Notes under the pieces: generated by a model
Told to the model about the DNA's origin: nothing
The model's database searches: none
The model's input: the letters and a program-made list of their open reading frames with translations, nothing else
Position numbers and translations under genes: made by a program
NCBI GenBank assembly: GCA_046484975.1
Contig: JAWOHX010000045.1
Location: 1 to 55,693, forward strand
DNA: 55,693 nt
Reading direction: 5' to 3'
From: Clostridia bacterium
Lineage (GTDB): Bacteria; Bacillota; Clostridia; DUPQ01
Part shown: positions 1-55,693 of the stretch, piece by piece
Layout: each line of letters begins with the position of its first letter
Position numbering within the stretch: the first letter of the stretch is position 1

Positions 1-1
1 C

Positions 2-790
2 GATGCGTTCTACCGGCTCATCACCCTGAGCGATTTCTATTCCTTCCTCACCTACCTCAGCAGGGAGCGGAAAGCGGCCCCCCGCACAAGGGCCCGCAAG
101 GCGGCAACGGTGAAGTCCTTCTTCAAATACCTGCACACGAAGGCAAAGATCCTGGAGACCAATCCCGCACAGGAACTGGACAGCCCGAAAATCACCAGAA
201 CCCTCCCCCGCTATCTCAACAAGAATGAGAGCATCAAGCTTTTGTCCTCTGTCGAAGGAGAACACAGGGCAAGGGACCTTGCCATGCTGGTTTTGTTTCT
301 CAATTGCGGGTTCCGTGTCACGGAACTGGTGGGCATTGACATGAACCGCATCGACTGGGACAACCAGACCCTGCAGGTGCTCGGAAAAGGAAACAAGGAA
401 CGGGTGGTTTACCTGAACAAGGCTTGCATCCTTGCAATCCGGGCTTACATGGAGACAAGGCCGGCGGACGGGGTCATCGACAAAAACGCCCTTTTCCTGA
501 GTGAGCGTAAAACCAGGATCAGCCGGAAGACGGTGCACACCCTGGTGAAGAAACACCTGGCCAGGGCCGGGTTGGACAGCGACAGGTACTCCTCCCACAA
601 GTTGAGGCACACCGCCGCGACACTGATGTATCTCCACGGCAACGTGGACATCAAGACGCTCCAAACCATCCTGGGGCATGAAAGCATCTCCACCACGGAG
701 ATTTACACACACATCGACCGGCAGCAGCTGAGGGAAGCCGCGGACAACAACCCACTGGCGGATTTTCTGGACAGCAAGACAAAATCCTGA
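2..790 (+). CDS. Tyrosine recombinase, XerC/XerD family (5'-truncated by the window edge)
   Basis: Frame is open from position 2 (DAFYRLITLSDFYSFLTYL...RARKAATVKSFF). Catalytic motifs are GFRVTEL, GKGNKER, HKLRH, LGH and TEIY. Confidence 0.92.
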   Translation, partial: DAFYRLITLSDFYSFLTYLSRERKAAPRTRARKAATVKSFFKYLHTKAKILETNPAQELDSPKITRTLPRYLNKNESIKLLSSVEGEHRARDLAMLVLFLNCGFRVTELVGIDMNRIDWDNQTLQVLGKGNKERVVYLNKACILAIRAYMETRPADGVIDKNALFLSERKTRISRKTVHTLVKKHLARAGLDSDRYSSHKLRHTAATLMYLHGNVDIKTLQTILGHESISTTEIYTHIDRQQLREAADNNPLADFLDSKTKS

Positions 791-823
791 ACGAGGCCGG
801 AAAAGTCTTTTTCGCGGAAAGGC

Positions 824-852
824 TTTACATCACGCTGATAATTGATTATTAT
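824..852 (+). promoter_or_regulatory. Putative sigmaA promoter of the LCP gene
   Basis: TTTACA (824-829), 17-nt spacer, TATTAT (847-852). Confidence 0.5.
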
Positions 853-918
853 TTATGAGGAACCAAACGGACCATGTTCCAGTCTAATCCATGAGATATG
901 TTTGCACGGAGGAAACAA

Positions 919-1875
919 ATGGCTATAAAAAAATTCCTGGGAGTCTTCATACTGATTCTTTTCAGTTTTCTTTTCATTGCGGGTTTTTCAATCATCGCTG
1001 TCATCAACAATGCGGAAGCGCAGGCGCTTTTAGAACTCCAGAATCCGGATGACCCATCCCTGCTCCCCGGGGAGACCCAGAAACCAGGCTTGGATTTTTC
1101 GGAATATGTTGATGTTCTCAACCCCGTGAATTTCATTGTCATGGTACCCGACAATTTCAAGAATACAGACACCATGGTCCTTTTGAATTACGACCCGTTG
1201 AAAAAGACCATGAACGCCATGTTCCTCCCCAGGGACAGCTACATTCCCGAACACGAAGGCATCAAGATGAATGCTCTGTATAGCGTCTACGGGGAGCATA
1301 AGGCGAAGGACATCCTGTCCGAGCTTCTCAACACCAACATCAAGTACTATTTCATCCTGAACTATGATGTTGTGGAGAAGGTGTTCGACGAATTCGGCGG
1401 CATCACCTATACGATCCCCATCGATATGCATTATGATGATCCCGACCAGAACCTCCACATCCATTTCGACAAGGGCCAGACTCTTCATATGAGTGGGAAA
1501 AAGGCAATCGAGTACCTCAGGTACAGGAAACCAAACAACGGGGAATATGCCGAAGGACAGACTGGAACAGACCTGGAGCGGATTGAAAGGCAGAAGGTTT
1601 TCATCAAGGAATTCATCCGTCAGAAAACCAGTTTCTTTTATGTCAACAAGCTTAATGCTGTCATAAATGAGGTGTTCAGAAACCTGCAAACCAACATCGA
1701 TATCCAGACCGCCTTCAAGCTCATCACCTACATCCCGGATTTCGATATGGAATCCATCACCTGGCACAAGATGCCGGGTGAACTCAACCCTGATGATGAC
1801 ATTGGTGATTTTCTCCCGGATTATATCAAGGCCAGGGAACTGACCAGCCAGTATTTCAAGGATACCGCGGAATAA
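919..1875 (+). CDS. LCP (LytR-CpsA-Psr) family cell-wall polymer ligase
   Basis: N-terminal TM helix; motifs TDTM, LPRDSY, KMNALY, LRYRK and TDLERIERQK. GGAGG precedes ATG 919. Confidence 0.9.
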   Translation: MAIKKFLGVFILILFSFLFIAGFSIIAVINNAEAQALLELQNPDDPSLLPGETQKPGLDFSEYVDVLNPVNFIVMVPDNFKNTDTMVLLNYDPLKKTMNAMFLPRDSYIPEHEGIKMNALYSVYGEHKAKDILSELLNTNIKYYFILNYDVVEKVFDEFGGITYTIPIDMHYDDPDQNLHIHFDKGQTLHMSGKKAIEYLRYRKPNNGEYAEGQTGTDLERIERQKVFIKEFIRQKTSFFYVNKLNAVINEVFRNLQTNIDIQTAFKLITYIPDFDMESITWHKMPGELNPDDDIGDFLPDYIKARELTSQYFKDTAE

Positions 1876-1904
1876 AAAAAAGACCGGGCAACCGGTCTTT
1901 TTTT
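1875..1904. terminator. Bidirectional intrinsic terminator
   Basis: aaaaaaagaccgg-gcaa-ccggtcttttttt between convergent genes. Confidence 0.9.
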
Positions 1905-1908
1905 ATGT

Positions 1909-3330
1909 TCAGGAATTCTCGTAAAAAGCCTTGAAGGCCAGGTAGCACATGAAGACATCCACTTTGCTGGCGACCTCAAAAGGAGCATGCATGGACATGA
2001 GCGGTATGCCGATGTCCAGAACGTCAATCCCGAGGGCGGCGGCAAATTTTGAGATGGTCCCTCCCCCGCCTGCGTCCACCTTTCCAAGCTCGCCCACCTG
2101 CCATATGATGCCGTTGTCGTTGAGGATGCGGATGATCTTGTGCATCAGCTCGCAACTGGCGTCGCTGGCCCCGGATTTTCCCCTTGCGCCGGTGTATTTC
2201 TCAATGGCCACTCCGTTGCCAAGGTAAACCGAATTGTTTTTCTCAAAAACACTTTTATAATTCGGGTCATATGCCGCGTTCACGTCCCCCGACAACATGG
2301 TGGATTGGTTCAATACATCACGCACCTTGATGTTCTTGGGCTTTGTCTCAATCAACTCGATGAGAAGGGCCACGAAATATTCCAGGATATCCGACTGGGC
2401 ACCGGTGTTGCCAAAGCTCCCTATTTCCTCCTTGTCGGCCAGATAGCATAAAGTGGTGTTGGAGCATATGCCTGCGTTTAAAAAGGCTTGCAGCCCCGCG
2501 TATGAGCATACACGGTCATCCTGCCCGTAAGCACCGATCATGCTCATGTCCATTCCCACGTTCCGGGCCTTGAAAGCCGGGACCACTTCCAGCTCGGCAG
2601 TCATGAAGTCCTCCTCCAGCATGCCATACTTCGTATACAAATGGTTGAGGATGCTGAGCTTGACTTTCTGGGAAATGTCCTCCTCTGAAAATGGCATGGA
2701 GCCGATGAGGACGTTCAGGGATTCCCCGGGAAAAGCTTCCCCCAGTTTCTTGTTGCTTTGCTCCGATGCAAGATGCGGGAGAAGGTCGGTGATGACAAAA
2801 ACAGGATCCCCGTCATCCTCACCGATATTGATGTTGATCTTCTCCCCGTTTTTCTTGATGACGATCCCGTGGAGGGACAAAGGGATGGAGACCCACTGGT
2901 ATTTTCTGATTCCGCCGTAATAGTGGGTTTTCAGATAGGCAAGCTCGCTGTCTTCATACAGGGGAAGAGGCTTCAGGTCCAACCTTGGGCAGTCCACGTG
3001 GGCACCCACCATGTTGATGCCGTTCTTCAGGCTGTTTTTTCCGATGACGGCCATCAGGACCGTCTTTTCGTTCCTGCTCATGTAGACCTTGTCCCCGGCA
3101 TAGAGTTTCTGACCCGTGTCGTATGCGTTCTTGAGTGAAATGAAACCGTTGTCCTCGAGCAGGGAGATGGTGGTGCGGATGAATTCCCGTTCGGTCTTGG
3201 CGGAATCCATGAAGGACATGTATTTTTCCGAAAAATCGGAAATCTCGTGGATCCTGTCATCCGTCATGCCTTCCCAGGCATTGGTCCTCTTGTAGAAAAG
3301 TTTTTCCTTGATTTTGGATGCCTCTGTCAT
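1909..3330 (-). CDS. M18 family aminopeptidase
   Basis: AKTERE, GAHVDCPRLDLKP, HYYGGIRKYQW, GQDDR, DKEEIGS and SMHAPFE. Start chosen at MTEASK after a GGAG RBS. Confidence 0.92.
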   Translation of the reverse strand: MTEASKIKEKLFYKRTNAWEGMTDDRIHEISDFSEKYMSFMDSAKTEREFIRTTISLLEDNGFISLKNAYDTGQKLYAGDKVYMSRNEKTVLMAVIGKNSLKNGINMVGAHVDCPRLDLKPLPLYEDSELAYLKTHYYGGIRKYQWVSIPLSLHGIVIKKNGEKININIGEDDGDPVFVITDLLPHLASEQSNKKLGEAFPGESLNVLIGSMPFSEEDISQKVKLSILNHLYTKYGMLEEDFMTAELEVVPAFKARNVGMDMSMIGAYGQDDRVCSYAGLQAFLNAGICSNTTLCYLADKEEIGSFGNTGAQSDILEYFVALLIELIETKPKNIKVRDVLNQSTMLSGDVNAAYDPNYKSVFEKNNSVYLGNGVAIEKYTGARGKSGASDASCELMHKIIRILNDNGIIWQVGELGKVDAGGGGTISKFAAALGIDVLDIGIPLMSMHAPFEVASKVDVFMCYLAFKAFYENS

Positions 3331-3340
3331 GTTTTTTCTC

Positions 3341-4375
3341 CTATCCTTGGTTTGTTGACTGATCGATGATACCTCCGCCCACGACACGGGAACCGGTGTA
3401 GAGCACAACGGATTGCCCGGGGGTGACGGCACGCTGGTTTTCTTCAAAAAACATCCGCATCCCTTCCCCGTCGGGATGAACGGTCACCTTGTCCTTGGCG
3501 GTCCCATATCTAATTTTAGCATATAGTTGGGTGTCAGGAGGAATAAATTCATGGATGAGGCTGATATTTTTGATCATGAGTTCCCTGGTCATGAGGGTGT
3601 CGTCGCCTGAGAGAACAATCTCCCCGGATTCACGCCTGATCTCCTTGACGAAAACACGTTTTCCCAGTGAAATGCCAAGACCCTTCCTTTGGCCGATGGT
3701 ATAATGGATGAGGCCCCTGTGGGGGCCAAGGACATTTCCATTTTCATCGATGAAATTCCCCAGCCTGTTGTTTGCACCCAGGGAAAGGAGAAAATCCCTG
3801 TAATCACCCCGGATGAAACAGATTTCCTGGCTTTCCTTGCTTTGTGCAGGAAGCAGGCGCCGGTCATCGCAAATTCTGCGGGCCGTAACCTTGTCCAGGT
3901 CTCCCAGGGGAAAGAGGATGCGGGGCAACTGCGGCTCTTTCAGGACATAGAGAAAATAGGTCTGGTCCTTGGATGCGTCCTTGGCCTCCCCAAGAAAAAA
4001 CACACCGTTGTCCTGGCTGATCCGGGCATAATGTCCCGTGGCAACGGCGTCATAACCGCTTTTTTCAGCATATTCATAGATGTGCCCGAATTTGATGGTA
4101 CGGTTGCATTGGATGCAGGGATTGGGTGTCCTGCCATGCTCATATTCACTTTTGAAATATTCGATGACGTGATGCTTGAAAACATCAGTGGTATCCATTG
4201 CCACATGTGGTATTTTCAGCGCAGCACAGATGTCTTTTGCCTTCTGGACTGCATTTCCGTCAGTCCCCCTGTTGAAAAAGGTCATTCCGGTCACATCATG
4301 GCCCTGTTCAAGCAGAATGACTGCGGAAGCCGTGCTGTCGATGCCGCCGCTCATGGCCATCAGGACTTTCTTCAT
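3341..4375 (-). CDS. mnmA: tRNA 2-thiouridylase MnmA
   Basis: SGGIDS PP-loop, TPNPCIQCN, ATGHYA, KDQTYFL, ESQEICF, YTIGQRKGLG and TPGQ. Confidence 0.95.
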   Translation of the reverse strand: MKKVLMAMSGGIDSTASAVILLEQGHDVTGMTFFNRGTDGNAVQKAKDICAALKIPHVAMDTTDVFKHHVIEYFKSEYEHGRTPNPCIQCNRTIKFGHIYEYAEKSGYDAVATGHYARISQDNGVFFLGEAKDASKDQTYFLYVLKEPQLPRILFPLGDLDKVTARRICDDRRLLPAQSKESQEICFIRGDYRDFLLSLGANNRLGNFIDENGNVLGPHRGLIHYTIGQRKGLGISLGKRVFVKEIRRESGEIVLSGDDTLMTRELMIKNISLIHEFIPPDTQLYAKIRYGTAKDKVTVHPDGEGMRMFFEENQRAVTPGQSVVLYTGSRVVGGGIIDQSTNQG

Positions 4376-4378
4376 GGG

Positions 4379-4792
4379 TCAGTTCCGGCAGCAGGAATTG
4401 CATTTGGTGGTGGCTTTTGTGTCGTCTCCCTGCTTGTTCCTGTAATTGAAGATGGCTGCCTTGATGGCTTCCTCCGCAAGCACTGAACAATGGATTTTTG
4501 CCGGTGGAAGTCCTTCCAGGGTCTCCACGATGGCCTTGTTTGTGAGTTTCAGCGCTTCGTCGACGGACTTGCCTTTCACCATCTCGGTGGCAATGCTGCT
4601 TGTGGCAATGGCGGCGCCGCATCCGAAGGTTTTGAAGGATACATCCTGGATGATGTCGTTTTCGATGCGCATGTAGATCTTCATGATGTCGCCGCACTTG
4701 GCGTTGCCGACTTCCCCGACAGCATTTGCGTTTTCAATCTCCCCCACGTTCCTGGGGTTGTTGAAGTGGTCCATGACTTTGTTGGTATACAT
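4379..4792 (-). CDS. iscU: Fe-S cluster scaffold IscU/NifU
   Basis: DHFNNPRNVG, CGDIM, FKTFGCGAAIA and KIHCSVLAEEA. Confidence 0.95.
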   Translation of the reverse strand: MYTNKVMDHFNNPRNVGEIENANAVGEVGNAKCGDIMKIYMRIENDIIQDVSFKTFGCGAAIATSSIATEMVKGKSVDEALKLTNKAIVETLEGLPPAKIHCSVLAEEAIKAAIFNYRNKQGDDTKATTKCNSCCRN

Positions 4793-4795
4793 ATG

Positions 4796-5983
4796 TTAAT
4801 CACTCCTGTTTCTTTTCAGATGGTCTTCGTACAACGGGGACATGTCCCGGAGTTTTTCCACCGAAGAGGCGATGGCGTCCACGATTGTTCCTATCTCCCC
4901 CATGTGGTTGTCCAGTCCGAAGCTAACCCGCAGGGAACCGTGGGCCACCTCGTGGGTAAGGCCGAGGGCCAGAAGGACATGGGAAGGTTCCAGTGACCCC
5001 GAGGTGCAGGCGGAACCGCTGGAGGCCATGATCCCGAGATGGTCCAGAAGCAGCAGCAGGGACTCCCCTTCCACGAACTCAAACGCAAAGTTTGCATTCC
5101 CCGGAAGTCTAAGGTCCCTGTCCCCGTTGTATATCGTGAAAGGAATTCGTCCAAGCACCCTGTCCACCAGCTCGTCCCGGAGTTTCTTCAGGTGGGTGTT
5201 GTTCCGATCCATATTTTTATTTGCTTTTTCTAGGGCATGGGACAAGCCTACAATGCCGGGCACATTCTCCGTTGATGCCCTTCTTGTCTTCTCCTGTCCC
5301 CCGCCGTGGAAAAGACTGTCCATTTTCGTGCCTTTTCTGACATAGAGCACTCCCGTCCCTTTCGGGCCGTAGAACTTATGGGCGGAAAGGGAGAGCATGT
5401 CAACCTGTAGTTTTTTGACGTCGATGGGAAGGGTTCCTGCCGTCTGCACCGCGTCCGTGTGGAAAATGATGTTTCGTTCCCTGGCAATCCCGCCGATATC
5501 CTGGATGGGCTGGATGGTGCCGATCTCATTGTTGGCGGCCATCACCGTGATAAGGATGGTTTCCCTGCCAATGGCCTTTTGGATGTCTGAAGGGTCCACG
5601 ATGCCGTTTTTCCCCACTGGCACATATGTGACCGTGAAACCGTTCTTCTCCAGGTGCCTGCAGGTGTCGTATACGGCATGGTGCTCGATGTTGGTGGTGA
5701 CGATATGCCTGCCCTTGTCCTTGTTGGCATAGGCCACCCCTTTGATGGCCCAGTTGTCAGACTCCGTACCCCCGGAGGTGAAGAAAACCTCACTGTCCCT
5801 GCTGTTGATCAGGGCCGCAACCTGATCCCTGGCCTGTTCCACTGCATTCTTTGCGGTCCTTCCCAACCTGTAGATGGAGGAAGGGTTGCCGTAATGATCC
5901 GTGAACCAGGGCATCATCTTTTCAAAGACTTCCCTGTCCAGGGGTGTGGTTGCCGCATGATCCAGATAAATTGTTTTTTCCAT
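4796..5983 (-). CDS. iscS: Cysteine desulfurase IscS/NifS
   Basis: YLDHAATT, GNPSS, FTSGGTESDN, SAHKFYGPKG and SSGSACTS. GGAGTG RBS precedes ATG 5983. Confidence 0.95.
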   Translation of the reverse strand: MEKTIYLDHAATTPLDREVFEKMMPWFTDHYGNPSSIYRLGRTAKNAVEQARDQVAALINSRDSEVFFTSGGTESDNWAIKGVAYANKDKGRHIVTTNIEHHAVYDTCRHLEKNGFTVTYVPVGKNGIVDPSDIQKAIGRETILITVMAANNEIGTIQPIQDIGGIARERNIIFHTDAVQTAGTLPIDVKKLQVDMLSLSAHKFYGPKGTGVLYVRKGTKMDSLFHGGGQEKTRRASTENVPGIVGLSHALEKANKNMDRNNTHLKKLRDELVDRVLGRIPFTIYNGDRDLRLPGNANFAFEFVEGESLLLLLDHLGIMASSGSACTSGSLEPSHVLLALGLTHEVAHGSLRVSFGLDNHMGEIGTIVDAIASSVEKLRDMSPLYEDHLKRNRSD

Positions 5984-6034
5984 ACATATCACTCCAAATA
6001 GAATATACCCTTGGCAGGGATTGCGTAACGACAC

Positions 6035-6241
6035 TCATTCGCCGGTCTTGTCATCATCCCCGCCGCTCCCGGATTTCCTGTATGCGAACAGGTAATACAG
6101 GATGACAAAGGCATACGCGGCCAGGGAGTACTCCAGATAAAACTGGAAGATGGTGACGTTAAGGATCAACAGGACGAACAGGACCAGGAGCACGATGGAA
6201 AAAACCCTTTTTTTCAGATTTGCTTTCTTTCCTTCATCCAT
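6035..6241 (-). CDS. Small two-TM membrane protein of unknown function
   Basis: 68 aa with two hydrophobic helices. Fills the gap between rarA and iscS and overlaps the rarA 3' end. Confidence 0.6.
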   Translation of the reverse strand: MDEGKKANLKKRVFSIVLLVLFVLLILNVTIFQFYLEYSLAAYAFVILYYLFAYRKSGSGGDDDKTGE

Positions 6242-7497
6242 TCCCTTATTTTCCTTTCATATCCGTTTTCCGTGGGTTTGTAGTACTGCCTGTCCTTGAC
6301 CTCGTCAGGCAGAAACTGCATCTGCACGTAATTGTTCTCATAATCATGGGCATACAGGTATCCTTTGGAATATCCCAGCTCCTTCATGCCCTTGGCGGGA
6401 GCATTCCGGAGCCACATGGGCACTTCCCCGGTGTTGAGGTGCTCCACGTCCCCCAATGCGTTTTCCAAAGCGACGTAGGAAGCGTTGGATTTGGGGCTCA
6501 CCGCCACATATGCGCAGGCTTGTGCCAGCAGAATCCGTGCCTCAGGCATGCCGATCATCCGGATTGCCTCTGCGCAGGACTGGGCCACCACCAGGGCGTC
6601 GGGATTGGCAAGCCCCACATCCTCCGCTGCGCAGATGACGATGCGCCTGGCAAGGAAATTGATGTCCTCCCCGGCATAGATGGCCCTGGCCAGATAAAAA
6701 AGTGCCCCATCCGGGGAGCTTCCCCTCATGGATTTGATCATGGCGCTGATGTTGTCATAATGTGCTTCCCCGGACTTGTCAAAACGAAGTGACTTCTTCT
6801 GGATGCAGTTTTCCATTGTCCTGAGGTCCAACACGATCTTTCCGTCCTTGTCCAGCGAAGTGGTGAGGACCCCCAGCTCCAGCGCATTCAAAGCAATCCT
6901 GGCGTCACCGGAGCTGCCCCGGGCAATGAAGCCAAGGGTCTCGTCGTCGATGTCGATGTCATGGTTGCCGTAGCCCGCCTCCTTGTCCGCCAGTGCATTC
7001 CTCAGGATTGTCAGGATATGGGACTCGTCCAGGGGCTCAAGCATGAAGACCGTGGATCTTGAGATGAGTGATTTGATCACCTCGAAAAAAGGATTTTCAG
7101 TCGTCGCGCCGATGAGGACAATGGTTCCGTCCTCCACCGAGGGCAGCAATGCGTCCTGCTGGGATTTGTTGAAGCGGTGGATCTCATCGATGAACAGGAC
7201 GGTTTTGCCTGCGGGATTCCGGAGACTCTGCCTTGCTTCCCCAATGACCGCCTTGATGTCCGCAACACCCGATGTCACTGCATTGAGGCTCTTGAAATCG
7301 GATTTCGTGGTGTTGGCGATGATGCGGGCCAGGGAGGTCTTGCCTGTTCCAGGCGGGCCGTAGAGGATGATGGAACGGATCCTGTCCGCCTCAATCATCC
7401 TCCGCAGCAGCATGTCCCTGCCCAGCAGATGCTCCTGACCGACGAAATCGTCCAGGGTGCGCGGTGACATTCTGTAGGCAAGAGGTTTTTTGTCCAT
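6214..7497 (-). CDS. rarA: Replication-associated recombination protein A (AAA+ ATPase)
   Basis: PLAYRMSPRTL, GPPGTGKTS, FIDEIHRFNKSQQD, GATTENP, SAMIKSMRGS and EDVGLA. Confidence 0.95.
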   Translation of the reverse strand: MDKKPLAYRMSPRTLDDFVGQEHLLGRDMLLRRMIEADRIRSIILYGPPGTGKTSLARIIANTTKSDFKSLNAVTSGVADIKAVIGEARQSLRNPAGKTVLFIDEIHRFNKSQQDALLPSVEDGTIVLIGATTENPFFEVIKSLISRSTVFMLEPLDESHILTILRNALADKEAGYGNHDIDIDDETLGFIARGSSGDARIALNALELGVLTTSLDKDGKIVLDLRTMENCIQKKSLRFDKSGEAHYDNISAMIKSMRGSSPDGALFYLARAIYAGEDINFLARRIVICAAEDVGLANPDALVVAQSCAEAIRMIGMPEARILLAQACAYVAVSPKSNASYVALENALGDVEHLNTGEVPMWLRNAPAKGMKELGYSKGYLYAHDYENNYVQMQFLPDEVKDRQYYKPTENGYERKIREWMKERKQI

Positions 7498-7498
7498 T

Positions 7499-8743
7499 TC
7501 ACTGCTCCCGGTATAAAATGTACTTTTGGGTCAGGTCCAAAACCCTTTTCCTTGCATTCTCCTTTTCGCCCGGAAAGTCCTTCAGGGTCAGGGCGATGAT
7601 ATCAGCAATTTCTTCCATTTCCTTTACGCCCATGTTTCTTGATGTGACAGCGGGGGTACCCAGGCGGATTCCGCTGGTGACCATGGGGTTCTGGGTGTCA
7701 AATGGCAGGACGTTCTTATTGCAGGTGATGTGGACTTCATCCAGCATGCGTTCCGCATCCTTCCCGGTGACGCCGATATTCCTCAGGTCTGCAACCATCA
7801 GGTGGTTGTCCGTGCCCCCCGACACCAGGTCGAAGCCGTTCCACAGGAGCCGGTGGCTCAAGGCTTTTGCATTTTCAAGGATTTTCTTCTGGTAAAGGAT
7901 AAAATCCCCACTCAGTGCTTCCTTGAAGCTCACGGCTTTGGCAGCGATGACATGCATCAGCGGGCCTCCCTGGATTCCGGGGAAAACGGCGCTGTCGATG
8001 GATCGGGCATGCTTCTTTTTGCACAGGATCATTCCACCGCGGGGACCCCTCATGGTCTTGTGGGTGGTCGTGGTGACAAAATCGGCATACGGGACGGGAC
8101 TGGGATGGACCCCGGCAGCCACCAGGCCGGCGATATGGGCGATATCAGCCATGAGGTAGGCGCCGCATTCCCCTGCAATTTCTGAGAATGCTTTGAAATC
8201 GATGATCCGGGAATAGGCGCTTGCGCCTGCGATGATCAATTTGGGCCGGTGCTTCATGGCCAGGTCCCTGGCCTGGTCATAATCGATGGTGGCATCGGAT
8301 TCTTTGACACCATAGGATACGACATTATAGTATTTCCCGGAGATGCTTTTGGCCATGCCATGGGATAGATGGCCCCCGCAGGACAGGTCCATCCCCATGA
8401 TGGTATCATGAGGCTGGAGCACGGAAAAAAAGACCGCCATGTTGGCGCTGACACCTGAGTGAGGCTGGACATTGGCATGCTCAGCGGAAAAAAGCTTCTT
8501 CGCCCGCTCGATGGCAAAGGTCTCCACCTCATCCACATACTCGCATCCCCCGTAGTAGCGCTTGCCGGGGTACCCCTCGGCATATTTGTTTGTCAATGGT
8601 GTGCCCAGGGCATCAAGGACAGCCTCACTGACGAAATTCTCGCTGGCAATGAGCTCGATGTTGTCCCGTTGGCGCTGTACTTCCTTTTCGATTGACCGGG
8701 CCACCTCAGGGTCTGTCTGCATGATCTTGTCTAGTCTGTACAT
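7499..8743 (-). CDS. glyA: Serine hydroxymethyltransferase
   Basis: [38 protein letters not shown] and SGIRLGT. Confidence 0.97.
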
Positions 8744-9504
8744 GGCTCATCTCCTTTTCTCATGAATCTATGCATCTCTTTTTGAATCTCCGGAATTTCC
8801 CGGGCGAGCATCTCCCCTTCTTCCTCGGACAGGCCCCGTTCCATGAGCATGTCAGGTCTGGCAAGGTATGTGGTGACCAGGCTTTGGAGATGACGGAACC
8901 TCTCGATTTCCCTGTGGTTGCCTGAAAGCAGGATCTCCGGGACCTGGCATTCGTTGAATGTCTCCGGACGGGTATACTGGGGATGCTCCAGAAGACCGGA
9001 GTAATGGGATTCACCTGTAACGGCCTCCTCGCTTGCAAGGACGCCTGGAAGAACCCTCACGATGGCATCCGTCAGGACCATGGCCGGGAGTTCCCCTCCT
9101 GTGAGCACATAGTCCCCGATGGAGATCTCCTCGTCCACGATGGCGTCCAGCGCCCTCTGGTCGATACCCTCGTAATGGCCGCAAAGCATGGTCAGGTTCT
9201 CATGGCGGGAAAGGTCCAGGACTTTCTTCTGGGTGAGCCTCTCCCCTTTTGCGGAAAGGTAGATGCAATGCTGCCCTTTTTCCAGGCTTTCAAAGGCGGA
9301 AAGCACCGGTTGGCAGGTCATGATCATGCCGCAGCCTCCCCCGTAGGGATAATCGTCCACCTTCTTGTGCTTGTTCTTGGAAAAATCTCTGATGTCAAGG
9401 CAGGTGAGTTCAATGAGCCCGTGGTCCACCGCCTTTTTAATCATGCTGGTGTTCAGCATCCCGAACATGTCCGGGAACAGGGTCAGGTAATTGAACCTAG
9501 TCAT
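8731..9504 (-). CDS. trmD: tRNA (guanine37-N1)-methyltransferase
   Basis: [32 protein letters not shown] and PQYTRP. Confidence 0.96.
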
Positions 9505-9994
9505 TTTCAGACAATCCTTTCAGCGGACAGACGTCGATCCTTCTGCCGGCTATGTCGACAAAACGGATGTATTCCCTCATGGCGGGAACCAGGATTTCCT
9601 TGTCCTTGCCCATGACATGGTAGACATCATTGCTTCCTGTGACGATGACATTTTCCACCCTGCCGATGAAAACGCCTTCCTCGTATACCTCACATCCGAT
9701 GATGTCCTCGATATAGTAGGTGTCTTCTTTCAGGGGCGCTGCGTTTTCCCTTGATATGGACAGGAACCTGCCTTTGAGTAATTCCGATTTTTCCCGGGTG
9801 TCTATTCCTTTGAATTTCATGATGATCCTGTCTTTCGAAGGCTTCATCCACTCTACAAGAAGACACTGTTCCCCCATATGGAAAAACTCCTGTCTCTTCA
9901 GGTTGTCCAGGTCATCGGTGATTGGGAGGACTTTGACCGCCCCCTGAAGGCCATGGACATCCGTAATCCTGCCGATCTCGAAAAATTGCTTCAT
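9497..9994 (-). CDS. rimM: 16S rRNA processing protein RimM
   Basis: IGRITDVHGLQG, YYIEDIIG, GSNDVY and LVP. Lies between khpA and trmD. Confidence 0.93.
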   Translation of the reverse strand: MKQFFEIGRITDVHGLQGAVKVLPITDDLDNLKRQEFFHMGEQCLLVEWMKPSKDRIIMKFKGIDTREKSELLKGRFLSISRENAAPLKEDTYYIEDIIGCEVYEEGVFIGRVENVIVTGSNDVYHVMGKDKEILVPAMREYIRFVDIAGRRIDVCPLKGLSEND

Positions 9995-9996
9995 CT

Positions 9997-10227
9997 TCAA
10001 ATTATTTCCACATTCACCTTCGTGTTCGTCTTTATGGCCGAAGCCTTGATCAGGGTGCGGAGAGACTTCGCGATTCTGCCGTTCCTTCCGATGACCTTGC
10101 CCATGTCTTCCTGCGCCACCTTGAGTTCAAGGGTGATGCTGCCGTCCTCCTCGGATTTTTCATGGACAAACACCTCGTCGGGGTTGTCCACAAGGGCCTT
10201 GGCGACCATTTCAAGCAAGTCTTTCAT
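9997..10227 (-). CDS. khpA: KH-domain RNA-binding protein KhpA (YlqC)
   Basis: LVDNPDEV and DMGKVIGRNGRIA. Canonical position after rpsP. Confidence 0.93.
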   Translation of the reverse strand: MKDLLEMVAKALVDNPDEVFVHEKSEEDGSITLELKVAQEDMGKVIGRNGRIAKSLRTLIKASAIKTNTKVNVEII

Positions 10228-10239
10228 TATGTGCCTCCA

Positions 10240-10482
10240 TCATTGGATGACGCCGTTTTTTTTCAAAAGGGCTCGCACGGTATCTGTGCACTGGGCGCCA
10301 TCAGCAATCCATTTTTTCACCCGGTCCCCATCGACGCTGAACCTGGTGGGTTCCACTGTCGGGTCATATACACCAATTTCCTCGATAAATTTACCGTCCC
10401 TGGGTGACCTTGAATCCGAGACGACAATCCTGTAAAAAGGTTTTTTCTTGGCCCCGATTCTTTTCAATCTGATTTTTACCAT
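10240..10482 (-). CDS. rpsP: 30S ribosomal protein S16
   Basis: [30 protein letters not shown]. Confidence 0.98.
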
Positions 10483-10504
10483 TTTTTTATTACCTCCTAC
10501 CTAT

Positions 10505-11830
10505 TTAAAAAGGCATCTTGAAACCCTTCATGGATTTGGGTTTCTTGCCTTTCATGGTCTTGAAGAGTCGTTTCATGTTGTCAAAATCCGACAGCAGCTT
10601 GTTGACCGACTGGACGGAAGTCCCGCTGCCAGCGGCGATGCGCTTTCTTCTCCTGGCGTCCAGGATGGAAGGATTCCTTCTCTCCCGGGGAGTCATGGAC
10701 TGGATGATGGCTTTGGAGCGGACCATGTTTTTTTCATCCACCTTCATCCCCTTCATGTTCATCCCGGGGATCATGCCGAGCAGGTCTTCCAACGGCCCCA
10801 TTTTTCGGAGCTGTTCCAGCTGTTCCAGGAAATCCTCCAGCGTGAAGGACTGGATGTTGAGCTTTTTTTCCATCTCTCCGGCCTGGCGGAGGTCTGCGGC
10901 TTCACTGGCTTTCTCGATCAGGGAGAGGACATCCCCCATGCCCAGGATCCTGGATGCCATTCTTTCGGGATGGAAGGTTTCAAGGTCATTGGGCTTTTCG
11001 CCGACACAGGCGAACTTGACGGGCTTACCTGTGACTTTCTTGACGGACAATGCCGCTCCTCCCCTGGTGTCCCCGTCCAGCTTGGTCAGAATGATGCCGG
11101 AAAGATCAAGCAGTCCATTGAAACTCTCAGCCACCTGTACCGCATCCTGCCCTGTCATGGAATCCACCACCAGAAGGATCTCATCCGGGGAAACCGCCTT
11201 TTTGAGGTCATGAAGCTCGGCCATGAGGCCTTCGTCGATGTGAAGCCTTCCGGCGGTGTCCAACAGCAAGACATCGAACATGCTCTTCCTGGCATGGGCA
11301 AGGGCTTTTCCTGCAATGACCGGGACTGACGTTTCTCCGTCCGCAACAAAAACCTCGGTGCCTGTCTGTTTCCCGAGGGAGACCAGCTGTAAGACGGCGG
11401 CAGGCCTGTGTATGTCACATGCTGCCATCAGGACCTTTTTGCCGTTTTTCTGAAGATGAAGGGCAAGCTTGGCACATGTGGTGGTTTTGCCCGATCCCTG
11501 GAGTCCGCAAAGCATATATACGGAAGGGGCTTTGGGGGCGACAATGAGGCCTTCCGCCTTGCCTCCGAGCAAATCAACAAGCTGGTCATGTACAATCTTG
11601 ACCACCTGGTGTCCCGGTGTCAGGCTGTCCATGACATCCTGTCCTTTCGCTTTCTCCGAAAGTCCGGCGACAAAATCCTTGACCACTTTGTAATGCACAT
11701 CCGCTTCCAGAAGTGCCAGCCTGATTTCCCTGGACATTTCCCGGATGTCTTTCTCGCCGATCCGGGCCTGTCCTTTCATTTTTCTGATGATGCCTTCCAG
11801 TTTTCCTGTAAGGCCTTCGAAAGCCGCCAT
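10505..11830 (-). CDS. ffh: Signal recognition particle protein Ffh
   Basis: ALLEADV, GLQGSGKTT, DTAGR, TKLDGDTRGG, RILGMGD and the M-domain IIQSMT..ER. Start chosen at MAAFEGL. Confidence 0.97.
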   Translation of the reverse strand: MAAFEGLTGKLEGIIRKMKGQARIGEKDIREMSREIRLALLEADVHYKVVKDFVAGLSEKAKGQDVMDSLTPGHQVVKIVHDQLVDLLGGKAEGLIVAPKAPSVYMLCGLQGSGKTTTCAKLALHLQKNGKKVLMAACDIHRPAAVLQLVSLGKQTGTEVFVADGETSVPVIAGKALAHARKSMFDVLLLDTAGRLHIDEGLMAELHDLKKAVSPDEILLVVDSMTGQDAVQVAESFNGLLDLSGIILTKLDGDTRGGAALSVKKVTGKPVKFACVGEKPNDLETFHPERMASRILGMGDVLSLIEKASEAADLRQAGEMEKKLNIQSFTLEDFLEQLEQLRKMGPLEDLLGMIPGMNMKGMKVDEKNMVRSKAIIQSMTPRERRNPSILDARRRKRIAAGSGTSVQSVNKLLSDFDNMKRLFKTMKGKKPKSMKGFKMPF

Positions 11831-11832
11831 GT

Positions 11833-12153
11833 TTACCTTTCCGTCATCCGTTGAATGCACTGTCCGGCTCCGGCTGCATCACCGGCTGCCAGGTATTTGA
11901 GGGCCTTTGCCCCAAGCGCCCGGGTTTCCATGAGGCTGCTGTACAATCCAAGCTTTTCCTCGTATCCGACAAGCTGCCTCCTTGCCCTGCTGACATAATC
12001 GTAGACCCCCTGGCGGCTGATTCGCAGTTGTTCTGAAATCTCGCCCAGGGACAGGTCATAATTGACATGCAGGTCAATGATGTTGTATTGCTTTTTCGTC
12101 AGGAGACTGCCATATAGGTCGAACAGCATCCCAAGCATGATTTTATCTGTCAT
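11833..12153 (-). CDS. ylxM: YlxM family HTH protein
   Basis: LFDLYGSLLTKKQ, DLSLGEISE, ISRQGVYD and YEEKLGL. Directly upstream of ffh. Confidence 0.92.
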   Translation of the reverse strand: MTDKIMLGMLFDLYGSLLTKKQYNIIDLHVNYDLSLGEISEQLRISRQGVYDYVSRARRQLVGYEEKLGLYSSLMETRALGAKALKYLAAGDAAGAGQCIQRMTER

Positions 12154-12161
12154 GTGCCACC

Positions 12162-12214
12162 TGTAAAGGTATTTACCTTGTCACATAATACATGAAAGAA
12201 CTGAGACATGTCAA
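12162..12214 (-). promoter_or_regulatory. ylxM-ffh promoter plus a downstream inverted repeat (candidate operator)
   Basis: Minus strand: TTGACA (12214-12209), 18-nt spacer, TATTAT (12190-12185), then TGACAAGG-TAAATA-CCTTTACA (12183-12162). Confidence 0.6.
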
Positions 12215-12244
12215 GAAAAAAGTTCCCTTCCGGGAACTTTTTCT
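12214..12244 (-). terminator. Intrinsic terminator after the LysM gene
   Basis: agaaaaaagttccc-ttcc-gggaactttttct. Confidence 0.85.
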
Positions 12245-12247
12245 GTT

Positions 12248-13549
12248 TTAATTATCCCCTACGTTGAGGAACGGGATCTTGATGACCTGCCCTACCCTGA
12301 TGCTGTTGGGATTGGTGATGTCCTCATTGAACCCGACAATCTCGTCAACATATTCCGATGTGCCGTAGAACATGATGCTGATCCTGGCCAGGGTGTCCCC
12401 GCTCTGTACGGTGTATTCCCTGAAAAGGGGCGTCTCAGTGGGTTCCGGCGTGGGTTCCGGTGTGGGTTCCGGCGTGGGTTCCGGTGTGGGTGTGGGTTGC
12501 ACGGTGGCGGTGGGGGTCGGAGTGGGGGCCGGGGTTTCCACCACCTTGTCATTGAATATCATTGTCAGCAGATGGTACATCCCATAAATGATTCCTGCCA
12601 TCAAGGCCAGGACGATGACAATGCTCACCAGTCTTTTCAGATAGATGTTCATCCTCCTGCGGATTCTGGCGGGTTTTTGTATGTTGGCGAAAACGGACTT
12701 CCTTGCCTCGTTCTGGTCCTTCATCTTCGCGGACATCTCCCTGTCCGCCACATCGCTGATGAACAGGCCCTTGGCTGCGGTGTCCCCGAGCTTGTGCTGA
12801 AGTTCGGTCTCCAGGACCTTCATCACGATGACGACGATGTTGTCCGTCACGGATTTTGCATTGGCCTGCCCGATGAGTCTCCATGCGTTCTCGTCGGATG
12901 TCAGCTGGGGATCCAGGGAATCAGAAACAAATTCCTGGTCCAGGATGGCATTGACATTGGAGGAGCAAATCAGAATCATGTCATTCTTCAGCAACTTGCC
13001 GATGTCATGCTTGCGCACGGCTTTCTCCGATGGGGAATACTTTTCTGAAGTCTGTTCACCGGCATCATCCCCATCATCAGTGGGCGGAAAAACATTGAGC
13101 ACCATATCGGTGCTGACATAATATGCGGAATGGGGCTGGTTGGAAATCAGGCTTGCATGCCCGTCGGAAATCAGGACGCCTGAGAACAGCTTGTCCTGGG
13201 CGAATTGCTTCTCATCCATCCCTTGGACTCCGAAGAGGAAATCATATGTGCCTTTGATGCAGTTCTCAAAACCGGTGGCCTTTTCGTTAAAACCCTGCAT
13301 GTCATGGATCTTCTTATGGTAGCGCTTGAGTTCCTTCATGGCGGATATGAATGTCTGGCTCTGATCAATGACGGATTCCATGTTCTCGCTCAATGCATAA
13401 ATGAAATCGCTGTCGGTGAGGTCGTTGGTGACCTGGACATTGTCAATTTTCTCCGTGTTGCCGATTCTGCCATTTATATAGAAGCCTATTTTCGTGCTTT
13501 TAACTCTGTCGAAAGTGACGCAGGTTACGCTCAAAGTAGTTTTAGACAT
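12248..13549 (-). CDS. Membrane protein: degenerate PP2C-like domain, TM helix, Pro/Thr linker, C-terminal LysM
   Basis: LysM motif [13 protein letters not shown]...[14 protein letters not shown]; TM at about aa 307-329. PP2C-like spacing in [11 protein letters not shown]...[21 protein letters not shown]. LysM is high confidence, PP2C moderate. Confidence 0.8.
12438..12491. repeat. In-frame 12-bp tandem repeat (about 4.5 copies) encoding the PTPE linker
   Basis: gtgggttccgg(c/t) x4 followed by gtgggt. Confidence 0.9.
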
Positions 13550-13604
13550 GGATCAACCCTCCTTCAGTTATTCATATATTAACATATAAAGTCAGCTAAG
13601 ACAA

Positions 13605-14177
13605 TTATAAAAAACTGAATGAAAACAAATGTGCAAGAGCCTGTTCCATGTCGTGAAGGGTCATGTTTGAAGTATGTACAATGACATCGCCGCAGGCCAT
13701 GTATTCTTCCCTGGACATTTGGATGTCGATGCGTTTCCTGGCCTCCTCTTCTCCGATGCCTTTTATTTTCATGAGCCTTTCCAGCTGTTTCCCGTATGTG
13801 CAGTCCATCACCAGGACCCTGTCGCACAGGTCGAGGAACCCCTCCCTGACGGGGATGGGAACATCCAGGACGAAATGCTTTTCCGGATGCTGCGCCAGCC
13901 TGTCCTTGATCTCAGCGATGACATACTTATGTGTGATCTCATTCAACATGCCCACCTGGATGGCACCGCCAAACAGCAGGCGGGACAGCACCCGGGTGTC
14001 GAAGGTCCCGAAAGCCTCCTTCAGTTCAGACCTGAGACCGTCCGCTGTCTGAAGGAGCTCGTGATAAACCGCATCGGCATCCACGACCTCGTATCCCCTG
14101 CCACCAATGAACCGGGTTGCGGATGTCTTTCCAGAGCTGATTCTTCCTGTCACACCCAGGATTCTATTTGGTTTCAT
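13605..14177 (-). CDS. coaE: Dephospho-CoA kinase
   Basis: GVTGRISSGKTS P-loop, VDAD, ITH and RIDIQM. Follows polA; GGAG RBS precedes ATG 14177. Confidence 0.88.
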   Translation of the reverse strand: MKPNRILGVTGRISSGKTSATRFIGGRGYEVVDADAVYHELLQTADGLRSELKEAFGTFDTRVLSRLLFGGAIQVGMLNEITHKYVIAEIKDRLAQHPEKHFVLDVPIPVREGFLDLCDRVLVMDCTYGKQLERLMKIKGIGEEEARKRIDIQMSREEYMACGDVIVHTSNMTLHDMEQALAHLFSFSFL

Positions 14178-16704
14178 ATAGTGAAACTCCTGTTCCGATA
14201 TCAATTTTCAGGGGTACCGTGATGTCCGGGATGTCCGTCATGCATTCCCGGACCATGTCCTTGATCCTGGCCACCTCGTCCTCATGCGTCTCGATGACAA
14301 GCTCGTCATGGACCTGGAGAATCAACCTCGACTGCATCCCTTTTTCCTTCAGCGTACGGAAAACCTTCACCATGGCGTATTTGATGATGTCCGCGGCACT
14401 CCCCTGCAGGGGGGCGTTCATGGCAATCCGTCTGCCGAACTCCCGCACATTGTAGTCCTTGGAGTGGAATTCCGGAATATACCGCCTTCTGTTGAATATT
14501 GTTTTTGCATACCCATGCTTTCTGGCGGATTCCACAACCTCATCCATGTACCGCCTGACCCCGGGGTATTTGGCGAAATACTCCTCGATGTATCTCTGGG
14601 CCAGTTTGATGGGGATGCCCAGATCCTCTGAGAGACCATAATCAGAGATTCCGTAGACAATGCCGAAATTCACGGCCTTTGCAGCTCTTCTCATGTCCGG
14701 GGTCACCATCCTTGGATCGATGTCGAACACCTTGGCAGCCGTATCGGCATGGATGTCTCCGTTGGTTGAGAAGGCATTCAGCATTGCCTTGTCCCCGGAT
14801 AATTGGGCAAGAAGACGGAGCTCGATCTGGGAGTAGTCGGCGGCAAGCAGAAGGAATCCCGGGGTTTGTGGGATGAAGGCCCTGCGGATTTCCCTGCCCA
14901 GTTCGGTGCGAATGGGAATGTTTTGCATGTTCGGCTCCACACTGCTGATTCTTCCCGTGGCGGTCACTGTCTGCTTGAACACTGAATGGATCCTGCCGTC
15001 TGCAGCGATTTTCTCAAAGAGTCCGTCTGCATAGGTGCTTTTGAGTTTGGCAAGTTTTCTGTATTCCAGGATCAGGCTGGCCACATGGTGCTTCTTGGAA
15101 AGCTTCTCCAGGACATCGGAAGAGGTGGAATAGCCGGTCTTTGTCTTCTTGTATGCAGGAATTTGCATTTCCTCAAACAGGACGACACCCAGTTGCTTGG
15201 GGGAATTGAGATTGAATTCCTTTTTGCAGATGAAGAAGATCTCCCCGGAGACCTGGTCTATCTTTCCATTCAGAAGTTGGGAGAAACCAAGCAGGAACTC
15301 CTTGTCTGCTCGGAATCCAATGAATTCCATATAGGCAAGGACTTCGATGAGAGGCAGTTCGACATGCTCCATCAGGAAAAGCATGTCCGCCTCGCGGATT
15401 TTTCCCATGAGGACGGGACGGAGATGGTAGATCATGAGAGGATCCAGGTCATGCTGCTCCGGGTTCTCGAAGAATACCCCCGCATGGGTTTCAAAAAGGT
15501 CCGTCAGAGGATATTCATCCCTGGATGCATCCAGAAGATAGGCGCAGGTGGCGCTGTCGAAGGCGACCGGGGGCACATCGATGCCATGGTGCATCAGATG
15601 AAGCATGAAGTCCTTGAGATAATGACCGGAGATGCTCTTAGCCTTTTCCATGAGGGCCCGGATGCCGGCGCTGGCAAAGCCTTCCGCCAGATGGCGGACG
15701 ACAATGCCGTCCGTTGTGTAACGAAAAACGCCTTCGATGAAGGAGACATACAGGTCATCTGCAAAGACCAAATCCTCCATCCTGCTGACAATCTCACACC
15801 TGTGGTCCGCCAGCTTTCCCCGGTTGTTTTTCAAACCGTATCTCGATATGAAGGAGTGGAATTCCAGTTTTTCGAACAGACCCAGCAGGGTTTCCGTGTC
15901 GAAATCCTTTTCCTTGTAACCAGCAATGTCATCCAGGCCATCCATTCCGCATTGGATGCGGGCGAGCCGAAGGCTCAGAAAGGCGTTATCCTTGTCCCGA
16001 AGCAGTTTTTCACGTAGGGCGGGTTTGGAGATCGAGTCCAGGTGATCATAAATGCCATGGAGGTCCGAATGGGTGCTGACCAGTTCAAGGGCGGTCTTTT
16101 CCCCGATTCCTTTGACACCGGGGATATTGTCGGACGCATCCCCCATCAAGGCTTTCACATGAACATATTGTTCCGGAGAAATCCCGAATTCCTCACGGAA
16201 ACTGGCAGGCGTGTATTCTTTTTCAACGGATTTTCCCTTCTGCACGGTGGGAATGACGACGGTGCAGTGTTCGGATACCAGCTGAAGCATGTCCCGGTCA
16301 CCCGTGACCACGATGCATTGGAGACCCTTGTCCTTTGACTTGCAGGCCAGAGTGCCAAGGATGTCATCTGCTTCGTAGCCTTCCTGCTCCAGGATGCTGA
16401 TGTTCATGGCGGACAGGATTTCCTTGAGAACGGGAAACTGGGAGGCCAGCTCCTCCGGCATGGGTTTTCGCCCTGCCTTGTATTCCTTGAAAAAATCATG
16501 CCTGAAGGTGGGTTTCTTCATGTCAAAGGCAATGGCGATGTAAGCAGGGTCGAGAGAACGGATGAACTTGTCCAGTATGTTCATGAAACCAAAGATCGCA
16601 TTGGTATAGATACCATCGCTCGTCTGGAGCATGTTTGCTCCGGAAAGGCCATAATATGCCCTGTTCAGTATGCTGTTGCCGTCCAACAGTAGGAACTTGT
16701 TCAT
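14164..16704 (-). CDS. polA: DNA polymerase I
   Basis: LDGNSILNRAYY 5'-exonuclease start, TGRISSVEPNMQNIP, ADYSQIELR, AKAVNFGIVYG and LQVHDEL. Confidence 0.97.
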   Translation of the reverse strand: MNKFLLLDGNSILNRAYYGLSGANMLQTSDGIYTNAIFGFMNILDKFIRSLDPAYIAIAFDMKKPTFRHDFFKEYKAGRKPMPEELASQFPVLKEILSAMNISILEQEGYEADDILGTLACKSKDKGLQCIVVTGDRDMLQLVSEHCTVVIPTVQKGKSVEKEYTPASFREEFGISPEQYVHVKALMGDASDNIPGVKGIGEKTALELVSTHSDLHGIYDHLDSISKPALREKLLRDKDNAFLSLRLARIQCGMDGLDDIAGYKEKDFDTETLLGLFEKLEFHSFISRYGLKNNRGKLADHRCEIVSRMEDLVFADDLYVSFIEGVFRYTTDGIVVRHLAEGFASAGIRALMEKAKSISGHYLKDFMLHLMHHGIDVPPVAFDSATCAYLLDASRDEYPLTDLFETHAGVFFENPEQHDLDPLMIYHLRPVLMGKIREADMLFLMEHVELPLIEVLAYMEFIGFRADKEFLLGFSQLLNGKIDQVSGEIFFICKKEFNLNSPKQLGVVLFEEMQIPAYKKTKTGYSTSSDVLEKLSKKHHVASLILEYRKLAKLKSTYADGLFEKIAADGRIHSVFKQTVTATGRISSVEPNMQNIPIRTELGREIRRAFIPQTPGFLLLAADYSQIELRLLAQLSGDKAMLNAFSTNGDIHADTAAKVFDIDPRMVTPDMRRAAKAVNFGIVYGISDYGLSEDLGIPIKLAQRYIEEYFAKYPGVRRYMDEVVESARKHGYAKTIFNRRRYIPEFHSKDYNVREFGRRIAMNAPLQGSAADIIKYAMVKVFRTLKEKGMQSRLILQVHDELVIETHEDEVARIKDMVRECMTDIPDITVPLKIDIGTGVSLYETK

Positions 16705-16732
16705 GCAGTCACCGGTTCTGTTATCTATCTGC

Positions 16733-17425
16733 TCATTCGTTGAAAACAATTCTGCGTGTGTATGTCTGGCTGGAAGTCCTCAGCTCATCGGAGGAGGACT
16801 GGATCAGGACGAGGTTGAACCTCTCAATGATGGAATCCATTGTTTCCTGGTCTGCATCGAAAACAAGGGCGTTGCCCTCTTCCGTGATGGACAGGTCAGG
16901 ATATTCATCCTTGAATGCTTTCATAAAATCCTTCAGCAGCAATTTTTCATGTCCCATTTCATATTCCAAGACACTTGATTCCCATGCAGGGGCAGGGTCC
17001 GGGGAGGGTGCCATGCCGGCTATGGTGAAGGAATTGTCCTCGGAGTTCCTTTTTTCCGCATCAGACATCAGGGAATCCATGTTCCCCTTGGTCATGAGAT
17101 TGCTTCTGTTGAACAGTATGATGGATACTGCGAGGACCAGGCATGCCGCTGCCATGGAAGGAATCATGATGCTGATTCTCTTCATCGTTCTTTTTGCGGC
17201 ACTTTCCTTTTTCAACCTGCGAACCACCTCTTCCGACAGATCGAAGGGCAAATCGTGGGACAATGCAGGCAGGGCGGATTTGACAGTAACAAGTTCCCGG
17301 TGGTATTTCCTGCATGCAGGACATCCCTCGAGATGATTCTCCAGGTTATTCCGTTCTTCCTGTTCCAGCAGGTCGTCCGCCATCAGGCTGATTCTTTCCA
17401 GATTCTCTCTGCATACGACTGTCAT
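16733..17425 (-). CDS. Zinc-binding (zf-HC2/ZAS) membrane anti-sigma factor
   Basis: N-terminal C...HLEGCPAC (HxxxCxxC) and one TM helix. Directly downstream of the ECF sigma gene. Confidence 0.85.
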   Translation of the reverse strand: MTVVCRENLERISLMADDLLEQEERNNLENHLEGCPACRKYHRELVTVKSALPALSHDLPFDLSEEVVRRLKKESAAKRTMKRISIMIPSMAAACLVLAVSIILFNRSNLMTKGNMDSLMSDAEKRNSEDNSFTIAGMAPSPDPAPAWESSVLEYEMGHEKLLLKDFMKAFKDEYPDLSITEEGNALVFDADQETMDSIIERFNLVLIQSSSDELRTSSQTYTRRIVFNE

Positions 17426-17457
17426 ATCCTTTATCCCTCCTTTCCATTGATTAAACG

Positions 17458-18048
17458 TCAGAATCCATAATTAGTTCCTTGATTCTTCAATGTTTCCACC
17501 AGTTTCGCCCTTGCCCGGGCAATTCTGGATTTGACAGTGCCAAGGGGAAGGTTGAGCATGGTGGATATTTCGTTGTAATCGTATCCCTTGACATCGGACA
17601 GGACGATGATCATCCTGTGTTCCTCTTTCATGGCCATCAGGGACTTCTCAAGGAGCTCCAGGCGTTCTTTGCTCTCAAGGATATCCTGCACATCCGCTGA
17701 CTTGTCATCGAACTGGATCACATATTCCCCCTCATCGCCGTCGAAGGTTTTATCCAGGGAAACAACATTGGAATGTTTTTTTCTTTTTCGCAGCTCGTCG
17801 ATGGCCGTGTTGGTCACGATCCTGTGCAGCCAGGTGTTGAAGGTACTGTTGAAATTGAATTTCCTGATGTTGCGGAAGGCCTTGATAAAGGATTCCTGCA
17901 CCACATCAAGGGCGTCATGGGGGTCGCCCATCATGCCAAGAGCCACAGAATAGGCCCGTTCCTGGTAAATGGACACCAGTGTTCCGAAGCTATCCGTATC
18001 GCCGTTCTGTGCATTCACTAATAATTTGGTTTCATCGGGTTCGGGCAT
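17458..18048 (-). CDS. ECF-type RNA polymerase sigma factor
   Basis: DVVQESFIKAF, FNTWLHRIVTNTAID and YNEIS...LPLGTVKSRIARAR. Confidence 0.93.
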   Translation of the reverse strand: MPEPDETKLLVNAQNGDTDSFGTLVSIYQERAYSVALGMMGDPHDALDVVQESFIKAFRNIRKFNFNSTFNTWLHRIVTNTAIDELRKRKKHSNVVSLDKTFDGDEGEYVIQFDDKSADVQDILESKERLELLEKSLMAMKEEHRMIIVLSDVKGYDYNEISTMLNLPLGTVKSRIARARAKLVETLKNQGTNYGF

Positions 18049-18091
18049 CAGGCAGACCTCCAGATGAAATTATATAATAGCCACCCTCATA

Positions 18092-18120
18092 TTTCAAATC
18101 ATTATTTCCTATGGTATAAT
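18092..18120 (+). promoter_or_regulatory. Extended -10 promoter of murT (candidate leaderless start)
   Basis: TTTCAA, 17-nt spacer, TATAAT (18115-18120) with TG upstream. ATG at 18127. Confidence 0.55.
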
Positions 18121-18126
18121 CCCCTT

Positions 18127-19503
18127 ATGAATTTACGCATGTCCTTCACGCTGGCAATTGTCAAAACCGCATCGTTCTTCCTCAGGTTTTTCGGACGGGG
18201 AGGCACTTCCCTGCCGGGGAAAATAGCGTTGGGACTTTATCCTCAGATCCTTCAGAGGCTTTCGCAAGGCATCATCACCATCATCGTCACGGGAACCAAC
18301 GGAAAAACCACGACTTCCAGGATCATCGCCAGGATCCTGGAAACCCACGGCCTTCGGTATTTCGAGAACAGGTCAGGCGCCAACTTGCTTGGAGGTGTGG
18401 TCGCATCCTTTGCCCAGCATGCAAGACTCACGGGGAAGATGCCTTATGATCATGCCGTCATCGAATGCGACGAGGCTGCGTTCAAGGCGGTGAGCCGCCA
18501 TGTGGATGTCGATATCGTCCTTGTCACCAACCTGTTCCGGGACCAACTGGACAGGTTCGGAGAGATTACCCATGCCCTGGAGAACATCAGGATCGGCATC
18601 GAAAACTCAAATAACGCCGTGGTGTGCCTCAATGCGGACTGCTCCCTCTCTTCGTCCCTGAAGGATACCATCGACAACAAGGTGGTGTTCTTCGGCATCA
18701 GCACCGGGATTGACACACAGCAGGATCAATTGTCCGACGCCCCATATTGCATCCGTTGTAAAAACCCCTATCAATACCATTTTGTCACTTACCAGCACCT
18801 GGGCGGTTTCTACTGCGACAACTGCGGTTACCAAAGGCAGGACCCGGATGTCTATGTCAGCGGCATCAGCGGCATCAACCCAAGGGATTCGGTGTTCGAA
18901 CTGGTCATGGGGAAGGAATCCTACCATGCCCGGGTCAACCTGCCCGGGGCATACAACATCTATAATGCGGTGGCCGCTGCCTCCGTTGCCTTCACCCTTG
19001 GGATCCCGGGAAATACTGTCACGGGGTCCCTCTCATCCTTTGAATGCGGTTTCGGCAGGATGGAGAGAATGGACCTGGACGGGACCGAAGCCACCATGAT
19101 CCTGGTGAAAAATCCCGCAGGGATGAACCAGGCCATCCGTTTCGTGTCCGGTGTGGACACCATGAAAAACCTGGTGTTGATCCTCAACGACAGGCATGCG
19201 GACGGTACGGACATCTCATGGATATGGGATGTCCATTTTGAGGACCTCGCTGCTTCTCAAAGGAGCATCAACACCATATTTGTGTCCGGTATCCGTGCGG
19301 AAGACATGGCCGTCCGGCTAAAATATGCAGGTCTGGACATGGGCAAGGTAACCATCCTCAAGGAGTACGGGCACCTGGTGGAAGCCCTTACGACGGGACC
19401 TGACCGCCAGACACCCGTATACATACTCCCCACCTATACAGGTATGTTCGATTTCAGAAGAATCCTTGCCCGCAGGTTCAGGCTCAGGGAATTCTGGAGA
19501 TAG
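18127..19503 (+). CDS. murT: Lipid II isoglutaminyl synthase subunit MurT (Mur ligase + DUF1727)
   Basis: GGTSLPG, TGTNGKTTT, SGANL, TNLFRDQLDRFGE, a Cys4 zinc site (CIRC...CDNC), LVKNPAG, DGTDISWIWD and PTYT. Confidence 0.92.
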   Translation: MNLRMSFTLAIVKTASFFLRFFGRGGTSLPGKIALGLYPQILQRLSQGIITIIVTGTNGKTTTSRIIARILETHGLRYFENRSGANLLGGVVASFAQHARLTGKMPYDHAVIECDEAAFKAVSRHVDVDIVLVTNLFRDQLDRFGEITHALENIRIGIENSNNAVVCLNADCSLSSSLKDTIDNKVVFFGISTGIDTQQDQLSDAPYCIRCKNPYQYHFVTYQHLGGFYCDNCGYQRQDPDVYVSGISGINPRDSVFELVMGKESYHARVNLPGAYNIYNAVAAASVAFTLGIPGNTVTGSLSSFECGFGRMERMDLDGTEATMILVKNPAGMNQAIRFVSGVDTMKNLVLILNDRHADGTDISWIWDVHFEDLAASQRSINTIFVSGIRAEDMAVRLKYAGLDMGKVTILKEYGHLVEALTTGPDRQTPVYILPTYTGMFDFRRILARRFRLREFWR

Positions 19504-19512
19504 GAACTGTAT

Positions 19513-20163
19513 CTAGCGGAATCCGTCCTTGCTTCCGCCGATTTGGATGACCACTCCCCCGCCTTTGTATTTCAACCTGCCGGTGAAGAGATTTTCCAGC
19601 ACGTTTTTGATGTTCTTGTTGGAATCGCTGTATTGGTGGGTTGTCTTGATTTTTCCCTGGCTGCATTCGATGTTCAGTTCCCCCTGAGACGAATTACCGG
19701 TCTGGCCGGTGACGGTCTGCTGCCGGTTGGAGCTGACAAAGGTGATGCGGTTGATATCCTGGTTGGATAGAATGGTATTCGCCGTGTCCTCCTGCAGGAT
19801 TTCCCCGGGGCTCATGGAATAATAACGTTGTCCGAAATTGGCCCAGTGGCTCATCATTTCCGCCGAGGCCTTGAAAAACCCCTTGCCTTCCGCTTTGAGC
19901 CTCTCCTGTACCATTTTGTTCTCCCGGTTCTGACGTTCTTTTGTGATCACCGAAAAAACGGTGCTGGTGGGGAAGAACACCAGGCAGCAGGTCGTCAGAT
20001 TGAGAATCCCTTCCTTCCTCTGGACATTGAGCACCATGTGAGCCCGTTCCTCTCCTGCCTGGTTTGCAGCTGGTGTCTCCACTGCCTGCATCCGTGTCCC
20101 GCAGTTCCCGCAGAAAGCCGCCTGGTCCCCCAGCCGAGTTCCACAGTTCGTACAAAAAGCCAT
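19513..20163 (-). CDS. Zinc-ribbon domain protein of unknown function
   Basis: FCTNCG...FCGNCG zinc ribbon. GGAGGTG RBS precedes ATG 20163; own TATAAT at 20199-20194. Confidence 0.8.
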   Translation of the reverse strand: MAFCTNCGTRLGDQAAFCGNCGTRMQAVETPAANQAGEERAHMVLNVQRKEGILNLTTCCLVFFPTSTVFSVITKERQNRENKMVQERLKAEGKGFFKASAEMMSHWANFGQRYYSMSPGEILQEDTANTILSNQDINRITFVSSNRQQTVTGQTGNSSQGELNIECSQGKIKTTHQYSDSNKNIKNVLENLFTGRLKYKGGGVVIQIGGSKDGFR

Positions 20164-20307
20164 ATCACACCTCCGTAATGTTGTCATGCGTATATTATAT
20201 ATGATTCATAGGGGCACATGGATAAAAATGATGATTTTGTTCAACCCCTTTTTCATTTCCCACCGATGGGATATAATGAATGACATGCTACGAAATGGAG
20301 GATGAAC

Positions 20308-21042
20308 ATGATATCAATCAATATCTGCCATCTGTATCCCGATCTTCTGAATCTTTATGGAGACAGGGGCAACATCATATCCATGGTGCAAAGGCTCCGT
20401 TGGAGAAACGTTGATGTGCGCCTTGACCATGTCAACTTGAACGATCAATACGATTGGCATCAATATGACATCGTCTTCATTGGCGGCGGGCAGGATTTCG
20501 AGCAGGGCATCATCCTGAAGGACCTGAAACATGGAAAGGCCGAAGAAATACGCAGGGCCGTTGAAGAGGATGTTGTGTTCCTTTGCATATGCGGAGGATA
20601 CCAGCTGATGGGCAGGCAGTACAGGACCTGGGACGGCAAGGAATATGAGTTCATCGGAGCCTTGGACATCCACACCATCGGCCACAGGAAGAGGATGATC
20701 GGGGACTTCATGTTCCGATGCGTGGAACAGGACTGCCATGACCTGATCGTCACCGGCTTCGAGAACCATTCCGGAAAGACCTACCTGGGGGATTCCGTAT
20801 CCCCTCTTGGCACCGTCATCAGTGGATTCGGCAACAACGGGGAGGACAAGACGGAGGGAGCCCGTTACAGGAACGTGTTCTGCTCCTATTCCCATGGATC
20901 CCTGCTCCCCAAAAACCCCCGGTTGTGCGACCTCATCCTGCAAAAGGCATTGGACCGGAAATACCCGGGGTTTCTCCTGCAGGAGCTGGATGACTCCCTG
21001 GAAAATCAGGCTTGTGATTTCATCATGAAAAGATTGTCATAG
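20308..21042 (+). CDS. gatD: Glutamine amidotransferase subunit GatD (CobQ-like)
   Basis: LYPDLLNLYGDRGN, GGGQDFEQ, ICGGYQLMG, GFENHSG and HGSLLPKNP. GGAGG spacing favours ATG 20308. Confidence 0.92.
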   Translation: MISINICHLYPDLLNLYGDRGNIISMVQRLRWRNVDVRLDHVNLNDQYDWHQYDIVFIGGGQDFEQGIILKDLKHGKAEEIRRAVEEDVVFLCICGGYQLMGRQYRTWDGKEYEFIGALDIHTIGHRKRMIGDFMFRCVEQDCHDLIVTGFENHSGKTYLGDSVSPLGTVISGFGNNGEDKTEGARYRNVFCSYSHGSLLPKNPRLCDLILQKALDRKYPGFLLQELDDSLENQACDFIMKRLS

Positions 21043-22347
21043 AATCAGGCTTTTGAGGACCTCATCCATTCTCGCCAGTGAACGCTCCATATAAAATGAT
21101 TTTCTGTCCTGCTTCCGGATTTTTTTCTCCGGTGGCTTTAAGATGCCGTAGTTGGCGTTCATGGGCTGGAAATGATTGGCCGGTCCGTCGGAGACATAAT
21201 GCTGCAAGGCACCTGTCAGTGTATCGATGGTAAAATCCGCCATCTTTCTTCCCAAAAACCTCCTCGATGCATTGAGGCCAGCAACAATCCCTGAAACCGA
21301 GGACTCGAGATATCCTTCCACCCCGGTGATCTGGCCGGCGAAGAACAGGTCCGGGTGGGCCCTCATCTGGAAATGACAATTGAGCAATGCAGGGCTGTTG
21401 ATATAGGTGTTCTTATGCATGACGCCATATCGGTGGATGGTTGCATTGCCGAGGCCGGGAATCAGTTCCAGGAGTTTTTTCTGCTCTCCGAACAGAAGAT
21501 TGGTCTGAAACCCCACCAGGTTGTAAAGTGTACCTGCCTTGTTGTCTTTCCTGAGCTGTACCACTGCGAAAGGTTGTCTGCCGGTATGGGGGTCCGTCAG
21601 ACCCACCGGCCGCATGGGACCGAAACGCAAGGTGTCATATCCCCTCTTCGCCATGACCTCCACCGGCATGCATCCTTCGAATATCTTTCGGTCCTCGAAA
21701 TCCTTCAGTGGTACGGTCTTTGCCCCAAGGAGAAAGGAGTGGAATGCGCCGTATTCATCCTGATCCATGGGGCAATTGATGTAGTCCGGGTCTCCCTTGT
21801 CATACCGGGTGGCAAAATACACCTTCTGCAGGTCAATGGAGTCCTTTGAGACAACCGGGGAGGCTGCATCAAAGAAATACAGGTTTTCCCGTCCGGTTCG
21901 TTTCATGATGGAATCGGTGAGCCCGCCGCCGGTGAGGGGCCCCGTGGCCACGACGGTTGGGATGTCCACATCGAGGGCATCGACCTGCCCTTCGACAACT
22001 TCAATCATCGGGTCCGACTGGATGCGCCGGGTCATGAGGCCTGAGAATAAATCCCTGTCGACGGCCAGTGCATTCCCTGCTTCCACCCTGCAGTCCATGG
22101 CACTTTGAAGCACTGCGGAGCCAAGACGTTCCATTTCCATCTTCAACAATCCAGATGCATTGTCACGGGACATGGATTTGAAAGAATTGCTGCAGACCAG
22201 TTCTGCATAGGAAGGTGACCTGTGGGCCGGGGACATCATTCCGGGCTTCATTTCAAAAAGCCTGACAGGGATGCCGTGCTTTGTGATCTGCAAGGCAGCC
22301 TCGCATCCGGCCAGCCCGGCGCCGATGACCTTGATGAATCTGTCCAT
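21037..22347 (-). CDS. trmFO: Folate/FAD-dependent tRNA m5U54 methyltransferase TrmFO (Gid)
   Basis: GAGLAGCEAA, ELVCSNS, FFDAASP, FEGCMPVE, GFQTNL and AGQITGVEGY. Confidence 0.96.
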   Translation of the reverse strand: MDRFIKVIGAGLAGCEAALQITKHGIPVRLFEMKPGMMSPAHRSPSYAELVCSNSFKSMSRDNASGLLKMEMERLGSAVLQSAMDCRVEAGNALAVDRDLFSGLMTRRIQSDPMIEVVEGQVDALDVDIPTVVATGPLTGGGLTDSIMKRTGRENLYFFDAASPVVSKDSIDLQKVYFATRYDKGDPDYINCPMDQDEYGAFHSFLLGAKTVPLKDFEDRKIFEGCMPVEVMAKRGYDTLRFGPMRPVGLTDPHTGRQPFAVVQLRKDNKAGTLYNLVGFQTNLLFGEQKKLLELIPGLGNATIHRYGVMHKNTYINSPALLNCHFQMRAHPDLFFAGQITGVEGYLESSVSGIVAGLNASRRFLGRKMADFTIDTLTGALQHYVSDGPANHFQPMNANYGILKPPEKKIRKQDRKSFYMERSLARMDEVLKSLIL

Positions 22348-22348
22348 T

Positions 22349-24457
22349 TCAGGATCTCTTCTTATGGGGCTCCATCTCATGCCCGCAGGACGGGTTGCTG
22401 CATTTTAGCATGCTTTTCCCCTCTGTTCTGGTTTTCAGCATGAAATTACTGCATTTGGGGCAATCCTCGTCGGAGGGCATGTACCAGGAACTGAAGTCGC
22501 AGTCCGGATATTTTTCGCAACCAATGTATTTCTTATTGGTCCGTGTGTATTTTGTCACGACATTGCCTTTGCATTTCGGGCATGTCTTGCCTGTTTCCTC
22601 GATATATGGTTTGGTGCTCTTGCATTCCGGGAATCCCGGGCAGGCGAAGAATTTTCCATATTTCCCGGATTTGATGACCATATTGCGTCCGCACTTCTCA
22701 CACAATAAATCGGTTTGAATCTCAGGGACCTTGATTCTTTCCTGGGTCTGGTATGCCTTTTGAAGAGTGGGGTCGAAATCCTTGTAAAAATCCATCAGGA
22801 CCATTTTCCAGTCCAGTTGTTCGGATTCGATGCTGTCAAGCTTGTTCTCCATATCAGCTGTAAATCCGTAGTCCACGATGTATTCGAAGCTGTTTCTCAT
22901 GATGGAATCCACGATTTTTCCAAGTTCCGTGGGGACAAGGGTCTTCTTATCCCTTTGGACATACTCCCGGGTGATGATGGTGGATATGGTGGGCGCGTAG
23001 GTGCTGGGACGTCCGATGCCCATTTCCTCCATTGTCTTGACAAGGGATGCCTCAGTGAAACGAAAGGGTGGCTGGGTGAATTTCTGCTCTTTCTCGAGGT
23101 TTCTCATGCTCAATGGCTCGCCTTTTGACAGTTCAGGGATGTAATCGTTGGTGATGTCTTCCTTCTCGCTGTCATCAGGGGTCGATTCCTGGTCTTCATA
23201 AACAGCCAGGAACCCCTTGAAGGTGTTGACGCTTCCACTCGCCTTGAAGATGTGGCGCCCGGCGGTGATGTCCACCTGGACAGTGTCATATTCCGCAGGG
23301 GACATCTGGCTGGCGATGAAACGGTCGTAGATCAGCTTGTACAGCCTGGCTTGCTCCGGAGTCAGGCTGTCCGATATCTTATGGGGGAGAAGCTCCAGGC
23401 TGGCCGGACGGATGGCTTCATGGGCATCCTGGGCGTTTCCCTTGCTTTTATAGACCGGGATGGTCTTTGGCACAAAGGCCGAACCGAAGAGTGTTTCGAT
23501 GGTTCTCCTGGCCTCATGTTGCACGTCTGTGGTCACCCTCGTGGAGTCGGTTCTCATATATGTGATCAGTCCGACGCTTCCCATGTCCTTGATCTCGATG
23601 CCCTCATAAAGCTGCTGGGCGACACGCATGGTCCTCTGGGTGGTGAAGCCCAGCTTATTGGCGGCGTCCTGCTGAAGGGTGCTGGTGGTGAAGGGTGCCG
23701 CAGGTCTGCGGATTCTTTTCGACTTCTTAACGCTTTTCACCAGGAAATCAGCGTTCTTCACCTCTTCTTCAATACGGGAGGTCAGGTCTGCATCGCCGAC
23801 ATGGACCTTTCCTGTCTCGTCCCCGTAGTATTTGGCCTTGAAGGTGTCCTTTTTATTCAGCTTGGATAGCTCCACAAATAAATTCCAGTATTCCGAAGGG
23901 ACAAACCGGAGGATTTCCTCCTCCCTCTCGCAGATGAGCTTGACGGCCACTGACTGGACCCTGCCTGCACTCAACCCTTTCTTGACCTTTTTCCACAACA
24001 GGGGGCTGATCTTGTATCCGACAATCCTGTCCAGGATCCTCCTTGCCTGCTGGGAATTGACCATGGCACTGTTGATGACCATGGGATGGGCAATGGCCTC
24101 CTTGACAGCCTTTTCGGTGATTTCATTGAATGTAATGCGGCATTTTTCGTTTGTATTGATCTTCAGCAAAGTGGCAAGATGCCAGGAAATGGCTTCCCCT
24201 TCCCGGTCGGGGTCGGTGGCAAGGTAAATGCGGTCGGATGCCTCTGCATGCTTCTTGAGCTTACGGATGACCTCCTGTTTTCCCTTCAGGATCTCATAAT
24301 TCGGATGAAAACCATTTTCTATATCCACACCGAGGCTGTTGACCGGAAGATCCCGTACATGCCCCAGGCTCGCTTCGATCTCATAGTCGGCCCCCAGGTA
24401 TTTCTTGATGGTTTTCGCTTTTGCCGGAGATTCGACTATCACTAGATTTTTGGCCAT
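22349..24457 (-). CDS. topA: DNA topoisomerase I
   Basis: IVESPAKAKTI, DPDREGE, SAGRVQS, ITYMRTDS, AHEAIRP and C-terminal zinc ribbons. Confidence 0.97.
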   Translation of the reverse strand: MAKNLVIVESPAKAKTIKKYLGADYEIEASLGHVRDLPVNSLGVDIENGFHPNYEILKGKQEVIRKLKKHAEASDRIYLATDPDREGEAISWHLATLLKINTNEKCRITFNEITEKAVKEAIAHPMVINSAMVNSQQARRILDRIVGYKISPLLWKKVKKGLSAGRVQSVAVKLICEREEEILRFVPSEYWNLFVELSKLNKKDTFKAKYYGDETGKVHVGDADLTSRIEEEVKNADFLVKSVKKSKRIRRPAAPFTTSTLQQDAANKLGFTTQRTMRVAQQLYEGIEIKDMGSVGLITYMRTDSTRVTTDVQHEARRTIETLFGSAFVPKTIPVYKSKGNAQDAHEAIRPASLELLPHKISDSLTPEQARLYKLIYDRFIASQMSPAEYDTVQVDITAGRHIFKASGSVNTFKGFLAVYEDQESTPDDSEKEDITNDYIPELSKGEPLSMRNLEKEQKFTQPPFRFTEASLVKTMEEMGIGRPSTYAPTISTIITREYVQRDKKTLVPTELGKIVDSIMRNSFEYIVDYGFTADMENKLDSIESEQLDWKMVLMDFYKDFDPTLQKAYQTQERIKVPEIQTDLLCEKCGRNMVIKSGKYGKFFACPGFPECKSTKPYIEETGKTCPKCKGNVVTKYTRTNKKYIGCEKYPDCDFSSWYMPSDEDCPKCSNFMLKTRTEGKSMLKCSNPSCGHEMEPHKKRS

Positions 24458-24483
24458 GATACCCTCCTTTCTGATGTCTGCAT

Positions 24484-25287
24484 TTAATCATAACTTGTTT
24501 TTCCTGCATTTTCAACACCTTTCATCTCCTCTGCAAACTCTTGTGCCGACAGGATCAAGCCGCATCCGTCTTTTAAAAGCTTCAGTGTGCCACGGGACTC
24601 CCCATAGATTCCATGGGGCAATGCATACACCTCCCTGCCCTGTTCCATGGCGAATTCAGCGGTGATCAGGGAACCGCTTTTCTCCCCGGCTTCAATCACA
24701 ACGGTGCACATGCAAAGGCCGCTGATGATTCTGTTTCTTGCGGGAAAATGATGCCTCGCAGGACGGGTGCCCCGGGGATATTCGCTGAGAAGGCATCCCT
24801 TTTTCCTGATGACATCCATGAGGTCGGCGTTTTCCCTGGGATAGCAGATGTCCGTGCCGTTCCCAAGCACTGCGATGGTAAACCCATGTCCGGCCAGGGC
24901 GCCCTGGTGCGCCCTGGCGTCAATACCTTTCGCAAGACCACTGACAACAGTATACCCGCTTTCAGCAAGGGTTTTGGAGATGTCATATGCGGCCCTCAAT
25001 CCATAGCCGGAAGGATTCCTGGAGCCTACCACTGCCACGCACCGCCGGAACACCGGCGTTCCATCGTAGAAAAGGACCGGCGGAGGGTCGAAGATGGCAC
25101 CCAACGCAGCCGGGTAAAAGGAATCCGGGATGGTGAGGAAGGAGTCCTCATATCCGGAATCGTCGAAAAAAAACCCGCCATGGCTGAATATCCCGGCGGG
25201 TGTGCCATATTGATCCAGAAGCTCGTTCTTCTTCGAAGGCGTGGCCTGCAGTTTGCCCAGTGCGAACCAGTATCTCTTTTCATCCAT
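24484..25287 (-). CDS. dprA: DNA-processing protein DprA (short form)
   Basis: PPPVLFY, AVVGSR, VSGLAKGID, SEYP, FPARNRIISGL and SGSLITA. Upstream of topA. Start is ATG 25287, or TTG 25317. Confidence 0.9.
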   Translation of the reverse strand: MDEKRYWFALGKLQATPSKKNELLDQYGTPAGIFSHGGFFFDDSGYEDSFLTIPDSFYPAALGAIFDPPPVLFYDGTPVFRRCVAVVGSRNPSGYGLRAAYDISKTLAESGYTVVSGLAKGIDARAHQGALAGHGFTIAVLGNGTDICYPRENADLMDVIRKKGCLLSEYPRGTRPARHHFPARNRIISGLCMCTVVIEAGEKSGSLITAEFAMEQGREVYALPHGIYGESRGTLKLLKDGCGLILSAQEFAEEMKGVENAGKTSYD

Positions 25288-25293
25288 AGGACC

Positions 25294-25321
25294 ATTATAT
25301 GTCCCTGGGGCATTCAAGCAA
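25294..25321 (-). promoter_or_regulatory. Putative dprA promoter (candidate leaderless start)
   Basis: Minus strand: TTGCTT (25321-25316), 16-nt spacer, TATAAT (25299-25294), 6 nt, ATG. Confidence 0.5.
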
Positions 25322-26246
25322 TAACCTTGTCGATAAATGCCTTAACCGTATCCATGTATTCCTGGACATTCAGGGGGAAGGCCCCGGCATGAGCGCCCTG
25401 GTCAAACCATTTGATTTCCTTGACACTGGATGCCAGCCCGTCGTAGAGGTCCTGGGACATCTTCGGCGGGATATAGTCATCATCCCTGCAGTTGATGATG
25501 AGGACGGGGTTTGTGATCCGTTTTATTTTTGCCAGGATATCCACCTTTTTAAAATTGAATTTGAAAAGCAGTGTTGATACCAGGTTGGCTGATGTCATCA
25601 ATGCCTCCATCAGGAAATCCGGAAGGTTGATTTTTTCTTTTGCTCTATTCTTGACCTGCTCATAAATGTTGCTGTATGGGCAGTCCGCGATATAGAAGTC
25701 ACAATTGTCCTGGACACCGGATGCATAGCAGAGAAGGATTGCCGCACCCATGGACTCGCCGTGCAGGCCGAGGACATGGTTTTTTGGAGCATTCATGCGG
25801 ATGTGCTGGATGACTTTTTCAAGGTCATATTTCTCATAAAAGCCATAGGTCACCGTTTTCCCGCCGGAATTCCCATGGGCCCGGGCATCGAAGGCAAAGA
25901 CATGGAAGCCCATGGTGTGGTACAGATAAGCCAGGGATGACATGTAGTCCTTGTTGGTGGTGACGCCGTGGTTGAGAACGACATACCTGTTGCTGCCTTC
26001 CATTGGAATCTCCATGCACTCAAGGGGATATCCGTATGGGGATTGGATGGGAAAAATCTTCTTTTCCACATTCAAGAACCATGGTGATACCTTTTTCTTC
26101 CATTCCTCCGGGAATCTGGCGTTGTAGTCCGATTCCAGGTGATTACGGGGTTTCATTTTGATTTTGACTGTTTTCAGCGTGATGTACAGCCCCATGAAAC
26201 CCAGAATGACAATGATGATGAATACGACCCAAATAAAGATATTCAT
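25314..26246 (-). CDS. Membrane-anchored alpha/beta hydrolase
   Basis: N-terminal TM helix, HG, DARAHGNSGG, nucleophile elbow GESMG, DDYIP and GAH. Confidence 0.88.
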   Translation of the reverse strand: MNIFIWVVFIIIVILGFMGLYITLKTVKIKMKPRNHLESDYNARFPEEWKKKVSPWFLNVEKKIFPIQSPYGYPLECMEIPMEGSNRYVVLNHGVTTNKDYMSSLAYLYHTMGFHVFAFDARAHGNSGGKTVTYGFYEKYDLEKVIQHIRMNAPKNHVLGLHGESMGAAILLCYASGVQDNCDFYIADCPYSNIYEQVKNRAKEKINLPDFLMEALMTSANLVSTLLFKFNFKKVDILAKIKRITNPVLIINCRDDDYIPPKMSQDLYDGLASSVKEIKWFDQGAHAGAFPLNVQEYMDTVKAFIDKVIA

Positions 26247-26250
26247 GATT

Positions 26251-26943
26251 TCACTCCTTGCACCCCGGATACGTCAGTATGGCTTCCGGAAATGGCAACT
26301 TGCAGCGTTCCCGGGACAGGATTCCCTCAAGACGATGGGCATCCGAGGAATAAATGATGGGATAACCAAGCCCTTTGCATTGATTATATCCTCCCATATC
26401 CGTGATTTCAAGGTATTGGACGGGCAGATCCTCAGGAATGGCTCCCAGGTTGGTGAGGATGCTGTATGAATTTCTCTGTATATGGGCGGGGTACATGATG
26501 CCACCGATGGCTGTCAACATGTCTGCGGCCTGGTAGATGCCGATGTCCGCGGGAGCTGACAAAAGGCGCTCAACCTCATCCACGATGCAATCGGATTCGT
26601 CGAAGACAAGCTGGCGCCCGAATATGTCTGTCCGGTTGGAAGGAGAAGGCAGCCTTTTCCAGACATTCTCCTGCATTTCCAGTGCGCTCTCAATGTCTTT
26701 GAAAAGGCAGATGACATGGATTTCCTCGCTGGTCTCCAGTTCCATGCCTGGAATGAACTTGAGGCCTGCCTTTTTGGCGCATGTGGCCGTTGGAATGCAG
26801 TTCATCACGCTGTTGTGATCGGTAAGGGCGATGAGATGCAGGCCGTTCAGCACCGCCATCCGGACGATGTTGTTGGGAGTCATCTCTTCCTCCGCACATG
26901 GGGAAAGAGCGGAATGGATGTGGGTGTCCGCATACATTGCCAT
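26251..26943 (-). CDS. PHP-domain phosphoesterase
   Basis: DTHIHSALSPC, ALTDHN, GMELETSEEIH, PAHI and SSDAH. ATG overlaps the upstream TGA. Confidence 0.9.
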   Translation of the reverse strand: MAMYADTHIHSALSPCAEEEMTPNNIVRMAVLNGLHLIALTDHNSVMNCIPTATCAKKAGLKFIPGMELETSEEIHVICLFKDIESALEMQENVWKRLPSPSNRTDIFGRQLVFDESDCIVDEVERLLSAPADIGIYQAADMLTAIGGIMYPAHIQRNSYSILTNLGAIPEDLPVQYLEITDMGGYNQCKGLGYPIIYSSDAHRLEGILSRERCKLPFPEAILTYPGCKE

Positions 26944-27287
26944 CAGAAGGATCCGCCATGCATGAATGCCTGCATCCGTATGCACCCTTCATAAGTGGAA
27001 AAGGAAGTTGTAATGACAGGAACGCCCTCTTCTTCCGCTTTCAGCAAGGTTCTTTCTTCAGCATGCACCCCATGGGGAATTACGATGCAGGCCAGGTCGT
27101 TCAGCACTGCCACTGCCACCGTGTTCATGTGGGTCAGAATGGTGAACCAGGCATTTCCCTCCCTGGCATTGGCCATGACATGGCTCAGCAAGTCGCAGGC
27201 GAATCCTCCTGAAATTGTCCTGCCCGCATGTTCCCGGGCACACAGTATTTTTCCGTCAAGGGCTGCATTGAGGTCATTGACGGTCAT
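26943..27287 (-). CDS. DRTGG-domain protein
   Basis: MTVNDL, GGFACDLLSHVM, NTVAVA and KAEEEGVPV. Confidence 0.85.
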   Translation of the reverse strand: MTVNDLNAALDGKILCAREHAGRTISGGFACDLLSHVMANAREGNAWFTILTHMNTVAVAVLNDLACIVIPHGVHAEERTLLKAEEEGVPVITTSFSTYEGCIRMQAFMHGGSF

Positions 27288-28582
27288 TTTCCGGCCTTCC
27301 TTTCCTTTTTCAGCTGTTTCACCTCGTTTTCCAGATCCCTCACCTTTTCCTGCATCTCATGGAAGCAATTGGATTTTTTTGAAATCCCCCTGACGATGTC
27401 TTCCGCATGGGCATAACAACTCGGGGATCCGCAGGCTCCGCAGTCAAGCCCGGGAAGCTCCTGATGAATTTTCTGTATTTGATCAAGCTTTTTCATGGCT
27501 GTGGAGAGGTCATCGTCCAGTATCAGTACGGGGTTCTGACCGATTTCCTTTGTCCAGGTGTATTCATGCCAGTCTGAACAGAGGTTTTGTTCGCTGGTTT
27601 CCTCTGTTGAAGCAACCATCTGGTCCGTCAGGTATTTTCTTGCCATAAATGGATTTTCAATGGTCAGGGCGCCTCCCAGGCAACCTCCTGTGCAAGCCAG
27701 CGCTTCGATGAAAGAGACATCACCAAGAGAATCATCCTCAATTTTTTCCAGAATCCTGCAGACATCATGTATGCCATCGATGTACAGCTTCCGGGTAGAG
27801 CTCAGCAAGTCAGCCTCTCCCCCGCTTTTCGCCCAGGAAATGCCTTTCCTGCCGGACATGTGGATTTCTTCCTCATCTGCGGACATGGACCGAAGGTTCC
27901 TGAGGACTGGAAGGTAGATGTCGCTGACAGGTATGGTTTTGTCAACAGAAGAACGATCCTTCGTGTCCGGGGATCTCACGCTTGTCACTTTCGCCGGGCA
28001 TGGGGTGATAAAGAAAACACCCACATCGTGGTCCGAAACGCCATGCTCCTCCATTGCTTTCTTCCTGGCAATGCCAGCGGCGACCTCCATGGGGGATTCG
28101 AGCTTGATGATGTTTCCGATCAGGGAAGGAAACCGGACCTGGATGAGCCTGACCACGGCGGGACACGCCGAGGAAATGAGGGGGCGGGTCGTGTTGTGCT
28201 GCCTGATGTAGTCCTCCGTGGCTAAGGATACCAGCTCCGCGGCAAGGGATACATCATATACCATGTCAAAGCCCAGTTCCTTGATGGCTGCGAGGATCCG
28301 AATCCTGGGATAACATGAATCAAATTGTCCATATACTGAAGGGGCAGGTATGGCGACCCTGTATTTGTAGTCCTGAAGATCTGACAAGCTGTCCGCGACA
28401 GCTTTTTTGGCATGGTGGGGACAGATCCGGATGCATTCCCCACAGTCGATGCATCGTTCAGGAAGAATGAGAGCCTTGCCGTCCCTCACCCTGATGGCTT
28501 CCGTGGGGCAGTTTTTTATGCACTGGGTGCAAGCCTTGCATTTGTCCTTGTCAAGTGTCACGGAATGAAAATATATTTCCAT
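27284..28582 (-). CDS. Putative sensory (group D-like) [FeFe]-hydrogenase
   Basis: Two N-terminal CxxCxxC..CP motifs. Altered H-cluster motifs SSACP, TPCPAK and EALACTGGCLGG. C-terminal DCGACGSPSC. Confidence 0.88.
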   Translation of the reverse strand: MEIYFHSVTLDKDKCKACTQCIKNCPTEAIRVRDGKALILPERCIDCGECIRICPHHAKKAVADSLSDLQDYKYRVAIPAPSVYGQFDSCYPRIRILAAIKELGFDMVYDVSLAAELVSLATEDYIRQHNTTRPLISSACPAVVRLIQVRFPSLIGNIIKLESPMEVAAGIARKKAMEEHGVSDHDVGVFFITPCPAKVTSVRSPDTKDRSSVDKTIPVSDIYLPVLRNLRSMSADEEEIHMSGRKGISWAKSGGEADLLSSTRKLYIDGIHDVCRILEKIEDDSLGDVSFIEALACTGGCLGGALTIENPFMARKYLTDQMVASTEETSEQNLCSDWHEYTWTKEIGQNPVLILDDDLSTAMKKLDQIQKIHQELPGLDCGACGSPSCYAHAEDIVRGISKKSNCFHEMQEKVRDLENEVKQLKKERKAGK

Positions 28583-28603
28583 TGCATTCCTTTCCGCAGG
28601 GTT

Positions 28604-29041
28604 CTATCCCTTCAAAGATATCATGATTTCCAGGGTGGTGCCCTTTCCGACCTCTGTCCGGATGTCAAGGCAATCTGAGTGTCTCTTGATATTGGGCAGT
28701 CCCATCCCCGCGCCGAATCCCTTTTCCCTCACCGCATCGCTGGCTGTGGAATAGCCTTCCTGCATGGCAAGTCCAACATCAGGAATCCCAGGCCCGTTGT
28801 CAGAAACCCGAATCAGGATCTTATGGCTGCAGATTTCAATTTCCGCCCGGCCTCCCTGACCATGTATCACCGCATTCATTTCCGCCTCGTACATGGAAAT
28901 GGCCGCTTTCCTGACGATTTCTGGAGGTATGCCAAGTTGCCGGAACACTTTCTTGGCATTGCTGGAGGCTTCCCCGGCAAAATTGAAGTCATCCGCCGGG
29001 ATCACATAGGACATGGAATACTTAGTGGTTGTTAATGACAC
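28604..29041 (-). CDS. RsbT/anti-sigma-like Ser/Thr kinase (HATPase_c)
   Basis: AGEASS, YEAEMNAVIH, DNGPGIPD, EGYSTA and GAGMGLPN. GTG start at 29041 after GGAGG. Confidence 0.88.
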   Translation of the reverse strand: MSLTTTKYSMSYVIPADDFNFAGEASSNAKKVFRQLGIPPEIVRKAAISMYEAEMNAVIHGQGGRAEIEICSHKILIRVSDNGPGIPDVGLAMQEGYSTASDAVREKGFGAGMGLPNIKRHSDCLDIRTEVGKGTTLEIMISLKG

Positions 29042-29372
29042 CAAGTCCTCCCTTATACAGCTTCCCACAGGCGATATACATGGGATATCTCGTGGCGAGA
29101 ACCGTAATTTTGTTTTCCTGGGCCAGCTCAACGATCCGCTTCTCCGGTACCTTTCCCCGTATGAACACGACCACATTGATATCCATCATCTCCGCCGTGC
29201 GGATAACCTGCGGATTCATGAGGCCCGTCAAAAGGACCACGTTCTCTTTTACATAGGCCATGACGTCGCTCATCAGGTCGGCGCCACATGCCATTTGGAT
29301 GTCCATGTCCAGGTCAGGGTCATCGGTCAGGACATCCGCGTCCAGCAGTATCATCAGTTCCCTCAGCTTCAT
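29022..29372 (-). CDS. DRTGG-domain protein
   Basis: CGADLMSDVM, LLTGL, RTAEMMD and FIRGK. GAGGTG RBS. Confidence 0.87.
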   Translation of the reverse strand: MKLRELMILLDADVLTDDPDLDMDIQMACGADLMSDVMAYVKENVVLLTGLMNPQVIRTAEMMDINVVVFIRGKVPEKRIVELAQENKITVLATRYPMYIACGKLYKGGLGVINNH

Positions 29373-29390
29373 TTGATTCACCTCAAAAGG

Positions 29391-29399
29391 ATTATATCA
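29391..29399 (-). promoter_or_regulatory. Extended -10 promoter for the DRTGG/kinase/sensory-hydrogenase module
   Basis: TGATATAAT on the minus strand, between the hydA terminator and the DRTGG RBS. Confidence 0.6.
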
Positions 29400-29415
29400 T
29401 CATTCCACCGGATGG

Positions 29416-29441
29416 AAAAGAAAAGCGGCCTTTCTGGCCGC
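29416..29441 (-). terminator. Intrinsic terminator after hydA
   Basis: Minus strand gcggcc-agaaa-ggccgc-ttttctttt. Confidence 0.75.
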
Positions 29442-29447
29442 CTTCCC

Positions 29448-31196
29448 TTATTCCTCCGGATAATTGTCCTTTGGTTCATAATGGGTGTGCAGCAGCTCAT
29501 GGGCGATATGGCTTCCGGGTTTTCCCAGGAACTCTTTATACAGTCTTTTCACATTTTCATTCTCATGGGACTTTCTGACGGAGAGGCTCCGGTCCTCCTC
29601 ATATATGGCCTTCGCCCTTTCCTTTGACAGATTGGTCCAGTTCCTGACGCCTGCAGGCTGGATGGGCTGGCCTCCCCCGGTCACACATCCTCCCGGACAG
29701 GCCATGATTTCTATGAAGTCATAGCTCTTTTTTCCTGATTGCACATCCTTCATCAGTTTCTTGGCGTTTCCTGTCCCGTGGGCTACGGCGGCGCGGATGA
29801 CTTTGTCCCCGATACGCACATTAGCCTCCTTGATTCCTTCCGTTCCCCTGACGGCGTTGATTTCTATCTCCTCAAGCGGTTTTCCGGTGACAAGCTCATG
29901 GACGGTCCGAATGGCTGCCTCCATCACTCCCCCGGTGGCGCCGAATATAGCGCCGGCACCGGAGGCATCCCCCATGGGATGGTCGAAGTGCTCGCTTTCA
30001 GAGTTGCGAAAATCAATCCCCGACTCACGGATCATCCTGGCGATTTCCCTGGTGGTCACCACGATGTCCACATCCATATATCCTTCGCGTCCCATCTCTT
30101 TTCTTTTTGCCTCATATTTTTTTGCGGTGCAGGGCATGATGGAAACCACCACGATGTCTTTTGGATGGATGCCCATCTTATCGGCATAATATGTCTTCAG
30201 GATTGCACCGAACATCTGTTGGGGGGATTTGCAGGAGGAAAGGTTTGGAATGAATTCCGGGAAATTATGTTCACAGAACTTGATCCATCCCGGGCTGCAG
30301 GAGGTAATCAATGGCAACGGCCCGTTGTTCTCAAGCCTTTTCAGAAGTTCCGTGCCTTCTTCCATGATGGTCAGGTCTGCGGCGGTGTTTGTGTCGAAGA
30401 TTTTGTCAAACCCAAGTTTCCTCAACGAACCGATCAGGTTCTTCGTGACCCTGGATCCGATGGGATAACCGAATTCCTCCCCGATGGCAACCCGTACCGC
30501 AGGAGCGACCTGACAGACAACATGCTTGGTCTTGTCATTGATGGCATCCCACACCTTGTCGGAATCGTCCTTGATCTGAAGGGCTCCCACGGGGCATGCG
30601 GTGATGCACTGGCCACAGTTGATGCATGGGGTATCCGAGAGTTTCATTTTGAACGGGGAATGGATCGCTGATTTGAAGCCCCTGTTCGTGGTGTCGATGA
30701 CAGAAACCTGCTGGATGTTCTTGCATACATTGATGCATCTTCTGCAGAGGATGCACTTGTTGTTGTCCCGGATGATGGAAGGCGACAGGGATTCTATGGG
30801 ATACACGTTCTGCTCCCCCTCAAAGGGCAGGTCCCTGATGTTGAATTTCTCCGCAAGGGCCTGCAGCTCACATTTCAGGTTCCGTATGCAGGTCAGACAG
30901 CTCCGGTTGTGGTTGGACAGGATGAGTTCCAGGGTGGTCCTTCTGGCCTGACGGATGTTTTCCGAATTGGTGGTCACTACCAGTCCTTCGGATACGGGAT
31001 ACACGCAGGAGGCTTGCAGTCCCTTGATTCCCTTGATCTCCACCAGGCAGATCCTGCAGGCGCCGATTTCGTTGATCCCCTTCAGATAGCACAGGGTGGG
31101 GATATCGATCTTCGCTTCCCGTGCCGCCTGCAGCACCGTGATGTTCCCCGGCACCTCAAGCTTGATCCCATCTATGGAAATATGTATGTTTTTCAT
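29448..31196 (-). CDS. hydA: [FeFe]-hydrogenase catalytic subunit (group A3, HydA/HndD)
   Basis: N-terminal [2Fe-2S] and His-ligated [4Fe-4S] motifs plus 2x[4Fe-4S]. H-cluster motifs TSCSPGW, MPCTAKKYE and EIMACPGGC. Confidence 0.95.
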   Translation of the reverse strand: MKNIHISIDGIKLEVPGNITVLQAAREAKIDIPTLCYLKGINEIGACRICLVEIKGIKGLQASCVYPVSEGLVVTTNSENIRQARRTTLELILSNHNRSCLTCIRNLKCELQALAEKFNIRDLPFEGEQNVYPIESLSPSIIRDNNKCILCRRCINVCKNIQQVSVIDTTNRGFKSAIHSPFKMKLSDTPCINCGQCITACPVGALQIKDDSDKVWDAINDKTKHVVCQVAPAVRVAIGEEFGYPIGSRVTKNLIGSLRKLGFDKIFDTNTAADLTIMEEGTELLKRLENNGPLPLITSCSPGWIKFCEHNFPEFIPNLSSCKSPQQMFGAILKTYYADKMGIHPKDIVVVSIMPCTAKKYEAKRKEMGREGYMDVDIVVTTREIARMIRESGIDFRNSESEHFDHPMGDASGAGAIFGATGGVMEAAIRTVHELVTGKPLEEIEINAVRGTEGIKEANVRIGDKVIRAAVAHGTGNAKKLMKDVQSGKKSYDFIEIMACPGGCVTGGGQPIQPAGVRNWTNLSKERAKAIYEEDRSLSVRKSHENENVKRLYKEFLGKPGSHIAHELLHTHYEPKDNYPEE

Positions 31197-31208
31197 GTTC
31201 ATCCTCCC

Positions 31209-33002
31209 TTAATTCCTGTCGATGGCCTTGAAAGGACAGGCTTCGATGCAGGCGCCGCATTTGATGCAGACGGTTTTGTCAATGGTGTGTGGATTTCTGA
31301 TTTCTCCTGCAATGGCATTGACAGGGCAGACCTTTTTGCAGAGGGAGCATCCCCTGCACAGATCCTCGATCACGGTGTAGGTGAGAAGATTTTTGCACAC
31401 CCCGGCGGAACAGACCTTGTCAAAGATATGTTCCTCGTATTCCTTCCTGAAATATTTCAATGTGGAGAGCACGGGATTCGGAGCTGTTTTGCCAAGGCCG
31501 CAAAGGGAAGCCTCCGTGATTGTCTTGGCAAGGGATTCCAGCTTCTTCAGGTCACTGGCCTCCCCATTGCCTGCAGTGATTTTTTCCAGAATCTCGTACA
31601 TTCTTTTGGTGCCGATCCTGCAGGGAGGACATTTCCCGCAGGACTCATCCACGGTGAACTCCAGAAAGAACCTGGCGATGTCCACCATGCAGGTGTCCTC
31701 ATCCATGACGATGAGTCCCCCGGAACCCATCATGGAACCCAACGCAAGAAGGGTGTCATATTCAATGGGTACATCCAGGTGTTCCGTCGGAATGCAGCCC
31801 CCTGAGGGCCCGCCGGTCTGTGCGGCCTTGAAGCGCTTGCCTCCCGGGATCCCGCCGCCGATGTCATATACGATTTCCCGGAGGGTGGTTCCCATGGGAA
31901 TCTCCACGAGTCCGGTATTGTTGATTTTTCCGCCGATGGCAAATACCTTGGTCCCCTTGCTACGGGTCGTCCCGATGGAAGTGAACCATTCCGCACCTTT
32001 GTTGATGATGATGGGGATGTTGGCGAAGGTCTCCACATTGTTGAGGATGGTAGGTTTCCCGAAGAGCCCTTTGTCAGAGGGGAATGGTGGTTTTGGTCTT
32101 GGTTCGCCTCTTTTCCCTTCGATGGAGACCATCAATGCGGTTTCTTCCCCACAGACGAAGGCGCCTGCACCAAGACGAAGCTCGATGTCAAAATCAAAAC
32201 CTGTGCCCAGGATGTTTTTACCAATCAGGCCATATTCCTTTGCCTGTTCCAGGGCAATCCCGAGCCGGTTCACGGCGATGGGGTATTCCGCCCTGATGTA
32301 CACATAACCCTGTGTCGAGCCGATGGCATAGCCTGAGATTGCCATGGCTTCCAGGATGGAATGGGGATCCCCTTCCAGGAGACTTCTGTCCATGAAGGCT
32401 CCCGGGTCCCCTTCATCCGCATTGCAGCAGACATATTTGACATCGCTTTTTGAGTCGGATGCAAACTGCCATTTCAAGCCAGTGGGAAACCCGCCGCCGC
32501 CCCTGCCCCTCAGCTGGGATTTTTTAACGAGGTCGATGACTTCCTGAGGCTTCATTTCGGTCAGGACCTTGGTCAGGGCCAAGTAACCGTCTTTTGCAAT
32601 GTACTCGTCAATGTTCTCGGGATTGATGACACCGCAGTTTCTCAGTGCGATCCTCATCTGCTTCTGGAAGAAGTTCACATTGTCCAGTGAGTTGAAGGCA
32701 TCCTGGGCTTCCTTGTCTCCGGCCAGAAGGCGCTTTACAATCCTTCCCTTCACCAGGTGTTCTTCGACGATTTCTTCCACGTCCTCCGGGGCGACCCTCA
32801 CATACATGGCGCCTTCAGGATATATCATGACGATGGGGCCCTCGGCACACAGGCCGAAACACCCTGTCCTGATAATCATAATTTCATCAGAAATGTTTTT
32901 CTCTGCCGTATGCTTTTTGAAATGATCCAGGATGGCTTCAGATTTTGATGAAGTGCATCCCGTGCCGCCGCATACCAGCACATGAGCTCTGTAAAAGTGC
33001 AT
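31209..33002 (-). CDS. hydB: Hydrogenase diaphorase subunit (NuoF-like, HydB/HndC)
   Basis: N-terminal [2Fe-2S], LRGRGGGGFPTG, NADEGDPGAFMDR, GAGAFVCGEE, GGPSGG, ESCGKCPPCR and C-terminal 2x[4Fe-4S]. Confidence 0.95.
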   Translation of the reverse strand: MHFYRAHVLVCGGTGCTSSKSEAILDHFKKHTAEKNISDEIMIIRTGCFGLCAEGPIVMIYPEGAMYVRVAPEDVEEIVEEHLVKGRIVKRLLAGDKEAQDAFNSLDNVNFFQKQMRIALRNCGVINPENIDEYIAKDGYLALTKVLTEMKPQEVIDLVKKSQLRGRGGGGFPTGLKWQFASDSKSDVKYVCCNADEGDPGAFMDRSLLEGDPHSILEAMAISGYAIGSTQGYVYIRAEYPIAVNRLGIALEQAKEYGLIGKNILGTGFDFDIELRLGAGAFVCGEETALMVSIEGKRGEPRPKPPFPSDKGLFGKPTILNNVETFANIPIIINKGAEWFTSIGTTRSKGTKVFAIGGKINNTGLVEIPMGTTLREIVYDIGGGIPGGKRFKAAQTGGPSGGCIPTEHLDVPIEYDTLLALGSMMGSGGLIVMDEDTCMVDIARFFLEFTVDESCGKCPPCRIGTKRMYEILEKITAGNGEASDLKKLESLAKTITEASLCGLGKTAPNPVLSTLKYFRKEYEEHIFDKVCSAGVCKNLLTYTVIEDLCRGCSLCKKVCPVNAIAGEIRNPHTIDKTVCIKCGACIEACPFKAIDRN

Positions 33003-33030
33003 GTCCGTTCCTCCGTTCCTTCCTTACTTA

Positions 33031-33393
33031 CTATTCTTCCGAACCTATGGTGAATTCCTTGCATACCATATTGTTGATGATATGGTCGTTCACCACCTTG
33101 ACCGCTTTTTCCGGGGTCATCTTCACATATGTCACCTTCGTCCCGTCGGCATTGATGACCTCAACCATGGGTTCCAGCCTGCATACGCCAATGCACCCGG
33201 TGATGTTCACGGGGATATTGCTGTTTCGTTTTTTCAATTCCTCAAGGAACGCCCTCATGACAGGCCGGGCTCCGGCGGCGATCCCGCAGGTGGCCATGCC
33301 GATGATGATGCGCATGCCTCCGTTATTGTCCCGCATGGACATTTCATCCTGTGTCTTTTTTCTGATTGCTTCCAGTTCAGCGATGGACTTCAT
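33031..33393 (-). CDS. Thioredoxin-like [2Fe-2S] ferredoxin subunit (HydD/HndB-like)
   Basis: GMATCGIAAGA and TGCIGVCRLEP. GGAGGTG RBS. Confidence 0.9.
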   Translation of the reverse strand: MKSIAELEAIRKKTQDEMSMRDNNGGMRIIIGMATCGIAAGARPVMRAFLEELKKRNSNIPVNITGCIGVCRLEPMVEVINADGTKVTYVKMTPEKAVKVVNDHIINNMVCKEFTIGSEE

Positions 33394-33937
33394 CCAACAC
33401 ACCTCCAAGTATGGTATTTATGCCTTCATTGATATATTCTTCCATCCAGTCCAGTATCCCTGCTTCCGTCAAGGGGATGTCACCGGTGTACTGCCGTACC
33501 TCTTCCGTCGTGAACAGCCATTGTTGATTCCCGTTGTCCAACCTTAGCGTGATTTCCGTTTCCCTGCCTGCAAGCACCAGGGTGATCACGGCCTCCCCGA
33601 CGTTTCCCAGTGGTTTCCGGTCGACATGGCCGATTTCAAAATCGGCTTTTGTCTCGGTGCCGCCGCCTTCCCGTGAATGGATCCGGAGGCTTCCTCCGGC
33701 GGAGAGGGCCGCCTGGCTGAACATGGGGATGCCCAGTCCGACCTTCCGTGTCTTTCTGGTGGTGAAGAAGGGATCCTGTGCCTTCATCAGACTCTCCCCT
33801 TCCATGCCTCTGCCATTGTCAGTGACTCCTACCGTCAATTTCCCGCCCTCAGCGAGGATAAGGAGCTCGATCCTGGTCGCGCAGGCTTCGATGGAATTCA
33901 ATGCGATGTCAAGGAGATGCAGGGAAAGGTCCTTCAC
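33377..33937 (-). CDS. HATPase_c-domain protein within the hydrogenase operon
   Basis: DLSLHLLDIALNS, DNGRGM, DPFFTTR, VGLG and HVDRKPLG. Confidence 0.88.
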   Translation of the reverse strand: MKDLSLHLLDIALNSIEACATRIELLILAEGGKLTVGVTDNGRGMEGESLMKAQDPFFTTRKTRKVGLGIPMFSQAALSAGGSLRIHSREGGGTETKADFEIGHVDRKPLGNVGEAVITLVLAGRETEITLRLDNGNQQWLFTTEEVRQYTGDIPLTEAGILDWMEEYINEGINTILGGVLDEVHR

Positions 33938-33940
33938 GTG

Positions 33941-34429
33941 TCACCCCTTGTATTTCTTCAGGATTCCAGGCACTTCATCCACTGTGAGCCTTCCGTACAC
34001 ATCATCGTTGATGAGAATGACGGGAGCCAGGCCGCATGCCCCGATGCATCGGCATGCCTCCAGTGAGAAACTCATGTCCGGTGTGCACTGCCCCACATCC
34101 AGGTTCAGTTCTTGCTTGATGCGGTCCAGAATCTTGCTGGCCCCCTTGACATAACATGCCGTGCCCAGGCATACATTGATATGGTGCCTTCCCTTCGGCT
34201 CCAATGAGAATTGGGTGTAGAATGTCACCACACCGTAGACTTCAGACACCGGGACATCCAGCCCTTCAGCGACCCTTTTCTGCACCTTCAACGGCAGATA
34301 GCCATATATCTCCTGCGCTTCATGAAGAACTGGAATCAAAGCACCCTGGGTATGCAGGTGTTTCCTGATGGCTTCTTCCAGAAGCATGGCCTTCTTTTCT
34401 TCACTGTTTGCAAGACAACTATTGTCCAT
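33941..34429 (-). CDS. hydC: Hydrogenase NuoE-like [2Fe-2S] subunit (HydC/HndA)
   Basis: LIPVLHEAQEIYGYL, GVVTFY, CLGTACYVKG and CIGACGLAP. Confidence 0.93.
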   Translation of the reverse strand: MDNSCLANSEEKKAMLLEEAIRKHLHTQGALIPVLHEAQEIYGYLPLKVQKRVAEGLDVPVSEVYGVVTFYTQFSLEPKGRHHINVCLGTACYVKGASKILDRIKQELNLDVGQCTPDMSFSLEACRCIGACGLAPVILINDDVYGRLTVDEVPGILKKYKG

Positions 34430-34446
34430 GGATAACCTCCCATATT

Positions 34447-34464
34447 GCGTTAATTATTTAACAA
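34447..34464 (-). promoter_or_regulatory. Rex-type operator
   Basis: TTGTTAA-ATAA-TTAACGC, a 12/14 match to the arms of TTGTTAA-N4-TTAACAA. Lies between the -10 and the RBS of hydC. Confidence 0.75.
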
Positions 34465-34472
34465 TCTTCGAC

Positions 34473-34501
34473 ATTATAACATCTGTCCCGTTAAAATTCA
34501 A
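34473..34501 (-). promoter_or_regulatory. sigmaA promoter of the hydrogenase operon
   Basis: TTGAAT (34501-34496), 17-nt spacer, TATAAT (34478-34473) with extended TG. Confidence 0.7.
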
Positions 34502-34568
34502 TGATTATTATTGAAAATTAATATTTCCTTCATATCTGATATAATATATAAAAACGAAAGGGAAAACA

Positions 34569-34982
34569 ATGCTGGCAGAAATATATAAATCCGGAGTTGC
34601 AAGGGATCTCGACTTGAATTGCGCGGAGACGGTGGTATATATCACAAACCTCGCCTATGACCTGGGATTGGGAAAGAATTCCATGAAAATGGCATCTGGA
34701 TTCGGCGGAGGGATGTTCCTGGAGGAGAAATGCGGGGCCGTCACCGGCGCCTTCATGGTCCTGGGCTGTCTCTATCTCAAGGACAGGGCCCACGAGGACG
34801 GGACCATCCAAAAAATGGTCCTTTCCTTCCATCAGAAATTCAATGAAAAGATGGGAAGCTGCGAATGCAGGCCCCTGAAGGAGAAGTACAGGACTCCCGA
34901 GAAAAAATGCGAGGCTGTCATCGAGGCATCACTTGCCGTCCTGGATGAGATGATTCTGGAACACGGTCGGCCGGTTTTCTGA
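34569..34982 (+). CDS. C-GCAxxG-C-C family putative redox-active protein
   Basis: NCAETV, SGFGGGM, CGAVTGA, GSCECR and a terminal C. TGATATAAT at 34537-34545. Confidence 0.85.
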   Translation: MLAEIYKSGVARDLDLNCAETVVYITNLAYDLGLGKNSMKMASGFGGGMFLEEKCGAVTGAFMVLGCLYLKDRAHEDGTIQKMVLSFHQKFNEKMGSCECRPLKEKYRTPEKKCEAVIEASLAVLDEMILEHGRPVF

Positions 34983-36077
34983 AAAAACATCCGGATTCAA
35001 GGGTTTGAGGGATTCAGGCAGGAACAGGCCGTCTTTCCTGACCAGCATGCCGTCGAACCATATCTCCCCTCCCCCGTGCATGGGAAGATGGCTCTGGACG
35101 ATGTCCCAGTGGATGGAGGACTTGTTTCCCCAGCCGTTCCCCGGGGTCAGGTGGATGCTCCCGGTCATTTTCTCATCGAACAGGATGTCATTGATGGATT
35201 TGTCGATGTAGGGATTGGTGCCGATGGCGAATTCGCCAAAGCCCCTGGCGCCTTCATCCAGGTCCAGTATCCTGTTCAGTGCCGGGGTGTCGCTGGATGT
35301 CGCTTTCACGATTTTCCCTTTTTCAATCTCAAAACAGATGTCATTGAAGGTGATCCCATGGGTGGTGGAAGGAACATTGTAGCGGATGGTCCCATTCATT
35401 GAACCTTGCACCGGGCCTGTGCATACTTCCCCGTCGGGCAGGTTGGCATGGCCGTCGCAGATGCCCCCTGTATGTCCTTCTATGGAAAACGTAAGGTCCG
35501 TGTCCCTGGCCACGATGCGCACCTTGTCCGTATGGTCCATCAGTTCCTTCAACGGCACCATGCACTGGGAAAGATACTGGTAATCAAGGCAGCAGACATG
35601 GAAATAATAGTCCTGGAACGCCTCCGTGCCCATGCCGGCCAACTGGGCCATCTGGGGATTGGGGTACCGCATCACCGTCCACCTTGTGTTTTTCACCCGT
35701 TCTTCATAATGCAGGCCGTGATTGAGTGCATTCATGTAATACAGCTGACCCTGGGGAAGGCAGGACAGCTCATTGATGTTATGGTTTTTCCGGATGCCGA
35801 TGTAATAGTCCATCTTTTTCATCTTGTAGAGTTCGATATCCAGCAGGCGTTCCAAATACTCATCCCCCATGCCCAGGATGAGTTCCCGCTTGATCCCAAG
35901 AATCTCGTGGTTCACGAAGGGATATGCCCCGGCCTTGAATATCTCCCTGACCATGGCTGCGGCAAAGTCATCCGCATGGTCAAAGGAATCCACCATGACG
36001 TTTTTCCCTTTCTCCACACCCAGTGAATAGCCCACCACGATGCCTGCCAATTTTTCAATCCGGCTGTCTCTGGTCAT
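34929..36077 (-). CDS. M29 family aminopeptidase
   Basis: NLPDGEV, GEFAIG, LFDEKM.GSIH and SSIHWD. Confidence 0.9.
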   Translation of the reverse strand: MTRDSRIEKLAGIVVGYSLGVEKGKNVMVDSFDHADDFAAAMVREIFKAGAYPFVNHEILGIKRELILGMGDEYLERLLDIELYKMKKMDYYIGIRKNHNINELSCLPQGQLYYMNALNHGLHYEERVKNTRWTVMRYPNPQMAQLAGMGTEAFQDYYFHVCCLDYQYLSQCMVPLKELMDHTDKVRIVARDTDLTFSIEGHTGGICDGHANLPDGEVCTGPVQGSMNGTIRYNVPSTTHGITFNDICFEIEKGKIVKATSSDTPALNRILDLDEGARGFGEFAIGTNPYIDKSINDILFDEKMTGSIHLTPGNGWGNKSSIHWDIVQSHLPMHGGGEIWFDGMLVRKDGLFLPESLKPLNPDVFSENRPTVFQNHLIQDGK

Positions 36078-37159
36078 TTGATGCGTTCTCCCTTCAGTAT
36101 GATGTTATGAATCAGGTAATCCCTGTCAAGGACCAATATGTCCGCGTCATGGCCCTTCCGGATCCTTCCGATCTTCCTGCCTGTGCCCAATGCATCCACT
36201 GGATTGGCCGTGGCGCTCCGCAGGACGGTTTCAGGGTCCATTCCAAGGCCCAGGAGGTTCAATATCCCTTCATGAAGGGTGGTCATGCTTCCGGCAAGCG
36301 TCCCCTCCCGGTTGATGGCCCTGCCGTTTTCCAGTGTGGTCCCCGGCCCCAGGGGAATGGAGTCGGATATTGAAACCACTTTGCCAGGGCCCTTCACCCG
36401 GAAAAGCAATTCAAGCATATCGGGATGGACATGTATCAGGTCAGGGATGATTTCACAAAAGATCCTGTCGTCTATCAGGGCACATCCTGTGATGGAAGGT
36501 TCCCTGTGGTGCAGGGAAGGCATGGCGTTGAAGGTATGGGTTGCCAACCGATAACCACAATCAAACGCTTCCCTGGCAGTCTCAGCCCCGCACAGGGTGT
36601 GTCCGAAGGACAACAGGACATCCCTCTCCCTGGCATATTTCGACAAAGCGAATCCCTCGTCCTTCTCCGGGGCAATGGTGATTCGCTTCACCCTGTCCTC
36701 CAGGCCTGCTGTCATTTCGATATAGTCCTCTATGGAGGGTGTCCGGACATGCATCGCGGGATGGGCTCCCCTTTTTTCAGGGTTGAGGAACGGGCCTTCC
36801 AGGTGTACGCCAAGGAATGACGGATGAGTGGAGAAAAACGAACCGATGCGAACCCGCATGGATTCCAGGCTGTCGGTAATCAGGGCAGGCATCAGGGATG
36901 TGGTGCCTTTTTCTGCATAAGACCGGAAAATGGCTTCCATGTCTGATCCGGCATCCGAAAAATCATGGTCTCCCATCCCGTGGGTATGGATGTCCACAAG
37001 ACCCGGACAAGCGGTATGGCCTTGCGCATCAAGGATCTCATCCCCTTCCGGTGGAACCTCGGCGGTAACATCAACGATTCGCTGGCCCTCCATGTGGATA
37101 TGCAGCAACCCTTCCAGGAAATGTTCCCCGTCAAACACTCTGCAGTTCTTGATGACCAT
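36074..37159 (-). CDS. nagA: N-acetylglucosamine-6-phosphate deacetylase
   Basis: PGLVDIHTHG, GVHLEGPF, KRGAH, THTFNAM and LAGS. Confidence 0.92.
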   Translation of the reverse strand: MVIKNCRVFDGEHFLEGLLHIHMEGQRIVDVTAEVPPEGDEILDAQGHTACPGLVDIHTHGMGDHDFSDAGSDMEAIFRSYAEKGTTSLMPALITDSLESMRVRIGSFFSTHPSFLGVHLEGPFLNPEKRGAHPAMHVRTPSIEDYIEMTAGLEDRVKRITIAPEKDEGFALSKYARERDVLLSFGHTLCGAETAREAFDCGYRLATHTFNAMPSLHHREPSITGCALIDDRIFCEIIPDLIHVHPDMLELLFRVKGPGKVVSISDSIPLGPGTTLENGRAINREGTLAGSMTTLHEGILNLLGLGMDPETVLRSATANPVDALGTGRKIGRIRKGHDADILVLDRDYLIHNIILKGERIK

Positions 37160-37184
37160 ATGGTTATCCTTTCCGCCAACCGCC

Positions 37185-38126
37185 TTATCTTTCTGAATTC
37201 AGGAAGGACAGGATGATTTCAACAAACTCCACCGGCTTTTCTTCGAAAGGCAAATGTCCGGATTCCTCGATGACCACCAGTTCCGAACCGGTGATCATTC
37301 CCGAAAGCATCATGCCGTATTCCAGGTCGATGACCCTGTCCTGCCTTCCCCAGACGATGAGGGTGGGCATAGCGATGCCTGAAATTTCATCCTTTCGCAA
37401 GCCGCTGTCGTTGTCTTCAGACAACCGCATCAGGACTTTGGCGTTGGTCTGTTTGGCCACGGCGAAGAATTCATACCGCCTGATCCTGTCAAGGGATCCC
37501 TTGTCATAGAAGACATTCATGCCTGCCAGGAAATTCCCCGGATAGGTGAAAACAACATTGTCGATGAAAAATGCGCCAAGCTCCCGGAAGGACCCTTCCG
37601 GTTGCGAGTATCCCGGCACATTGCTGAGCCCTGCACTGTTTAGTAGAATCAACCGGTCCACCAGACGGGGATGGTCAAGGGCAAGGTTGATGCATACTTC
37701 ACCACCCATGGAATGCCCCATCAGTACGGCACTGGAAAGACCCTTTTGTTCCATGAATCCTGCAATGATCTCCGAAGATGCTTTCTTGGAGTAATGAAGC
37801 TGCAGGTTCTTGTCGGAGTGTCCGAATCCAATCAGGTCCAGGGCATAAACGGTATATTCATCGCTCAATGGGCCGATGATTTTTTTGAAATTGTCCGTGG
37901 ATCCGAGAAACCCGTGGACCAGGATGAGGGTCGGGCCCTGGCCGGTCTTCACATAATGGATGCGTGCATCCCCAATCTCATGGAATTCCCCGGGGGGTGT
38001 TCCCATGTAATCCACTCGCTGCAACACAATGAGATGTGTATACAGGTTCCCGGCGATGACATAAAGAAGGAAAATCATCACCAGCACGAGAAGGATGAAC
38101 GTTGTGGTCCTGAATATTTTTTTCAT
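37185..38126 (-). CDS. Membrane-anchored alpha/beta hydrolase
   Basis: N-terminal TM helix, LVHGF, DLIGFG, GHSMGG, WGRQD and SGH. Confidence 0.88.
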   Translation of the reverse strand: MKKIFRTTTFILLVLVMIFLLYVIAGNLYTHLIVLQRVDYMGTPPGEFHEIGDARIHYVKTGQGPTLILVHGFLGSTDNFKKIIGPLSDEYTVYALDLIGFGHSDKNLQLHYSKKASSEIIAGFMEQKGLSSAVLMGHSMGGEVCINLALDHPRLVDRLILLNSAGLSNVPGYSQPEGSFRELGAFFIDNVVFTYPGNFLAGMNVFYDKGSLDRIRRYEFFAVAKQTNAKVLMRLSEDNDSGLRKDEISGIAMPTLIVWGRQDRVIDLEYGMMLSGMITGSELVVIEESGHLPFEEKPVEFVEIILSFLNSER

Positions 38127-38989
38127 CAGGTCCCTTCCCTGGCGGCAGTATGCATGCCTGTCTTTTTCCTGTACATGTCCACCCTGCTTCTTGTTTTCTC
38201 ATCCGCTTCATATGACTCCCGCAAGAAACCGGGATTGTTTTGCACATAGGTTTGCATGAAATCCTCCGGGGAATCCATGAAGTCGGATATCATTGTGAAC
38301 TGGGCACTGCTGATGATCCCATCCAGCAGGGCCTCTGCGAACAACTCCTTGTTGAACGTGACACAGGCGTGGGCAAAAACCCCATTTTCCTGCAGGATTT
38401 CCATCCCGCCCTGGTTCCGGTCCACCATGGCCAGGGAATGGGACATACGCGCCCCTTGCTTTTCCAATGAGGGGATCCAGGCGCGGGTGTAGCTGGAGGC
38501 TGCGGTGACAAGGTCGGCAACATGGAGGATTCCTTCGCCAACAAGGTCCCTGTTCTCAATAACGCTGCTATCCCGCGTTCGGATGATTTCCCCATCCTTG
38601 TATATGGTGAGATGATCCGCGCCAATAAGGTCAGCGATGACATAGGAAAAGAACCAATCCCGTCTCTCTCCTCCTGACACAAAGGCAAAACGGCCGGGAA
38701 ACATTGCACGGACCATGGATGCCGCCTCATCCATGACGCTCCTGTACCATTCATCCTCCTTGTAGTTCCGCCGCACCTCACGGATCAGCAAAACGGGCAG
38801 CCGTTTCCTGTCCTGAACGTTGGCATCGATGTAGGAAAGGAGTTTACCCGCCTTATCCTTTCCACCGTACAGGTAATGGGTATTGATGTAGTAAGGCCCG
38901 AAATCTCCGGAAGCATACCAGAAAGGCCGGCCTTCGCCGGCGACTTCAAGGGCTTGGGTTTCAAAAAGCCTTTTTGCGATGATGTTCAT
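38126..38989 (-). CDS. Type I phosphoribosyltransferase-like protein (orotate PRTase-like, divergent)
   Basis: FWYASG..GPYYIN, SGGERRD, PRPP-loop-like HVADLVTAASS and VDRNQGG. AGGAG RBS. Confidence 0.75.
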   Translation of the reverse strand: MNIIAKRLFETQALEVAGEGRPFWYASGDFGPYYINTHYLYGGKDKAGKLLSYIDANVQDRKRLPVLLIREVRRNYKEDEWYRSVMDEAASMVRAMFPGRFAFVSGGERRDWFFSYVIADLIGADHLTIYKDGEIIRTRDSSVIENRDLVGEGILHVADLVTAASSYTRAWIPSLEKQGARMSHSLAMVDRNQGGMEILQENGVFAHACVTFNKELFAEALLDGIISSAQFTMISDFMDSPEDFMQTYVQNNPGFLRESYEADEKTRSRVDMYRKKTGMHTAAREGT

Positions 38990-38999
38990 GCCTGTCTCC

Positions 39000-41039
39000 T
39001 CATATGAAACGGTTGTCTTCAAATGTGTTTATTATTCTATCATAAATCGGTCTGTTCTCTCCAGACAATAGGCTGTCAAGGTCTTTGGCCATTTCAGCAG
39101 CCGCTTCCTGGGCTTCCTTCAGGATGAGCATGTCCTTGTAGAGATTGGCGATCTTCATGTCCGGAAGTCCATGCTGCTTGGTCCCGAAGAAATCCCCGGG
39201 CCCCCTGAGCTTGAGGTCTTCCTCCGATATGAAGAAGCCGTCGTTTGATTTCTCCATGGTCCTCATGCGGGTCATGGCGACTCTTGCGCTGCTCTGGTTG
39301 AACATGATGCAGTAGGACTTCTCCGCGCCTCTGCCGACCCGTCCCCTGAGCTGGTGCAGCTGGGCAAGGCCGAAACGTTCTGCGTTCTCGATGATCATCA
39401 GGGTCGCATTGGGAACATTCACCCCTACCTCAATCACCGTGGTGGAAACAAGGATGTGGATTTTCCCGGCGTAGAAGTCGGTCATCACCCTGTCCTTGTC
39501 ATCGGATTTCATGTTGCCGTGTATGAGGCCGACCTGGTATTGCGGGTAACGGAGGCGGAGGGTCTCGTGTGTTTTTTCAACGGACTGAAGGTCGTTTTCC
39601 TCATTTTCATTAATCAGGGGACAGACGACATAGGCCTGGTTGCCGTTTTCGATCCGTTTCTCCATGAATGAGAGGATGCGGCTCCGCTTTTCCTCCGTCA
39701 CGGAATGGGTCTCGACGGGTTTTCTCCCTGGCGGCATCTCGTCGATCACAGAGATGTCCAGATCCCCGTAGAGGATCAACGCAAGTGTCCGCGGGATTGG
39801 CGTCGCCGTCATGACAAGCACATGGGGGTTGTTTCCCTTCTTGACCAGGGTGGAGCGTTGGTTGACCCCGAATCGGTGTTGCTCATCTGTAATGACAAGT
39901 CCAAGCTTTGAAAAGCTCACACTCTCCTGAATCAGGGCATGGGTTCCGATGACCAGATGGATCACTCCCCTCTCAATCTCATCCAATATGATCCTTTTCT
40001 CCTGTCCCTTCATCTTTCCGCCAAGGTACGCAGTCTTCACACCAAGCCCTTCCATGGCTCCCCGGAGGTTCTCGTAATGCTGCATGGCAAGTATTTCCGT
40101 AGGCGCCATGAACGCGCTCTGGAAGCCGTTTTCCGCGGCATCGATGATGGCGCAGGCTGCTACCACGGTTTTTCCGGATCCCACATCCCCCTGCAGCAGG
40201 CGGTTCATGGGCGAATCATTCATGAGATCCTGCTGGATCTCATGGATGACCCTCTCCTGGGCCCCGGTAAGGCAAAACCCAAGCTTTTCCAGGTATTCCG
40301 CCTTCCTGTCGAATGCATGCATGGGATAACCCGACTTATGGATGGTGTTGTTCTTCTTGATGAGAAAAAGACCCAGCTGCAGAATGAACAGTTCTTCGAA
40401 AACAAGACGTCTACGTGCATGGAAGAAGTGGTCATTGTCTGCGGGATAATGGATGTTGCGGATGGCATATGCGGCATCCACCAGGCTGTGCCTTGACCTG
40501 AATGCCCCAGGGAATGGATCCGGGAAATCCTCAACATGGAAATCCAGGGCGTTCCTCACGCATTTCCGGATGGCGTATTGTGTCAATGCGGCTGTTTTTT
40601 GATAAACCGGCACAATAACGGTGAATGTCTTGAAATCCTGGGAGAGGACAGGGTTCGTGCATTCAAACAGGAATCCCTTTTTATGGAACCTTCCGAAGAA
40701 CCAGTATTCCCCGTTGACGATGATGCTGTTCTTCAGATAGTCCTGATTGAACCAGGTGACAAGGGCATGGGACACCCCGTCGCTGACAAGGGCCTTTGCA
40801 ATGCTTAGGTTCTTTCGGATCTTACGGTATTCAAAGGTCTGCACCACGGCACGGATGCTCACGTTGTCCCCGTCCTCCAGTTCCCCGATTGTCTTGACGA
40901 TGGAACGATCCTCATAAGTCCTCGGGAAATATCCCAGCAGTTCCTCCACCGTCCCAATCCCCAGTTTCCTGAAGGATTCAGCCCGTTTCGGGCCCACTCC
41001 CTTGAGGTATTGGATGTCCGTTTTCAGTCCGTCCGTCAT
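39000..41039 (-). CDS. recG: ATP-dependent DNA helicase RecG
   Basis: LKGVGPKR, RLLQGDVGSGKT, DEQHRFGV, MTATPIPR, QLRGRVGRG and DLKLRGPG. Confidence 0.97.
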   Translation of the reverse strand: MTDGLKTDIQYLKGVGPKRAESFRKLGIGTVEELLGYFPRTYEDRSIVKTIGELEDGDNVSIRAVVQTFEYRKIRKNLSIAKALVSDGVSHALVTWFNQDYLKNSIIVNGEYWFFGRFHKKGFLFECTNPVLSQDFKTFTVIVPVYQKTAALTQYAIRKCVRNALDFHVEDFPDPFPGAFRSRHSLVDAAYAIRNIHYPADNDHFFHARRRLVFEELFILQLGLFLIKKNNTIHKSGYPMHAFDRKAEYLEKLGFCLTGAQERVIHEIQQDLMNDSPMNRLLQGDVGSGKTVVAACAIIDAAENGFQSAFMAPTEILAMQHYENLRGAMEGLGVKTAYLGGKMKGQEKRIILDEIERGVIHLVIGTHALIQESVSFSKLGLVITDEQHRFGVNQRSTLVKKGNNPHVLVMTATPIPRTLALILYGDLDISVIDEMPPGRKPVETHSVTEEKRSRILSFMEKRIENGNQAYVVCPLINENEENDLQSVEKTHETLRLRYPQYQVGLIHGNMKSDDKDRVMTDFYAGKIHILVSTTVIEVGVNVPNATLMIIENAERFGLAQLHQLRGRVGRGAEKSYCIMFNQSSARVAMTRMRTMEKSNDGFFISEEDLKLRGPGDFFGTKQHGLPDMKIANLYKDMLILKEAQEAAAEMAKDLDSLLSGENRPIYDRIINTFEDNRFI

Positions 41040-41776
41040 GGCAGTTTCCTGTATTCTTCCAGTATTTTTGACATGGCCTGTCCGCAGGCCGCATCGATAA
41101 GCAAATTCGCCCGGTGGTCCTGGCTGGTCCTTCCCCTGTTGATCAGGATGAGCCGGTTGCCGGCATACGCGTTGACCAATGAAGCTGCCGGATACACGGT
41201 GAGGCTTGTCCCCATCACGAAAAGCATGTCGCATTCGAACAGGATCCTCCAGGAGGTTTCCATGATCATTTCATCCAGCATTTCCCCGTACAATGTTACC
41301 TCCGGGCGCACCACCCCCCCGCAGCTGCCACACAGGGGGACACCTTCACAGGCGGCAACATGCAAAAGGCCGTATTTCTGCCCGCAGCCCATGCAATAAT
41401 TCCGGTTGATGCTCCCATGGAGTTCCAGGACACTCCCGCTCCCCGCTTTCTGATGCAGGCCATCGATGTTCTGCGTAATGACTGTCACATCCTTGCCGCT
41501 TTTTTCAATCTGTGCAATGGCCATATGGCAGGGATTCGGCATCACATTTTCCCGGACCAGATGATCCCTGTAGAACCGGTAGAACAACGGTGTGTTGAAA
41601 TGGAAAAAATCCAGGCTCAGTATTTCTTCGGGTGGATATCCTTCATAATCACCCTTGCTGTAGAGCCCGTCCTTGCTCCTGAAATCAGGGATCCCGCTTT
41701 CCGTGGAAACCCCGGCACCGGTGAAAAAGACAATCCTGCCGCTTTTTTTCAGCAGATTTGCCGCTTTTTCATACAT
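41036..41776 (-). CDS. cobB: NAD-dependent protein deacylase (sirtuin)
   Basis: GAGVSTESGIPDFRS, TQNIDGLHQ, LHG, two CxxC and GTSL.VYPAA. Confidence 0.93.
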   Translation of the reverse strand: MYEKAANLLKKSGRIVFFTGAGVSTESGIPDFRSKDGLYSKGDYEGYPPEEILSLDFFHFNTPLFYRFYRDHLVRENVMPNPCHMAIAQIEKSGKDVTVITQNIDGLHQKAGSGSVLELHGSINRNYCMGCGQKYGLLHVAACEGVPLCGSCGGVVRPEVTLYGEMLDEMIMETSWRILFECDMLFVMGTSLTVYPAASLVNAYAGNRLILINRGRTSQDHRANLLIDAACGQAMSKILEEYRKLP

Positions 41777-42215
41777 GTACTTTGATGACCGCTTTTTTTA
41801 CATGGGATGGGGCGTCGATGCAAAGGGCGGGCATGTGGATATCCTCCGGGAAAAACACGGCGAAATCCCTGGGTCTCATGAACAGCCTGCAACTTGCCGC
41901 ACCCTCGAAAAAATGGATGTCCTTTTCAGGATCATACATGCCGACATGCCGCATTTCCTCAATGTTTGAAACCCGTATTTCCTCTGTACCGTATATCATG
42001 TACTGGATGTCGATGTATTCCTTGTGCCCTTCCCATGCGGACTCCTCTTTGGAGGAATAGGACTGGATGATGCAGAATATCTCCTGCCCGTCGATCTCGT
42101 AACGCCCGTCATCGAAGAATTCCATGTCATGGTCCGCCAGATAACGGAAGGCTTTTTCGAGCCGTTCACTGATGTTCCCATAGATGGGGATGTTGATCAA
42201 TGTGTCGTATATCAT
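41769..42215 (-). CDS. YhcH/YjgK/YiaL family protein
   Basis: GRYEIDG, EGHKEYIDIQY, FFPEDIHMP and VKKAVIKV. AGGAGG RBS. Confidence 0.9.
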   Translation of the reverse strand: MIYDTLINIPIYGNISERLEKAFRYLADHDMEFFDDGRYEIDGQEIFCIIQSYSSKEESAWEGHKEYIDIQYMIYGTEEIRVSNIEEMRHVGMYDPEKDIHFFEGAASCRLFMRPRDFAVFFPEDIHMPALCIDAPSHVKKAVIKVHV

Positions 42216-42225
42216 ACATGCCTCC

Positions 42226-43104
42226 TTATTCGATAATGATGCTGTAGGCGAGGGTTTCCTTTCCGAAGGCCTCCAGCTTCCGGACTCCCTCCTTTTCCGA
42301 CAATTCCTTGCCCAGGTAATTGCAGTCCGGAAGGCTGGACCAGGGCTCAATGCAGATATAGTTGGAACGCATGTACTTGGTCCAGAGGCCCAGATACTGG
42401 AAATCATCGAACTTAACCGTGACGCTTCTGTTGTTCTTCGTGTTCCTTAGGCATACCATGTGACGGGAAAACCCGTCGATGATCAGCGCATCATCCCGGA
42501 AGACTTCGTAGGAGAGATACAATCTGGAAGCCTCGTCGAATGGTACGTTCTTCTTTTTGCGGTTGACCATGATGTCAGCATCCGTCGTGTAGGTATGGAG
42601 TTCCTTCATCCCATGGAATTCGATGAAATAGTCCTCCATGCGCTCCCCTTCAAAGAGGGCCAGGTTGTAGCCCTCATGGCCACCGATCTCGTAGTACATG
42701 GGTCCATCCCCAAGGTTCTCCACCACATGGGTCTTCCTGATTTCGTTGCCATGCAGGCTGTAGATGATTCTCAGGCGGAACTTGAACGGGTAGCATGCCA
42801 GGGTGTCCGAATCATGCAAAAGGATGAATTCCACCCGGTCGTCGGAGTGCTGCACGACCTGGAAAACCTTTTCCCTGGCGAATCCATGGATCTGAATCCG
42901 ATAGGTCCTGCCGCCATAGGTGTATTCCTCGTCTTTCAGGCGGCCTACAATGGGAAACAGCAGGGGTGCCTGCCTTTCCCAGATTTTGGGGTTCAGCTGC
43001 CAGAGGTACTCCAGGTCCTCCCCCACCTTCCTGATGCTGGACAACTCTGCCCCGAGGGCGCTGATCTCCACCACCAGGGATTGGTTTCTGATTTGGTGTT
43101 TCAT
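42226..43104 (-). CDS. Aldose 1-epimerase family protein (LacX-like)
   Basis: GAELSSI, APLLFPIVGRL, HGFAR, YPFKF, GGH and ICIEPW. Confidence 0.9.
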   Translation of the reverse strand: MKHQIRNQSLVVEISALGAELSSIRKVGEDLEYLWQLNPKIWERQAPLLFPIVGRLKDEEYTYGGRTYRIQIHGFAREKVFQVVQHSDDRVEFILLHDSDTLACYPFKFRLRIIYSLHGNEIRKTHVVENLGDGPMYYEIGGHEGYNLALFEGERMEDYFIEFHGMKELHTYTTDADIMVNRKKKNVPFDEASRLYLSYEVFRDDALIIDGFSRHMVCLRNTKNNRSVTVKFDDFQYLGLWTKYMRSNYICIEPWSSLPDCNYLGKELSEKEGVRKLEAFGKETLAYSIIIE

Positions 43105-43175
43105 GATTCGGATCCACCTCCCGTCACATGAATATTATATCAAACAACCCCGGTAAATGAAAATATCAATTATCA

Positions 43176-43204
43176 TTGACACCTTGCGTGCTTTTACATA
43201 GAAT
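43176..43204 (+). promoter_or_regulatory. sigmaA promoter of the HPr-like gene
   Basis: TTGACA, 17-nt spacer, TAGAAT. A divergent TGATATAAT at 43142-43134 serves the epimerase gene. Confidence 0.7.
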
Positions 43205-43237
43205 GACTACTATGAAGAATGAAAGGAGAGAACGAGC

Positions 43238-43471
43238 ATGGTAGACAAAATATTCATCAAATTCGCTTCCATCAGCGACGTGAAGTCATTCGTGGACATT
43301 GTTTCAAAATGTTCCTTTGACATCGACCTGATCTCGGGCAGATATGTCATTGACGCCAAATCCATCATGGGAATATTCAGCCTTGACCTCAGCAAGCAGA
43401 TTCAGATCGTCCCCCATACAGACGACCCGGAGCCATTGAAGAAAAGCATTTCAAATTTCCTGGTGAAATAA
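43238..43471 (+). CDS. HPr-family protein lacking His15
   Basis: Has the Ser46 motif IDAKSIMGIFSL but no GLHARPA motif. Confidence 0.88.
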   Translation: MVDKIFIKFASISDVKSFVDIVSKCSFDIDLISGRYVIDAKSIMGIFSLDLSKQIQIVPHTDDPEPLKKSISNFLVK

Positions 43472-43500
43472 AAAAACCTCCCTAAAAGGAGGATTTTTTT
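43471..43500. terminator. Bidirectional terminator
   Basis: aaaaaacctcc-ctaaaa-ggaggattttttt between convergent genes. Confidence 0.75.
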
Positions 43501-43515
43501 CATTGGGGAATCCCT

Positions 43516-43758
43516 TCATTTCAATAGGATGTAAAGGAATATGGACGTGATCAAAAACCCAACGGCAATATAGCCGGTATATTTCTCTAGCATGGAATCG
43601 ATGGTGCGTCCCTTGTTCTTGCCGAAAAATGTCTCCGCTCCGCCGGCAATGCTTCCGGACAGTCCCGAGGCTTTCCCCGACTGGAGAAGGACCACCACGA
43701 TGATGGCGATGGCAATCAGGACCTGCAGGATTCCAACCACTATGCTTAAAGCACCCAT
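43516..43758 (-). CDS. secG: Preprotein translocase subunit SecG
   Basis: Two TM helices around VLLQSGKASGLSGSIAGGAETFFGK. Downstream of eno; GAGGTG RBS. Confidence 0.94.
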   Translation of the reverse strand: MGALSIVVGILQVLIAIAIIVVVLLQSGKASGLSGSIAGGAETFFGKNKGRTIDSMLEKYTGYIAVGFLITSIFLYILLK

Positions 43759-43790
43759 TCTGTGCACCTCCGTTTTATAAATCAGAAGAA

Positions 43791-43819
43791 AGTATAACAC
43801 ATAAACATCGTTGTGACAA
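43791..43819 (-). promoter_or_regulatory. secG promoter
   Basis: TTGTCA, 17-nt spacer, TATACT with extended TG. Confidence 0.65.
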
Positions 43820-43894
43820 GGGATTTACAGATTATTTCAACTGCCTGCGCTGAAGAGTGCGGTATGCCCTTTCCCAGGTTTTTCCGTCACATAT

Positions 43895-43924
43895 AAAGGG
43901 ACCTGCCTGAGGGCAGGTCCCTTT
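43895..43924 (-). terminator. Intrinsic terminator after eno
   Basis: aaagggacctgcc-tgag-ggcaggtcccttt, a 13-bp perfect stem. Confidence 0.88.
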
Positions 43925-43936
43925 TGGCCCGATGTA

Positions 43937-45265
<1,329 letters not shown>

Positions 45266-46786
45266 TTATTTTAAAATCAAAGATTTTCCTGTCATTTTTT
45301 CGGGTTTTTCCAGGTTCAGCAGATCCAGCAGGGTGGGTGCGATGTCTGCAAGGATTCCTTCCCGCAGATTCAGGTCACCATACCCCGCGATGATGAAGGG
45401 AACGGGATTCAGGGTATGTGCGGTGAAGACCCTTCCGTCCTCGTCCAGCATCTGCTCCGCATTCCCGTGGTCTGCTGTGATCACAGCGATTCCTTCCATA
45501 TGGAGAATGCTGTCCACTACCTTTCCGAGGGATTGGTCCACTGCCTCCACGGCCTTGACGGCGGCAGGAAAATTCCCCGTATGTCCCACCATGTCGCAGT
45601 TGGCAAAATTCAGTACCATGACCTCATATTTCCCGGACTGAATTCTTCGGATGGCTGCCTCGGCAACTTCCGGTGCGCTCATCTCCGGTTGCATGTCAAA
45701 GGTCGCCACTTTCGGGGTGTCAATGAGGACACGGTCCTCATTGTCGAACACGGCCTCCACCCCTCCATTGAAGAAGAAAGTGACATGGGCGTATTTGGTG
45801 GTTTCCGCAATGCGCAGCTGGCGCAATCCTTTTTTGCTGACATGTTCCCCGAAGGTCTGCGTCAGGTCGCTGGGCTTGAATGCCACACGGATGTTCTGAT
45901 AGGTCACATCGTATTGGGTGAAGGATATGAAATTGACCGGGAAATATCCTTTTTCCCGAGGAAACCCCTTAAAGTCCTCTTCGATGAAAGCTTTTGTGAT
46001 TGCCCGGGCCCGGTCAGGCCTGAAATTGAAAAAAACAATGGAGTCGCCTGGTTCTATGAGTTTGACAGGGCCGTTGTTCTCCCGGATGACGCAAGGGATG
46101 ACAAACTCGTCCATCACCCCGGCATCGTATGAACGCAAAACACCTTCCTCAGCGCTGGAGGCCTCCGCGCCTGTTCCCAGCACCATGGCATCATATGCCA
46201 GCTTCACACGGTCCCACATGGTGTCCCTGTCCATACCGTAATATCTGCCCATGATGGATGCGATCTTCCCGATTCCTTTTACCCGGATGATTTCCTCCAG
46301 CTCCCGGACATAGCATATTGCGCTGTCGGGAGGGACGTCCCTTCCGTCAAAAAAGCAGTGGATGTATACCTGCTTCATTCCGTTGGCTTTCGCCATGTCC
46401 AAAAGGGCATAAAGATGGGTATTGTGGCTGTGAACGCCTCCGTCTGACAACAGGCCCATCACATGGAGGGAGCATTGATTTTCCCTGCAGTTTGAAAAAG
46501 CCTCTAAAAGTTCAGGATTCTCAAAAAAATCCCCGTCCTTGATGGATTTTGAGATTCGTGTGAGTTCCTGGTAGACCACCCGTCCAGCGCCGATGTTGGT
46601 GTGTCCCACCTCCGAGTTTCCCATCTGTCCTTCCGGCAGGCCGACACTGAGGCCGCTGGCGCTCAGTGTGGTATGGGGATATATCCTGAAATATCTGTCC
46701 AGATTCGGCGTATGGGCAGCGAGAACTGCATTGCCTTCCCGTCGTTCACTCAAGCCATATCCGTCCAGAATGATTAATGCAATCAT
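45266..46786 (-). CDS. gpmI: 2,3-BPG-independent phosphoglycerate mutase
   Basis: LIILDGYG, GQMGNSEVGH, DGGVHSH, NFRPDRAR, DMVGHTG and TADHGNAE. GGAGG precedes ATG 46786. Confidence 0.96.
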   Translation of the reverse strand: MIALIILDGYGLSERREGNAVLAAHTPNLDRYFRIYPHTTLSASGLSVGLPEGQMGNSEVGHTNIGAGRVVYQELTRISKSIKDGDFFENPELLEAFSNCRENQCSLHVMGLLSDGGVHSHNTHLYALLDMAKANGMKQVYIHCFFDGRDVPPDSAICYVRELEEIIRVKGIGKIASIMGRYYGMDRDTMWDRVKLAYDAMVLGTGAEASSAEEGVLRSYDAGVMDEFVIPCVIRENNGPVKLIEPGDSIVFFNFRPDRARAITKAFIEEDFKGFPREKGYFPVNFISFTQYDVTYQNIRVAFKPSDLTQTFGEHVSKKGLRQLRIAETTKYAHVTFFFNGGVEAVFDNEDRVLIDTPKVATFDMQPEMSAPEVAEAAIRRIQSGKYEVMVLNFANCDMVGHTGNFPAAVKAVEAVDQSLGKVVDSILHMEGIAVITADHGNAEQMLDEDGRVFTAHTLNPVPFIIAGYGDLNLREGILADIAPTLLDLLNLEKPEKMTGKSLILK

Positions 46787-46797
46787 TGGTCCTCCAT

Positions 46798-48744
46798 TCA
46801 ATATTTGCTGTAATGGACAATCCTGAGGAAATCTTCTTTCTTCAGGCTTGCGCCTCCGATCAGACCCCCGTCGATGTTGTCCATGTTGAACAGTTCGTCC
46901 ACATTGTCGGGCTTGACGCTTCCGCCATACTGGATGACCATCTCATTGGCAGCCAGCCTGCTGAACAATGATGCGATGGTATCCCGGATCATCCGGCAGA
47001 CATCCTCAGCCTGCTGTGCGGTGGCAGTCTTTCCTGTGCCGATGGCCCAGATGGGCTCATAGGAGATGACCGTTCTTTTCACCTGGTCCTCGGTAAGTCC
47101 CCTCAATGCGATTTTCACCTGGTAACGGATAATCTCGTTGGTCACATCCAGTTCCCTCTGCTCGAGGGATTCTCCAACGCAGAGGATGGGAATCATGTCA
47201 TGTTTGAATGCGGTATGGATTTTCTTGTTGACCGCTTCATCGGTCTCATTGTAGTACTGCCTTCTCTCGGAATGGCCGATGATCACATACTGCACACCCA
47301 GCTCCCTGAGCATGGCAGCTGAGACTTCCCCGGTGTATGCGCCTGTTTCATCGAAATGGACATTCTGCGCGCCGATGAATACAGGGGTTCCCTCAGCGGC
47401 TCTCATTGCCTCATGGATGCAGACATAGGGAACGGCACATATGACAACATCACTGCCCTCCTGGATCTCTCCCGCTATGCTTTGGATGAAATCATAGGTT
47501 TCCTTGGGCGTCTTGTTCATTTTCCAATTGCCGGCGATTATTTTTTTTTTGTCTTTGTCCAACAGGGCGTCGATGCCGGGGAGAACCTTCCCCTCAAGGA
47601 ATTCCAGTGCAGCTCCCCCGCCAGTGGAAATATGGGTGACTTTGTCTGCAAATCCAAGAATCTCAACAGCTGCGGCACTGTCCCCGCCTCCGATGATGGA
47701 TACCGCTCCCGACTCTGAGATGGCCCTGGCAATCTCCCTGGTCCCCTTGGCGAAATTCTCAAATTCAAATACCCCCATGGGACCGTTCCATATGATGGTC
47801 TTTGCTTTCCGTATTTCTGCGGAATATTTCTCAATGGTCAACGAACCGATGTCCACACCCATCCAACCGTCAGGCATGGCATCGGATGGCACATACTTGT
47901 ACTCGGTGTCGTTTTTGAACTCCTTGATGATGATGCTTCCGATGGGAAGAAGGATCCTGACGTTTTTCTGCTCGGCCTTTTTCATGAGTTCCTTTGCATA
48001 CTCCACCTTGTCTTCCTCACAGATGGAACTGCCAATCTTGTAGCCTTTCGCCTTAAGGAACGTGTAGGCCATCCCGCCTCCGATGATGAGGCTATCCACT
48101 TTTTCCAGAAGATTCTCAATGACGCCGATCTTGTCTGAGACTTTGGCACCTCCCAGGATGGCAACGAAGGGATGCTCCGGGTTCTTCAGCGCCTTTCCCA
48201 TGATCTCGATCTCTTTCTTTATCAGATAACCGCATACGGCCGGCAGATAATCTGCGATTCCTGCAGTGGAGGCATGGGCCCTGTGTACCGTTCCGAAAGC
48301 ATCATTGACGAAGATATCCGCAAAGCTTGCCAGTTCCCTTGCAAAAGCCGGGTCGTTCTGGGTCTCTTCCTTGTGGAACCTCACGTTTTCAAGAAGCATG
48401 ACTTGGCCGTCCTGCAATGCGGCTGCTTTTTTTTGGGCATCAGGTCCGATGACATCGCTGGCCATGATGACCTCCGTACCCAAGAGGTCGGAAAGTCTTT
48501 TTGCGACAGGCTTGAGACTGTATTTCTCTTCATATGTGTCCTTGGGTCTTCCCAGATGGGAGACCAGGATTGTCTTGGCCTTATTGTCTTTAAGGTAGTT
48601 GATGGTGGCAAGGGCCTCCCGGATCCGCTTGTCGTCCGTGATCTCCCCATTCTCATTCAAAGGGACATTGAAATCCATTCTGGCGATGATTTTCTTTGAC
48701 CTCACATCGATGTCTTCGATGGTCTTTTTGTTCAGGATTGCCAT
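46798..48744 (-). CDS. pgk-tpiA: Bifunctional phosphoglycerate kinase / triosephosphate isomerase fusion
   Basis: PGK part, aa 1-~398: [34 protein letters not shown] part: [35 protein letters not shown]. One 648-aa frame. Confidence 0.96.
47538..47550 (-). other. A10-TAA slippery tract at the PGK/TPI junction
   Basis: Minus strand GAC AAA AAA AAA ATA ATC. Losing one A gives AAA AAA AAA TAA. Confidence 0.7.
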
Positions 48745-48775
48745 ATTTGTTCACTCCGTGCTCTATCAGATTTAC

Positions 48776-48804
48776 AAAAAGGCCCGGAAAGCCCGAGCCT
48801 TTTT
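48776..48804 (-). terminator. Terminator-like hairpin between gap and pgk-tpi
   Basis: Minus strand aaaaaggctcgg-gcttt-ccgggccttttt with one G-U pair. Confidence 0.7.
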
Positions 48805-48817
48805 ATTTTGAAAAACC

Positions 48818-49858
<1,041 letters not shown>

Positions 49859-49860
49859 TC

Positions 49861-49934
49861 ATTATATCATTTTTACCAGCATAATCTTATATTAGTTTGA
49901 TTCTTTTTTCAACACTTAATTAAATATTTAACAA
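49861..49934 (-). promoter_or_regulatory. gap extended -10 plus an upstream Rex-like site
   Basis: TGATATAAT (49869-49861) and TTGTTAA-ATAT-TTAATTA (49934-49917). Confidence 0.5.
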
Positions 49935-49985
49935 TATATCAATGGAACCGCTCAATGCCACTGCGCCTTGTATGAATGAGGAATA

Positions 49986-50014
49986 TTGATTCTCCGGCTA
50001 TGTGGATATATAAT
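49986..50014 (+). promoter_or_regulatory. ABC exporter promoter
   Basis: TTGATT, 17-nt spacer, TATAAT. Confidence 0.6.
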
Positions 50015-50048
50015 GGTTTGGATAAAATTCATTTCCAAGGAGCGACAT

Positions 50049-51761
50049 ATGCTCAGACTCTTTAAATATTTGAAACCTTACAAAAAACAGATCATCGTCG
50101 TTTTGGCTTTTCTGTTCCTGCAGACCTTGTCCCAGCTTTATCTTCCCAACCTTATGGCTGACATCGTCGACAACGGCATCGCAAAAGGTGACATTATGCA
50201 TATCTGGAAGACGGGAGGCATCATGATTGGTGTGGCAGTCCTCGGAATGCTGTTTATCCTTGTGGCCACCTATCTTTCCTCGAAGGTGGCCATGTCCTTC
50301 GGCCGGGACCTTCGATTGGACCTGTTTTCCCATATCGAGGATTTTTCCTTCCATGAATTTGACAAGATCGGAGGGTCCTCACTCATTATCCGCGCCACCA
50401 ACGACATCACACAGGTACAGCAGGTGACCATGATGATCCTTCGTGTCATGGTGTCCGCCCCGCTCATGGCCATTGGCGGTATTCTCCTTTCCGTCTCCAA
50501 GGATCCACGATTGTCCCTTATCCTGCTTATCGTGATTCCACTTCTCAGTCTTTTGATTGTGCTCATAGCCAGAAAAGGAATTCCTCTTTTCAAGTCCATG
50601 CAGAAAAAACTGGACACCTTGAACCTTGTCGTCCGGGAGAACCTCACGGGAGTCCGTGTCATCCGGGCGTTCAACAGACTGGATTATGAGGAAAAAAGGT
50701 TTGACGAAGCCAATCTGAGTCTTACCGATACCGCCATCAAGGTGAACAAACTCATGGCACTTTTAATGCCCGTGCTGATGATCTTCATGAACTTCACCAC
50801 AGTCGCGATCCTATGGTACGGAAGCATCCGCATCGATACCGGACAGATCCGCATCGGTGATCTGATGGCTTTCATCCAGTATGCAATGTTCATCCTGTTC
50901 TCCCTCATCATGCTGTCCGTTGTTTTCATCATGATTCCACGGGCATCCGCATCCGCCCAACGAATCAACGAGGTCTTTCAATTGTCACCTTCGGTCTGTT
51001 CCCCTTCCCTGCCAAAGGAACCACCGGCGGAAAAGGTCACCCTCCGCTTCGAAGACGTGTCCTTCCATTATGAGAATGCCCGCGAAGCCGCTCTTTCAGG
51101 TTTGTCCTTTGAAGCCAGTGCGGGCCAAACAGTGGTGGTCATCGGCGGCACAGGCTCAGGAAAATCCACCCTGGTGAATCTGATCCCGCGTTTTTACGAT
51201 GTGTCCCATGGCAGAATACTGCTGAATGGCACGGATATCCGTGACATGGAAATGTCATCGCTGAGGAAAAGGCTGGGGATTGTTTCACAAAAGCCTGTGC
51301 TTTTCACAGGTACCATCCGGGAGAACCTGGAAATCGGGAGCCTGGAAATCAATGAGCAGGACATCCATGCAGCACTGGAAGCCGCCCAGGCCAATGAATT
51401 CATCTTTGGTCTGAAAGACGGCATCGATACGGTCATATCCAAAGATGGCGCCAACATATCGGGAGGACAAAAACAACGGTTGTCCATTGCCAGGGCGTTG
51501 GCCAGGAAACCGGACATCTATATATTCGACGACAGTTTTTCCGCCTTGGATTTCAAGACCGATGCGATGCTTCGCCAATCACTGAAGGAGTACACCAAGG
51601 ATTCCGTGGTCATCTTTGTCACGCAACGGGTGAACTCCATTATGGATGCAGACCTTGTCATTGTTCTGGAGGAAGGTTCTTTGGCAGGAATCGGCACACA
51701 CCGCACACTGATGGGCTCATCAGCAGTATACAGGGAAATCTACAATGCCCAGATGGGTTGA
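50049..51761 (+). CDS. Heterodimeric ABC exporter, subunit with degenerate Walker B and H-switch
   Basis: 6-TM domain, GGTGSGKST, ISGGQKQR, Walker B IFDDSFS and switch TQR. AAGGAG precedes ATG 50049. Confidence 0.93.
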   Translation: MLRLFKYLKPYKKQIIVVLAFLFLQTLSQLYLPNLMADIVDNGIAKGDIMHIWKTGGIMIGVAVLGMLFILVATYLSSKVAMSFGRDLRLDLFSHIEDFSFHEFDKIGGSSLIIRATNDITQVQQVTMMILRVMVSAPLMAIGGILLSVSKDPRLSLILLIVIPLLSLLIVLIARKGIPLFKSMQKKLDTLNLVVRENLTGVRVIRAFNRLDYEEKRFDEANLSLTDTAIKVNKLMALLMPVLMIFMNFTTVAILWYGSIRIDTGQIRIGDLMAFIQYAMFILFSLIMLSVVFIMIPRASASAQRINEVFQLSPSVCSPSLPKEPPAEKVTLRFEDVSFHYENAREAALSGLSFEASAGQTVVVIGGTGSGKSTLVNLIPRFYDVSHGRILLNGTDIRDMEMSSLRKRLGIVSQKPVLFTGTIRENLEIGSLEINEQDIHAALEAAQANEFIFGLKDGIDTVISKDGANISGGQKQRLSIARALARKPDIYIFDDSFSALDFKTDAMLRQSLKEYTKDSVVIFVTQRVNSIMDADLVIVLEEGSLAGIGTHRTLMGSSAVYREIYNAQMG

Positions 51762-51771
51762 GGGAGACAGG

Positions 51772-53628
51772 ATGACAGACAGCAAGCACCACACTTCCGA
51801 AAGAAAACCACATCAAGGGCCCATGGGGGGAGGGCCCCGCATCGGCATGCCTTTTGAAAAACCAAAGGACTTTAAAAAAACCCTCCGGAGGCTTCTTGCC
51901 TATCTGAATCCATGGAAGTATGTTTTTCTGGCCGTTTTCCTCTTGTCAATCGCAAGCACGGTCTTCATGATTTTTTCCCCGAAGGTCATGGGCAGGGTCA
52001 CAACACATGTTTTTGAGAGTTTCATGGACGGTAAACACATTGATTTCTCCTATATAGGCAGGATTGTGGTCATCCTCCTGGCACTTTATCTGGCGAGCGG
52101 AATATTTGCCTATGTCCAACAGTACGTGATGGCCGGGGTCTCCCAGAAGACTGTCTATCAATTGCGCAATCAAATCAGCGTGAAATTGATGAAGCTTCCC
52201 CTCGCATTCTTCGACGGCGCCATCCATGGGGACATCATGAGCCGCATCACCAATGACATCGACAACATCAGCAATACCCTCCAGCAGGGCATCACCCAGT
52301 TGATCACATCATTTGTCACCCTGGTCGGGATTGTCATCATGATGCTATCCATCAGCCCTCTCATGACACTGATCCTGCTGGTCACCCTGCCCCTGTACGC
52401 CATCACGACGAAGATCATCGCCAAACATTCCCAGAAGTATTTCAAGGGGCAGCAGAAAGCCCTTGGGGAATTGAATGGACATGTGGAGGAAATGCTGAGC
52501 GGCCACGTCATCGTGAAAGCTTTCGGTCATGAAAAAAAATCCCTGGAAAAATTCGCATCCATCAATGAGAATCTGTATCATGAGGGGTGGAAAGCCCAGT
52601 TCATATCCGGCATCATTATGCCTGCCATGACATTCATCAACAACATTGGATATGTCATGGTCAGTGTCATCGGCGGAATCTTCGTCACCAGGGCTCTTGT
52701 CAGCCTTGGGGACATACAGGCATTCATTATATACTCCCGGCAGTTCACCCAGCCCATCATCCAGGTCTCGAACATCGCCAACATCATCCAGTCCACCATA
52801 GCATCCGCCGAAAGGGTTTTCGAAATTCTGGATGAGGAAGAAGAAATACCTGATGATGAGAAAGCGATACGGCTGAACAACGTGATGGGCAGGGTCACGT
52901 TCAAGGATGTACATTTCAGCTACAAAAAGGATACCAGCCTGATCGAGGGCCTGAACATTGACATACTTCCCGGACAGAACATCGCAATCGTAGGTCCCAC
53001 GGGCGCCGGGAAAACCACTCTTGTCAACCTGATGATGCGTTTTTATGAGCTGGATGCCGGTGAAATCCTGTTGGACGGGAATGGAATCACCAATATCAAA
53101 AGAGGCAGCCTCAGGTCAGCCTTTGGCATGGTTCTGCAGGACACCTGGCTTTTTAACGGCACCATCCGGGACAATATCCGCTATGGAAGGCTTGACGCCA
53201 GGGATGAGGATGTGTTGTCCGCGGCGGAATCCGCCCATGTCCATCATTTCATCCAGACCGTGGCGGAAGGATATGACACCATCCTCAATGAGGACGCCTC
53301 CAACATTTCCTACGGGCAGAAGCAGCTTCTGACCATCGCCAGGGCTTTTCTTGCCAATCCCGCCATCCTGATCCTGGACGAGGCCACCAGCAATGTGGAC
53401 ACCCGTACGGAGATCATCATTCAAAAGGCAATGAAGACATTGATGAAGGGAAGGACCAATTTCATCATAGCCCACAGGTTGTCCACCATCAAGAACGCAG
53501 ACCTCATCCTCGTGATGAACAACGGCCAGATCATTGAAAAAGGAACCCATGAAGAGCTCCTTTCACTGAAAAGTTTTTACTGGGAATTATACAACAGCCA
53601 GTTCACCCTCAACGAGGGCCTTCAATAA
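51772..53628 (+). CDS. Heterodimeric ABC exporter, subunit with consensus Walker B and H-switch
   Basis: TM domain, GPTGAGKTT, ISYGQKQ, LDEATS and IAHRLSTI. Confidence 0.93.
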   Translation: MTDSKHHTSERKPHQGPMGGGPRIGMPFEKPKDFKKTLRRLLAYLNPWKYVFLAVFLLSIASTVFMIFSPKVMGRVTTHVFESFMDGKHIDFSYIGRIVVILLALYLASGIFAYVQQYVMAGVSQKTVYQLRNQISVKLMKLPLAFFDGAIHGDIMSRITNDIDNISNTLQQGITQLITSFVTLVGIVIMMLSISPLMTLILLVTLPLYAITTKIIAKHSQKYFKGQQKALGELNGHVEEMLSGHVIVKAFGHEKKSLEKFASINENLYHEGWKAQFISGIIMPAMTFINNIGYVMVSVIGGIFVTRALVSLGDIQAFIIYSRQFTQPIIQVSNIANIIQSTIASAERVFEILDEEEEIPDDEKAIRLNNVMGRVTFKDVHFSYKKDTSLIEGLNIDILPGQNIAIVGPTGAGKTTLVNLMMRFYELDAGEILLDGNGITNIKRGSLRSAFGMVLQDTWLFNGTIRDNIRYGRLDARDEDVLSAAESAHVHHFIQTVAEGYDTILNEDASNISYGQKQLLTIARAFLANPAILILDEATSNVDTRTEIIIQKAMKTLMKGRTNFIIAHRLSTIKNADLILVMNNGQIIEKGTHEELLSLKSFYWELYNSQFTLNEGLQ

Positions 53629-54702
53629 CCCGGAGAGCAACACCAGGTTCTTGATCTTAATCCGTTCCTTCACACTGTGGACGTTCTCCATTCCAACGCT
53701 GATGTTCACGGCAGGTATCCCTTTGGCATGGATGATGTTGGTATCGCTTCCTCCCCCGCTGTGTTCCAGTATGCACGGGAGACCTGTCTTTACACAAGCC
53801 TTTTTGAATTTTTCAAGGATTCCTGAATCAGGGTCAAGCGTGATGGCCTTGTATTCATTTTTCACCGAAATGACGCATTCCGCATGATACGCCTGACAGG
53901 CTTTCTGAAATGCATCCCCGATTTCTTTTGTCACAGTTTCCAGCTTTGATTCACTGCGGCTCCTGCATTCGGCCTTCACCAGGACGGTCTCGCATACGAT
54001 GTTCCTTGCTTTTCCCCCTTCGATGATGCCGATGTTGGATGTGGTCTCCTCGTCAATCCTGCCCATTTCAAGGGAATCGATGGCCCGTGCCGCCACCTGG
54101 ATGGCATTGATCCCTTTTTCAGGCTCAATCCCGGAATGGGCCGCTTTTCCAATGACCGTGATGTCCAGGGTATTATGGGAGGGGGAACTGATGGATGCTG
54201 TGCCGATTTCCCCGTTGCTGTCCAGGACAAAGGCATATGGGACATCCACCATTGACAGGTCGGCGCTTTTTGCACCCAGAAGCCCGATTTCCTCAGCAAT
54301 GGTGAACAAAAGCCAGACCGTGCCGCCTTTGACCTCGCCGGCACGGATGGAGCGTGCAAGCTCCAGCATGCAGGATGCCCCTGCAAGGTCGTCAGAACCC
54401 AGTACAGTGGTTTGATCCGTCTGGATGTATTCATCATCCACAACGATGGTTTTCCCTGTGCAGGGGGCCACGGAATCCATATGGCTGGCGAAAAGGATTC
54501 CATCCATCTCCGGGTCCCCGGGGATTTCGCACAGGATGTTTCCTGTGGTTCCGCTGTTCTTTTCCCCTGCGTCGTCCTCCTGTGGGGAAAAGCCCATGGA
54601 ACGCAGCCGCCGCAGGATATGGTCCGCCACCTGGCGTTCATCCAGGCTCGGATTGTCCAACTTTGCAAGCTCGGTGAATTCTTTTACGATCTCATGATTC
54701 AT
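53587..54702 (-). CDS. M20 family peptidase (PepT-like)
   Basis: SHMDSV, LGSDDLAG, EEIGLLG, GKAAHSG, GGGSDTN and VHSVKE. Confidence 0.9.
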   Translation of the reverse strand: MNHEIVKEFTELAKLDNPSLDERQVADHILRRLRSMGFSPQEDDAGEKNSGTTGNILCEIPGDPEMDGILFASHMDSVAPCTGKTIVVDDEYIQTDQTTVLGSDDLAGASCMLELARSIRAGEVKGGTVWLLFTIAEEIGLLGAKSADLSMVDVPYAFVLDSNGEIGTASISSPSHNTLDITVIGKAAHSGIEPEKGINAIQVAARAIDSLEMGRIDEETTSNIGIIEGGKARNIVCETVLVKAECRSRSESKLETVTKEIGDAFQKACQAYHAECVISVKNEYKAITLDPDSGILEKFKKACVKTGLPCILEHSGGGSDTNIIHAKGIPAVNISVGMENVHSVKERIKIKNLVLLSGLLKALVEGELAVV

Positions 54703-55177
54703 TGCCCAGGACACCCCTTTCCTTCAACCCTTTGAAATCATTCTGCCTCAACGCCTCGTACAGGATGACGGCGACCGCGCTGGACAGGTTCAGGGAACGT
54801 TTTCCCTCCTGCATGGGAAGCCGGATGCATTTGCTGTAATGGGCTCTCAGGAGTGTCTCGTCAAGACCCTTTGTCTCTTTCCCGAACACCAGGAAATCGT
54901 CGGGCCCATAAACCGCCTCGTCATAGCGTCTGATGGCTTTTGTCGATGCAAAATGAAAGGTGTTTCCGGCATATTTTTCTAGCACCTCGCCGATGGAATC
55001 GTAATATTGGACTGCCAGTCCATCCCAGTAATCCAGACCGGCCCTTTTCAGGTGCCTGTCTTCCACGGAGAACCCGAGGGGCCTGACCAGATGCAGGGCG
55101 GTGCCCGTCACCGAGCAGGTCCGTGCGATGTTCCCTGTGTTCTGGGGAATTTCCGGTTCGACCAGCACAATGTTCAT
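54692..55177 (-). CDS. trmL: tRNA (cytidine34-2'-O)-methyltransferase TrmL
   Basis: EPEIPQNTGNI, RAGLDYW, FGKETKGL and RSLNLS. Confidence 0.94.
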   Translation of the reverse strand: MNIVLVEPEIPQNTGNIARTCSVTGTALHLVRPLGFSVEDRHLKRAGLDYWDGLAVQYYDSIGEVLEKYAGNTFHFASTKAIRRYDEAVYGPDDFLVFGKETKGLDETLLRAHYSKCIRLPMQEGKRSLNLSSAVAVILYEALRQNDFKGLKERGVLGNES

Positions 55178-55178
55178 G

Positions 55179-55520
55179 TCAGCCCTTCCTCTTTCGTTTT
55201 CTAACGGACAGCAGGCGGATGAGCAGGCTTTCCCTGATATCGATGGCCTGTTCCGGGCATAGTTCCTGGCAGCAGTAGCACCTGATGCATTTTTCATAAT
55301 CAAAGACGGGAAGATTCCTGGGGATGGCGATGGCCTCCGCGGGACAGTTGTCCCTACATATCCCACATGCCACACATTTATGAGGATCCACCAGCAGGGT
55401 TGATTTATATTTTTTCAGGAATCGCGAGATGGCAGTGTTCTTCGTGAAGCGGAGTCCTTTCCTGATATATGGCACGTCAAAATCAAGGACAGCCACGTCC
55501 TTGACCGTTTCCCCGGATTC
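55179..55520 (-). CDS. 3' part of a 2x[4Fe-4S] protein (resembles the C-terminus of DUF362 Fe-S proteins); 5' part missing
   Basis: CVACGICRDNCP and CIRCYCCQELCP, preceded by GETVKDVAVLDFDVP. The frame runs into compositionally foreign DNA near 55520. Confidence 0.7.
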   Translation of the reverse strand, partial: ESGETVKDVAVLDFDVPYIRKGLRFTKNTAISRFLKKYKSTLLVDPHKCVACGICRDNCPAEAIAIPRNLPVFDYEKCIRCYCCQELCPEQAIDIRESLLIRLLSVRKRKRKG

Positions 55521-55691
55521 AGAATTCTGACCCTCGCCGAGGTCGAGAGGCGCCACATCCTGAGAACGTTGGAGAAGTGCGGCGGCAAGGTCCCAGACGC
55601 CGCCCGGCGTCTCGAGGTTCCAAGGAGCACCCTCTACGACAGGCTGAAGCAGCTCGGCATCAGCCGGGGGGCGGACGGAGCCGGATCGTAA
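55521..55691 (+). other. High-GC fragment encoding the C-terminal Fis-type HTH of a sigma54-activator-like protein, with no start codon
   Basis: Translates ILTLAEVERRHILRTLEKCGGKVPDAARRLEVPRSTLYDRLKQLGI...stop at 55689-55691. About 68% GC by hand count. Not in the ORF track. Confidence 0.8.
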
Positions 55692-55693
55692 AA

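Follow-up and report, generated by a model that had tools for sequence, protein, structure and literature searches.

A candidate slippage-prone A10 run at the PGK-TPI junction of a Clostridia fusion gene and its counterparts in Thermotogota

In the stretch of DNA analysed here (the window; 55,693 nucleotides from a Clostridia bacterium), PGK and TPI are encoded by one gene, and a run of ten A residues (A10) lies where the two enzymes are joined. The question raised by this locus is whether the gene gives the bifunctional fusion alone, or whether an A gained or lost in the transcript also releases PGK as a free enzyme. The features concerned are the following.

48818..49828, minus strand: gap (GAPDH), upstream of the fusion in the same operon
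46798..48744, minus strand: pgk-tpi fusion ORF, 648 aa
47587..48720, minus strand: PGK domain (Pfam PF00162), residues 9-386
47541..47550, minus strand (T10 on the plus strand): A10 run, putative RNA polymerase slippage site
46810..47544, minus strand: TIM domain (Pfam PF00121), residues 401-645, lacking a start codon and SD of its own
47538..47540, minus strand: TAA that follows the Lys run directly in transcripts with one A less or two A more
47492..47494, minus strand: TGA closing the frame entered with one A more, after a 16-residue tail on PGK
45266..46801, minus strand: gpmI (cofactor-independent phosphoglycerate mutase), its start overlapping the fusion stop by 4 nt
43937..45250, minus strand: eno (enolase), the last gene of the glycolytic cluster

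The translation of the fusion ORF covers both Pfam profiles in one frame (positions 1-379 of 379 for PGK and 1-244 of 245 for TIM), and the catalytic motifs AGNWK and GHSERR are found in it. In the whole genome, which is a 2.07-Mb draft of 164 contigs, PGK and TIM have one match each, and both are this ORF. Between the A10 run and AGNWK, neither an ATG, GTG or TTG nor an SD is present. With a sole TIM match that has no start of its own, the fusion is this genome's only source of TPI. An internal TPI start further downstream was also considered and was ruled out: the first ATG (codon 409) comes after the codons of the catalytic Asn and Lys.

The A10 run is located at the boundary between the two domains (Pfam limits 386 and 401), where it is composed of the AAA codons of Lys399-Lys401 and the first A of the ATA codon of Ile402. 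Codons 396-403 read GAC AAA GAC AAA AAA AAA ATA ATC, and the junction can be written as GAC-A10-TAA-TC. Translation from 47540 meets a stop immediately and leaves a 401-aa PGK ending in ..DKDKKK; translation from 47542, the frame after a gain of one A, proceeds for 16 codons to a TGA. Both non-zero frames are shut near the run, with stops after 0 and 16 codons, and these are the consequences that a lost or gained A has for the reading of this gene. The initial annotation had described this 648-aa fusion and its junction, an immediate TAA with nine A and a stop about 16 codons on with eleven, and the lack of a separate RBS or ATG ahead of the IAGNWK motif; the sequence, the translations and the Pfam limits agree with it in each respect. 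It had also called the run the longest homopolymer noticed in any CDS, and indeed no other homopolymer of the window reaches 9.

Base composition alone predicts 0.08 A or T runs of at least 10 in the window. The 2.07 Mb of the genome hold 4 A/T runs of length 10 and another 20 of length 9, and two other A10 runs likewise lie within long ORFs; the A10 run is rare, though not unique, in this genome. Because of those two, an A10 run is evidently tolerated there without a recognisable role. The codon choice at the run is unusual: AAA and AAG occur in the genome at 14644:14721, KKK tripeptides spelled with AAA throughout account for 5 of 138 (ORFs of 300 aa or more), and ATA has a 14% share of the Ile codons.

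A parallel is provided by the pgk/tpi ('fus') locus of Thermotoga maritima, which in its original description of 1995 reportedly gave a free PGK and a PGK-TIM fusion. PMC7729029 likewise reports that this species makes PGK as a monomer and, in addition, a 70-kDa fusion of PGK with TIM. The order of the enzymes, the Lys-Lys-Lys linker encoded by an A-run, the stop behind the run, and the lack of a TPI start are alike in T. maritima and the window, whereas the window belongs to another phylum, shares about 50% protein identity, and has a linker that is 3-4 residues shorter past KKK. In a T. maritima-like genome (G201), the junction of the locus L204 is GAT-A10-TAA-CT, as against GAC-A10-TAA-TC in the window, and the protein reads ..ADKKKITRKLILAGNWK. 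Over 154 residues, the TIM part of L204 shows 100% identity to the TIM of T. maritima (PDB chain 1B9B), and its PGK part matches 1VPE, of which the 398-residue chain stops at the Lys run.

A search of 151 Thermotogota genomes gave a match in 149, and 136 loci were retrieved for comparison. A run of A9-A11 was found at the pgk-tpi junction of 116 of the 136 loci, which bears out the Thermotoga parallel drawn in the initial annotation. According to the frame state, the loci were distributed as follows.

In frame, A9 or more: 50 loci
In frame, shorter run: 17 loci
Out of frame, A9 or A10: 65 loci scored by script and one (L259) read by eye (66)
Split genes having an SD and ATG of their own: 2 loci
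Frame state not assignable: 1 locus

A common structure was found among the 65 scored out-of-frame loci. One feature is that the offset is the same in all of them: one extra A joins the PGK and TPI frames. Another is that start signals are scarce, with no ATG, GTG or TTG in the TPI frame of 42 of the 65 loci and an SD-like site at 1 of the 65. The last is that the PGK stop lies 0-4 codons past the Lys run, and that runs of A7-A8 are not kept in these loci. Since the two frames are one A apart, TPI in the out-of-frame loci would need slippage to be made; in draft genomes, out-of-frame states may in part reflect assembly errors at homopolymers. When 65 distinct in-frame Thermotogota junctions were resampled synonymously, A9 or more was expected in 20.6 and observed in 48. 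The conservation and the frame states, compared at the sequence level, are good evidence that the A9-A11 run of the Thermotogota acts as a recoding site. Many of these loci are out of frame with PGK as the default product, whereas the default of the window gene is the fusion.

In the Clostridia, a run of A9 or more ahead of GNWK occurs sporadically: 6 of the 401 genomes sampled have it, and these belong to 4 families. In-frame PGK-TPI fusions were present in 57 of 399 sampled genomes, and in this even class sample A9 or more occurs at the junction of 4 of the 57 fusions; the other 53 are plain fusions, in contrast to the window with its A10. Since most Clostridia manage with a plain fusion, a free PGK does not seem to be generally needed. 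The junction of one Clostridia genome (G519) is GAT-A10-TAA, as in the window. In two others (G422 and G218), the only TIM match falls out of frame at A9, so that such runs appear to support a frame change in Clostridia as well; their in-frame counterparts are found in G372 (same genus) and G024 (same family). Synonymous resampling of 39 non-Thermotogota junctions that were not picked by pattern gave an expectation of about 2.95 with A9 or more against 4 observed, and thus no enrichment is seen outside the Thermotogota. At split pgk/tpi loci, A9 or more was found in the junction region of 0 of 148.

The nearest relatives give a different picture from the Thermotogota, which keep the run in most loci. 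Contigs of two public runs of one study (X1 and X2) are about 98.8% identical to the window and gap-free across the junction, and at 47542 they carry T>C, by which codon 401 changes synonymously from AAA to AAG and the run becomes A8-G-A. The contigs from X1, X2, X3 and X7 are all of low depth, those of X3 and X7 fail to bridge the junction, and the A10 spelling itself is seen in none of the four; the run length of 10 is supported indirectly by the gap-free, equally spaced contigs of X1 and X2. Among the 13 public sequencing runs listed for the stretch, none is recorded as RNA. Among the other in-frame fused relatives (family and class sample), 20 of 21 have runs of 8 A or fewer, which are interrupted by AAG, AGA or CCN. 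In one genus of the same family pgk and tpi are split, and the TPI N-terminus in split relatives is MSRKKVIAGNWK. The window protein forms a singleton cluster, and the closest protein outside it shares 75% identity across the junction region; every one of the best 120 proteins listed carries both PGK and TIM domains, and among the matches listed in a metagenome scan, 7 of 80 were fused and the genes were mostly split. At the nucleotide level, the run is thus not conserved among close relatives, in which synonymous alternatives are available. The refuting condition named in the initial annotation, orthologs that break the A-run with AAG, thus applies in part to this lineage: the run is broken with AAG or other codons in the nearest relatives and in the contigs that are about 99% identical.

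As to how the run may act, PMC5009743 describes efficient slippage of bacterial RNA polymerase on stretches of 9 A or T. This accords with the general statement of the initial annotation that A-runs of 9 or more promote slippage; the threshold for a slippage site used here (9 or more A or T) was taken from that source, and the A10 of the window passes it. Standard transcription and translation would give the 648-aa bifunctional enzyme (about 70 kDa) as the default product. The polymerase may slip on the T10 template and produce a fraction of mRNAs with an altered number of A. In transcripts with one A less or two A more, the Lys run would be followed at once by TAA, and the product would be a free PGK of 401-402 aa (about 43 kDa); those with one A more would give PGK with the 16-residue tail. 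The net outcome would be PGK in excess over TPI from one gene.

Several known systems resemble this arrangement in part. According to PMC5009743, the dnaX gene (tau/gamma) of T. thermophilus carries a 9-A run that yields heterogeneous mRNAs, with nearby stops in both other frames. As in the window, a single ORF specifies the long product and the short one arises from those stops, and the roles are reversible by one nucleotide, as they are between the A9 and A10 states of pgk-tpi. The proteins are unrelated, however, and the short form of dnaX is a truncated protein, whereas that of the window would be one complete enzyme of two; moreover, the 1:1 product ratio is a measurement on dnaX. For the A11 run of tssM in C. 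rodentium, 20-25% slippage is given in PMC4256274, as is, for tssM3 of Y. pseudotuberculosis, a full-length default product with 15-25% of a slipped shorter form, and slippage there is abolished by an AAG substitution. Both are alike in that a poly-A within a CDS leads to two length variants, but they are secretion-system proteins of Proteobacteria without the logic of a boundary between two enzymes. Finally, Cter_4786 of Clostridium termitidis is described in PMC4877739 as a PGK-TPI bifunctional gene abundantly expressed as one protein; Clostridia fusions of this type share the architecture and the gap-pgk/tpi-gpmI context of the window.

The Clostridia fusions bring in a competing account, in which the gene is an ordinary fusion, the A10 run merely follows from a linker rich in Lys (KKK and then a codon that begins with A), and any slipped transcripts are low-level noise or slightly costly, functionless and unselected. 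Many Clostridia have a PGK-TPI fusion, mostly without a long A-run, and the basic residues ahead of AGNWK are inherited from the TPI N-terminus, as seen in split relatives (MSRKKVIAGNWK); the same-species contigs spell AAG, the count of A9 or more outside the Thermotogota fits the codon null, and further A10 runs stand in CDSs of the same genome. Against this account, the exact GAY-A10-TAA design is seen again in G519 and the T. maritima-like genome, the genome at large avoids spelling KKK with AAA throughout and seldom uses ATA for Ile, and Clostridia genomes exist in which the sole TPI is out of frame at A9. In addition, A-runs of 9 or more are reported to slip efficiently in bacteria (PMC5009743), so that a second product would be physically hard to avoid. 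Taken with the points on both sides, an ordinary fusion appears to us unlikely, although it is the most serious of the alternatives.

A second product could also originate on the ribosome, by a -1 frameshift on A_AAA_AAA or by sliding on poly-A. The heptamer is contained within the A10 run; E. coli dnaX shifts by -1 on A_AAA_AAG (PMC5009743), ribosome sliding on lysine-coding poly-A is the subject of an eLife report (PMC4363877), and the shift that joins the frames in the 65 out-of-frame Thermotogota loci corresponds to -1. E. coli dnaX resembles the window in that A-rich slippery Lys codons lead to a shorter product at a nearby stop, but it depends on two stimulators, an SD ahead of the slippery site and a stem-loop behind it. 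At the window junction the heptamer of that type was found without a stimulator: the 81 nt past the run fold no better than shuffles (z -0.63), no SD-like stimulator lies upstream of it, and an Rfam search of the junction gave no match and no frameshift element. Furthermore, a -1 shift in the window enters the 16-codon tail and not the adjacent TAA, and the conserved length of 9-11 fits the polymerase hybrid rather than a heptamer, A7-A8 not being kept out of frame. Thus, with no downstream structure and no Rfam match, polymerase slippage is favoured over structured ribosomal frameshifting, and a ribosomal origin of the second product is quite improbable. Still more improbable is an assembly artefact, with A9 or A11 as the true length in the genome and the fusion ORF as an error of the draft metagenome-assembled genome. 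Homopolymers are error-prone, the draft has many contigs, and the A10 spelling went unseen in the public-run contigs; nevertheless, the A10 frame crosses two intact domains, TPI has no other route, the gapless X1 and X2 contigs keep the same 10-nt spacing as A8-G-A, and the fusions of relatives hold their frame at this position.

The reading that we prefer is that the window linker carries a Thermotoga-type homopolymeric slippage site between PGK and TPI in its in-frame state, which we regard as fairly probable. That two proteins are made from the gene is, from the sequence comparisons, probable. That the A10 run is selected in the window species is conceivable and somewhat doubtful. The working of such runs appears only by comparison, from their conservation and the toggling of frames in the Thermotogota and a few Clostridia; for the window organism, both slippage and selection for slippage are what we infer. 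Since its nearest kin do without the run, the case of this genome is plausible rather than proven. Of the programmed slippage put forward in the initial annotation, the second product thus stands as likely in the light of the Thermotogota, and the programming is weakened by the broken run in the kin and by the lack of Clostridia enrichment over codon usage.

As for the literature searched, a conserved poly-A at pgk-tpi was met only in a one-sentence mention in PMC4256274. The part available of the main text of the recoding review PMC5009743 has no pgk, phosphoglycerate, triosephosphate or Thermotoga pgk-tpi case, that of PMC3711429 has no pgk-tpi mention and just a 'Thermotogae' row in a genome-count table, and a search for TM0689 gave nothing relevant. 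We did not find a description there of this slippage junction beyond the single T. maritima case. More broadly, we put forward tentatively, and with some doubt, that the pgk-tpi poly-A is a widespread transcriptional-slippage device, toggled by evolution, by which one gene sets the PGK:TPI ratio in most Thermotogota and several Clostridia lineages including that of the window, with AAA/AAG changes between strains, like the one against the X1 and X2 contigs, tuning the ratio. Species would flip between A-run states with free PGK or with the fusion as the default, and the device in Clostridia may be of independent or shared origin.

A PGK-TPI fusion imposes a 1:1 ratio on two glycolytic enzymes of non-consecutive steps. 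If the reading is true, a slippery stretch between the domains would be a minimal way of uncoupling them, with extra free PGK made under the one promoter and ribosome-binding site that serve the fusion. The junction type known from T. maritima since 1995 is now traced to most of the Thermotogota loci and to scattered Clostridia including the window; in about half of the 116 Thermotogota A-run loci, the only TPI of the cell would be untranslatable without a frame change. In annotation, a pgk/tpi gene at such an A-run should therefore not be labelled a pseudogene or 'frameshifted', and metabolic models have a reason to check the PGK:TPI stoichiometry. The recoding field gains a large natural series of A9/A10 toggles for measurement, and widespread toggling, if true, would rank among the largest instances of conserved polymerase slippage in a gene of central metabolism.

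The pgk-tpi fusion gene was annotated as follows.

46798..48744, minus strand: pgk-tpi fusion ORF, 648 aa (translation)
Residues 9-386 of the fusion, minus strand: complete PGK domain (Pfam)
Residues 401-645 of the fusion, minus strand: complete TIM domain (Pfam)
47541-47550, minus strand: A10 run, then TAATC (sequence)
47492-47494, minus strand: TGA ending the frame of transcripts with one more A (translation)

Codons 396-403 of the fusion are GAC AAA GAC AAA AAA AAA ATA ATC, and the A10 run lies at the boundary of the two Pfam domains, as the initial annotation had described. Translation of the unchanged sequence from 47540, the frame of transcripts short of one A or with two extra, stops immediately; from 47542, the frame of transcripts with one A more, it runs for 16 codons to the TGA. 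The stops predicted there for nine A (TAA next, leaving a 401-aa PGK) and for eleven A (about 16 codons on) were thus reproduced. The claim that TPI has no RBS or ATG of its own before IAGNWK was also borne out: the stretch from the run to AGNWK contains neither ATG, GTG or TTG nor an SD-like sequence, and the first ATG in the TPI part is codon 409, beyond the catalytic Asn and Lys. In the draft genome (2.07 Mb, 97% complete), PGK and TIM each have this fusion gene as their sole match, and it lies in a gap-pgk/tpi-gpmI-eno cluster. With gap upstream and eno downstream of pgk-tpi/gpmI on the minus strand, the arrangement is a classical Firmicutes-type glycolytic operon; the pgk-tpi stop and the listed gpmI TTG start share 4 nt (46798-46801). 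A second, weaker homopolymer, a coding-strand A8 (T8 on the plus strand, 48427-48434), occurs inside the PGK part.

The A10 run, noticed initially as the longest homopolymer, is the window's only one of 9 or more, where base composition predicts 0.08 runs of at least 10 A or T. Genome-wide (2.07 Mb), A/T runs reach 10 at four sites and 9 at twenty, with 10 as the maximum. Lys codons are used at about 50:50 (AAA 14644, AAG 14721); of the 138 KKK tripeptides that ORFs of at least 300 aa encode, only 5 are spelled entirely with AAA. The minor Ile codon ATA (14%) gives the run its tenth A and creates the TAA. Because two of the genome's three other A10 runs sit inside long ORFs, of 515 and 373 codons, such a run in coding sequence is rare but tolerated here. 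These two runs (L336 and L337; G000:C30:8382-8391 and G000:C72:5043-5052, on contigs of the window's own genome), located at ..LEIQKKNNEIW.. in the 515-codon ORF and at ..LEQEKKNEVKY.. in the 373-codon ORF, may be additional slippage sites or simply tolerated.

The closest known counterpart is in Thermotoga maritima, whose original paper reportedly described free PGK and a PGK-TIM fusion as two products. The junction at locus L204 (genome G201) is GAT-A10-TAA-CT, translated as ..ADKKK-ITRKLILAGNWK. Over 154 residues, the TIM part of L204 is 100% identical to PDB 1B9B, the T. maritima TIM (chain start ITRK); the PGK part matches the T. maritima PGK 1VPE, a chain of 398 residues that stops at the Lys run. 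From these matches and this junction, it follows that T. maritima shares the window's architecture, the parallel drawn initially; in the window, the A10 run is followed by TAATC. Directly ahead of the Lys run, the chain end of 1VPE (..PGIASMRIKK.) differs locally from the genome-derived L204 (..PGIASIADKK..), which may reflect an old sequencing discrepancy close to the homopolymer. In T. maritima, both a free PGK of 43 kDa and a PGK-TIM fusion of 70 kDa were found (PMC7729029). In the text available from the literature searched, the subject appears in one sentence of PMC4256274 only, with no description of the run, its conservation or frame toggling; pgk-tpi is absent from the main texts of PMC5009743 (first 300,000 characters) and PMC3711429, whose supplements could hold it.

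Among the matches listed in related-locus scans, long A runs exactly at this junction were found in a few other fusions: a Thermoclostridium MAG (GAC-A10-GAG TGA), a Clostridia MAG (A9), a Thermotogaceae MAG (A10) and two metagenome contigs with linkers matching those of Thermotogota loci. Across all sets, 148 split loci were covered; the A run from the PGK C-terminus to AGNWK stays below A9 in every one, with a maximum of 8 A in 3 loci. When the phylum of the Thermotogaceae genome was searched, 149 of 151 genomes gave a match; 136 junctions were analysed (L193-L302 and L310-L335; genomes G061-G213), with 13 matching genomes outside the set. An A9-A11 run was found in 116 of the 136 loci. The in-frame fusions comprise 50 loci with A9-A11 and 17 with shorter runs, and PGK and TPI are in different frames in 65 (A9 in 57, A10 in 8), or 66 with L259, classified by eye as the same kind; two loci are truly split, the genes having an SD and ATG of their own, and one falls outside these classes. 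Thermotogota species switch between the in-frame and out-of-frame states.

The offset is uniform in all 65 scored out-of-frame loci: one more A, or a -1 shift, joins the frames. The PGK frame closes 0-4 codons past the Lys run, the TPI frame before AGNWK is without any ATG, GTG or TTG in 42 of the 65, and an SD-like site is present in just one. Judging from these frames, the cell's TPI must be made in such species by a frame change at the run. Synonymous codons were also resampled with each gene's own usage: A9 or more was observed in 48 of 65 distinct in-frame Thermotogota junctions against 20.6 expected, and in 41 of the 46 bearing KKK against 17.6, comparisons given without a p-value because related species are not independent. 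On the same reading of the frames, codon bias cannot account for the out-of-frame class at all.

In Clostridia at large, an in-frame fusion (rows spanning both halves without stops) was found in 57 of 399 scored genomes of an even class sample. A scan of 401 genomes for A9 within 30 nt upstream of GGNAAYTGGAA matched six, from four families, against two for the reversed control pattern. Besides the window's own genome, these are G519 (L303), G372 (L304; A10, in frame), G024 (L308; A9, in frame), and G422 (L305) and G218 (L307), both A9 and out of frame with the Thermotogota offset. The fused junction of G519, a complete 4.3-Mb Clostridia genome from a family other than the window's, reads GAT-A10-TAA-GG (G519:C1, around 3070119-3070158), the same design as in the window and the T. 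maritima-like genome. In G422 (one contig, 100% complete) and G218, the single TIM match is the out-of-frame one; the TPI frame has 177 open bases without ATG, GTG or TTG in G218, and two ATGs and no SD in G422. G372, congeneric with G422, and G024, of G218's family, differ from them in frame, so that the state switches among closely related genomes here just as it does in Thermotogota. The out-of-frame TPI of G422 and G218 would be either slippage-dependent or a homopolymer assembly error, a caveat on frame states in draft genomes. No enrichment of the run is seen outside Thermotogota: A9 or more occurs in 4 of 39 junctions that were not pattern-picked (L303 and L304 left out), against 2.95 expected by resampling.

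None of the 13 public sequencing runs listed for this stretch is on record as RNA. Contigs of four public runs were compared with the window; those of X1 and X2, both of one study and about 98.8% identical to the window, cross the junction. The X1 contig (record 6) covers 47067-47583 with 6 differences and the X2 contig (record 11) 47430-47832 with 5; neither has a gap there, which supports ten bases as the true run length. Both carry 47542 T>C, a synonymous AAA-to-AAG change in codon 401 that converts A10 into A8-G-A, with the TAA still one deletion away. The remaining nearby differences are at third codon positions (47512 and 47530 synonymous; 47569, D392E), and the differences as a whole support purifying selection on the fusion frame. 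These contigs show that the uninterrupted run is not fixed in the species.

In a family and class sample of 61 genomes, the junctions of 30 loci were read: 22 in-frame fusions including the window's, 7 split, and 1 further split with A8 in the TPI N-terminus. The run is at most 8 A in 20 of the 21 other fusions (linkers include CCT AAA AAA ATG, AAA AAG AAA and AGA AAA AAA ATT) and A9 in one, L018. The run conservation named initially as a check was seen in Thermotogota, and failed in these 20 fusions and in the X1/X2 allele. In genus g4 of the same family (L029-L031), PGK (..DK*) and TPI (MSRKKVIAGNWK) are encoded by two genes whose overlap reads GAT AAA TGA, the pgk stop and the tpi start sharing ATGA. 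Because this split TPI carries them, the basic residues before AGNWK derive from the TPI N-terminus; changing a single base in an overlap of this kind would give a fusion as in the family's other genera. Two-domain proteins of 645-650 aa, labelled as coming from Clostridia MAGs, number in the hundreds in the protein database; the window's protein forms a cluster by itself, and among the matches listed the nearest other protein is 75% identical over the junction. In genus g3 and its kin (L006, L012, L014, L116), codon usage is AAA-rich (AAA fraction up to 0.86), and the KKK linker is always AAG-broken; A9, with a resampled probability of up to 0.66 per locus, is observed in none, as though slippery runs were being avoided.

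Runs of 9 A or T are sites of efficient slippage by bacterial RNA polymerase (PMC5009743), in agreement with the initial annotation's premise. T. thermophilus dnaX makes short and long products from a run of this kind, the two other frames both being closed by stops close by, and the default product is reversible by a single-base change (PMC5009743). An A11 run in C. rodentium gives 20-25% slippage, abolished by AAG substitution (PMC4256274). At the window's junction, the unslipped A10 transcript would encode the 648-aa fusion. One A fewer or two more would place TAA directly after the run, the former giving a 401-aa PGK ending ..DKDKKK, and one more would add a 16-codon tail to PGK. Ribosomal slipping at the run, a minor rival, could also give a second product, but a -1 shift would lead to the 16-codon tail and miss the adjacent TAA. 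Of the possible ribosomal stimulators, folding of the 81 nt downstream is no stronger than that of shuffled sequences (z -0.63), and neither an SD upstream of the run nor an Rfam match was found. For these reasons, polymerase slippage appears the likelier route.

By its sequence, the fusion gene of the window belongs with the pgk-tpi poly-A junction known from T. maritima, as an in-frame Clostridial case that has the fusion as its default. We consider it fairly probable that part of its transcripts slip, giving free PGK; a bare physical slippage event at A10 is more probable still. That the run is kept by selection in this species is doubtful, since Clostridia readily lack it, as seen in the same-species allele, in relatives within the family and in how often the run occurs across the class. 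Of the programmed slippage proposed initially, the slipped transcripts are likely and the programming is doubtful. The wider pattern is the more interesting result: conserved runs at 116 of 136 Thermotogota junctions, half of these in a state in which TPI depends on recoding, plus sporadic cases in Clostridia, some with the sole TPI gene out of frame.
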